Shown here: in pieces, positions 1 to 64,000 of the stretch
Position numbering within the stretch: position 1 is the first letter of the stretch
Layout: each line of letters opens with the position of its first letter
From: Monocercomonoides exilis PA203
Taxonomy: Eukaryota; Protista; Preaxostyla
Assembly: GCA_001643675.2 (NCBI GenBank)
Contig: LSRY02000011.1
Coordinates: forward strand, 1 to 64,000
Length of the DNA: 64,000 bases
Reading direction: 5' to 3'
Notes under the pieces: generated by a model
What the model was told of the DNA's origin: nothing
Databases searched by the model: none
Seen by the model: the letters and a program-made list of their open reading frames with translations, nothing else
Program-made: the position numbers and the translations under genes

Positions 1-3000
1 AGCCGAAATATCACAAAAACCTACACTCAAAACAATAACAGAGTGTGTGTGAATGGGGAGAGAGTGATCGAGGGCGCCGGGCGCTCCCCACCCTCTCCGA
101 GCCGGAAGGAACGAAGCGCGCGCTGCCCTAGGCCTTTCTCAGTCATTTTCCTGTTTAACCGAATTTTTCATAATATTTTTGCGGGAGGAAGTGGTGAAGT
201 GGTGTGGCCTGCTGTGCAGGGCCACAGGAGCCAGGGGGCTGGCTAGTACAAATTTTGTAATTTTTATCGAAAAAGAAGTTTTGAGTAATACTGTGTTGAG
301 GATATTTCGGGTGAGAGGGCCCTTCAGAGGGAAAAGACCTCTCTCAGCCGAAATATCACAAAAACCTACACTCAAAACAATAACAGAGTGTGTGTGAATG
401 GGGAGCGGATCGGAGGCGTTGCAAGGCGCTTCCCCACCCTCTCCGGGAGCCGGAAGGAACGGAAGCCGCGCGCCGCTCCCAGGCCTTTCTCAGCTTCATT
501 TTCCTGTTTAACCGAATTTTTCTATGGGCTATTTTTGCGGGCGGAGGGCGCGGTGAGCGGTGTGGCCCGCTGTGCAGGGCCAGCAGGAGCCAGGGGGCTA
601 TTAGTACAAATTTGTAATTTTATCGAAAAAGAAGTTTTGAGAATAATTGAGTTGAGGACATTTCGCGAGAGGGCCCCTTTCAGAGGGAAAAAGACCTTCT
701 CAGAAATATCACAAAACCTACACTCAAAACAATAACAGAGTGTGCAATGGGGAGAGAGTGATCGGAGGGCGCGGTGGGCTATGCCCCCACCCTCTCCGAG
801 CTGGAGTGAACTGTAGCCGCGCCGCCCCAGGCCTTTCTCAGTCATTTTCCCTGTTTAACCGAATTTTTCATAATATTTTTTGCGGGCGGAGTGGACGCAG
901 GAGGTGTGGCCCGCTGTGCAGGGCCACAGGAGCCAGGGGGGCTATTAGTACAAATTTTGTAATTTTTATTTGTGAAAAAGAAGTTGAGAATAATTGGAGG
1001 TTGAGGATATTTCGGGTGAGAGGTCTCTTTCAGAGGGAAAAGACCCTCTCAGCCGAAATATCACAAACCTACACTCAAACAACAGAGTGTGTGTGAATGG
1101 GGGAGAGAGTGATCGGAGGGCGTTGCAAGGCGCTTCCCCACCTCTCTCCGAGCTGGAAGGAACGCAGCTGGCGCTGCCCTAGGCCTTTCTCAGTCATTTT
1201 CCTGTTTAACCGAATTTTTCATAATATTTTATGGAAGGAGGGCGTGGTGTGGCTCGCTGTGCAGGCCACAGGAGCCAGCTTTTGGCTAGTACAAATTTTG
1301 TAATTTTTATCGAGCAGTTTTGAGAATAATTGGTGTTGAGTGGATATTTCGGGGTGAGAGGGCCCTTTCCAGAGGGAAAAGACCTTCTCAGCCGAAATAT
1401 CACAAAAAACCTACACCTCAAAAACAACAATGAGTGTGTGTGAATGGGGAGAGAGTGATCGGAGGGCGCTGGGCATGCCTCCCCACCCCCTCCGCCGAGC
1501 TGGAAGGAACGCGCTGCGCGCTGCCCTAGGCCCTTCTCAGTCATTTTCCCTGTTTAACCGAATTTTTCATACTGAGTTTTATGGGCGGGGAGGGCGTAGG
1601 AGTGGTGTGGCCTGCTGTGCAGGCCACAGGAGCCAGGGGGCTATTAGTACAAATTTTGTAATTTTTATCGAAAAAGAAGTTTTCTTTTGAGAATAATTGG
1701 TGTTGAGTGATATTTTCGGGTGAGAGGGCCCTTTTCAGAGGGAAAGACCTTCTCAGCCGAAATAATACAAAAACCTACACCTCAAAAAACAATAACAGAG
1801 GTGTGTGAATGGGGAGAGAGTGATCGAGGGCGTTGCAAGGCGCCTCCCCACCCTCTCCGAGCCGGAAGGAACGAAGCCGCGCTGCCCTCAGGCCTTTCAG
1901 TCATTTTCCTCGTTTAAACTGAATTTTCATAATATTTTTTTGCGGGGCGGGGAGGGCGCGGTGAGTGGTGTGGCCTGCCGTGTGTAGCCACAGGAGCCAG
2001 GGGGGCTATTAGTACAAATTTTGTACTTTTATCGAAAAGAAGTTTCTTGAGAATAATTGGTGTTGGAGTGATATTTCTGGGTGAGAGGCCCTTTCAGAGG
2101 AAAAGACCTTCAGCCGAAATATCACAAAAACCCACACCCCAAACAAATAACAGAGTGTGTGTGAATGGGGGAGAGAGTGATCGAGTATGCCGTGCTTCCC
2201 CACCCCTCCGAGCCGGAAGGAACGCGCTGCGCGCGCTGCCCCAGGCCTCTCTCAGTCATTTTCCTAACCGAATTTTCATAATATTTTTTTGCGGGGCGGG
2301 GAGGGCGCGGTGAGTGGTGTGGCCTGCCGTGCAGGCCACAGGAGCCAGGGCTATTAGTACAAAATTCTTGTAATTTTTATCGAAAAGAAGTTTTGAGAAT
2401 AATTGTGTTGAGTGATATTTCGGGTGAGAGGGCCCCTTCAGAGGGAAAAAGACCTCTCAGCCGAAATATCACAAAAACCCACACCTCAAAAACAACAACA
2501 GAGTGTGTGTGAATGGGGAGAGAGTGATCGGAGGGTGCTGCAAGGCGCTCCCCACCCTCTCCGAGCTTGGAAGGAAATCGCTGCGCGCTGCCCTAGGCCT
2601 TCTCAGTCATTTTCCCTGTTTAACCGAATTTTTCATAATATTTTTTTATGGGCGGGGAGGGCGCGTGAGGGTGTGGCCTGCTGTGCAGGCCACAGGAGCC
2701 AGGGGGGCTATTAGTACAAATTTTGTAATTTTTATCGAAAAAGAAGTTTTGAGAATAATTGGTGTTGAGTGATATTTCGGGTGAGAGGGCCCTTTCAGAG
2801 GAAAAGACCTTCTCAGCCGAAATATCACAAAAACCTACACTCAAAACAATAACAGAGTGTGTGAATGGGGGAGAGAGTGATCGGAGGGCGTTGCAAGGCG
2901 CTCCCCACCCTCTCCGAGCCGGAAGGAACGCCGCGCGCTGCCCTAGGCCTTTCTCAGTCATTTTCCCTGTTTAACCGAATTTTTCATAATATTTTTTTTT

Positions 3001-6000
3001 GCAGGGGCGGGGAGGGCGCGGTGAGTAGTGGCCTGCTGTGCAGGCCACAGGAGCCAGGGGGCTATTAGTACAAATTTTGTAATTTTATCGAAAAAGAAGT
3101 TTTGAGAATAATTGGTGTTGAGTGATATTTCGGGTGAGAGGGCCCTTTCAGAGGGAAAAGACCTTCTCAGCCGAAATATCACAAAACCTACACTCAAAAC
3201 AATAACAGAGTGTGTGAATGGGGGAGAGAGTGATCGGAGGGCGTTGCAAGGCGCTCCCCACCCTCTCCGAGCCGGAAGGAACGCCGCGCGCTAGGCCCAG
3301 TCATTTTCCCTGTTTAACCGAATTTTTCATAATATTTTTTGCGGGGCGGGGAGGGCGCGGTGAGTGGTGTGGCCTGCTGTGCAGGCCACAGGAGCCAGGG
3401 GGCTATTAGTACAAATTTTGTAATTTTTATCGAAAAAGAAGTTTTGAGAATAATTGTGTTGAGTGATATTTCGGGTGAGAGGGCCCTTTCAGAGGGAAAA
3501 GACCTTCTCAGCCGAAATATCACAAAACCTACACTCAAAACAATAACAGAGTGTGTGTGAATGGGGGAGAGAGTGATCGGAGGGCGTTGCAAGGCGCTCC
3601 CCACCCTCTCCGAGCCGGAAGGAACGCTGCGCGCTGCCCTAGGCCTTTCTCAGTCATTTTCCCTGTTTAACCGAATTTTTCATAATATTTTTTTTGCGGG
3701 GCGGGGGAGGGCGCGGTGAGTGGTGTGGCCTGCTGTGCAGGCCACAGGAGCCAGGGGGCTATTAGTACAAATTTTGTAATTTTTATCGAAAAAGAAGTTT
3801 TGAGAATAATTGTGTTGAGTGATATTTCGGGTGAGAGGGCCCTTTCAGAGGGAAAAGACCTTCTCAGCCGAAATATCACAAAAACCTACACCTCAAAACA
3901 ATAACAGAGTGTGTGTGAATGGGGAGAGAGTGATCGGAGGGCGTTGCAAGGCGCTCCCCACCCTCTCCGAGCCGGAAGGAACGCTGCGCGCCGCCCTAGC
4001 CTTTCTCAGTCATTTTCCCTGTTTAACCGAATTTTTCATAATATTTTTTTGCGGGGCGGGGAGGGCGCGGTGAGTGGTGTGGCCTGCTGTGCAGGCCACA
4101 GGAGCCAGGGGGCTATTAGTACAAATTTTGTAATTTTTATCGAAAAAGAAGTTTTGAGAATAATTGGTGTTGAGTGATATTTCGGGTGAGAGGGCCCTTT
4201 CAGAGGGAAAAGACCTTCTCAGCCGAAATATCACAAAACCTACACTCAAAACAATAACAGAGTGTGTGTGAATGGGGGAGAGAGTGATCGGAGGGCGTTG
4301 CAAGGCGCTCCCCACCCTCTCCGAGCCGGAAGGAACGCGCTGCGCGCTGCCCTAGGCCTTTCTCAGTCATTTTCCTGTTTAACCGAATTTTTCATAATAT
4401 TTTTTTGCGGGGCGGGGAGGGCGCGGTGAGTGGTGTGGCCTGCTGTGCAGGCCACAGGAGCCAGGGGGCTATTAGCACAAATTTTGTAATTTTTATCGAA
4501 AAAGAAGTTTTGAGAATAATTGGTTATTTCGGGTGAGGGCCCTTTCAGAGGGAAAAGACCTTCTCAGCCGAAATATCACAAAAACCTACACCTCAAAACA
4601 ATAACAGAGTGTGTGTGAATGGGGAGAGAGTGATCGGAGGGCGTTGCAAGGCGCTCCCCACCCTCTCCGAGCCGGAAGGAACGCGCTGCGCGCTGCCCTA
4701 GGCCTTTCTCAGTCATTTTCCCTGTTTAACCGAATTTTTCATAATATTTTTTTTGCGGGGCGGGGAGGGCGCGGTGAGTGGTGTGGCCTGCTGTGCAGGC
4801 CACAGGAGCCAGGGGGCTATTAGTACAAATTTTGTAATTTTTATCGAAAAAGAAGTTTTGAGAATAATTGGTGTTGAGTGATATTTCGGGTGAGAGGGCC
4901 CTTTCAGAGGGAAAAGACCTTCTCAGCCGAAATATCACAAAACCTACACTCAAAACAATAACAGAGTGTGTGTGAATGGGGGAGAGAGTGATCGGAGGGC
5001 GCGTTGCAAGGCGCTCCCCACCCTCTCCGAGCCGGAAGGAACGCGCTGCGCGCTGCCCTAGGCCTTTCTCAGTCATTTTCCCTGTTTAACCGAATTTTTC
5101 ATAATATTTTTTTGCGGGGCGGGGAGGGCGCGGTGAGTGGTGTGGCCTGCTGTGCAGGCCACAGGAGCCAGGGGGCTATTAGTACAAATTTTGTAATTTT
5201 TATCGAAAAAGAAGTTTTGAGAATAATTGGTGTTGAGTGATATTTCGGGTGAGAGGGCCCTTTCAGAGGGAAAAGACCTTCTCAGCCGAAATATCACAAA
5301 ACCTACACTCAAAACAATAACAGAGTGTGTGTGAATGGGGGAGAGAGTGATCGGAGGGCGTTGCAAGGCGCTCCCCACCCTCTCCGAGCCGGAAGGAACG
5401 CGCTGCGCGCTGCCCTAGGCCTTTCTCAGTCATTTTCCCTGTTTAACCGAATTTTTCATAATATTTTTTTTGCGGGCGGGGAGGGCGCGGTGAGTGGTGT
5501 GGCCTGCTGTGCAGGCCACAGGAGCCAGGGGGCTATTAGTACAAATTTTGTAATTTTTATCGAAAAAGAAGTTTTGAGAATAATTGGTGTTGAGTGATAT
5601 TTCGGGTGAGAGGGCCCTTTCAGAGGGAAAAGACCTTCTCAGCCGAAATATCACAAAAACCTACACTCAAAACAATAACAGAGTGTGTGTGAATGGGGGA
5701 GAGAGTGATCGGAGGGCGTTGCAAGGCGCTCCCCACCCTCTCCGAGCCGGAAGGAACGCGCTGCGCGCTGCCCTAGGCCTTTCTCAGTCATTTTCCCTGT
5801 TTAACCGAATTTTTCATAATATTTTTTTTGCGGGGCGGGGAGGGCGCGGTGAGTGGTGTGGCCTGCTGTGCAGGCCACAGGAGCCAGGGGGCTATTAGTA
5901 CAAATTTTGTAATTTTTATCGAAAAAGAAGTTTTGAGAATAATTGGTGTTGAGTGATATTTCGGGTGAGAGGGCCCTTTCAGAGGGAAAAGACCTTCTCA

Positions 6001-9000
6001 GCCGAAATATCACAAAACCTACACTCAAAACAATAACAGAGTGTGTGTGAATGGGGAGAGAGTGATCGGAGGGCGTTGCAAGGCGCTCCCCACCCTCTCC
6101 GAGCCGGAAGGAACGCGCTGCGCGCTGCCCTAGGCCTTTCTCAGTCATTTTCCCTGTTTAACCGAATTTTTCATAATATTTTTTTGCGGGGCGGGGAGGG
6201 CGCGGTGAGTGGTGTGGCCTGCTGTGCAGGCCACAGGAGCCAGGGGGCTATTAGTACAAATTTTGTAATTTTTATCGAAAAAGAAGTTTTGAGAATAATT
6301 GGTGTTGAGTGATATTTCGGGTGAGAGGGCCCTTTCAGAGGGAAAAGACCTTCTCAGCCGAAATATCACAAAAACCTACACCTCAAAACAATAACAGAGT
6401 GTGTGTGAATGGGGGAGAGAGTGATCGGAGGGCGTTGCAAGGCGCTCCCCACCCTCTCCGAGCCGGAAGGAACGCGCTGCGCGCTGCCCTAGGCCTTTCT
6501 CAGTCATTTTCCCTGTTTAACCGAATTTTCATAATATTTTTTTGCGGGGCGGGGAGGGCGCGGTGAGTGGTGTGGCCTGCTGTGCAGGCCACAGGAGCCA
6601 GGGGGCTATTAGTACAAATTTTGTAATTTTTATCGAAAAAGAAGTTTTGAGAATAATTGGTGTTGAGTGATATTTCGGGTGAGAGGGCCCTTTCAGAGGG
6701 AAAAGACCTTCTCAGCCGAAATATCACAAAAACCTACACTCAAAACAATAACAGAGTGTGTGTGAATGGGGAGAGAGTGATCGGAGGGCGTTGCAAGGCG
6801 CTCCCCACCCTCTCCGAGCCGGAAGGAACGCGCTGCGCGCTGCCCTAGGCCTTTCTCAGTCATTTTCCCTGTTTAACCGAATTTTTCATAATATTTTTTT
6901 TGCGGGGCGGGGAGGGCGCGGTGAGGTGGTGTGGCCTGCTGTGCAGGCCACAGGAGCCAGGGGGCTATTAGTACAAATTTTGTAATTTTTATCGAAAAGA
7001 AGTTTTGAGAATAATTGGTGTTGAGTGATATTTCGGGTGAGAGGGCCCTTTCAGAGGGAAAAGACCTTCTCAGCCGAAATATCACAAAAACCTACACCTC
7101 AAAAACAATAACAGAGTGTGTGTGAATGGGGGAGAGAGTGATCGGAGGGCGTTGCAAGGCGCTCCCCACCCTCTCCGAGCCGGAAGGAACGCGCTGCGCG
7201 CTGCCCTAGGCCTTTCTCAGTCATTTTCCCTGTTTAACCGAATTTTTCATAATATTTTTTTGCGGGGCGGGGAGGGCGCGGTGAGTGGTGTGGCCTGCTG
7301 TGCAGGCCACAGGAGCCAGGGGGCTATTAGTACAAATTTTGTAATTTTTATCGAAAAAGAAGTTTTGAGAATAATTGGTGTTGAGTGATATTTCGGGTGA
7401 GAGGGCCCTTTCAGAGGGAAAAGACCTTCTCAGCCGAAATATCACAAAAACCTACACCTCAAAACAATAACAGAGTGTGTGTGAATGGGGGAGAGAGTGA
7501 TCGGAGGGCGTTGCAAGGCGCTCCCCACCCTCTCCGAGCCGGAAGGAACGCTGCGCGCTGCCCTAGGCCTTTCTCAGTCATTTTCCTGTTTAACCGAATT
7601 TTTCATAATATTTTTTTGCGGGGCGGGGAGGGCGCGGTGAGTGGTGTGGCCTGCTGTGCAGGCCACAGGAGCCAGGGGGCTATTAGTACAAATTTTGTAA
7701 TTTTTATCGAAAAGAAGTTTTGAGAATAATTGGTGTTGAGTGATATTTCGGGTGAGAGGGCCCTTTCAGAGGGAAAAGACCTTCTCAGCCGAAATATCAC
7801 AAAAACCTACACCTCAAAACAATAACAGAGTGTGTGTGAATGGGGGAGAGAGTGATCGGAGGGCGTTGCAAGGCGCTCCCCACCCTCTCCGAGCCGGAAG
7901 GAACGCGCTGCGCGCTGCCCTAGGCCTTTCTCAGTCATTTTCCTGTTTAACCGAATTTTTCATAATATTTTTTTGCGGGGCGGGGAGGGCGCGGTGAGTG
8001 GTGTGGCCTGCTGTGCAGGCCACAGGAGCCAGGGGCTATTAGTACAAATTTTGTAATTTTTATCGAAAAAGAAGTTTTGAGAATAATTGGTGTTGAGTGA
8101 TATTTCGGGTGAGAGGGCCCTTTCAGAGGGAAAAGACCTTCTCAGCCGAAATATCACAAAACCTACACTCAAAACAATAACAGAGTGTGTGTGAATGGGG
8201 AGAGAGTGATCGGAGGGCGTTGCAAGGCGCTCCCCACCCTCTCCGAGCCGGAAGGAACGCTGCGCGCTGCCCTAGGCCTTTCTCAGTCATTTTCCCTGTT
8301 TAACCGAATTTTTCATAATATTTTTTTGCGGGGCGGGGAGGGCGCGGTGAGTGGTGTGGCCTGCTGTGCAGGCCACAGGAGCCAGGGGGCTATTAGTACA
8401 AATTTTGTAATTTTTATCGAAAAAGAAGTTTTGAGAATAATTGTGTTGAGTGATATTTCGGGTGAGAGGGCCCTTTCAGAGGGAAAAGACCTTCTCAGCC
8501 GAAATATCACAAAAACCTACACTCAAAAACAATAACAGAGTGTGTGTGAATGGGGGAGAGAGTGATCGGAGGGCGTTGCAAGGCGCTCCCCACCCTCTCC
8601 GAGCCGGAAGGAACGCGCTGCGCGCTGCCCTAGGCCTTTCTCAGTCATTTTCCCTGTTTAACCGAATTTTTCATAATATTTTTTTTTGCGGGGCGGGGAG
8701 GGCGCGGTGAGTGGTGTGGCCTGCTGTGCAGGCCACAGGAGCCAGGGGGCTATTAGTACAAATTTTGTAATTTTTATCGAAAAAGAAGTTTTGAGAATAA
8801 TTGGTGTTGAGTGATATTTCGGGTGAGAGGGCCCTTTCAGAGGGAAAAGACCTTCTCAGCCGAAATATCACAAAAACCTACACTCAAAACAATAACAGAG
8901 TGTGTGTGAATGGGGGAGAGAGTGATCGGAGGGCGTTGCAAGGCGCTCCCCACCCTCTCCGAGCCGGAAGGAACGCTGCGCGCTGCCCTAGGCCTTTCTC

Positions 9001-12000
9001 AGTCATTTTCCCTGTTTAACCGAATTTTTCATAATATTTTTTTTGCGGGGCGGGGAGGGCGCGGTGAGTGGTGTGGCCTGCTGTGCAGGCCACAGGAGCC
9101 AGGGGGCTATTAGTACAAATTTTGTAATTTTTATCGAAAAAGAAGTTTTGAGAATAATTGGTGTTGAGTGATATTTCGGGTGAGAGGGCCCTTTCAGAGG
9201 GAAAAGACCTTCTCAGCCGAAATATCACAAAAACCTACACCTCAAAACAATAACAGAGTGTGTGTGAATGGGGAGAGAGTGATCGGAGGGCGTTGCAAGG
9301 CGCTCCCCACCCTCTCCGAGCCGGAAGGAACGCGCTGCGCGCTGCCCTAGGCCTTTCTCAGTCATTTTCCCTGTTTAACCGAATTTTTCATAATATTTTT
9401 TTTTGCGGGGCGGGGAGGGCGCGGTGAGTGGTGTGGCCTGCTGTGCAGGCCACAGGAGCCAGGGGGCTATTAGTACAAATTTTGTAATTTTTATCGAAAA
9501 AGAAGTTTTGAGAATAATTGGTGTTGAGTGATATTTCGGGTGAGAGGGCCCTTTCAGAGGGAAAAGACCTTCTCAGCCGAAATATCACAAAAACCTACAC
9601 TCAAAACAATAACAGAGTGTGTGTGAATGGGGGAGAGAGTGATCGGAGGGCGTTGCAAGGCGCTCCCCACCCTCTCCGAGCCGGAAGGAACGCGCTGCGC
9701 GCTGCCCTAGGCCTTTCTCAGTCATTTTCCCTGTTTAACCGAATTTTTCATAATATTTTTTTTGCGGGGCGGGGAGGGCGCGGTGAGTGGTGTGGCCTGC
9801 TGTGCAGGCCACAGGAGCCAGGGGGCTATTAGTACAAATTTTGTAATTTTTATCGAAAAAGAAGTTTTGAGAATAATTGGTGTTGAGTGATATTTCGGGT
9901 GAGAGGGCCCTTTCAGAGGGAAAAGACCTTCTCAGCCGAAATATCACAAAACCTACACTCAAAACAATAACAGAGTGTGTGTGAATGGGGAGAGAGTGAT
10001 CGGAGGGCGTTGCAAGGCGCTCCCCACCCTCTCCGAGCCGGAAGGAACGCGCTGCGCGCTGCCCTAGGCCTTTCTCAGTCATTTTCCCTGTTTAACCGAA
10101 TTTTTCATAATATTTTTTTTGCGGGGCGGGGAGGGCGCGGTGAGTGGTGTGGCCTGCTGTGCAGGCCACAGGAGCCAGGGGGCTATTAGTACAAATTTTG
10201 TAATTTTTATCGAAAAAGAAGTTTTGAGAATAATTGGTGTTGAGTGATATTTCGGGTGAGAGGGCCCTTTCAGAGGGAAAAGACCTTCTCAGCCGAAATA
10301 TCACAAAAACCTACACTCAAAACAATAACAGAGTGTGTGTGAATGGGGGAGAGAGTGATCGGAGGGCGTTGCAAGGCGCTCCCCACCCTCTCCGAGCCGG
10401 AAGGAACGCGCTGCGCGCTGCCCTAGGCCTTTCTCAGTCATTTTCCCTGTTTAACCGAATTTTTCATAATATTTTTTTTGCGGGGCGGGGAGGGCGCGGT
10501 GAGTGGTGTGGCCTGCTGTGCAGGCCACAGGAGCCAGGGGGCTATTAGTACAAATTTTGTAATTTTTATCGAAAAAGAAGTTTTGAGAATAATTGGTGTT
10601 GAGTGATATTTCGGGTGAGAGGGCCCTTTCAGAGGGAAAAGACCTTCTCAGCCGAAATATCACAAAACCTACACTCAAAACAATAACAGAGTGTGTGTGA
10701 ATGGGGAGAGAGTGATCGGAGGGCGTTGCAAGGCGCTCCCCACCCTCTCCGAGCCGGAAGGAACGCGCTGCGCGCTGCCCTAGGCCTTTCTCAGTCATTT
10801 TCCCTGTTTAACCGAATTTTTCATAATATTTTTTTTTGCGGGGCGGGGAGGGCGCGGTGAGTGGTGTGGCCTGCTGTGCAGGCCACAGGAGCCAGGGGGC
10901 TATTAGTACAAATTTTGTAATTTTTATCGAAAAAGAAGTTTTGAGAATAATTGGTGTTGAGTGATATTTCGGGTGAGAGGGCCCTTTCAGAGGGAAAAGA
11001 CCTTCTCAGCCGAAATATCACAAAAACCTACACTCAAAACAATAACAGAGTGTGTGTGAATGGGGAGAGAGTGATCGGAGGGCGTTGCAAGGCGCTCCCC
11101 ACCCTCTCCGAGCCGGAAGGAACGCGCTGCGCGCTGCCCTAGGCCTTTCTCAGTCATTTTCCCTGTTTAACCGAATTTTTCATAATATTTTTTTTGCGGG
11201 GCGGGGAGGGCGCGGTGAGTGGTGTGGCCTGCTGTGCAGGCCACAGGAGCCAGGGGGCTATTAGTACAAATTTTGTAATTTTTATCGAAAAAGAAGTTTT
11301 GAGAATAATTGGTGTTGAGTGATATTTCGGGTGAGAGGGCCCTTTCAGAGGGAAAAGACCTTCTCAGCCGAAATATCACAAAAACCTACACTCAAAACAA
11401 TAACAGAGTGTGTGTGAATGGGGGAGAGAGTGATCGGAGGGCGTTGCAAGGCGCTCCCCACCCTCTCCGAGCCGGAAGGAACGCGCTGCGCGCTGCCCTA
11501 GGCCTTTCTCAGTCATTTTCCCTGTTTAACCGAATTTTTCATAATATTTTTTTGCGGGGCGGGGAGGGCGCGGTGAGTGGTGTGGCCTGCTGTGCAGGCC
11601 ACAGGAGCCAGGGGGCTATTAGTACAAATTTTGTAATTTTTATCGAAAAAGAAGTTTTGAGAATAATTGGTGTTGAGTGATATTTCGGGTGAGAGGGCCC
11701 TTTCAGAGGGAAAAGACCTTCTCAGCCGAAATATCACAAAAACCTACACCTCAAAACAATAACAGAGTGTGTGTGAATGGGGAGAGAGTGATCGGAGGGC
11801 GTTGCAAGGCGCTCCCCACCCTCTCCGAGCCGGAAGGAACGCGCTGCGCGCTGCCCTAGGCCTTTCTCAGTCATTTTCCCTGTTTAACCGAATTTTTCAT
11901 AATATTTTTTTTTGCGGGGCGGGGAGGGCGCGGTGAGTGGTGTGGCCTGCTGTGCAGGCCACAGGAGCCAGGGGGCTATTAGTACAAATTTTGTAATTTT

Positions 12001-15000
12001 TATCGAAAAAGAAGTTTTGAGAATAATTGGTGTTGAGTGATATTTCGGGTGAGAGGGCCCTTTCAGAGGGAAAAGACCTTCTCAGCCGAAATATCACAAA
12101 AACCTACACTCAAAACAATAACAGAGTGTGTGTGAATGGGGAGAGAGTGATCGGAGGGCGTTGCAAGGCGCTCCCCACCCTCTCCGAGCCGGAAGGAACG
12201 CTGCGCGCTGCCCTAGGCCTTTCTCAGTCATTTTCCCTGTTTAACCGAATTTTTCATAATATTTTTTTTTGCGGGGCGGGGAGGGCGCGGTGAGTGGTGT
12301 GGCCTGCTGTGCAGGCCACAGGAGCCAGGGGGCTATTAGTACAAATTTTGTAATTTTTATCGAAAAAGAAGTTTTGAGAATAATTGGTGTTGAGTGATAT
12401 TTCGGGTGAGAGGGCCCTTTCAGAGGGAAAAGACCTTCTCAGCCGAAATATCACAAAAACCTACACTCAAAACAATAACAGAGTGTGTGTGAATGGGGGA
12501 GAGAGTGATCGGAGGGCGTTGCAAGGCGCTCCCCACCCTCTCCGAGCCGGAAGGAACGCGCTGCGCGCTGCCCTAGGCCTTTCTCAGTCATTTTCCCTGT
12601 TTAACCGAATTTTTCATAATATTTTTTTTGCGGGGCGGGGAGGGCGCGGTGAGTGGTGTGGCCTGCTGTGCAGGCCACAGGAGCCAGGGGGCTATTAGTA
12701 CAAATTTTGTAATTTTTATCGAAAAGAAGTTTTGAGAATAATTGGTGTTGAGTGATATTTCGGGTGAGAGGGCCCTTTCAGAGGGAAAAGACCTTCTCAG
12801 CCGAAATATCACAAAAACCTACACTCAAAACAATAACAGAGTGTGTGTGAATGGGGGAGAGAGTGATCGGAGGGCGTTGCAAGGCGCTCCCCACCCTCTC
12901 CGAGCCGGAAGGAACGCGCTGCGCGCTGCCCTAGGCCTTTCTCAGTCATTTTCCCTGTTTAACCGAATTTTTCATAATATTTTTTTTGCGGGGCGGGGAG
13001 GGCGCGGTGAGTGGTGTGGCCTGCTGTGCAGGCCACAGGAGCCAGGGGGCTATTAGTACAAATTTTGTAATTTTTATCGAAAAAGAAGTTTTGAGAATAA
13101 TTGGTGTTGAGTGATATTTCGGGTGAGAGGGCCCTTTCAGAGGGAAAAGACCTTCTCAGCCGAAATATCACAAAACCTACACTCAAAACAATAACAGAGT
13201 GTGTGTGAATGGGGAGAGAGTGATCGGAGGGCGTTGCAAGGCGCTCCCCACCCTCTCCGAGCCGGAAGGAACGCGCTGCGCGCTGCCCTAGGCCTTTCTC
13301 AGTCATTTTCCCTGTTTAACCGAATTTTTCATAATATTTTTTTTTGCGGGGCGGGGAGGGCGCGGTGAGTGGTGTGGCCTGCTGTGCAGGCCACAGGAGC
13401 CAGGGGGCTATTAGTACAAATTTTGTAATTTTTATCGAAAAAGAAGTTTTGAGAATAATTGGTGTTGAGTGATATTTCGGGTGAGAGGGCCCTTTCAGAG
13501 GGAAAAGACCTTCTCAGCCGAAATATCACAAAAACCTACACCTCAAAACAATAACAGAGTGTGTGTGAATGGGGAGAGAGTGATCGGAGGGCGTTGCAAG
13601 GCGCTCCCCACCCTCTCCGAGCCGGAAGGAACGCGCTGCGCGCTGCCCTAGGCCTTTCTCAGTCATTTTCCCTGTTTAACCGAATTTTTCATAATATTTT
13701 TTTTGCGGGGCGGGGAGGGCGCGGTGAGTGGTGTGGCCTGCTGTGCAGGCCACAGGAGCCAGGGGGCTATTAGTACAAATTTTGTAATTTTTATCGAAAA
13801 GAAGTTTTGAGAATAATTGGTGTTGAGTGATATTTCGGGTGAGAGGGCCCTTTCAGAGGGAAAAGACCTTCTCAGCCGAAATATCACAAAAACCTACACT
13901 CAAAACAATAACAGAGTGTGTGTGAATGGGGGAGAGAGTGATCGGAGGGCGTTGCAAGGCGCTCCCCACCCTCTCCGAGCCGGAAGGAACGCGCTGCGCG
14001 CTGCCCTAGGCCTTTCTCAGTCATTTTCCCTGTTTAACCGAATTTTTCATAATATTTTTTTTTGCGGGGCGGGGAGGGCGCGGTGAGTGGTGTGGCCTGC
14101 TGTGCAGGCCACAGGAGCCAGGGGCTATTAGTACAAATTTTGTAATTTTTATCGAAAAGAAGTTTTGAGAATAATTGGTGTTGAGTGATATTTCGGGTGA
14201 GAGGGCCCTTTCAGAGGGAAAAGACCTTCTCAGCCGAAATATCACAAAAACCTACACCTCAAAACAATAACAGAGTGTGTGTGAATGGGGAGAGAGTGAT
14301 CGGAGGGCGTTGCAAGGCGCTCCCCACCCTCTCCGAGCCGGAAGGAACGCGCTGCGCGCTGCCCTAGGCCTTTCTCAGTCATTTTCCCTGTTTAACCGAA
14401 TTTTTCATAATATTTTTTTTTGCGGGGCGGGGAGGGCGCGGTGAGGTGGTGTGGCCTGCTGTGCAGGCCACAGGAGCCAGGGGGCTATTAGTACAAATTT
14501 TGTAATTTTTATCGAAAAAGAAGTTTTGAGAATAATTGGTGTTGAGTGATATTTCGGGTGAGAGGGCCCTTTCAGAGGGAAAAGACCTTCTCAGCCGAAA
14601 TATCACAAAAACCTACACTCAAAACAATAACAGAGTGTGTGTGAATGGGGGAGAGAGTGATCGGAGGGCGTTGCAAGGCGCTCCCCACCCTCTCCGAGCC
14701 GGAAGGAACGCGCTGCGCGCTGCCCTAGGCCTTTCTCAGTCATTTTCCCTGTTTAACCGAATTTTTCATAATATTTTTTTTGCGGGGCGGGGAGGGCGCG
14801 GTGAGTGGTGTGGCCTGCTGTGCAGGCCACAGGAGCCAGGGGGCTATTAGTACAAATTTTGTAATTTTTATCGAAAAAGAAGTTTTGAGAATAATTGGTG
14901 TTGAGTGATATTTCGGGTGAGAGGGCCCTTTCAGAGGGAAAAGACCTTCTCAGCCGAAATATCACAAAAACCTACACTCAAAACAATAACAGAGTGTGTG

Positions 15001-18000
15001 TGAATGGGGGAGAGAGTGATCGGAGGGCGTTGCAAGGCGCTCCCCACCCTCTCCGAGCCGGAAGGAACGCGCTGCGCGCTGCCCTAGGCCTTTCTCAGTC
15101 ATTTTCCCTGTTTAACCGAATTTTTCATAATATTTTTTTGCGGGGCGGGGAGGGCGCGGTGAGTGGTGTGGCCTGCTGTGCAGGCCACAGGAGCCAGGGG
15201 GCTATTAGTACAAATTTTGTAATTTTTATCGAAAAAGAAGTTTTGAGAATAATTGGTGTTGAGTGATATTTCGGGTGAGAGGGCCCTTTCAGAGGGAAAA
15301 GACCTTCTCAGCCGAAATATCACAAAACCTACACTCAAAACAATAACAGAGTGTGTGTGAATGGGGAGAGAGTGATCGGAGGGCGTTGCAAGGCGCTCCC
15401 CACCCTCTCCGAGCCGGAAGGAACGCGCTGCGCGCTGCCCTAGGCCTTTCTCAGTCATTTTCCCTGTTTAACCGAATTTTTCATAATATTTTTTTTTGCG
15501 GGGCGGGGAGGGCGCGGTGAGTGGTGTGGCCTGCTGTGCAGGCCACAGGAGCCAGGGGGCTATTAGTACAAATTTTGTAATTTTTATCGAAAAAGAAGTT
15601 TTGAGAATAATTGGTGTTGAGTGATATTTCGGGTGAGAGGGCCCTTTCAGAGGGAAAAGACCTTCTCAGCCGAAATATCACAAAAACCTACACTCAAAAC
15701 AATAACAGAGTGTGTGTGAATGGGGGAGAGAGTGATCGGAGGGCGTTGCAAGGCGCTCCCCACCCTCTCCGAGCCGGAAGGAACGCGCTGCGCGCTGCCC
15801 TAGGCCTTTCTCAGTCATTTTCCCTGTTTAACCGAATTTTTCATAATATTTTTTTGCGGGGCGGGGAGGGCGCGGTGAGTGGTGTGGCCTGCTGTGCAGG
15901 CCACAGGAGCCAGGGGGCTATTAGTACAAATTTTGTAATTTTTATCGAAAAAGAAGTTTTGAGAATAATTGGTGTTGAGTGATATTTCGGGTGAGAGGGC
16001 CCTTTCAGAGGGAAAAGACCTTCTCAGCCGAAATATCACAAAACCTACACTCAAAACAATAACAGAGTGTGTGTGAATGGGGGAGAGAGTGATCGGAGGG
16101 CGTTGCAAGGCGCTCCCCACCCTCTCCGAGCCGGAAGGAACGCGCTGCGCGCTGCCCTAGGCCTTTCTCAGTCATTTTCCCTGTTTAACCGAATTTTTCA
16201 TAATATTTTTTTGCGGGGCGGGGAGGGCGCGGTGAGTGGTGTGGCCTGCTGTGCAGGCCACAGGAGCCAGGGGGCTATTAGTACAAATTTTGTAATTTTT
16301 ATCGAAAAAGAAGTTTTGAGAATAATTGGTGTTGAGTGATATTTCGGGTGAGAGGGCCCTTTCAGAGGGAAAAGACCTTCTCAGCCGAAATATCACAAAA
16401 ACCTACACTCAAAACAATAACAGAGTGTGTGTGAATGGGGAGAGAGTGATCGGAGGGCGTTGCAAGGCGCTCCCCACCCTCTCCGAGCCGGAAGGAACGC
16501 GCTGCGCGCTGCCCTAGGCCTTTCTCAGTCATTTTCCCTGTTTAACCGAATTTTTCATAATATTTTTTTGCGGGGCGGGGAGGGCGCGGTGAGTGGTGTG
16601 GCCTGCTGTGCAGGCCACAGGAGCTCAGGGGGCTATTAGTACAAATTTTGTAATTTTTATCGAAAAAGAAGTTTTGAGAATAATTGGTGTTGAGTGATAT
16701 TTCGGGTGAGAGGGCCCTTTCAGAGGGAAAAGACCTTCTCAGCCGAAATATCACAAAAACCTACACTCAAAACAATAACAGAGTGTGTGTGAATGGGGAG
16801 AGAGTGATCGGAGGGCGTTGCAAGGCGCTCCCCACCCTCTCCGAGCCGGAAGGAACGCGCTGCGCGCTGCCCTAGGCCTTTCTCAGTCATTTTCCCTGTT
16901 TAACCGAATTTTTCATAATATTTTTTTTTGCGGGGCGGGGAGGGCGCGGTGAGTGGTGTGGCCTGCTGTGCAGGCCACAGGAGCTCAGGGGGCTATTAGT
17001 ACAAATTTTGTAATTTTTATCGAAAAAGAAGTTTTGAGAATAATTGGTGTTGAGTGATATTTCGGGTGAGAGGGCCCTTTCAGAGGGAAAAGACCTTCTC
17101 AGCCGAAATATCACAAAACCTACACTCAAAACAATAACAGAGTGTGTGTGAATGGGGAGAGAGTGATCGGAGGGCGTTGCAAGGCGCTCCCCACCCTCTC
17201 CGAGCCGGAAGGAACGCGCTGCGCGCTGCCCTAGGCCTTTCTCAGTCATTTTCCCTGTTTAACCGAATTTTTCATAATATTTTTTTGCGGGGCGGGGAGG
17301 GCGCGGTGAGTGGTGTGGCCTGCTGTGCAGGCCACAGGAGCCAGGGGGCTATTAGTACAAATTTTGTAATTTTTATCGAAAAAGAAGTTTTGAGAATAAT
17401 TGGTGTTGAGTGATATTTCGGGTGAGAGGGCCCTTTCAGAGGGAAAAGACCTTCTCAGCCGAAATATCACAAAACCTACACTCAAAACAATAACAGAGTG
17501 TGTGTGAATGGGGAGAGAGTGATCGGAGGGCGTTGCAAGGCGCTCCCCACCCTCTCCGAGCCGGAAGGAACGCGCTGCGCGCTGCCCTAGGCCTTTCTCA
17601 GTCATTTTCCCTGTTTAACCGAATTTTTCATAATATTTTTTTGCGGGGCGGGGAGGGCGCGGTGAGTGGTGTGGCCTGCTGTGCAGGCCACAGGAGCTCA
17701 GGGGGCTATTAGTACAAATTTTGTAATTTTTATCGAAAAAGAAGTTTTGAGAATAATTGGTGTTGAGTGATATTTCGGGTGAGAGGGCCCTTTCAGAGGG
17801 AAAAGACCTTCTCAGCCGAAATATCACAAAACCTACACTCAAAACAATAACAGAGTGTGTGTGAATGGGGGAGAGAGTGATCGGAGGGCGTTGCAAGGCG
17901 CTCCCCACCCTCTCCGAGCCGGAAGGAACGCGCTGCGCGCTGCCCTAGGCCTTTCTCAGTCATTTTCCCTGTTTAACCGAATTTTTCATAATATTTTTTT

Positions 18001-21000
18001 GCGGGGCGGGGAGGGCGCGGTGAGTGGTGTGGCCTGCTGTGCAGGCCACAGGAGCTCAGGGGGCTATTAGTACAAATTTTGTAATTTTTATCGAAAAAGA
18101 AGTTTTGAGAATAATTGGTGTTGAGTGATATTTCGGGTGAGAGGGCCCTTTCAGAGGGAAAAGACCTTCTCAGCCGAAATATCACAAAAACCTACACTCA
18201 AAACAATAACAGAGTGTGTGTGAATGGGGAGAGAGTGATCGGAGGGCGTTGCAAGGCGCTCCCCACCCTCTCCGAGCCGGAAGGAACGCGCTGCGCGCTG
18301 CCCTAGGCCTTTCTCAGTCATTTTCCCTGTTTAACCGAATTTTTCATAATATTTTTTTGCGGGGCGGGGAGGGCGCGGTGAGTGGTGTGGCCTGCTGTGC
18401 AGGCCACAGGAGCCAGGGGGCTATTAGTACAAATTTTGTAATTTTTATCGAAAAAGAAGTTTTGAGAATAATTGGTGTTGAGTGATATTTCGGGTGAGAG
18501 GGCCCTTTCAGAGGGAAAAGACCTTCTCAGCCGAAATATCACAAAACCTACACTCAAAACAATAACAGAGTGTGTGTGAATGGGGAGAGAGTGATCGGAG
18601 GGCGTTGCAAGGCGCTCCCCACCCTCTCCGAGCCGGAAGGAACGCGCTGCGCGCTGCCCTAGGCCTTTCTCAGTCATTTTCCCTGTTTAACCGAATTTTT
18701 CATAATATTTTTTTGCGGGGCGGGGAGGGCGCGGTGAGTGGTGTGGCCTGCTGTGCAGGCCACAGGAGCCAGGGGGCTATTAGTACAAATTTTGTAATTT
18801 TTATCGAAAAAGAAGTTTTGAGAATAATTGGTGTTGAGTGATATTTCGGGTGAGAGGGCCCTTTCAGAGGGAAAAGACCTTCTCAGCCGAAATATCACAA
18901 AAACCTACACTCAAAACAATAACAGAGTGTGTGTGAATGGGGGAGAGAGTGATCGGAGGGCGTTGCAAGGCGCTCCCCACCCTCTCCGAGCCGGAAGGAA
19001 CGCGCTGCGCGCTGCCCTAGGCCTTTCTCAGTCATTTTCCCTGTTTAACCGAATTTTTCATAATATTTTTTTGCGGGGCGGGGAGGGCGCGGTGAGTGGT
19101 GTGGCCTGCTGTGCAGGCCACAGGAGCTCAGGGGGCTATTAGTACAAATTTTGTAATTTTTATCGAAAAAGAAGTTTTGAGAATAATTGGTGTTGAGTGA
19201 TATTTCGGGTGAGAGGGCCCTTTCAGAGGGAAAAGACCTTCTCAGCCGAAATATCACAAAACCTACACTCAAAACAATAACAGAGTGTGTGTGAATGGGG
19301 GAGAGAGTGATCGGAGGGCGTTGCAAGGCGCTCCCCACCCTCTCCGAGCCGGAAGGAACGCGCTGCGCGCTGCCCTAGGCCTTTCTCAGTCATTTTCCCT
19401 GTTTAACCGAATTTTTCATAATATTTTTTTTTGCGGGGCGGGGAGGGCGCGGTGAGTGGTGTGGCCTGCTGTGCAGGCCACAGGAGCCAGGGGGCTATTA
19501 GTACAAATTTTGTAATTTTTATCGAAAAAGAAGTTTTGAGAATAATTGGTGTTGAGTGATATTTCGGGTGAGAGGGCCCTTTCAGAGGGAAAAGACCTTC
19601 TCAGCCGAAATATCACAAAACCTACACTCAAAACAATAACAGAGTGTGTGTGAATGGGGAGAGAGTGATCGGAGGGCGTTGCAAGGCGCTCCCCACCCTC
19701 TCCGAGCCGGAAGGAACGCGCTGCGCGCTGCCCTAGGCCTTTCTCAGTCATTTTCCCTGTTTAACCGAATTTTTCATAATATTTTTTTGCGGGGCGGGGA
19801 GGGCGCGGTGAGTGGTGTGGCCTGCTGTGCAGGCCACAGGAGCTCAGGGGGCTATTAGTACAAATTTTGTAATTTTTATCGAAAAAGAAGTTTTGAGAAT
19901 AATTGGTGTTGAGTGATATTTCGGGTGAGAGGGCCCTTTCAGAGGGAAAAGACCTTCTCAGCCGAAATATCACAAAAACCTACACCTCAAAACAATAACA
20001 GAGTGTGTGTGAATGGGGAGAGAGTGATCGGAGGGCGTTGCAAGGCGCTCCCCACCCTCTCCGAGCCGGAAGGAACGCGCTGCGCGCTGCCCTAGGCCTT
20101 TCTCAGTCATTTTCCCTGTTTAACCGAATTTTTCATAATATTTTTTTGCGGGGCGGGGAGGGCGCGGTGAGTGGTGTGGCCTGCTGTGCAGGCCACAGGA
20201 GCTCAGGGGGCTATTAGTACAAATTTTGTAATTTTTATCGAAAAAGAAGTTTTGAGAATAATTGGTGTTGAGTGATATTTCGGGTGAGAGGGCCCTTTCA
20301 GAGGGAAAAGACCTTCTCAGCCGAAATATCACAAAACCTACACTCAAAACAATAACAGAGTGTGTGTGAATGGGGAGAGAGTGATCGGAGGGCGTTGCAA
20401 GGCGCTCCCCACCCTCTCCGAGCCGGAAGGAACGCGCTGCGCGCTGCCCTAGGCCTTTCTCAGTCATTTTCCCTGTTTAACCGAATTTTTCATAATATTT
20501 TTTTTTGCGGGGGCGGGGAGGGCGCGGTGAGTGGTGTGGCCTGCTGTGCAGGCCACAGGAGCTCAGGGGGCTATTAGTACAAATTTTGTAATTTTTATCG
20601 AAAAAGAAGTTTTGAGAATAATTGGTGTTGAGTGATATTTCGGGTGAGAGGGCCCTTTCAGAGGGAAAAGACCTTCTCAGCCGAAATATCACAAAACCTA
20701 CACTCAAAACAATAACAGAGTGTGTGTGAATGGGGAGAGAGTGATCGGAGGGCGTTGCAAGGCGCTCCCCACCCTCTCCGAGCCGGAAGGAACGCGCTGC
20801 GCGCTGCCCTAGGCCTTTCTCAGTCATTTTCCCTGTTTAACCGAATTTTTCATAATATTTTTTTGCGGGGCGGGGAGGGCGCGGTGAGTGGTGTGGCCTG
20901 CTGTGCAGGCCACAGGAGCTCAGGGGGCTATTAGTACAAATTTTGTAATTTTTATCGAAAAAGAAGTTTTGAGAATAATTGGTGTTGAGTGATATTTCGG

Positions 21001-24000
21001 GTGAGAGGGCCCTTTCAGAGGGAAAAGACCTTCTCAGCCGAAATATCACAAAACCTACACTCAAAACAATAACAGAGTGTGTGTGAATGGGGAGAGAGTG
21101 ATCGGAGGGCGTTGCAAGGCGCTCCCCACCCTCTCCGAGCCGGAAGGAACGCGCTGCGCGCTGCCCTAGGCCTTTCTCAGTCATTTTCCCTGTTTAACCG
21201 AATTTTTCATAATATTTTTTTGCGGGGCGGGGAGGGCGCGGTGAGTGGTGTGGCCTGCTGTGCAGGCCACAGGAGCTCAGGGGGCTATTAGTACAAATTT
21301 TGTAATTTTTATCGAAAAAGAAGTTTTGAGAATAATTGGTGTTGAGTGATATTTCGGGTGAGAGGGCCCTTTCAGAGGGAAAAGACCTTCTCAGCCGAAA
21401 TATCACAAAACCTACACTCAAAACAATAACAGAGTGTGTGTGAATGGGGAGAGAGTGATCGGAGGGCGTTGCAAGGCGCTCCCCACCCTCTCCGAGCCGG
21501 AAGGAACGCTGCGCGCTGCCCTAGGCCTTTCTCAGTCATTTTCCCTGTTTAACCGAATTTTTCATAATATTTTTTTGCGGGGCGGGGAGGGCGCGGTGAG
21601 TGGTGTGGCCTGCTGTGCAGGCCACAGGAGCCAGGGGGCTATTAGTACAAATTTTGTAATTTTTATCGAAAAAGAAGTTTTGAGAATAATTGGTGTTGAG
21701 TGATATTTCGGGTGAGAGGGCCCTTTCAGAGGGAAAAGACCTTCTCAGCCGAAATATCACAAAACCTACACTCAAAACAATAACAGAGTGTGTGTGAATG
21801 GGGAGAGAGTGATCGGAGGGCGTTGCAAGGCGCTCCCCACCCTCTCCGAGCCGGAAGGAACGCTGCGCGCTGCCCTAGGCCTTTCTCAGTCATTTTCCCT
21901 GTTTAACCGAATTTTTCATAATATTTTTTTGCGGGGCGGGGAGGGCGCGGTGAGTGGTGTGGCCTGCTGTGCAGGCCACAGGAGCTCAGGGGGCTATTAG
22001 TACAAATTTTGTAATTTTTATCGAAAAAGAAGTTTTGAGAATAATTGGTGTTGAGTGATATTTCGGGTGAGAGGGCCCTTTCAGAGGGAAAAGACCTTCT
22101 CAGCCGAAATATCACAAAACCTACACTCAAAACAATAACAGAGTGTGTGTGAATGGGGAGAGAGTGATCGGAGGGCGTTGCAAGGCGCTCCCCACCCTCT
22201 CCGAGCCGGAAGGAACGCGCTGCGCGCTGCCCTAGGCCTTTCTCAGTCATTTTCCCTGTTTAACCGAATTTTTCATAATATTTTTTTGCGGGGCGGGGAG
22301 GGCGCGGTGAGTGGTGTGGCCTGCTGTGCAGGCCACAGGAGCTCAGGGGGCTATTAGTACAAATTTTGTAATTTTTATCGAAAAAGAAGTTTTGAGAATA
22401 ATTGGTGTTGAGTGATATTTCGGGTGAGAGGGCCCTTTCAGAGGGAAAAGACCTTCTCAGCCGAAATATCACAAAACCTACACTCAAAACAATAACAGAG
22501 TGTGTGTGAATGGGGGAGAGAGTGATCGGAGGGCGTTGCAAGGCGCTCCCCACCCTCTCCGAGCCGGAAGGAACGCGCTGCGCGCTGCCCTAGGCCTTTC
22601 TCAGTCATTTTCCCTGTTTAACCGAATTTTTCATAATATTTTTTTGCGGGGCGGGGAGGGCGCGGTGAGTGGTGTGGCCTGCTGTGCAGGCCACAGGAGC
22701 TCAGGGGGCTATTAGTACAAATTTTGTAATTTTTATCGAAAAAGAAGTTTTGAGAATAATTGGTGTTGAGTGATATTTCGGGTGAGAGGGCCCTTTCAGA
22801 GGGAAAAGACCTTCTCAGCCGAAATATCACAAAACCTACACTCAAAACAATAACAGAGTGTGTGTGAATGGGGGAGAGAGTGATCGGAGGGCGTTGCAAG
22901 GCGCTCCCCACCCTCTCCGAGCCGGAAGGAACGCGCTGCGCGCTGCCCTAGGCCTTTCTCAGTCATTTTCCCTGTTTAACCGAATTTTTCATAATATTTT
23001 TTTGCGGGGCGGGGAGGGCGCGGTGAGTGGTGTGGCCTGCTGTGCAGGCCACAGGAGCTCAGGGGGCTATTAGTACAAATTTTGTAATTTTTATCGAAAA
23101 AGAAGTTTTGAGAATAATTGGTGTTGAGTGATATTTCGGGTGAGAGGGCCCTTTCAGAGGGAAAAGACCTTCTCAGCCGAAATATCACAAAACCTACACT
23201 CAAAACAATAACAGAGTGTGTGTGAATGGGGAGAGAGTGATCGGAGGGCGTTGCAAGGCGCTCCCCACCCTCTCCGAGCCGGAAGGAACGCGCTGCGCGC
23301 TGCCCTAGGCCTTTCTCAGTCATTTTCCCTGTTTAACCGAATTTTTCATAATATTTTTTTGCGGGGCGGGGAGGGCGCGGTGAGTGGTGTGGCCTGCTGT
23401 GCAGGCCACAGGAGCCAGGGGGCTATTAGTACAAATTTTGTAATTTTTATCGAAAAAGAAGTTTTGAGAATAATTGGTGTTGAGTGATATTTCGGGTGAG
23501 AGGGCCCTTTCAGAGGGAAAAGACCTTCTCAGCCGAAATATCACAAAACCTACACTCAAAACAATAACAGAGTGTGTGTGAATGGGGAGAGAGTGATCGG
23601 AGGGCGTTGCAAGGCGCTCCCCACCCTCTCCGAGCCGGAAGGAACGCGCTGCGCGCTGCCCTAGGCCTTTCTCAGTCATTTTCCCTGTTTAACCGAATTT
23701 TTCATAATATTTTTTGCGGGGCGGGGAGGGCGCGGTGAGTGGTGTGGCCTGCTGTGCAGGCCACAGGAGCCAGGGGGCTATTAGTACAAATTTTGTAATT
23801 TTTATCGAAAAAGAAGTTTTGAGAATAATTGGTGTTGAGTGATATTTCGGGTGAGAGGGCCCTTTCAGAGGGAAAAGACCTTCTCAGCCGAAATATCACA
23901 AAACCTACACTCAAAACAATAACAGAGTGTGTGTGAATGGGGAGAGAGTGATCGGAGGGCGTTGCAAGGCGCTCCCCACCCTCTCCGAGCCGGAAGGAAC

Positions 24001-27000
24001 GCGCTGCGCGCTGCCCTAGGCCTTTCTCAGTCATTTTCCCTGTTTAACCGAATTTTTCATAATATTTTTTTGCGGGGCGGGGAGGGCGCGGTGAGTGGTG
24101 TGGCCTGCTGTGCAGGCCACAGGAGCCAGGGGGCTATTAGTACAAATTTTGTAATTTTTATCGAAAAAGAAGTTTTGAGAATAATTGGTGTTGAGTGATA
24201 TTTCGGGTGAGAGGGCCCTTTCAGAGGGAAAAGACCTTCTCAGCCGAAATATCACAAAACCTACACTCAAAACAATAACAGAGTGTGTGTGAATGGGGGA
24301 GAGAGTGATCGGAGGGCGTTGCAAGGCGCTCCCCACCCTCTCCGAGCCGGAAGGAACGCGCTGCGCGCTGCCCTAGGCCTTTCTCAGTCATTTTCCCTGT
24401 TTAACCGAATTTTTCATAATATTTTTTTGCGGGGCGGGGAGGGCGCGGTGAGTGGTGTGGCCTGCTGTGCAGGCCACAGGAGCCAGGGGGCTATTAGTAC
24501 AAATTTTGTAATTTTTATCGAAAAAGAAGTTTTGAGAATAATTGGTGTTGAGTGATATTTCGGGTGAGAGGGCCCTTTCAGAGGGAAAAGACCTTCTCAG
24601 CCGAAATATCACAAAACCTACACTCAAAACAATAACAGAGTGTGTGTGAATGGGGGAGAGAGTGATCGGAGGGCGTTGCAAGGCGCTCCCCACCCTCTCC
24701 GAGCCGGAAGGAACGCGCTGCGCGCTGCCCTAGGCCTTTCTCAGTCATTTTCCCTGTTTAACCGAATTTTTCATAATATTTTTTTGCGGGGCGGGGAGGG
24801 CGCGGTGAGTGGTGTGGCCTGCTGTGCAGGCCACAGGAGCCAGGGGGCTATTAGTACAAATTTTGTAATTTTTATCGAAAAAGAAGTTTTGAGAATAATT
24901 GGTGTTGAGTGATATTTCGGGTGAGAGGGCCCTTTCAGAGGGAAAAGACCTTCTCAGCCGAAATATCACAAAACCTACACTCAAAACAATAACAGAGTGT
25001 GTGTGAATGGGGAGAGAGTGATCGGAGGGCGTTGCAAGGCGCTCCCCACCCTCTCCGAGCCGGAAGGAACGCGCTGCGCGCTGCCCTAGGCCTTTCTCAG
25101 TCATTTTCCCTGTTTAACCGAATTTTTCATAATATTTTTTTGCGGGGCGGGGAGGGCGCGGTGAGTGGTGTGGCCTGCTGTGCAGGCCACAGGAGCCAGG
25201 GGGCTATTAGTACAAATTTTGTAATTTTTATCGAAAAAGAAGTTTTGAGAATAATTGGTGTTGAGTGATATTTCGGGTGAGAGGGCCCTTTCAGAGGGAA
25301 AAGACCTTCTCAGCCGAAATATCACAAAACCTACACTCAAAACAATAACAGAGTGTGTGTGAATGGGGGAGAGAGTGATCGGAGGGCGTTGCAAGGCGCT
25401 CCCCACCCTCTCCGAGCCGGAAGGAACGCTGCGCGCTGCCCTAGGCCTTTCTCAGTCATTTTCCCTGTTTAACCGAATTTTTCATAATATTTTTTTGCGG
25501 GGCGGGGAGGGCGCGGTGAGTGGTGTGGCCTGCTGTGCAGGCCACAGGAGCTCAGGGGGCTATTAGTACAAATTTTGTAATTTTTATCGAAAAAGAAGTT
25601 TTGAGAATAATTGGTGTTGAGTGATATTTCGGGTGAGAGGGCCCTTTCAGAGGGAAAAGACCTTCTCAGCCGAAATATCACAAAACCTACACTCAAAACA
25701 ATAACAGAGTGTGTGTGAATGGGGAGAGAGTGATCGGAGGGCGTTGCAAGGCGCTCCCCACCCTCTCCGAGCCGGAAGGAACGCGCTGCGCGCTGCCCTA
25801 GGCCTTTCTCAGTCATTTTCCCTGTTTAACCGAATTTTTCATAATATTTTTTTGCGGGGCGGGGAGGGCGCGGTGAGTGGTGTGGCCTGCTGTGCAGGCC
25901 ACAGGAGCCAGGGGGCTATTAGTACAAATTTTGTAATTTTTATCGAAAAAGAAGTTTTGAGAATAATTGGTGTTGAGTGATATTTCGGGTGAGAGGGCCC
26001 TTTCAGAGGGAAAAGACCTTCTCAGCCGAAATATCACAAAAACCTACACCTCAAAACAATAACAGAGTGTGTGTGAATGGGGAGAGAGTGATCGGAGGGC
26101 GTTGCAAGGCGCTCCCCACCCTCTCCGAGCCGGAAGGAACGCGCTGCGCGCTGCCCTAGGCCTTTCTCAGTCATTTTCCCTGTTTAACCGAATTTTTCAT
26201 AATATTTTTTGCGGGGCGGGGAGGGCGCGGTGAGGTGGTGTGGCCTGCTGTGCAGGCCACAGGAGCCAGGGGGCTATTAGTACAAATTTTGTAATTTTTA
26301 TCGAAAAAGAAGTTTTGAGAATAATTGGTGTTGAGTGATATTTCGGGTGAGAGGGCCCTTTCAGAGGGAAAAGACCTTCTCAGCCGAAATATCACAAAAC
26401 CTACACTCAAAACAATAACAGAGTGTGTGTGAATGGGGAGAGAGTGATCGGAGGGCGTTGCAAGGCGCTCCCCACCCTCTCCGAGCCGGAAGGAACGCGC
26501 TGCGCGCTGCCCTAGGCCTTTCTCAGTCATTTTCCCTGTTTAACCGAATTTTTCATAATATTTTTTTGCGGGGCGGGGAGGGCGCGGTGAGTGGTGTGGC
26601 CTGCTGTGCAGGCCACAGGAGCCAGGGGGCTATTAGTACAAATTTTGTAATTTTTATCGAAAAAGAAGTTTTGAGAATAATTGGTGTTGAGTGATATTTC
26701 GGGTGAGAGGGCCCTTTCAGAGGGAAAAGACCTTCTCAGCCGAAATATCACAAAACCTACACTCAAAACAATAACAGAGTGTGTGTGAATGGGGAGAGAG
26801 TGATCGGAGGGCGTTGCAAGGCGCTCCCCACCCTCTCCGAGCCGGAAGGAACGCGCTGCGCGCTGCCCTAGGCCTTTCTCAGTCATTTTCCCTGTTTAAC
26901 CGAATTTTTCATAATATTTTTTTGCGGGGCGGGGAGGGCGCGGTGAGTGGTGTGGCCTGCTGTGCAGGCCACAGGAGCTCAGGGGGCTATTAGTACAAAT

Positions 27001-30000
27001 TTTGTAATTTTTATCGAAAAAGAAGTTTTGAGAATAATTGGTGTTGAGTGATATTTCGGGTGAGAGGGCCCTTTCAGAGGGAAAAGACCTTCTCAGCCGA
27101 AATATCACAAAAACCTACACCTCAAAACAATAACAGAGTGTGTGTGAATGGGGGAGAGAGTGATCGGAGGGCGTTGCAAGGCGCTCCCCACCCTCTCCGA
27201 GCCGGAAGGAACGCGCTGCGCGCTGCCCTAGGCCTTTCTCAGTCATTTTCCCTGTTTAACCGAATTTTTCATAATATTTTTTGCGGGGCGGGGAGGGCGC
27301 GGTGAGTGGTGTGGCCTGCTGTGCAGGCCACAGGAGCCAGGGGGCTATTAGTACAAATTTTGTAATTTTTATCGAAAAAGAAGTTTTGAGAATAATTGGT
27401 GTTGAGTGATATTTCGGGTGAGAGGGCCCTTTCAGAGGGAAAAGACCTTCTCAGCCGAAATATCACAAAACCTACACTCAAAACAATAACAGAGTGTGTG
27501 TGAATGGGGGAGAGAGTGATCGGAGGGCGTTGCAAGGCGCTCCCCACCCTCTCCGAGCCGGAAGGAACGCGCTGCGCGCTGCCCTAGGCCTTTCTCAGTC
27601 ATTTTCCCTGTTTAACCGAATTTTTCATAATATTTTTTGCGGGGCGGGGAGGGCGCGGTGAGTGGTGTGGCCTGCTGTGCAGGCCACAGGAGCCAGGGGG
27701 CTATTAGTACAAATTTTGTAATTTTTATCGAAAAAGAAGTTTTGAGAATAATTGGTGTTGAGTGATATTTCGGGTGAGAGGGCCCTTTCAGAGGGAAAAG
27801 ACCTTCTCAGCCGAAATATCACAAAACCTACACTCAAAACAATAACAGAGTGTGTGTGAATGGGGAGAGAGTGATCGGAGGGCGTTGCAAGGCGCTCCCC
27901 ACCCTCTCCGAGCCGGAAGGAACGCGCTGCGCGCTGCCCTAGGCCTTTCTCAGTCATTTTCCCTGTTTAACCGAATTTTTCATAATATTTTTTGCGGGGC
28001 GGGGAGGGCGCGGTGAGTGGTGTGGCCTGCTGTGCAGGCCACAGGAGCTCAGGGGGCTATTAGTACAAATTTTGTAATTTTTATCGAAAAAGAAGTTTTG
28101 AGAATAATTGGTGTTGAGTGATATTTCGGGTGAGAGGGCCCTTTCAGAGGGAAAAGACCTTCTCAGCCGAAATATCACAAAAACCTACACCTCAAAACAA
28201 TAACAGAGTGTGTGTGAATGGGGAGAGAGTGATCGGAGGGCGTTGCAAGGCGCTCCCCACCCTCTCCGAGCCGGAAGGAACGCGCTGCGCGCTGCCCTAG
28301 GCCTTTCTCAGTCATTTTCCCTGTTTAACCGAATTTTTCATAATATTTTTTTGCGGGGCGGGGAGGGCGCGGTGAGTGGTGTGGCCTGCTGTGCAGGCCA
28401 CAGGAGCCAGGGGGCTATTAGTACAAATTTTGTAATTTTTATCGAAAAAGAAGTTTTGAGAATAATTGGTGTTGAGTGATATTTCGGGTGAGAGGGCCCT
28501 TTCAGAGGGAAAAGACCTTCTCAGCCGAAATATCACAAAAACCTACACCTCAAAAACAATAACAGAGTGTGTGTGAATGGGGGAGAGAGTGATCGGAGGG
28601 CGTTGCAAGGCGCTCCCCACCCTCTCCGAGCCGGAAGGAACGCGCTGCGCTGCCCTAGGCCTTTCTCAGTCATTTTCCCTGTTTAACCGAATTTTTCATA
28701 ATATTTTTTGCGGGGCGGGGAGGGCGCGGTGAGTGGTGTGGCCTGCTGTGCAGGCCACAGGAGCCAGGGGGCTATTAGTACAAATTTTGTAATTTTTATC
28801 GAAAAGAAGTTTTGAGAATAATTGGTGTTGAGTGATATTTCGGGTGAGAGGGCCCTTTCAGAGGGAAAAGACCTTCTCAGCCGAAATATCACAAAACCTA
28901 CACTCAAAACAATAACAGAGTGTGTGTGAATGGGGAGAGAGTGATCGGAGGGCGTTGCAAGGCGCTCCCCACCCTCTCCGAGCCGGAAGGAACGCGCTGC
29001 GCGCTGCCCTAGGCCTTTCTCAGTCATTTTCCCTGTTTAACCGAATTTTTCATAATATTTTTTGCGGGGCGGGGAGGGCGCGGTGAGTGGTGTGGCCTGC
29101 TGTGCAGGCCACAGGAGCCAGGGGGCTATTAGTACAAATTTTGTAATTTTTATCGAAAAAGAAGTTTTGAGAATAATTGGTGTTGAGTGATATTTCGGGT
29201 GAGAGGGCCCTTTCAGAGGGAAAAGACCTTCTCAGCCGAAATATCACAAAAACCTACACCTCAAAACAATAACAGAGTGTGTGTGAATGGGGGAGAGAGT
29301 GATCGGAGGGCGTTGCAAGGCGCTCCCCACCCTCTCCGAGCCGGAAGGAACGCGCTGCGCGCTGCCCTAGGCCTTTCTCAGTCATTTTCCCTGTTTAACC
29401 GAATTTTTCATAATATTTTTTGCGGGGCGGGGAGGGCGCGGTGAGTGGTGTGGCCTGCTGTGCAGGCCACAGGAGCCAGGGGGCTATTAGTACAAATTTT
29501 GTAATTTTTATCGAAAAAGAAGTTTTGAGAATAATTGGTGTTGAGTGATATTTCGGGTGAGAGGGCCCTTTCAGAGGGAAAAGACCTTCTCAGCCGAAAT
29601 ATCACAAAACCTACACTCAAAACAATAACAGAGTGTGTGTGAATGGGGAGAGAGTGATCGGAGGGCGTTGCAAGGCGCTCCCCACCCTCTCCGAGCCGGA
29701 AGGAACGCGCTGCGCGCTGCCCTAGGCCTTTCTCAGTCATTTTCCCTGTTTAACCGAATTTTTCATAATATTTTTTGCGGGGCGGGGAGGGCGCGGTGAG
29801 TGGTGTGGCCTGCTGTGCAGGCCACAGGAGCCAGGGGGCTATTAGTACAAATTTTGTAATTTTTATCGAAAAAGAAGTTTTGAGAATAATTGGTGTTGAG
29901 TGATATTTCGGGTGAGAGGGCCCTTTCAGAGGGAAAAGACCTTCTCAGCCGAAATATCACAAAACCTACACTCAAAACAATAACAGAGTGTGTGTGAATG

Positions 30001-33000
30001 GGGAGAGAGTGATCGGAGGGCGTTGCAAGGCGCTCCCCACCCTCTCCGAGCCGGAAGGAACGCGCTGCGCGCTGCCCTAGGCCTTTCTCAGTCATTTTCC
30101 CTGTTTAACCGAATTTTTCATAATATTTTTTTTTGCGGGGCGGGGAGGGCGCGGTGAGTGGTGTGGCCTGCTGTGCAGGCCACAGGAGCCAGGGGGCTAT
30201 TAGTACAAATTTTGTAATTTTTATCGAAAAAGAAGTTTTGAGAATAATTGGTGTTGAGTGATATTTCGGGTGAGAGGGCCCTTTCAGAGGGAAAAGACCT
30301 TCTCAGCCGAAATATCACAAAACCTACACTCAAAACAATAACAGAGTGTGTGTGAATGGGGAGAGAGTGATCGGAGGGCGTTGCAAGGCGCTCCCCACCC
30401 TCTCCGAGCCGGAAGGAACGCGCTGCGCGCTGCCCTAGGCCTTTCTCAGTCATTTTCCCTGTTTAACCGAATTTTTCATAATATTTTTTGCGGGGCGGGG
30501 AGGGCGCGGTGAGTGGTGTGGCCTGCTGTGCAGGCCACAGGAGCCAGGGGGCTATTAGTACAAATTTTGTAATTTTTATCGAAAAAGAAGTTTTGAGAAT
30601 AATTGGTGTTGAGTGATATTTCGGGTGAGAGGGCCCTTTCAGAGGGAAAAGACCTTCTCAGCCGAAATATCACAAAACCTACACTCAAAACAATAACAGA
30701 GTGTGTGTGAATGGGGAGAGAGTGATCGGAGGGCGTTGCAAGGCGCTCCCCACCCTCTCCGAGCCGGAAGGAACGCGCTGCGCGCTGCCCTAGGCCTTTC
30801 TCAGTCATTTTCCCTGTTTAACCGAATTTTTCATAATATTTTTTTTTTGCGGGGCGGGGAGGGCGCGGTGAGTGGTGTGGCCTGCTGTGCAGGCCACAGG
30901 AGCCAGGGGGCTATTAGTACAAATTTTGTAATTTTTATCGAAAAAGAAGTTTTGAGAATAATTGGTGTTGAGTGATATTTCGGGTGAGAGGGCCCTTTCA
31001 GAGGGAAAAGACCTTCTCAGCCGAAATATCACAAAACCTACACTCAAAACAATAACAGAGTGTGTGTGAATGGGGAGAGAGTGATCGGAGGGCGTTGCAA
31101 GGCGCTCCCCACCCTCTCCGAGCCGGAAGGAACGCGCTGCGCGCTGCCCTAGGCCTTTCTCAGTCATTTTCCCTGTTTAACCGAATTTTTCATAATATTT
31201 TTTGCGGGGCGGGGAGGGCGCGGTGAGTGGTGTGGCCTGCTGTGCAGGCCACAGGAGCCAGGGGGCTATTAGTACAAATTTTGTAATTTTTATCGAAAAA
31301 GAAGTTTTGAGAATAATTGGTGTTGAGTGATATTTCGGGTGAGAGGGCCCTTTCAGAGGGAAAAGACCTTCTCAGCCGAAATATCACAAAACCTACACTC
31401 AAAACAATAACAGAGTGTGTGTGAATGGGGAGAGAGTGATCGGAGGGCGTTGCAAGGCGCTCCCCACCCTCTCCGAGCCGGAAGGAACGCGCTGCGCGCT
31501 GCCCTAGGCCTTTCTCAGTCATTTTCCCTGTTTAACCGAATTTTTCATAATATTTTTTTGCGGGGCGGGGAGGGCGCGGTGAGTGGTGTGGCCTGCTGTG
31601 CAGGCCACAGGAGCCAGGGGGCTATTAGTACAAATTTTGTAATTTTTATCGAAAAGAAGTTTTGAGAATAATTGGTGTTGAGTGATATTTCGGGTGAGAG
31701 GGCCCTTTCAGAGGGAAAAGACCTTCTCAGCCGAAATATCACAAAACCTACACTCAAAACAATAACAGAGTGTGTGTGAATGGGGAGAGAGTGATCGGAG
31801 GGCGTTGCAAGGCGCTCCCCACCCTCTCCGAGCCGGAAGGAACGCGCTGCGCGCTGCCCTAGGCCTTTCTCAGTCATTTTCCCTGTTTAACCGAATTTTT
31901 CATAATATTTTTTGCGGGGCGGGGAGGGCGCGGTGAGTGGTGTGGCCTGCTGTGCAGGCCACAGGAGCCAGGGGGCTATTAGTACAAATTTTGTAATTTT
32001 TATCGAAAAAGAAGTTTTGAGAATAATTGGTGTTGAGTGATATTTCGGGTGAGAGGGCCCTTTCAGAGGGAAAAGACCTTCTCAGCCGAAATATCACAAA
32101 ACCTACACTCAAAACAATAACAGAGTGTGTGTGAATGGGGAGAGAGTGATCGGAGGGCGTTGCAAGGCGCTCCCCACCCTCTCCGAGCCGGAAGGAACGC
32201 GCTGCGCGCTGCCCTAGGCCTTTCTCAGTCATTTTCCCTGTTTAACCGAATTTTTCATAATATTTTTTGCGGGGCGGGGAGGGCGCGGTGAGTGGTGTGG
32301 CCTGCTGTGCAGGCCACAGGAGCTCAGGGGGCTATTAGTACAAATTTTGTAATTTTTATCGAAAAAGAAGTTTTGAGAATAATTGGTGTTGAGTGATATT
32401 TCGGGTGAGAGGGCCCTTTCAGAGGGAAAAGACCTTCTCAGCCGAAATATCACAAAACCTACACTCAAAACAATAACAGAGTGTGTGTGAATGGGGAGAG
32501 AGTGATCGGAGGGCGTTGCAAGGCGCTCCCCACCCTCTCCGAGCCGGAAGGAACGCGCTGCGCGCTGCCCTAGGCCTTTCTCAGTCATTTTCCCTGTTTA
32601 ACCGAATTTTTCATAATATTTTTTTTTGCGGGGCGGGGAGGGCGCGGTGAGTGGTGTGGCCTGCTGTGCAGGCCACAGGAGCTCAGGGGGCTATTAGTAC
32701 AAATTTTGTAATTTTTATCGAAAAAGAAGTTTTGAGAATAATTGGTGTTGAGTGATATTTCGGGTGAGAGGGCCCTTTCAGAGGGAAAAGACCTTCTCAG
32801 CCGAAATATCACAAAACCTACACTCAAAACAATAACAGAGTGTGTGTGAATGGGGAGAGAGTGATCGGAGGGCGTTGCAAGGCGCTCCCCACCCTCTCCG
32901 AGCCGGAAGGAACGCGCTGCGCGCTGCCCTAGGCCTTTCTCAGTCATTTTCCCTGTTTAACCGAATTTTTCATAATATTTTTTTTTGCGGGGCGGGGAGG

Positions 33001-36000
33001 GCGCGGTGAGTGGTGTGGCCTGCTGTGCAGGCCACAGGAGCCAGGGGCTATTAGTACAAATTTTGTAATTTTTATCGAAAAAGAAGTTTTGAGAATAATT
33101 GGTGTTGAGTGATATTTCGGGTGAGAGGGCCCTTTCAGAGGGAAAAGACCTTCTCAGCCGAAATATCACAAAACCTACACTCAAAACAATAACAGAGTGT
33201 GTGTGAATGGGGGAGAGAGTGATCGGAGGGCGTTGCAAGGCGCTCCCCACCCTCTCCGAGCCGGAAGGAACGCGCTGCGCGCTGCCCTAGGCCTTTCTCA
33301 GTCATTTTCCCTGTTTAACCGAATTTTTCATAATATTTTTTGCGGGGCGGGGAGGGCGCGGTGAGTGGTGTGGCCTGCTGTGCAGGCCACAGGAGCCAGG
33401 GGGCTATTAGTACAAATTTTGTAATTTTTATCGAAAAAGAAGTTTTGAGAATAATTGGTGTTGAGTGATATTTCGGGTGAGAGGGCCCTTTCAGAGGGAA
33501 AAGACCTTCTCAGCCGAAATATCACAAAACCTACACTCAAAACAATAACAGAGTGTGTGTGAATGGGGAGAGAGTGATCGGAGGGCGTTGCAAGGCGCTC
33601 CCCACCCTCTCCGAGCCGGAAGGAACGCGCTGCGCGCTGCCCTAGGCCTTTCTCAGTCATTTTCCCTGTTTAACCGAATTTTTCATAATATTTTTTTTTT
33701 GCGGGGCGGGGAGGGCGCGGTGAGTGGTGTGGCCTGCTGTGCAGGCCACAGGAGCTCAGGGGGCTATTAGTACAAATTTTGTAATTTTTATCGAAAAAGA
33801 AGTTTTGAGAATAATTGGTGTTGAGTGATATTTCGGGTGAGAGGGCCCTTTCAGAGGGAAAAGACCTTCTCAGCCGAAATATCACAAAAACCTACACTCA
33901 AAACAATAACAGAGTGTGTGTGAATGGGGGAGAGAGTGATCGGAGGGCGTTGCAAGGCGCTCCCCACCCTCTCCGAGCCGGAAGGAACGCGCTGCGCGCT
34001 GCCCTAGGCCTTTCTCAGTCATTTTCCCTGTTTAACCGAATTTTTCATAATATTTTTTTTTTGCGGGGCGGGGAGGGCGCGGTGAGTGGTGTGGCCTGCT
34101 GTGCAGGCCACAGGAGCTCAGGGGGCTATTAGTACAAATTTTGTAATTTTTATCGAAAAAGAAGTTTTGAGAATAATTGGTGTTGAGTGATATTTCGGGT
34201 GAGAGGGCCCTTTCAGAGGGAAAAGACCTTCTCAGCCGAAATATCACAAAACCTACACTCAAAACAATAACAGAGTGTGTGTGAATGGGGAGAGAGTGAT
34301 CGGAGGGCGTTGCAAGGCGCTCCCCACCCTCTCCGAGCCGGAAGGAACGCGCTGCGCGCTGCCCTAGGCCTTTCTCAGTCATTTTCCCTGTTTAACCGAA
34401 TTTTTCATAATATTTTTTTTTGCGGGGCGGGGAGGGCGCGGTGAGTGGTGTGGCCTGCTGTGCAGGCCACAGGAGCTCAGGGGGCTATTAGTACAAATTT
34501 TGTAATTTTTATCGAAAAGAAGTTTTGAGAATAATTGGTGTTGAGTGATATTTCGGGTGAGAGGGCCCTTTCAGAGGGAAAAGACCTTCTCAGCCGAAAT
34601 ATCACAAAACCTACACTCAAAACAATAACAGAGTGTGTGTGAATGGGGGAGAGAGTGATCGGAGGGCGTTGCAAGGCGCTCCCCACCCTCTCCGAGCCGG
34701 AAGGAACGCGCTGCGCGCTGCCCTAGGCCTTTCTCAGTCATTTTCCCTGTTTAACCGAATTTTTCATAATATTTTTTTTTGCGGGGCGGGGAGGGCGCGG
34801 TGAGTGGTGTGGCCTGCTGTGCAGGCCACAGGAGCTCAGGGGGCTATTAGTACAAATTTTGTAATTTTTATCGAAAAAGAAGTTTTGAGAATAATTGGTG
34901 TTGAGTGATATTTCGGGTGAGAGGGCCCTTTCAGAGGGAAAAGACCTTCTCAGCCGAAATATCACAAAACCTACACTCAAAACAATAACAGAGTGTGTGT
35001 GAATGGGGGAGAGAGTGATCGGAGGGCGTTGCAAGGCGCTCCCCACCCTCTCCGAGCCGGAAGGAACGCGCTGCGCGCTGCCCTAGGCCTTTCTCAGTCA
35101 TTTTCCCTGTTTAACCGAATTTTTCATAATATTTTTTGCGGGGCGGGGAGGGCGCGGTGAGTGGTGTGGCCTGCTGTGCAGGCCACAGGAGCTCAGGGGC
35201 TATTAGTACAAATTTTGTAATTTTTATCGAAAAGAAGTTTTGAGAATAATTGGTGTTGAGTGATATTTCGGGTGAGAGGGCCCTTTCAGAGGGAAAAGAC
35301 CTTCTCAGCCGAAATATCACAAAACCTACACTCAAAACAATAACAGAGTGTGTGTGAATGGGGAGAGAGTGATCGGAGGGCGTTGCAAGGCGCTCCCCAC
35401 CCTCTCCGAGCCGGAAGGAACGCGCTGCGCGCTGCCCTAGGCCTTTCTCAGTCATTTTCCCTGTTTAACCGAATTTTTCATAATATTTTTTTTTGCGGGG
35501 CGGGGAGGGCGCGGTGAGTGGTGTGGCCTGCTGTGCAGGCCACAGGAGCTCAGGGGGCTATTAGTACAAATTTTGTAATTTTTATCGAAAAGAAGTTTTG
35601 AGAATAATTGGTGTTGAGTGATATTTCGGGTGAGAGGGCCCTTTCAGAGGGAAAAGACCTTCTCAGCCGAAATATCACAAAACCTACACTCAAAACAATA
35701 ACAGAGTGTGTGTGAATGGGGGAGAGAGTGATCGGAGGGCGTTGCAAGGCGCTCCCCACCCTCTCCGAGCCGGAAGGAACGCGCTGCGCGCTGCCCTAGG
35801 CCTTTCTCAGTCATTTTCCCTGTTTAACCGAATTTTTCATAATATTTTTTTTTGCGGGGCGGGGAGGGCGCGGTGAGTGGTGTGGCCTGCTGTGCAGGCC
35901 ACAGGAGCTCAGGGGGCTATTAGTACAAATTTTGTAATTTTTATCGAAAAAGAAGTTTTGAGAATAATTGGTGTTGAGTGATATTTCGGGTGAGAGGGCC

Positions 36001-39000
36001 CTTTCAGAGGGAAAAGACCTTCTCAGCCGAAATATCACAAAACCTACACTCAAAACAATAACAGAGTGTGTGTGAATGGGGAGAGAGTGATCGGAGGGCG
36101 TTGCAAGGCGCTCCCCACCCTCTCCGAGCCGGAAGGAACGCGCTGCGCGCTGCCCTAGGCCTTTCTCAGTCATTTTCCCTGTTTAACCGAATTTTTCATA
36201 ATATTTTTTTTTTGCGGGGCGGGGAGGGCGCGGTGAGTGGTGTGGCCTGCTGTGCAGGCCACAGGAGCTCAGGGGGCTATTAGTACAAATTTTGTAATTT
36301 TTATCGAAAAAGAAGTTTTGAGAATAATTGGTGTTGAGTGATATTTCGGGTGAGAGGGCCCTTTCAGAGGGAAAAGACCTTCTCAGCCGAAATATCACAA
36401 AACCTACACTCAAAACAATAACAGAGTGTGTGTGAATGGGGGAGAGAGTGATCGGAGGGCGTTGCAAGGCGCTCCCCACCCTCTCCGAGCCGGAAGGAAC
36501 GCGCTGCGCGCTGCCCTAGGCCTTTCTCAGTCATTTTCCCTGTTTAACCGAATTTTTCATAATATTTTTTTTTGCGGGGCGGGGAGGGCGCGGTGAGTGG
36601 TGTGGCCTGCTGTGCAGGCCACAGGAGCTCAGGGGGCTATTAGTACAAATTTTGTAATTTTTATCGAAAAGAAGTTTTGAGAATAATTGGTGTTGAGTGA
36701 TATTTCGGGTGAGAGGGCCCTTTCAGAGGGAAAAGACCTTCTCAGCCGAAATATCACAAAAACCTACACTCAAAACAATAACAGAGTGTGTGTGAATGGG
36801 GGAGAGAGTGATCGGAGGGCGTTGCAAGGCGCTCCCCACCCTCTCCGAGCCGGAAGGAACGCGCTGCGCGCTGCCCTAGGCCTTTCTCAGTCATTTTCCC
36901 TGTTTAACCGAATTTTTCATAATATTTTTTTTGCGGGGCGGGGAGGGCGCGGTGAGTGGTGTGGCCTGCTGTGCAGGCCACAGGAGCCAGGGGGCTATTA
37001 GTACAAATTTTGTAATTTTTATCGAAAAAGAAGTTTTGAGAATAATTGGTGTTGAGTGATATTTCGGGTGAGAGGGCCCTTTCAGAGGGAAAAGACCTTC
37101 TCAGCCGAAATATCACAAAACCTACACTCAAAACAATAACAGAGTGTGTGTGAATGGGGGAGAGAGTGATCGGAGGGCGTTGCAAGGCGCTCCCCACCCT
37201 CTCCGAGCCGGAAGGAACGCGCTGCGCGCTGCCCTAGGCCTTTCTCAGTCATTTTCCCTGTTTAACCGAATTTTTCATAATATTTTTTTTTGCGGGGCGG
37301 GGAGGGCGCGGTGAGTGGTGTGGCCTGCTGTGCAGGCCACAGGAGCCAGGGGGCTATTAGTACAAATTTTGTAATTTTTATCGAAAAAGAAGTTTTGAGA
37401 ATAATTGGTGTTGAGTGATATTTCGGGTGAGAGGGCCCTTTCAGAGGGAAAAGACCTTCTCAGCCGAAATATCACAAAACCTACACTCAAAACAATAACA
37501 GAGTGTGTGTGAATGGGGAGAGAGTGATCGGAGGGCGTTGCAAGGCGCTCCCCACCCTCTCCGAGCCGGAAGGAACGCGCTGCGCGCTGCCCTAGGCCTT
37601 TCTCAGTCATTTTCCCTGTTTAACCGAATTTTTCATAATATTTTTTGCGGGGCGGGGAGGGCGCGGTGAGTGGTGTGGCCTGCTGTGCAGGCCACAGGAG
37701 CTCAGGGGCTATTAGTACAAATTTTGTAATTTTTATCGAAAAAGAAGTTTTGAGAATAATTGGTGTTGAGTGATATTTCGGGTGAGAGGGCCCTTTCAGA
37801 GGGAAAAGACCTTCTCAGCCGAAATATCACAAAAACCTACACTCAAAACAATAACAGAGTGTGTGTGAATGGGGAGAGAGTGATCGGAGGGCGTTGCAAG
37901 GCGCTCCCCACCCTCTCCGAGCCGGAAGGAACGCGCTGCGCGCTGCCCTAGGCCTTTCTCAGTCATTTTCCCTGTTTAACCGAATTTTTCATAATATTTT
38001 TTTTGCGGGGCGGGGAGGGCGCGGTGAGTGGTGTGGCCTGCTGTGCAGGCCACAGGAGCTCAGGGGGCTATTAGTACAAATTTTGTAATTTTTATCGAAA
38101 AAGAAGTTTTGAGAATAATTGGTGTTGAGTGATATTTCGGGTGAGAGGGCCCTTTCAGAGGGAAAAGACCTTCTCAGCCGAAATATCACAAAACCTACAC
38201 TCAAAACAATAACAGAGTGTGTGTGAATGGGGAGAGAGTGATCGGAGGGCGTTGCAAGGCGCTCCCCACCCTCTCCGAGCCGGAAGGAACGCGCTGCGCG
38301 CTGCCCTAGGCCTTTCTCAGTCATTTTCCCTGTTTAACCGAATTTTTCATAATATTTTTTTTGCGGGGCGGGGAGGGCGCGGTGAGTGGTGTGGCCTGCT
38401 GTGCAGGCCACAGGAGCCAGGGGCTATTAGTACAAATTTTGTAATTTTTATCGAAAAAGAAGTTTTGAGAATAATTGGTGTTGAGTGATATTTCGGGTGA
38501 GAGGGCCCTTTCAGAGGGAAAAGACCTTCTCAGCCGAAATATCACAAAACCTACACTCAAAACAATAACAGAGTGTGTGTGAATGGGGAGAGAGTGATCG
38601 GAGGGCGTTGCAAGGCGCTCCCCACCCTCTCCGAGCCGGAAGGAACGCGCTGCGCGCTGCCCTAGGCCTTTCTCAGTCATTTTCCCTGTTTAACCGAATT
38701 TTTCATAATATTTTTTTTTGCGGGGCGGGGAGGGCGCGGTGAGTGGTGTGGCCTGCTGTGCAGGCCACAGGAGCTCAGGGGCTATTAGTACAAATTTTGT
38801 AATTTTTATCGAAAAAGAAGTTTTGAGAATAATTGGTGTTGAGTGATATTTCGGGTGAGAGGGCCCTTTCAGAGGGAAAAGACCTTCTCAGCCGAAATAT
38901 CACAAAAACCTACACTCAAAACAATAACAGAGTGTGTGTGAATGGGGAGAGAGTGATCGGAGGGCGTTGCAAGGCGCTCCCCACCCTCTCCGAGCCGGAA

Positions 39001-42000
39001 GGAACGCGCTGCGCGCTGCCCTAGGCCTTTCTCAGTCATTTTCCCTGTTTAACCGAATTTTTCATAATATTTTTTTTTGCGGGGCGGGGAGGGCGCGGTG
39101 AGTGGTGTGGCCTGCTGTGCAGGCCACAGGAGCTCAGGGGGCTATTAGTACAAATTTTGTAATTTTTATCGAAAAGAAGTTTTGAGAATAATTGGTGTTG
39201 AGTGATATTTCGGGTGAGAGGGCCCTTTCAGAGGGAAAAGACCTTCTCAGCCGAAATATCACAAAACCTACACTCAAAACAATAACAGAGTGTGTGTGAA
39301 TGGGGGAGAGAGTGATCGGAGGGCGTTGCAAGGCGCTCCCCACCCTCTCCGAGCCGGAAGGAACGCGCTGCGCGCTGCCCTAGGCCTTTCTCAGTCATTT
39401 TCCCTGTTTAACCGAATTTTTCATAATATTTTTTTTTGCGGGGCGGGGAGGGCGCGGTGAGTGGTGTGGCCTGCTGTGCAGGCCACAGGAGCTCAGGGGC
39501 TATTAGTACAAATTTTGTAATTTTTATCGAAAAAGAAGTTTTGAGAATAATTGGTGTTGAGTGATATTTCGGGTGAGAGGGCCCTTTCAGAGGGAAAAGA
39601 CCTTCTCAGCCGAAATATCACAAAACCTACACTCAAAACAATAACAGAGTGTGTGTGAATGGGGAGAGAGTGATCGGAGGGCGTTGCAAGGCGCTCCCCA
39701 CCCTCTCCGAGCCGGAAGGAACGCGCTGCGCGCTGCCCTAGGCCTTTCTCAGTCATTTTCCCTGTTTAACCGAATTTTTCATAATATTTTTTTTTGCGGG
39801 GCGGGGAGGGCGCGGTGAGTGGTGTGGCCTGCTGTGCAGGCCACAGGAGCTCAGGGGGCTATTAGTACAAATTTTGTAATTTTTATCGAAAAAGAAGTTT
39901 TGAGAATAATTGGTGTTGAGTGATATTTCGGGTGAGAGGGCCCTTTCAGAGGGAAAAGACCTTCTCAGCCGAAATATCACAAAAACCTACACCTCAAAAC
40001 AATAACAGAGTGTGTGTGAATGGGGGAGAGAGTGATCGGAGGGCGTTGCAAGGCGCTCCCCACCCTCTCCGAGCCGGAAGGAACGCGCTGCGCGCTGCCC
40101 TAGGCCTTTCTCAGTCATTTTCCCTGTTTAACCGAATTTTTCATAATATTTTTTTTTGCGGGGCGGGGAGGGCGCGGTGAGTGGTGTGGCCTGCTGTGCA
40201 GGCCACAGGAGCCAGGGGCTATTAGTACAAATTTTGTAATTTTTATCGAAAAGAAGTTTTGAGAATAATTGGTGTTGAGTGATATTTCGGGTGAGAGGGC
40301 CCTTTCAGAGGGAAAAGACCTTCTCAGCCGAAATATCACAAAAACCTACACTCAAAACAATAACAGAGTGTGTGTGAATGGGGAGAGAGTGATCGGAGGG
40401 CGTTGCAAGGCGCTCCCCACCCTCTCCGAGCCGGAAGGAACGCGCTGCGCGCTGCCCTAGGCCTTTCTCAGTCATTTTCCCTGTTTAACCGAATTTTTCA
40501 TAATATTTTTTTTTGCGGGGCGGGGAGGGCGCGGTGAGTGGTGTGGCCTGCTGTGCAGGCCACAGGAGCTCAGGGGGCTATTAGTACAAATTTTGTAATT
40601 TTTATCGAAAAAGAAGTTTTGAGAATAATTGGTGTTGAGTGATATTTCGGGTGAGAGGGCCCTTTCAGAGGGAAAAGACCTTCTCAGCCGAAATATCACA
40701 AAAACCTACACTCAAAACAATAACAGAGTGTGTGTGAATGGGGGAGAGAGTGATCGGAGGGCGTTGCAAGGCGCTCCCCACCCTCTCCGAGCCGGAAGGA
40801 ACGCGCTGCGCGCTGCCCTAGGCCTTTCTCAGTCATTTTCCCTGTTTAACCGAATTTTTCATAATATTTTTTTTTGCGGGGCGGGGAGGGCGCGGTGAGT
40901 GGTGTGGCCTGCTGTGCAGGCCACAGGAGCTCAGGGGGCTATTAGTACAAATTTTGTAATTTTTATCGAAAAAGAAGTTTTGAGAATAATTGGTGTTGAG
41001 TGATATTTCGGGTGAGAGGGCCCTTTCAGAGGGAAAAGACCTTCTCAGCCGAAATATCACAAAACCTACACTCAAAACAATAACAGAGTGTGTGTGAATG
41101 GGGAGAGAGTGATCGGAGGGCGTTGCAAGGCGCTCCCCACCCTCTCCGAGCCGGAAGGAACGCGCTGCGCGCTGCCCTAGGCCTTTCTCAGTCATTTTCC
41201 CTGTTTAACCGAATTTTTCATAATATTTTTTTTTGCGGGGGCGGGGAGGGCGCGGTGAGTGGTGTGGCCTGCTGTGCAGGCCACAGGAGCCAGGGGGCTA
41301 TTAGTACAAATTTTGTAATTTTTATCGAAAAGAAGTTTTGAGAATAATTGGTGTTGAGTGATATTTCGGGTGAGAGGGCCCTTTCAGAGGGAAAAGACCT
41401 TCTCAGCCGAAATATCACAAAACCTACACTCAAAACAATAACAGAGTGTGTGTGAATGGGGGAGAGAGTGATCGGAGGGCGTTGCAAGGCGCTCCCCACC
41501 CTCTCCGAGCCGGAAGGAACGCGCTGCGCGCTGCCCTAGGCCTTTCTCAGTCATTTTCCCTGTTTAACCGAATTTTTCATAATATTTTTTTTTGCGGGGC
41601 GGGGAGGGCGCGGTGAGTGGTGTGGCCTGCTGTGCAGGCCACAGGAGCCAGGGGGCTATTAGTACAAATTTTGTAATTTTTATCGAAAAGAAGTTTTGAG
41701 AATAATTGGTGTTGAGTGATATTTCGGGTGAGAGGGCCCTTTCAGAGGGAAAAGACCTTCTCAGCCGAAATATCACAAAAACCTACACTCAAAACAATAA
41801 CAGAGTGTGTGTGAATGGGGGAGAGAGTGATCGGAGGGCGTTGCAAGGCGCTCCCCACCCTCTCCGAGCCGGAAGGAACGCGCTGCGCGCTGCCCTAGGC
41901 CTTTCTCAGTCATTTTCCCTGTTTAACCGAATTTTTCATAATATTTTTTTTTGCGGGGCGGGGAGGGCGCGGTGAGTGGTGTGGCCTGCTGTGCAGGCCA

Positions 42001-45000
42001 CAGGAGCTCAGGGGGCTATTAGTACAAATTTTGTAATTTTTATCGAAAAAGAAGTTTTGAGAATAATTGGTGTTGAGTGATATTTCGGGTGAGAGGGCCC
42101 TTTCAGAGGGAAAAGACCTTCTCAGCCGAAATATCACAAAAACCTACACTCAAAACAATAACAGAGTGTGTGTGAATGGGGGAGAGAGTGATCGGAGGGC
42201 GTTGCAAGGCGCTCCCCACCCTCTCCGAGCCGGAAGGAACGCGCTGCGCGCTGCCCTAGGCCTTTCTCAGTCATTTTCCCTGTTTAACCGAATTTTTCAT
42301 AATATTTTTTTTGCGGGGCGGGGAGGGCGCGGTGAGTGGTGTGGCCTGCTGTGCAGGCCACAGGAGCCAGGGGGCTATTAGTACAAATTTTGTAATTTTT
42401 ATCGAAAAAGAAGTTTTGAGAATAATTGGTGTTGAGTGATATTTCGGGTGAGAGGGCCCTTTCAGAGGGAAAAGACCTTCTCAGCCGAAATATCACAAAA
42501 ACCTACACTCAAAACAATAACAGAGTGTGTGTGAATGGGGAGAGAGTGATCGGAGGGCGTTGCAAGGCGCTCCCCACCCTCTCCGAGCCGGAAGGAACGC
42601 GCTGCGCGCTGCCCTAGGCCTTTCTCAGTCATTTTCCCTGTTTAACCGAATTTTTCATAATATTTTTTTTTGCGGGGCGGGGAGGGCGCGGTGAGTGGTG
42701 TGGCCTGCTGTGCAGGCCACAGGAGCTCAGGGGGCTATTAGTACAAATTTTGTAATTTTTATCGAAAAAGAAGTTTTGAGAATAATTGGTGTTGAGTGAT
42801 ATTTCGGGTGAGAGGGCCCTTTCAGAGGGAAAAGACCTTCTCAGCCGAAATATCACAAAACCTACACTCAAAACAATAACAGAGTGTGTGTGAATGGGGA
42901 GAGAGTGATCGGAGGGCGTTGCAAGGCGCTCCCCACCCTCTCCGAGCCGGAAGGAACGCGCTGCGCGCTGCCCTAGGCCTTTCTCAGTCATTTTCCCTGT
43001 TTAACCGAATTTTTCATAATATTTTTTTTTTGCGGGGCGGGGAGGGCGCGGTGAGTGGTGTGGCCTGCTGTGCAGGCCACAGGAGCTCAGGGGGCTATTA
43101 GTACAAATTTTGTAATTTTTATCGAAAAAGAAGTTTTGAGAATAATTGGTGTTGAGTGATATTTCGGGTGAGAGGGCCCTTTCAGAGGGAAAAGACCTTC
43201 TCAGCCGAAATATCACAAAACCTACACTCAAAACAATAACAGAGTGTGTGTGAATGGGGAGAGAGTGATCGGAGGGCGTTGCAAGGCGCTCCCCACCCTC
43301 TCCGAGCCGGAAGGAACGCGCTGCGCGCTGCCCTAGGCCTTTCTCAGTCATTTTCCCTGTTTAACCGAATTTTTCATAATATTTTTTTTTGCGGGGCGGG
43401 GAGGGCGCGGTGAGTGGTGTGGCCTGCTGTGCAGGCCACAGGAGCTCAGGGGGCTATTAGTACAAATTTTGTAATTTTTATCGAAAAAGAAGTTTTGAGA
43501 ATAATTGGTGTTGAGTGATATTTCGGGTGAGAGGGCCCTTTCAGAGGGAAAAGACCTTCTCAGCCGAAATATCACAAAACCTACACTCAAAACAATAACA
43601 GAGTGTGTGTGAATGGGGGAGAGAGTGATCGGAGGGCGTTGCAAGGCGCTCCCCACCCTCTCCGAGCCGGAAGGAACGCGCTGCGCGCTGCCCTAGGCCT
43701 TTCTCAGTCATTTTCCCTGTTTAACCGAATTTTTCATAATATTTTTTTTTTGCGGGGCGGGGAGGGCGCGGTGAGTGGTGTGGCCTGCTGTGCAGGCCAC
43801 AGGAGCTCAGGGGGCTATTAGTACAAATTTTGTAATTTTTATCGAAAAGAAGTTTTGAGAATAATTGGTGTTGAGTGATATTTCGGGTGAGAGGGCCCTT
43901 TCAGAGGGAAAAGACCTTCTCAGCCGAAATATCACAAAAACCTACACTCAAAACAATAACAGAGTGTGTGTGAATGGGGGAGAGAGTGATCGGAGGGCGT
44001 TGCAAGGCGCTCCCCACCCTCTCCGAGCCGGAAGGAACGCGCTGCGCGCTGCCCTAGGCCTTTCTCAGTCATTTTCCCTGTTTAACCGAATTTTTCATAA
44101 TATTTTTTTTTGCGGGGCGGGGAGGGCGCGGTGAGTGGTGTGGCCTGCTGTGCAGGCCACAGGAGCCAGGGGCTATTAGTACAAATTTTGTAATTTTTAT
44201 CGAAAAAGAAGTTTTGAGAATAATTGGTGTTGAGTGATATTTCGGGTGAGAGGGCCCTTTCAGAGGGAAAAGACCTTCTCAGCCGAAATATCACAAAAAC
44301 CTACACTCAAAACAATAACAGAGTGTGTGTGAATGGGGGAGAGAGTGATCGGAGGGCGTTGCAAGGCGCTCCCCACCCTCTCCGAGCCGGAAGGAACGCG
44401 CTGCGCGCTGCCCTAGGCCTTTCTCAGTCATTTTCCCTGTTTAACCGAATTTTTCATAATATTTTTTTTGCGGGGCGGGGAGGGCGCGGTGAGTGGTGTG
44501 GCCTGCTGTGCAGGCCACAGGAGCCAGGGGGCTATTAGTACAAATTTTGTAATTTTTATCGAAAAGAAGTTTTGAGAATAATTGGTGTTGAGTGATATTT
44601 CGGGTGAGAGGGCCCTTTCAGAGGGAAAAGACCTTCTCAGCCGAAATATCACAAAACCTACACTCAAAACAATAACAGAGTGTGTGTGAATGGGGAGAGA
44701 GTGATCGGAGGGCGTTGCAAGGCGCTCCCCACCCTCTCCGAGCCGGAAGGAACGCGCTGCGCGCTGCCCTAGGCCTTTCTCAGTCATTTTCCCTGTTTAA
44801 CCGAATTTTTCATAATATTTTTTTGCGGGGCGGGGAGGGCGCGGTGAGTGGTGTGGCCTGCTGTGCAGGCCACAGGAGCTCAGGGGGCTATTAGTACAAA
44901 TTTTGTAATTTTTATCGAAAAAGAAGTTTTGAGAATAATTGGTGTTGAGTGATATTTCGGGTGAGAGGGCCCTTTCAGAGGGAAAAGACCTTCTCAGCCG

Positions 45001-45822
45001 AAATATCACAAAAACCTACACTCAAAACAATAACAGAGTGTGTGTGAATGGGGGAGAGAGTGATCGGAGGGCGTTGCAAGGCGCTCCCCACCCTCTCCGA
45101 GCCGGAAGGAACGCGCTGCGCGCTGCCCTAGGCCTTTCTCAGTCATTTTCCCTGTTTAACCGAATTTTTCATAATATTTTTTTTTGCGGGGCGGGGAGGG
45201 CGCGGTGAGTGGTGTGGCCTGCTGTGCAGGCCACAGGAGCTCAGGGGCTATTAGTACAAATTTTGTAATTTTTATCGAAAAAGAAGTTTTGAGAATAATT
45301 GGTGTTGAGTGATATTTCGGGTGAGAGGGCCCTTTCAGAGGGAAAAGACCTTCTCAGCCGAAATATCACAAAACCTACACTCAAAACAATAACAGAGTGT
45401 GTGTGAATGGGGGAGAGAGTGATCGGAGGGCGTTGCAAGGCGCTCCCCACCCTCTCCGAGCCGGAAGGAACGCGCTGCGCGCTGCCCTAGGCCTTTCTCA
45501 GTCATTTTCCCTGTTTAACCGAATTTTTCATAATATTTTTTTTGCGGGGCGGGGAGGGCGCGGTGAGTGGTGTGGCCTGCTGTGCAGGCCACAGGAGCCA
45601 GGGGGCTATTAGTACAAATTTTGTAATTTTTATCGAAAAAGAAGTTTTGAGAATAATTGGTGTTGAGTGATATTTCGGGTGAGAGGGCCCTTTCAGAGGG
45701 AAAAGACCTTCTCAGCCGAAATATCACAAAAACCTACACTCAAAACAATAACAGAGTGTGTGTGAATGGGGGAGAGAGTGATCGGAGGGCGTTGCAAGGC
45801 GCTCCCCACCCTCTCCGAGCCG
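1..45822. repeat. Tandem satellite-like array, unit ~357-358 bp, about 128 copies, running off the left edge of the window
   Basis: The anchor AGCCGAAATATCAC recurs every ~357 bp (e.g. 1, 5641, 16741, 17101, 44281, 45714). Units differ mainly in homopolymer lengths and in a GAGCCAGG/GAGCTCAGG variant. The array stops at ...CTCTCCGAGCCG (45822). Confidence 0.99.
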
Positions 45823-45920
45823 AAGTCACGTCGCTTCGCACAAAATGCTCACTTCGCTCGCATTTCGTGCTCGCTCCTTAGACTTTTGCTCGTCGAGCTT
45901 AGGGGAGCGCTATTAGTTTT
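45816..45920. repeat. Diverged terminal variant of the array unit with branched hairpin potential
   Basis: It aligns by eye with the unit core: CGCTCCTTAGACTTTTGCTC vs CGCTGCCCTAGGCCTTTCTC, and GAGCTTAGGGGAGCGCTATTAGT vs GAGCTCAGGGGGCTATTAGT. Stems: 45816-45827/45881-45892 (10 of 12 Watson-Crick) and 45838-45848/45860-45870 (10 of 11). Confidence 0.6.
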
Positions 45921-48900
45921 TTTAATTTTTTAATTTTTAATTTTTAATTTTTGTTTAAATTTTTGTATGTTTAAATTTTTTTATTTTTTTATTTATAAAT
46001 ATCAAAATTACCATATTTAAATTTATAATTAACTGATTTTACAGATTTTCGTATCTGCTTTGCAAAACTTAATCAGCAACATTCTTTCACGTTGATCACA
46101 CTTGATGGCATGCATTCCACGCTCGCAGCATAATATATAATCGTTTGCATCACTTTGCACATCATTGCATTCATTGTTTTCCAAGATCTGTTTTATTACT
46201 TATTCATGTGTTGCTAAGTAACGAAAATCTGAAATTAAAATTCACAAAGGATAATTAATCAACATCAAACATTTGCGTGCATGCTGATCGCATAATTAAT
46301 CTTCTATTAAACTTCATTTCCATCATTGTTGCCAACTCGCCGCTTCCGATCTTCGCTTTTTCAAACTTCCATCCGCACGTTTTCATTTCATTTCATAAAT
46401 GATTCATTGAAAACAAAAAATATTAAATGTTTCATTTTGTATTTGCAACAAACAAACGCAGAATGATACATTTAACTTTTCTCATATTTTTTCAATGAAA
46501 TTAAAGAATGATCAACATTCATAACAGCATATATTCAAATTAATCAAAGAAATAATCAATACAAACTTCATTAATTTGAATCTTTTGTTTCGATAAATGC
46601 AAAATCTTTCATTGATCAAAATAAAAAATTCAATTTGAAAATATATTTATCCGTAAATAATAAAGAACACTGATAACTTTTGAAGCTCACTAATACTTTA
46701 TTTAATGTTCCAGTAAAGCTGTAAAATGAATGACAGTTTATTTCATTAAATAGACAGAAATTGCTTAAACGATCTTGAATTAAAGAAAATGAATTTATTT
46801 ATCTCTCAGACAATAAATTGAAAAAAGCACACAAAAATATTCTCAATCTGCTTTGTTCCTTTAATTCTGTACTTTGCAAATATAAAAATTATACCATTTC
46901 TATCAATGATCTCAACTGTTCTGATTTTGTTTCACTGAAATTATAAATTCATTCAAAAAAAGAATTAATAGAAATGGAAATACCTCTATGTTCATCATTT
47001 CATCCCAGTTTGTCATGTCTTTCAAGCATTATATTGAAATTGCGATTCATCAGTACTGCAAAAAAGGAGTTTCATAATTCCTTTTCACAAAAATGAAAAC
47101 AAAAAAATGTTCAAGTAATGAAATAGCAAATATCTGTTCAAACATCAAATAATTCAAACTGTGAAATTTCATTTCTTCAACAATAATAAGTCATCTCTGT
47201 TTGAAAAAAGAAAATTCCATTCATTAATCCTTTTCGGCTGCTCAGCTTTTGGCATTCCATCGAAGATTCTATATTTATTTGAAGAACAATGTGCAATATG
47301 TACAGAAAATGTCGTAATTCTATTTTCAAACTTCTCGCACGCTACAAGAAAATGATTGATCAACATAATTTGCTTCATGACACATTTTATTTATCAAAAA
47401 CAAAGAAATCAATGGAAAAATAAAATAAATTCATCAAACCTCTCGTCTTTTTCAACATTATCGATCAGATATTTGTTTCTATCAGATAAAAATGCAAGAT
47501 ATCTTCTTCTTTTTGTTTCAGGTTATACCATTGTTGGATCAACAAAAAGAAAAATCACAAAGAATATAATTTTCTTCAATTGTCAATCATTTGAAAAATC
47601 CTCTTCCAATGCATTGGATTCATCTTTAATTATCCTGTTTAATCAATAAGCAATCAAATTTTATCTAATTCAACACAAAATATAACTCCAAACCATGTTC
47701 TTTTCATTCAAAACTGTTTATCTTCATTTTGCCGATTAAGAGATAAACAACATTGTCAGATTGTTGTGATATTGAACAACTGCACAAATTAATCGCAAAA
47801 CATGCATATTACGTTGAAGCTTTCATTCGGCAACGTTCAGGTCTTCACAAAAATGTTGAAACAATTGATCATTGCTAACAAACAAACAAAAAAGAAAAAT
47901 TGAAAACCCTTCATGACAAAAATAATAAAATGTATCATCACTCATCACACAGACTATATTCGCTTCAAAATCAATTTCATTTGCAGAGGAACTAGTGAAC
48001 ATCCGAAAGCCTTTTCATTGATAACTATTCAAACAGCAAAATGATATAAAATTTGAGAAACATTCTTTATTTGAAGATGAAAATATCAATGCACGAACCT
48101 GCAATTATCCAATAATTTTCTGTGATGCAAAATAAACTTTCTTCCAATTATATTGTCTGTTTCAATGAAAAATGATAAAAAAATCTTCAATAAAATAAAA
48201 AGGAACAAATCTACACACATTTTCGCACAACCATTTGAAATAAATGTTAAACTTGGACATATGATGCGAACATTTATTGAAACATTTTTCTGCCTTTTGA
48301 TCATTTCCATAAATCGATATTTGCTTCAACTACATGAATGTTTCTTTTTCTTTGCATGCTGATGAATGGCACTCAATAACATCAGTATTGATGAAAATAA
48401 TTATTGCTGTTTGCATTTTCAAGTTATCAATTGAGTTTTATCCCTTTTTATTAAACAAACTTTCATCATTTTCAGATAGTTGTATATTCGTTGAGAAGAA
48501 ATGAAATCACAAAATTCATCACAGAAGTAAATGCATTTCAAAGTTTGTTTTCATTCTGCCTTCAAAATAATTGTCATTTGCTCTTTTATATCGTTTTAAG
48601 AATGAAGTTAGTTGATCAAAAATCAGATGACACAGTTTTTCGGTTCATCGACTACATTGACTGCTGATAACCTGGTATGTTGTTCTGTGGCATATAAACT
48701 ATTTGTTTCTGTGTTTATTTTTTCTCCAATAATTGTATTCATTGAAAATGAAATGATTTTTTATTGGAATTTTTTTGACTGAATAACCTTTGATCTTTTT
48801 ATTTTTCTGAATAACTCTTGACCCATAATGTGTTATTTTGACTCAATTTTGGTTTTTGATTTGTTTTTTAATTTTTCATTTTTATTTACGTTTTTGACTA

Positions 48901-49239
48901 ACTATGTTGCTGTATTTTATGTTATATGTTTATATAACGATATATATGATGTTTTTATTGTGTTTTTTTATTATAACTAACTTTTATAAATACTAATAAT
49001 AACATTTTTAAACTTTTAAACTTTGTTATAATGTTGTTATGACACAATAGATTGGATATCATGGATGAAACAATAACGAGACAATGTTGCGGATGGACAT
49101 TCATTGAATGTGATGCGATATAAAAAGGTTTGTTTTTGTTTTTCTTTTAAAGAAAGTTAATAGTTTTAAATAATAATACGTTGTTATATTGGTGTATGGT
49201 GATGTGGAAAAACATTTCATTAATAACCTGCCTCCAAAC

Positions 49240-52200
49240 TTACAAACATTGAACGTCTTCATCTGAATCATCCTCGACTCTTACCCATTCACTCCCATCC
49301 TCACTCCTCTTCAACCTCTTGCTCTTCTTTGTACTCTTCATCTTCTTTATCATCATTTCTGTTTCAGCCTCGTCAATCTCTTCTTCTTCTTCTTCTTCTT
49401 CTCTTCTCTTCCTCTTTGTTGCCTTTTCTTCACCACATCCCCACTCATCTTCCATGTTGACAGGCTTTCTTTTCTTGTATGTCTTTTTCTTTATTTCATT
49501 TGTTTGACTTTGTTTTGCTTTTTCTATTATATCCTTTAGTGGAAGAGGTTTAGGTTTTTCAATCTTCCCCTTCTTCAGAAGAACCTGAAGATGGTCATCG
49601 ATGTGCTGACGATTTCGAAAGGGAAACAACTTCATCATTTCGGATGCCCTTTTTCCTTCATTAAAGAGCTGAATTAGTTTGTCATCATCCTCTTTCTTCC
49701 ATCGAATTCTTCTAATGTTATTTTTTTCATTTCTTTCTCTATCTTTTATCGCTTCTTCTCTCTCCTTCTTTCTTCTCTCTTTCACTGTTAAATGTGACAT
49801 ATGATCAACCTTATGGTTGTACTTTCTAACCGGCGCCTTTGATGTGCAGCTCTCAGCCATGTCGCATATCATTGTTGCCATTTCTTCTGGAGTCTTGCCT
49901 TGCACAAGGAGTTGATCTTGTATGAACATGTTGGCAACCGTTGAAGCAACAGAATAAAGGTCTGTCTTTCTTTGTTCTTCTTCCTTCTTTTCATTAATTT
50001 CTTTCATTCTGTATTCTGCAACCATCATCAATTCTTCATTTTCTTCAACTAACTTCTTTGAACCGTTTCTAATGTACCTCTCTCTTTTCGCTTCCTCCAC
50101 AATCAACTCTCCATAATACTCACTCATTCTTCTTTTCACTAACTCTGAAAACTTCTCCATTGGGGTTTTCTCTTTCTTCACATTTTCCTTAAATGAAACA
50201 CCATGAAACACTTCCAACTCCAATAGTGTTTCATCGAACACAGTTTGGTTTCTATCATCATTGGTTGTTATAAGTCTTGATGCAACCATGGCTCTCTTCA
50301 CGGCTTCTTTGATGTAAGTGCATTGCGAAAGTCGACACTGTTGCCAGCCAGCAACAAAGGCTGTTTTTTCCATGACTGCTCGTTGGGTTTCATTGTCTTT
50401 GTTCGCAGCGATAAGAGCGGTGCATATGAAACCGCTTCGTAGTGAATGGAAACAAAACAGATGTCGTGGATATCCTGCAGCTTCCGCTCTGCTTTTAAAT
50501 CGCTCCCTCATGCTGTCGGTGCTCAGTGGCCACACGAGTTGATTTAGGTTTGCTTTTTCTTTAGCATTATTCCAATCTGAAAGTCTGATTCCTGTTTTTT
50601 GATATACATATAACGAGAGCCAATAGACTGGATCTTCATCATTCTCTTCGTCTTCATTTCCTTCGATCGTGACCTTGTGGCCCCAGTTGTGCGATGCTTT
50701 TGTTCTGTTGAATTGGATGGTGCACAGTAATTTATTGGTGAATTTGGATCTCACAACTTGCTTGATATCTGAAAGTTTAACACTGGAAAGCGTGATGGCA
50801 CGAGCCCCTGTGTGCACAGCGACGAGGAAGAGCGATGATTCTAAAGCCTTGTCGAGCATTGTATTTGGAATGAAATGAACAATTCTTTTCACATCCTGGA
50901 GTACAGCAGGTTCTTTTTTTGTTACAGTTTTCTCCACTTCACTGCTATATTTTAAACATCTCACTGCATCTTTCAAAGAATGATAAGTGTTTGAACTAAG
51001 TCTTTTTCCTCTTTTTATAATGTTAATTCTTTTAAGTGATGGAATGATTACGTATCGAATAGAGGAAAGAGGGTAGTGGCACTCTTTCCCACAAAACAAA
51101 ACGAACCCTCTCGCTGCTTCGTGATGTAACGGCCACGGTTCGATTTCCACTTTTTCAGCCCATATTGTCAGCAAGCGGTTCACCCAAGAATGTTTCTGTT
51201 TGGTAGCATCGGACCAAATCGATTCAACGTTCAAATATTTCTTGGCTTTTTCCTTGCTGACTCTGCTCACTGCTTCATCCATTCGAGTGGGATGAAAGTA
51301 GAGAGAGGAGGAAGGAATAATGGACGATGCTGAAAGAGAGGAAGAGAGAGAATTTGGAGAGACATCTGTTGAAGATGTTTGAAATAGTTCGGAGAAGGAT
51401 GTGGGAGGGGGCGAAGAACGAGCAGGAGTTTTTGAGGGAGAAGACAAGCTGTTGAGAGCATCTGCTTTTTCGCTGAGGAATTGACGATCATTTCTCAAAT
51501 ATTTGGCAGCATCTTTCGTGCTTTCCAAGATGTCTTTTATTTCATTATTATTTAACTTTTTCATTTTAATTTCTCCTTCATCAGATTCTTCCTCTTCAAC
51601 CATTAGATTATCATCCTCTTCATCATATTCATCACCGTCAGAATCTTCACTTGTTATTTCTTCTGATTCTGAATAATCAATTGCATCGTTGTATTTGTCG
51701 GATTTGCTTTTTTTCGAAGAATATTTAACTGAAGGAAGAATGTGAGTTATCGATGGTGTTCTTGTCGAATCTGAAGAGAGAAATTTTTTAGATGAACTTT
51801 TTTTATGCAACGAAACTTTATGAATTGATGGAATTGAAGAAGTTGGAGTGCAATTTGAAGATGAAGAACAGTGATGAGTGTTTTGTGATGGAGAAAGGAA
51901 TTCCTTCATAAACGACATCATTCTTTCGCACACTTCTTCCCTTCTGATAAATTCATTTTCATCAAAATTATCTGAAAGTGTGCGAATTTGAGTCGGTGGA
52001 GTCAAAAATGTCTAATAAAAATAATAAAAGAAAAACAAAATTAGAAATGAAAAAACAAACATTTTCGGTAAAGTTATTGGATTGTTCGTGTTTGTCCTTG
52101 ATTTTTTTCTTCAATAGTTCTCTATAATAAAAAATCAACAAAAATAAAAAAATTTTATCAAATAAAACCAAACAATGTAATTTTCAGTATCATTTGAAAA

Positions 52201-52281
52201 CATGGAGTTTTCATTTGCATCCAAAATTTCATCAGTGATAGAATTGGCAACAGATGAGCTGAATTCAACTTCCATCGACAT
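49240..52281 (-). CDS. Tyrosine recombinase (phage-integrase superfamily; Crypton/DIRS/Tec-type YR) with acidic, Ser-rich N-terminus and C-terminal Myb/SANT-like motif. Main exon 49240-52011; probable upstream exons 52061-52121 and 52174-52281.
   Basis: The 921-aa ORF has the catalytic motifs in canonical order: LVAVHTGARAITLSSVKLSDI (R, ~50800), FNRTKAS (K), FCFHSLRSGF (HxxR, ~50440) and FVAGW...TYIK (W and Y nucleophile, ~50345/50315). A core-binding-like segment (WSDATKQKH...YPLSSIRYVIIPSLK) lies upstream, and RIRWKKEDDDKLIQLFNEG...FPFRNRQHIDDHL resembles a Myb repeat. The ORF-track start is a TTG; the 5' exon model is inferred. Confidence 0.9.
52012..52060 (-). other. Probable 49-nt spliceosomal intron (intron 2 of the recombinase gene)
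   Basis: Minus strand reads GTTTGTTTTTTC...TTTTTATTAG and is T-rich. Removing it joins ...GAA AAT | ACA TTT TTG ACT CCA in frame with the long ORF. Confidence 0.7.
52122..52173 (-). other. Probable 52-nt spliceosomal intron (intron 1 of the recombinase gene)
   Basis: Minus strand reads GTTTGGTTTT...TTATTATAG and follows a 36-codon exon (MSMEVEF...ENYI, ATG at 52281). The frame is restored only if the A7 run at 52102-52108 is really A6, which would be a homopolymer error (inferred). Confidence 0.55.
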
Positions 52282-55280
52282 TTTTGAAAGCGCAAATATT
52301 TTATTACATATTTTTTGATCATTTTTCTCAGATAAAAAAAACAATTTTTTAAAATTTTTAGACTATTCGAAAGATATCAGAATAAATTATATAATATTGA
52401 TATGTAATGGATACAAAGGATTATAAATAACACAAAAATGAGTTTCCTACACAACGCTTCGCTTATTACTTAACCCTAACCTAGTTTTTCGAAAAAGATG
52501 GCACTTCGAGGTCGGGCAGCCATAATCACATAGAAAAATTATCATAGAAAATATTCAATTTTTAAAGGAAAATATACTAACTGATGTGTGCAGAAATAAC
52601 CACTGGGCCAATCTCTTAGCAATTACACCACATTTCACATCTACTAACATTCCCCAACATATCCCTCTAACTCCGATCACTTGCCCTCCTCACACTCCAC
52701 AGCATCACCAAGTCAATACCCCCAAGTCATTTTTTCTATGTGAAAAATCAGAACCGAACTCAAAACAACTAGCCGCTGGAATTTCTCAGCAACCACTGGG
52801 CCGATCGTAACGCCGTTTGGCCACATCCGGGCATGGGTTACTGTGCCGGTCATATGTGTTTCGATTCAGCCACTTGCCCTGGTTCGCTCTCTGTGACTTC
52901 ACCAACCAGGCACCCCCCAGTCAAAGTCAAAAAATTTATTTCTTTTCTGGACAGCCTGCCAGACACCCGCCACCAACACCCATATGCATGCTATTATCAA
53001 ACTATATGCACATATATCATACATTAATATCAAAATTATCTGGCCATTACTTCTGGAGTTATACTCGATTTACCTCAAAAATGACCTTTTTCACTCAAAA
53101 ATTCGATTATAACTCAAAAACTACAGATAAGTGTATCCAATTAAAAATCACCAATATACAACATTACAACTCACATTCATGTGTTTAATCATATTTTAAA
53201 TCGACTTTGAAATTTTCGAGAAAAAAAATTTTTTCATTTTTCAGTCAAAATGACCAACTTGTCCCCACTGCCCTGCCACAACCGCTCGGTAGAAAAATTT
53301 AGATTCGAGTATGTTTATAAGGGGCCCACGTCCTTGCCACCTGCCAATTATCAAAGGAATCTGAGACCTCATATTTTTCGGTCGTTGATCTAAGATCACC
53401 ACTTTTTCAGTCAAAATCTTCATATCACATTTTCTCACTAACCAGACCAATCTGGCCCGAGAAAAATTCAGCGGACTATTCGTGAATTATCCGAACTTTT
53501 TGTGTTTTCATAACTTTCGATCACAACTTTCATAAAAACCGATTTTCACCAATTTTCATTTTTTCTGACTAACTTGAGCTAAATTCAACTTAATCAGAAA
53601 AAATGAAAAATTCACATTGTCGAATTTTTGACCTTGACTTCAAAAATTCACAATTGGTCCAACTAACACTCCGATAAAGTCTCACAACTTAGAAAAATTT
53701 ATTTATCGAGATATTTTAAAAATAATTATGAAAATTTTGACTGAAAAATTTTATTTAACAAATCATTCCACAATTTGAATCAATTAATTTCTGATTTTAA
53801 TATCAATCAATTCCTCTCATAATATTACCCATATACGTAACTTTTCATCAACCACTAATTCCTACTTCTTTATTAAAAATCATTTTTTAAAAATTGTTTG
53901 ATCTAGATCAAAACCATTTTTCTATGTTAAGAATTCAACTTCTCAAAAACAGTTTGTTACCAATCTCACTATACACCATTACATCCCCACCCCTCATAAC
54001 CTATACAAAATATTATTTTCAAATTTATCTGTTCATGGAATAAATAGAAAAATATTAATTAAGATTGAAAATTTTGGTAAAAAATTATTTCTCAAGAGGA
54101 TTGCTTTCAATATTAAAAACAAAAATAATAGAGATGTATTATATGATGACTATTTATTTAATAAAAAAATTGCGTTGAGAAGGATGTTATAAAATAAAAA
54201 AATTAAATATTATTCAAAAATGAGTGAAAAAATGAAAATATTTTTTATCTCCAAAATTGATGGGCAGACTAACATCAAAAAAATATATAATATACAATAT
54301 CTTAATATCATTATTGTTGAATTTTTTCAATAGAATGAAAAAGTCAGTTGTTGAGATAAAAAATAATATCAAAAATAAAAAAAATTAAAAAAATAATAAC
54401 ATCACAAAGAAAAGTTGAATTCAATTGGTTATTTTATATAATATAATATATATAATAAAGATGATAATAACATATAAGAATACTGATATTGATGGTTGGT
54501 TCTGAGCAAACAAAAAGTATCTTATTTTTGTTGATATTTCAGAATGTTATTTTTTCATTATTATTCAACCATAACTAACAATATTCTTTCAATTATATCA
54601 TCATAATTAATATTATCATATCATATATCTTCTATCCAAATTTCATCAAAAATAAAAAATAAAAAGTTAAAAAAAAATTAATTTTATCATATCTTGAGGT
54701 ATCCATATCAGATTTTAATAAAAATTATATAAAAAGATGAGAGGGGATAAGTAGAAAAAAGATATTTCATAAGAAAATATTGTATTTTTTCCAAAAAAAA
54801 TAAAACAAAAATATCGATTTTCTCCATTGAAAATGACCCCTTTTTTCCTTATTTTTCAAAATTTTCTCGCTAACCGCGAGGTTAGGGAAAAGATCATCTC
54901 GCTACTACTCCAGTAGCGCTCGCTGGATGAAATCTGCGCACATCAATCCTGCGCGCAGATATTCATCCATCTCGCGAAAAATGAAGAAGAGTAAAAAGTT
55001 CATGAAAAGAAAAAAGATAAAAGTTAAAGATTTCGGGGAGGGGCAAAATTTTCAACAAAAATTTGAAAACCTTCAAATTTGTACATAGCAAGAGTGACAA
55101 GATGGTGGTGTTATTTTTAAAAAATGAAGGCCTTTTCTGATGGGTAAGAGTCCCACCCAATGGCCGACGCGCCACGGCAAAGTTCGGTCGCTTTCGCTCC
55201 CCGCCCTTTTGCCGCGTTTGCCGCGCGGCCCCCACCCCACGTAATGGTTTCTTCCTTATTCATTTTCTATTTTTCAGAAA

Positions 55281-55606
55281 TCAGAAACTTTTTCCTTGAA
55301 GTCAAAAATTGACTCAAAAAACTTCAATGTTTTCAGTGAATATTATCCAAAAAGATGGATCTATTTGATTAATATCATCACATTGAAACCATTGAAGAAG
55401 TCCCTTTCTTCTCTTTTATTGGAGTCAGAAACTTTTTTTAAAAGTGTTATTTTTTGATCACAAAAATTTGATTCAAAAATACTTCAAAGAAATGATGATT
55501 TAAACAATAAGATTAATATCATCATTTCTTTGAAGAAGTTCTTCTCAAGGGGAGGATAGAAACTTATTTTTGAAATTATTTATTTTTGACTCATAAAAGT
55601 TTCATC
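55281..55606. repeat. About 2.5 degenerate ~135-145 bp tandem repeats, the two complete copies each with a long stem-loop, just downstream of the LSU 3' end
   Basis: The motifs (T)CAGAAACTTTTT, TTGA(C/T)TCAAAAA.ACTTCAA and GATTAATATCATCA...TTGAAGAAGT recur from 55281 and 55425, with a partial copy from 55557. Stems lie at 55322-55397 and 55482-55535 (perfect 18 bp). Confidence 0.7.
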
Positions 55607-56711
55607 CTTTATGACTTTTTCCCACATTGGATTCCCTCAAATTCCCATTTATTTTTCCTTTCCCAAAATGTATTTGGGGGTAGTACTTTATCCATGGTAT
55701 TATTAAGGCTTTCCAATCATCCGTCGTTAAAATTTTTTCAATGTTTTTATATTCAATCATTCATACGTTAAATCCCTTCAAACGAGGTTTAAGAGAATAT
55801 CTATGAATTTTAAAACATTTACTTGTGAGATTTTAGACGGACTTTTTTAATCAATGACTTAATCAAAAAAATGGATAAAATTGGACAATATTCAGAGTTA
55901 AGCCTCAGTAAATCGTGCAAACAAAACACTCTGAGACGCACAGCCCTCTGATAACATGGATTCGTCTAATCCGTCCTTCTCAGGCATGACCCCTTTAATA
56001 CTCTCATTTATCTTTACAATAGCCAGGCATATGGTCCAGCGAATGAAACGATTAATTCCAAACTAATGAAATCCGTTTTAATTACATTCACCTTATGTTT
56101 TGGACCAACCGTTCCGGCCAAATCTTTCAAAGGCGGTACAACCAATCCTTCAAGATCCTCGACTTGGAAATAAAATATCTCAATTTCCTTATAAATTTAC
56201 TCCCTTGTAAAGCAGTATAATATAGAATCTCAGTCTATATACCAGCTTCCATCCACAAGGCATTTAAAGGAGATACAAGACCCATCACATTATATTCTAG
56301 TCATATATGTTATTCTACAGCTCACCTGGAAGATATGACCCCATTTACACACATCCCTTTAACAGGATCTTCCCTTATCCAATCGTCGCCGACCGTAGAT
56401 AGGAGGGTTGTCAATATCCTCGATGGCCATGGTCTTAATTTCCATATCTCTATTTTTATCCAAAAATCAATTCCCTTTCTTAACAGGCATGCCCAGGAGA
56501 TTATCAATATAATCCTTCAATTGTCTTCTTATAATTCTCTGGAATAGATTCTGACTTAGAGGCGTTCAGTCATAATCTAACGTATGGTAGCTTCGCGGCA
56601 CTAGTTTCTCAACTAACCGCAAATGCCAATTATACGATTCTAGGGTTCCTCTCGTACTTACTAGAATTACCATCTTGACAATAATTACACAATATCAGTA
56701 GGGTAAAACTA

Positions 56712-56749
<38 letters not shown>

Positions 56750-57571
56750 TGTTAGTGGGTGAACAATCCAACACTTGGCGAATTCTGCTTCGCAATGATA
56801 GGAAGAGCCGACATCGAAGAATCAAAAAGCAACGTCGCTATGAACGCTTGGCTGCCACAAGCCAGTTATCCCTATGGTAACTTTTCTGACACCTCTGGCT
56901 TCATGCTTCGAAGAGTTTAACTCTTTACTCAAAGGATCGGTAGGCCACGCTTTCACCGTTTACATTCGTACTGAAAATTATCAAATCAAATGAGCTTTTA
57001 CCCTTCTGTTCTACGTGAGATTTCTGTTCTCACTGAGCTCATCTTAGGACACCTGCGTTGTTGTTTAACAGATGTGCCGCCCCAGCCGAACTCCCCATCA
57101 GAAAATGTCTTTGAAAGAGATTCTAGTTAATAAACAAAAAATAGAACAGGGAAATCTTTGATTATCCCAATGTCCCTTGCTTATTTATTCCTCATATCTA
57201 CAATAAAATGCGATCTCTCTTGCGAAAGAAAACAAACACTTTATTGGATTTCTTATCCCCATTCACAAGAATGAAGACATAGAAAAGGTTTAGTTCCAGA
57301 ATTACAGTTTGAAATATGACCATTAAACAAAAAAGAATATTAACCTAATAACATTCCCAACAGCCATATTTTTAGATCAAACCGTATCTCTCCTTAATCA
57401 AATAAGTAAAATAATAATAAAAGCAGCGGTATTTCAAGGTCGAGAAAAGAAAAGAAACAACAAGCTTTCAACATTGAGTTGCCCCCAACATCAAAAACCC
57501 ATCATCCCTTCTCCCGTTAACTCTTTAATCTCCGCTTTATTCTACATCTCCTAAATCATTTCACAGATTCT

Positions 57572-57609
<38 letters not shown>

Positions 57610-57726
57610 GATTTTCCAAGCCCGTTCCCTTGGCTGTGGGTTCGCTAGTAGATAGGGACAGTGGGAATCTCGTTAATCCATTCATGCGCGTCGGAAATTA
57701 ACCGACGAGGCATTTAATACCTTAAG

Positions 57727-58647
57727 TATTTTAATCAATCAAAACCTTTCCAATAGGAAAACCTTTGACCCAATGTTGCTTCTCTGTGGGAGCTATTCAA
57801 AACATTGCACACTTTAACCATCGTGTGGAATGGCACGTCCCTTAAGCCTCCTTGGATGGTTGAATAAATACAAATGTTTCATCAACAGATGTGATTATTC
57901 CCTTCCCGACAGACCCACACCTTACCGTGCTCTACGACGATCTCGACAAGTTCACACTTTTCAGATTCGCCACGGGATTAACTCATGTCAAAGATAACAG
58001 ATTATTTTTCTCCATTTACCTTGCTGGAAGCCTTCCCGTACCAGGTTGTGTTGCCGCTGGTGTGCCCACAGTTCAGAAGGAATCAATGGTTAAACGTCAG
58101 AAATCTCTTTCCTCCAGGGATCTTATAGTAGAAAAGTACAAATCAGATCTCAAAAATGTCTGGATTGATCATCCAACCACTATCTCAACCTGGTTTGGTC
58201 CAATAATATTGCAAAGTCATCGACGATACAAATCTACCAGTCGGATTCACCAAAACTGCAGAAGGGAAGTATCAATACAACTTCACCGACCCAGAATTGA
58301 CAGATAAGAAAAGATACAGACCAATTGCCTATCGGATGTCATTCCTTCTTGATCCAAATTTTACAATTCGGATTACACAGTATCCCATTTATGCCATAAT
58401 CCCTTATGTTATAATTGGGAACACCATCTTGAGACCCTTGAAACCAATAAATCAAGGAATGGCTGTCCAGGTGGTCCCCATTGCCACCATATAGTCAAAT
58501 GCCTGATACCAGGACCCTTTTCAGAATCCTAAGTATTTTTCTTTCATTTCACCATTTCCTTTTTCATATCACCAGTTCGACTAGTGAGTCAAAATACCCT
58601 TCCATTGAAAGTATCTCACTTTGCCTCCCTTTTATATATTATTAGTT

Positions 58648-58648
<1 letters not shown>
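57727..58648 (-). mobile_element. Group I intron, subgroup IE, at LSU position L1923 (GACUCU^CUUAAGG), 922 nt, carrying a homing endonuclease gene in P2.1
   Basis: It interrupts ...ATGACTCT | CTTAAGGTA. Elements on the rRNA-sense strand: guide AAGGGAGG (~58624-58631), CTAGTCGAACTGG (P2.1 5'), CCAGCGGCAACACAACCTGGTACGGGAAGG (P3/P4, 58031-58060), TAATCCCGTGGCGA (~57967-57980), GTCGTAGAGCACGGTAAGG (57920-57938), GGCTTAAGGGACGTGCC (57832-57848), and the P13 pair CTGTGGG/CCCACAG. These are IE-type core motifs. Confidence 0.93.
58086..58532 (+). pseudogene. His-Cys box homing endonuclease, I-PpoI-like, antisense to the rRNA; frameshifted twice as assembled (pseudogene or assembly error)
   Basis: Stitched translation: MVKRQKSLSSRDLIVEKYKSDLKNVWIDHPTTISTWFGPI / YCKVIDDTNLPVGFTKTAEGKYQYNFTDPELTDKKRYRPIAYRMSFLLDPNF / NSDYTVSHLCHNPLCYNWEHHLETLETNKSRNGCPGGPHCHHIVKCLIPGPFSES*. 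It contains the SHLCHN..C.N..H...E....NK.R..C...C.H..C His-Cys box. Frameshifts are near 58205 and 58360. Confidence 0.92.
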
Positions 58649-58684
<36 letters not shown>

Positions 58685-58700
58685 ATTGAATTTCTTCACT

Positions 58701-58731
<31 letters not shown>

Positions 58732-60356
58732 ATGTGTTAACACCGTTTTCCAGCCATCACATTGCTGTGTTTTAATTAAACAGTCGGATTCCCCTTGTCC
58801 GTTCCAGTTCTAAGTCGGTTGTTATTTTAAATAAAAGCCATAGCATATAATATTATCAGTGTGATGTTGCCACCCCAACTGTAATCTAGCTATAAATATT
58901 GGGACAATCTTTCGATTAAATAAAGGATATCCAGATCAAAGAAACGGCAACTGTTATAATCAAGCAACACAAAAACTGAAACCCTTATAAAAGAATCCGA
59001 ATCAGACAAAGAAAAAGACAAGTCTCCTTCCTTTATCCAACCAGCCAATTATAAGCCATTCCAATCCCCATGTCACAAGCCGTTTTTGTGTGTTCCGAAA
59101 ACTTCAATCACAACTGACAAATCCTTCACTTCTGGTAAAGTCAAAATCTATCTTTTCATATAGCAGAACTGACCTTCCAAGTCAAATCTCAAATGAAGTT
59201 TGACCCCATTCAAAATTCAAAACTCAAAAAAATCCTCTTTCCATATTACATTCAATAAACCCAACCAAAAAAGAAAAGAAAACAAGTTGCCCCATTTTCT
59301 CCCCCTTTTTATATTACCAGAACCCAACGGCTCAACCCTTAGAGCCAATCCTTTTCCCAAGGTTACGGATCTATTTTGCCGAATTCCCTTACCTACTTTT
59401 TCTAATTGACTAGAGGCTACTCACCTAGAAGACCTGTTGCGGTTATTAGTACGACCGAGTGTGAAAATCAAATTCTTAAAAAATAATATCAGTCCCCTGA
59501 AGTTTCATGGATCGTTAAACATGCACCAGACCAAATAATACTTGCATCCCTGTATAATGAAATACAAGACCTCAAATACAGTTAAAAGGTACCCTCTTCC
59601 GAGGTTTCTCTAAACTGCATTTTTATTTAGTTGAGGGCTCTTCCGACTGGGTAACCACTTCTCCGAATAAATCGTTTTCATGGTCACCGCTATAGCAAGT
59701 AACTTATAACTTATAAATTAATTATATAGCTTCATCAGTCGTTAAGAAGAAAAGAAAACTCTTCCCGGGATGTTTACCGATGAGTTCAGGCTTCTTTGCG
59801 TTACCGCTTTTGTTCTCCACATTTTTTAGTGTTATTCCAAAACTCTGTTACAAGTCTTGAAACCAAATTTTTCTTTATTATTTCGGTATAGGAATATTAA
59901 CCTATTTCCCTTTCGATTTCTATAAATATATCACACTTAACAAAAATCTTGCGATTTGTTAAGAATATTTTTAGAAAACAAACGGTATTTAACCGATACC
60001 TTAGGATCGACTAACCCATGTCTCAATGAGATTCACATGGAACCTTTCTTCACTTCAGTCTTCAAAGTATTACCCCATTTGGGAAGGTCCTCCCATTTGA
60101 ATATTTGCTACTACCACCAAGATCAGCACTATCGACCGTTCCATTTGTATTCACATACAAACTTCAAAACTTATTAAAAAAATATCCAGAACAATAGAAA
60201 AATAAATTTCCCTATCACCCCAAAATACCTTTTTATTCCTTTTTGATCGACACGCCCTCCTACATAAGCTATAACTTCCCTATCATAGCTTAGTCATGTA
60301 TAAGTATCATCGCTATTACATATGCTCCAGCGCCATCCATTTTCAGGGCCAATTCA

Positions 60357-60390
<34 letters not shown>

Positions 60391-60892
60391 ATACCAACTT
60401 CCATGGCCACCGTCCTGCTGTCAAAATGAATTGACACCTTTTCTGGTATCTATATGAGCATATATTTAGGCACTTTAACATGACGTTCGGTTCATCCCGC
60501 ATCGCCAGTTCTGCTTACCAAAAATGGCCCACTAAGAGCTTATTATTTTTCTCAACAAATATGGGTTTTCTTTTTATTAGTTAATCAAAGTTTATCTAAA
60601 AGATTTTCAAACAACTTTTTCGAGTAGTAGAAAACAAATCCTTATAAAGACTACCGGAGTCCTACGGATGTTTAGGGTTTTCTTAAAATGCAAACCAAAA
60701 CAATCAGCACGTCCAGACTCCTTAAAATAGCATTCTACAAGCCTTCTTACCAGCTTCATCAATAGAACACTAAAAGATTACCTTGCCAATTTAGAGTTTG
60801 AGAATAGGTTGAAGAAATTATTTCTCCAAGACCTCTAATCATTCGCTTTACCTGACAAAACATTCTTTCATTATAAGCTCCTGCTATCCGGG

Positions 60893-60931
<39 letters not shown>

Positions 60932-62203
60932 GAGTCTTTCGCCCCTATACCCAAATTTGACGAACGAGTTGCACGTCAGTATCGCTACGAGCTTCCATCA
61001 GAGTTTCCTCTGACTTCACCCTAATTCAGGCATAGTTCACCATCTTTCGGGTCCTAGCAGATATGCTATAACTCAAACCATAAGAAAAGCAGCCTGGTTT
61101 TACCCAAAAAAACTACCTTTTAACAAAAACTTTATGGTTGGTCAATGTTGCCAGGATCTCCACCAAAAGGATTTACCCTCTCGGCGAATAACCCCTTCAC
61201 ATTTAAGGGCTTTCCAAATAATCCCCTTCACTTTCATTACGCATCCCTGGGTTTTATCCACCCGAATACTCGCATATCTGATAGACTCCTTGGTCCGTGT
61301 TTCAAGACGGGGCGATATAAAGCGCATCAACAAAGTCAATTCTTCTTATTTGGAATAGGAAATCGATATTAGAATCGCCATATTTAAGATCAATTAGTTC
61401 ACTAATAAATAAGACAATATTACCATTTATTCTTAATTCAATATAATCAAGCGAGCTTAACCAATTGAAACAAATCTTTTAAAAAACCAAATATGAAGAA
61501 AAAGAAAACAAGTTTCTTCTTCAACTTATCTGATTTAATTAAAAAATTTGGAATAAATTGAAAAATATCATCCCAGAACTAATATATGTAAACTCTGGTA
61601 TTCTCGATATTTCCATCCCGTATCTGATATCTTTAACCAATCCATATTCTCAGATACTTATTACAAAGTATTCTATCCCTGTATCGAATCCAATAGGTAA
61701 GTCTTGCTTCAGGATTATAACAGAATAGGAAATCATCAAGTTTAATAAAAAACCTGACAATATTCAATAATGTCTATTCCCACCTTTCCTCCTATGTGGA
61801 TTTCGGTTATTATCAAAACTATAGAATACCATTGACCGCATTCTTATGTTTAACATTCATCCATACAAGCCTTTTACAGCCTATATGAAGAGAAGGGAAA
61901 TGATGCTATCCTGAGCAAAGTGGTTCGGCTATTACACCTTTCTTTTATATCCTTATAAGCACGGGTTTATATCAGATATCAATAACAATTATAAATTACT
62001 ATTCATATGTATCCCCCGACTTTACAGTTAAGCTTACAAGTCACTCAGGCCACAATACACCAACCCTCTAGTATTCCATGTCCATAAGAAAATAATTTAA
62101 TTATATTAATAAAAAACATCTCTGCACTTTCTAAATTTTATATCGCTTGTCCTTTTGGCAGTTTCAAGCACTACTTTCATTCTCTTTTCAAAGTTCTTTT
62201 CAT

Positions 62204-62237
<34 letters not shown>

Positions 62238-62742
62238 TTGTCAATATTTAGCCTTGGATGAAGCTTACCACCCAATTAGGGTTGCAATCTCAAACAACCC
62301 GACTCTATGATTGTAATGTCCAACCGTGACATTTAAACCAAAAAAAGCCATGACAAGTTTGACCCTGCCACATCTTCCTTCAGTAGGAATCGAGATCTAC
62401 TTTTTACTATATAAACGGGGCTATTACCCTCTCCGGCATTCCTTTCCAAAAACAAAAATAGAAATTTTGATCTCTAAATCATATTCCCGTCACTGACATT
62501 AATCTCTCAGAGTTTGACCCCCAAGAGAAATTACATCTTTAAAGTACAACTCTTATTACTTTCTATCAATTGTTAGCCAAGTCAAAAGTTGCCTTTCTTC
62601 TCAACTAACTCATAATAAGATTTTAACTTTGGGCTTTTCCTTCTTCCCTCGCAGGTACTAAAGGAATCCTCGTTAGTTTCTTTTCCTCCGCTTATTAAGA
62701 TGCTTCAGTTCAGCGGGTAATCTTGCTTGATATTTCAGATTG

Positions 62743-62959
62743 ATAATCATAATTATTAAAATATTCTTTCTCATCATTCATTTAATATTAAAATTTATAT
62801 TAATATTTCAATATTATTTTAATATTATTATTTCTATTTGAAAAAGAAATTATTATTATTAATAATAATTAAAGATTATATTTTCATAATAGAAAATTTA
62901 ATCTCAAATAATATAAAACAAATCTATTTTGATTTAAATAGATTTATAATAAATTTATA
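62743..62959 (-). other. ITS2
   Basis: Very AT-rich spacer between the 5.8S 3' end and the LSU 5' end. Confidence 0.85.
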
Positions 62960-63126
62960 ACCAATTCTGAAACAAGCATGGTCCCTCAATTATAGAAATA
63001 ACTGAGAAACCGCAATATGCGTTCAAAATTTTGATGACTCGTAGATTTCTGCGATTCGCATTAGCTATCGCGCTTTGCTGCGTTCTTCATCGATACAAGA
63101 GCCAAGATATCCACTGCCAAAAGTTT
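62960..63126 (-). rRNA. 5.8S rRNA
   Basis: Minus strand reads AACTTTTGGCAGTGGATATCTTGGCTC...TCGATGAAGAACGCAGC...TTTGAACGCATATTGCG. Confidence 0.96.
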
Positions 63127-63240
63127 TTTTAATTTTTCTATTTTTAAAAAAACTTTCTATTTGTAATAATATCGTTCATAATCATTATTAACCTCTTTAT
63201 TATTTTTAAATTTATCTAATTGTTTTAATTGTTAAATAAA

Positions 63241-64000: not shown

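Follow-up and report, generated by a model that had tools for sequence, protein, structure and literature searches.

A His-Cys box homing endonuclease gene of the I-PpoI family, antisense within a group I-type intron of the LSU rRNA gene of Monocercomonoides exilis

The rDNA locus, its intron and the antisense gene

The window, that is, the whole stretch of 64,000 nucleotides that was analysed, opens contig C5 of the M. exilis genome assembly, covering its first 64 kb, and contains on its minus strand a eukaryotic LSU rRNA gene (56378–62742), then the 5.8S gene and the end of the SSU gene (Rfam). The LSU gene is interrupted by an intron of 922 nt, which appears in the Rfam LSU alignment as an insertion of 927 nt between GACUCUC (...AACUAUGACUCUC) and GUA and which harbours an endonuclease gene on the plus strand, antisense to the LSU rRNA as had been claimed in an earlier note on this DNA (Table 1). 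The first 45.8 kb of the contig (1–45822) are occupied by a 358-bp satellite (128 copies, 97% matches) with 50% GC and a strong GC skew, which adjoins an AT-rich spacer at ~45.8–56.3 kb and the rDNA unit.

Table 1. Positions in the window of the intron, the pieces of the endonuclease gene and associated features
Feature	Positions	Strand	Basis or remark
Group I-type intron at L1923	57726..58647	-	Insertion in the Rfam LSU alignment and comparison with 15 other LSU copies
Endonuclease piece 1, MVKRQKS...TWFGP, from ATG 58086	58086..58206	+	Frame 0, three-frame translation
Endonuclease piece 2, from YCKVIDDTNLPVGFTKTAEGKYQYNFTDPELTDKKRYRPIAYRMSFLLDPN; ...CKVIDDTNLPVGFTKTAEGKYQY...SFLLDPN	58207..58358	+	Frame 1, three-frame translation
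Endonuclease piece 3, His-Cys box SHLCHN...NKSRNGCPGGPHCHH..KCLIPGP	58359..58532	+	Frame 0; PF05551 and I-PpoI matches
3-nt in-frame gap with two adjacent base changes	58427..58430	+	Alignment with the intact copies
Possible N-terminal extension from an upstream ATG (MSKITDYF...)	57985..58085	+	185 aa in the intact copies
P2.1 hairpin, 5' strand CUGGUG	58569..58574	-	Hairpin whose loop holds the gene
P2.1 hairpin, 3' strand CACCAG	58056..58061	-	Hairpin whose loop holds the gene
Putative internal guide sequence GGGAGG	58623..58628	-	Read from the sequence
LSU rRNA 3' exon	57560..57725	-	GGTAGCC reads GGTATT in the window copy

According to the earlier note, three segments of reading frame join into a His-Cys box protein. 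Three-frame translation indeed reveals these segments, in frames 0, 1 and 0, and each of the motifs quoted at the time (VGFTKTAEGKYQY, SFLLDP and VSHLCHNPLCYN...NKSRNGCPGGPHCHH..KCLIPGP) is found in the translation of the window. The first piece is identical to residues 1–40 of the 151-residue ORF that is intact on contigs C96, C97 and C6. The second carries the first zinc ligand (the counterpart of Cys41 of I-PpoI), and the third, which is in frame 0 again from approximately position 58359, ends with ...DYTVSHLCHNPLCYNWEHHLETLETNKSRNGCPGGPHCHHIVKCLIPGPFSES ahead of the stop codon TAA (58530–58532). An upstream ATG possibly adds an N-terminal extension, which in the window is broken by a C missing after position 58034. 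The extension overlaps the ribozyme core on the opposite strand, and its EAFPVPGCVAAG motif recurs in longer metagenomic relatives; because its DNA is common to gene-less introns, a constraint acting on the RNA may explain its conservation.

The description of the gene as hidden was correct in part. The catalytic segment is absent from the ORF list as an ORF, but truncated models exist at NCBI, both on intact copies (MONOS_17330 and MONOS_18501; P0001) and on the window copy (MONOS_17262; P0039), all of them labelled 'hypothetical' or 'uncharacterized'. Neither of the M. exilis genome papers mentions rDNA introns or homing endonucleases.

The junctions of the intron in every other copy read GACTCT/CAAC...AAAATG/CTTAAGGTAGCC (15 copies with both junctions readable; slashes mark the junctions). 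We take the insertion position, CTCT/CTTAAGGTAGC, to be L1923 on the basis of Escherichia coli landmarks and of Tetrahymena L1925, presumably inside the I-PpoI recognition sequence and 2 nt upstream of the I-PpoI/Tetrahymena site. The assignment to L1923 in the earlier note is thereby retained, with the offset of 2 nt from the I-PpoI site as a small correction. The half-site of the target is GGTATT in the window copy only, every other copy having GGTAGC.

As read from the sequence, the putative guide GGGAGG could base-pair with the end of the 5' exon (...CUCU), forming U.G at the splice site, and the AAG ahead of the guide could do so with CUU of the 3' exon. Together with the terminal G of the intron in the other copies, these features are hallmarks of group I introns and suggest membership of this class. 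The Rfam group I model RF00028 gave no match to the window intron at E ≤ 1 and no match to a gene-less 410-nt copy at E ≤ 10. This model is weak on nuclear IE and IC1 introns, for which the absence of a match is no ground for exclusion, so that the putative group I status draws on the splice-site rules, the insertion position and partial helices.

Among the helices, P2 and P2.1 are well supported, the latter in three compensatory versions, while the core helices show almost no variation between intron copies and consequently contribute little. The gene-less introns (398–418 nt) align with the gene-bearing ones except within one loop, that of the second hairpin following P1. In the former, a stem formed by CUGAUA and UAUCAG closes a loop of 25–28 nt; in the gene-bearing introns of M. 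exilis, CUGGUG and CACCAG enclose a loop of 507–521 nt; and in a metagenomic relative, CAGACC and GGUCUG enclose one of 524 nt. Preservation of the stem by compensatory changes, together with the presence of the gene in its loop, fits P2.1, so that the earlier placement of the gene is upheld and can be narrowed to the terminal loop of a hairpin lying between P2 and P3.

Protein family, functional residues and predicted fold

The third piece alone (59 residues, 58353–58529) passes the Pfam check that had been proposed for it, matching PF05551 (zf-His_Me_endon) with an E-value of 4.3e-7 and 30.6 bits (cut-off 27), and matches I-PpoI chains with an E-value of 3.3e-7. With the intact 151-residue ORF (L002:1870–2322) the values improve to 2e-10 and 41.4 bits for PF05551 and to 3.4e-14 for I-PpoI, the latter over residues 41–148. 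The SHLCHN and NKSRN motifs align to I-PpoI in both the window piece and the intact copy.

Ten functional positions of I-PpoI (C41, H98, C100, C105, H110, N119, C125, C132, H134 and C138), the roles of which are as given in PMC9548176, have identical counterparts in the intact ORF and are invariant across an alignment of 23 family members. The catalytic histidine (I-PpoI H98) and the metal-binding asparagine (N119) correspond to H103 and N124 of the intact ORF, and the eight zinc ligands to C44, C105, C110, H115, C130, C136, H138 and C142. The window copy has one residue too few between H115 and N124.

An AlphaFold model calculated from the family alignment has a mean pLDDT of 87 and a pTM of 0.79. 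A Foldseek search of the PDB with this model returned four matches at E ≤ 0.001, all of them I-PpoI (best E-value 1.8e-9, TM 0.62–0.63), the next match being the HNH enzyme I-HmuI with an E-value of 0.09. Profile, sequence and fold comparisons thus converge on the identity that had been proposed from the motifs, namely an I-PpoI-like His-Cys box protein.

That the resemblance is due to chance or is a relic, with no functional endonuclease family behind it, is scarcely conceivable. In favour of this reading, the middle piece alone finds no PDB entry and yields only a sub-threshold DUF in Pfam, but the convergence of the three kinds of search on I-PpoI and the retention of all of the catalytic and zinc-binding residues speak against it. 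Moreover, a word search retrieved 39 relatives, almost all with PF05551, mostly on metagenomic contigs of ~1 kb; the best are 58–63% identical. The window very probably holds a copy of a homing endonuclease gene that belongs, like I-PpoI, to the His-Cys box (His-Me finger) family, lies antisense in a group I-type intron and has breaks that are most likely to be assembly errors. Its identity, fold, catalytic and zinc-binding residues, orientation and position, its intact paralogues and its presence/absence polymorphism are documented, whereas expression, a target in the rDNA, cleavage and homing are inferred.

Differences between the window copy and the other copies

A search of the whole genome (82.3 Mb in 101 contigs) with the intron identified gene-bearing introns on C96, C97 and C6, against which the breaks in the window were compared. 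The window intron is 96% identical to these copies, the shortfall being due only to gaps, and is shorter than the 949–952 nt of the intact copies. The earlier note had considered that frameshifts in all copies would argue against activity; this is not the case, since the gene on C96, C97 and C6 is a single uninterrupted ORF. The two frameshifts are nevertheless real features of the window sequence and equal gaps of 5 nt and 1 nt relative to the three other genomic copies: 5 nt are missing after 58206, with one base changed at 58207, where the other copies read ...AACAATGCATTGC..., and one T of a run of five is missing after 58358. The residue noted as missing between His and Glu results from the absence of 3 nt at 58427, with two neighbouring bases changed, by which the Val of WEHHVLE in the other copies is lost; no member of the 23-protein family alignment has a gap at this Val. 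If the upstream ATG is used, a third frameshift adds to these two and to the 3-nt gap.

The frame changes could in principle be due to short spliceosomal introns, or to programmed frameshifting, in the mRNA of the endonuclease, since myxomycete nuclear His-Cys homing endonuclease genes carry spliceosomal introns of 47–51 nt (PMC9548176) and, on the intact copies, the NCBI model splices out 55 nt bounded by GT..AG. This is, however, highly improbable, as the three paralogues read through both breaks with only 5 nt and 1 nt more than the window, and the read-through product is colinear with 22 relatives without gaps. The predicted splice itself is an artefact, which deletes the catalytic motif SHLCHN...HHVLE and shifts translation into a non-homologous tail.

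Of the two states envisaged in the earlier note, a recently decayed nuclease and an intact but mis-assembled one, the latter is better supported by the intact copies, the contigs from sequencing runs, the bias towards deletions and the paper describing the assembly. The breaks are probably residual nanopore consensus errors in a multi-copy region rather than mutations. The assembly was produced from ONT R9.4.1 reads with Canu, Nanopolish and ten rounds of Pilon, and according to its authors the multi-copy parts remain under-polished (PMC8767320), a failure of the kind that would yield such breaks. Along 3.9 kb, 26 substitutions and 26 deletion runs (55 nt), with few insertions, distinguish C5 from C96, and many of the substitutions abut a gap; the excess of indels over substitutions, with deletions prevailing by ~3:1, is unlike natural decay. 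Even C96 and C97 (L002 and L003, ~3.9 kb) differ from each other by one substitution and 15 indel runs, mostly of single bases, which means that rDNA contigs of this assembly carry indel noise, a sign of residual nanopore errors in repeated regions.

Contigs from three independent runs provide a further comparison. In run X1, from the same organism, they contain AATGC after 58207, T after 58358 and TG and A at 58426–58430; in run X2, from the same organism and sample, they contain the same 5-nt and 3-nt insertions without the extra T; and in run X5, an unrelated metatranscriptome, all three insertions are present. The gap version of the window is absent from the X1, X2 and X5 contigs aligned to the intron, with the exception of the short T run in X2, although Logan contigs lose rare and minority variants and a real minority allele could be missed. 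The fraction of window 31-mers present in the best public runs is only 0.51–0.55.

The competing explanation is that the window copy is a truly decayed pseudogene, belonging to a disused subtelomeric rDNA unit on C5 that has been gaining deletions in the intron, the gene and the nearby rRNA core. The window sequence stands in the public assembly with a gene model of its own (MONOS_17262), and its changes are concentrated in the intron and the neighbouring exon, perhaps beyond the reach of gene conversion from other units. The last base of the intron is A in the window and G in 12 of 12 other intron copies; the universal rRNA sequence GGTAGCC reads GGTATT and 4 nt are lost from the rRNA core, the 3' exon stretch measuring 166 nt as against 172 nt in the other full copies (n = 13–14), i.e. 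6 nt less. The terminal G-to-A change and the lost core bases would fit a dead unit, as would the proximity of the 45.8-kb satellite. Another copy, on C50, is truly dead, being cut by a telomere, and run X2 shares the shorter T run of the window. Two features count directly against mis-assembly: gaps of 3–6 nt are large for a polished ONT consensus, and gaps are ~6 times denser in and near the intron than in the rest of the rDNA unit. On the other hand, decay leaves unexplained the deletion-rich spectrum, the substitutions lying beside gaps and the reads-derived contigs that carry the 5-nt and 3-nt segments, as well as the nearly clean remainder of the C5 rDNA unit. Decay is thus an unlikely reading, though one with real arguments in its favour, and mis-assembly is preferred.

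RIP-like mutation of the window copy (G to A and C to T at the 3' splice site) was also considered and was rejected because the differences are mostly deletions.

The preference for mis-assembly entails a caution: frameshifts in multi-copy parts of this ONT assembly should not be taken as pseudogenes without read support.

Distribution in the genome, mobility and known systems

The genome contains 16 matches to the LSU 3' exon, in 15 of which both junctions are readable, and among these 15 copies the element is optional. Four contain the intron with the gene (C5, C96, C97 and C6), eight a gene-less intron (three of them on C14, with single copies on C61, C54, C17, C29 and C101) and three, on C79 at a spacing of ~17.5 kb, have no intron and an intact target. 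The gene-less introns are of several mosaic types with interchangeable peripheral hairpins. A further fragment on C50 (L005, G000:C50:628989-632254, ~1246–1766) retains the 5' part of the LSU gene, the 5' end of the intron and the C-terminal part of the endonuclease, and ends inside the gene at ...AAGGGATTA, where it passes directly into (TTAGGG)n, of which the following 1.5 kb contain 218 units; this looks like telomere healing of a break.

The rDNA does not form one array. A tandem set lies on C79 (at ~6.1, 22.6, 40.2 and 57.4 kb), units are found on C14 at 17.9 kb, 35.6 kb and 2.617 Mb, and others on C5, C54, C96, C97, C101, C6, C17, C29 and C61; the location of single units near contig starts or at high coordinates suggests that they are subtelomeric. 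In run X1, the summed contig depth is 6,000–12,000 over the intron core (57788–57973) and ~48 over the gene, depth here being a sum over variants. The gene-less intron sequence in X1 is therefore far above the ~2:1 copy ratio of the assembly, which reflects either copies collapsed in the assembly or intron RNA in the library, the kind of library being our guess.

By analogy with I-PpoI, the protein would bind uninterrupted rDNA as a zinc-stabilised dimer and would cut both strands with its conserved His/Asn–metal site. Repair from an intron-bearing copy would transfer both intron and gene to the cleaved allele. The intron RNA would self-splice out of the pre-rRNA, and the antisense gene would need a Pol II transcript of its own. 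C96 and C6 share an identical gene-bearing intron, although the flanks of these units differ by ~2%, a pattern that fits recent spread or conversion. On the other hand, intact-looking genes coexist in one assembly with three uncut target sites, which argues for an enzyme that is silent, weak or kept away from its targets rather than freely active. It is doubtful that the enzyme is active and that homing is ongoing among dispersed subtelomeric rDNA units, with the C79 array staying uncut, with a whole cycle of invasion, gene loss and intron loss together with target shielding represented in one genome, and with an element acquired from another gut eukaryote.

With regard to expression, AAUAAA and AAAUAA are the poly(A) signals of M. 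exilis, and neither occurs on the gene strand within ~300 nt of the stop codon, the nearest lying ~300 nt away in the exon. A contig of 625 nt from the X5 metatranscriptome (window positions 57954–58564) contains the gene in its intact frame with five base changes, and indicates that an environmental sample contained a close relative of M. exilis carrying this element. As a sign of expression it is ambiguous, as it could be pre-rRNA or DNA. By hand count, four of its changes are non-synonymous and one is synonymous, too few for an inference about selection. Small shares of the intron core were also observed in rat and bovine gut metagenomes.

A close parallel among the relatives is provided by metagenomic L1923 introns (L027–L029; P0008, 192 residues), which, as in M. 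exilis, have the junctions GACTCT/CAAC...AAATG/CTTAAGGTAGCC, the same hairpin and an antisense gene, and for which no description was found in the literature searched. The P0008 protein is 60% identical to that of M. exilis and the ribozyme core is recognisably homologous, whereas the host is a different one: its rDNA unit, with LSU, 5.8S and SSU genes, has a linked 5S gene and an LSU of conventional length. An intron with an antisense gene at the same L1923 junction and with a homologous core implies that intron and gene move together and are found in hosts distant from one another. A different situation is met in P0021, a relative of 218 residues (56% identical, with PF05551) encoded at 4001–4657 of a Logan contig from SRR31968122 (L030): the gene adjoins an Na+/H+ exchanger gene, with no rRNA in the 6.2 kb (Rfam), and could represent a His-Cys box gene that is free-standing or has been relocated.

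The reviews consulted name algae, fungi, myxomycetes and ciliates as hosts of nuclear group I introns, and metamonads are absent from them. In the literature searched, no mention was found of L1923 introns or of group I introns or homing endonuclease genes of oxymonads or Monocercomonoides. If active homing and transfer from a gut eukaryote hold true, this would be the first nuclear group I intron with a homing endonuclease to be described in Metamonada. In the public annotation of the mitochondrion-less M. exilis, the gene figures only as truncated 'hypothetical proteins', with a predicted splice that drops the catalytic motif. The empty, gene-less and gene-bearing L1923 sites of one genome constitute a natural system for the life cycle of a homing element, which could also shed light on the way in which rDNA gives rise to the product of an antisense protein gene. 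A His-Cys enzyme with a universally conserved rDNA target, 2 nt away from the I-PpoI site, could in addition serve as a rare cutter.

Among described proteins, a close counterpart is I-PpoI from Physarum polycephalum (Ppo.L1925; PDB entries 1A73, 1CZ0 and others), which belongs to the same His-Cys box family, with 30–31% identity over ~108 residues, agrees with the M. exilis protein in the catalytic His and Asn and in all eight zinc ligands, and is the only significant structural match. Its gene, too, lies in an intron of nuclear LSU rDNA, one of group I, which is inserted in the same conserved CTCTCTTAAGGTAGC stretch. However, its intron is inserted at L1925 and its gene has the sense of the rRNA, in contrast to the L1923 insertion and the antisense gene of M. 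exilis. The M. exilis protein and its 22 aligned relatives end immediately after the second zinc motif and lack the C-terminal tail of ~19 residues of I-PpoI. These proteins instead possess an N-terminal helix, predicted with confidence, to which no I-PpoI residues are aligned, and in the M. exilis protein R61 of I-PpoI is replaced by Lys.

Antisense His-Cys homing endonuclease genes are already known, and the novelty here is an L1923 member from an oxymonad that has been mis-annotated publicly. The antisense examples in the searched literature are only those of Dir.S956-2 and Dsq.L2066 (PMC9548176), encoding I-DirII and I-DsqI, for which expression and cleavage have been shown. These differ from the M. 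exilis gene in their insertion sites (S956 and L2066), in having a small spliceosomal intron and in the AAUAAA near the stop codon; the M. exilis gene, known from sequence, belongs to an oxymonad and has neither a spliceosomal intron nor a nearby poly(A) signal. In both cases, a His-Cys gene lies opposite the ribozyme in a peripheral hairpin of a nuclear rDNA group I or group I-type intron (PMC9548176, PMC3679873), and the two systems share the same puzzle, the expression of a protein gene from rDNA.
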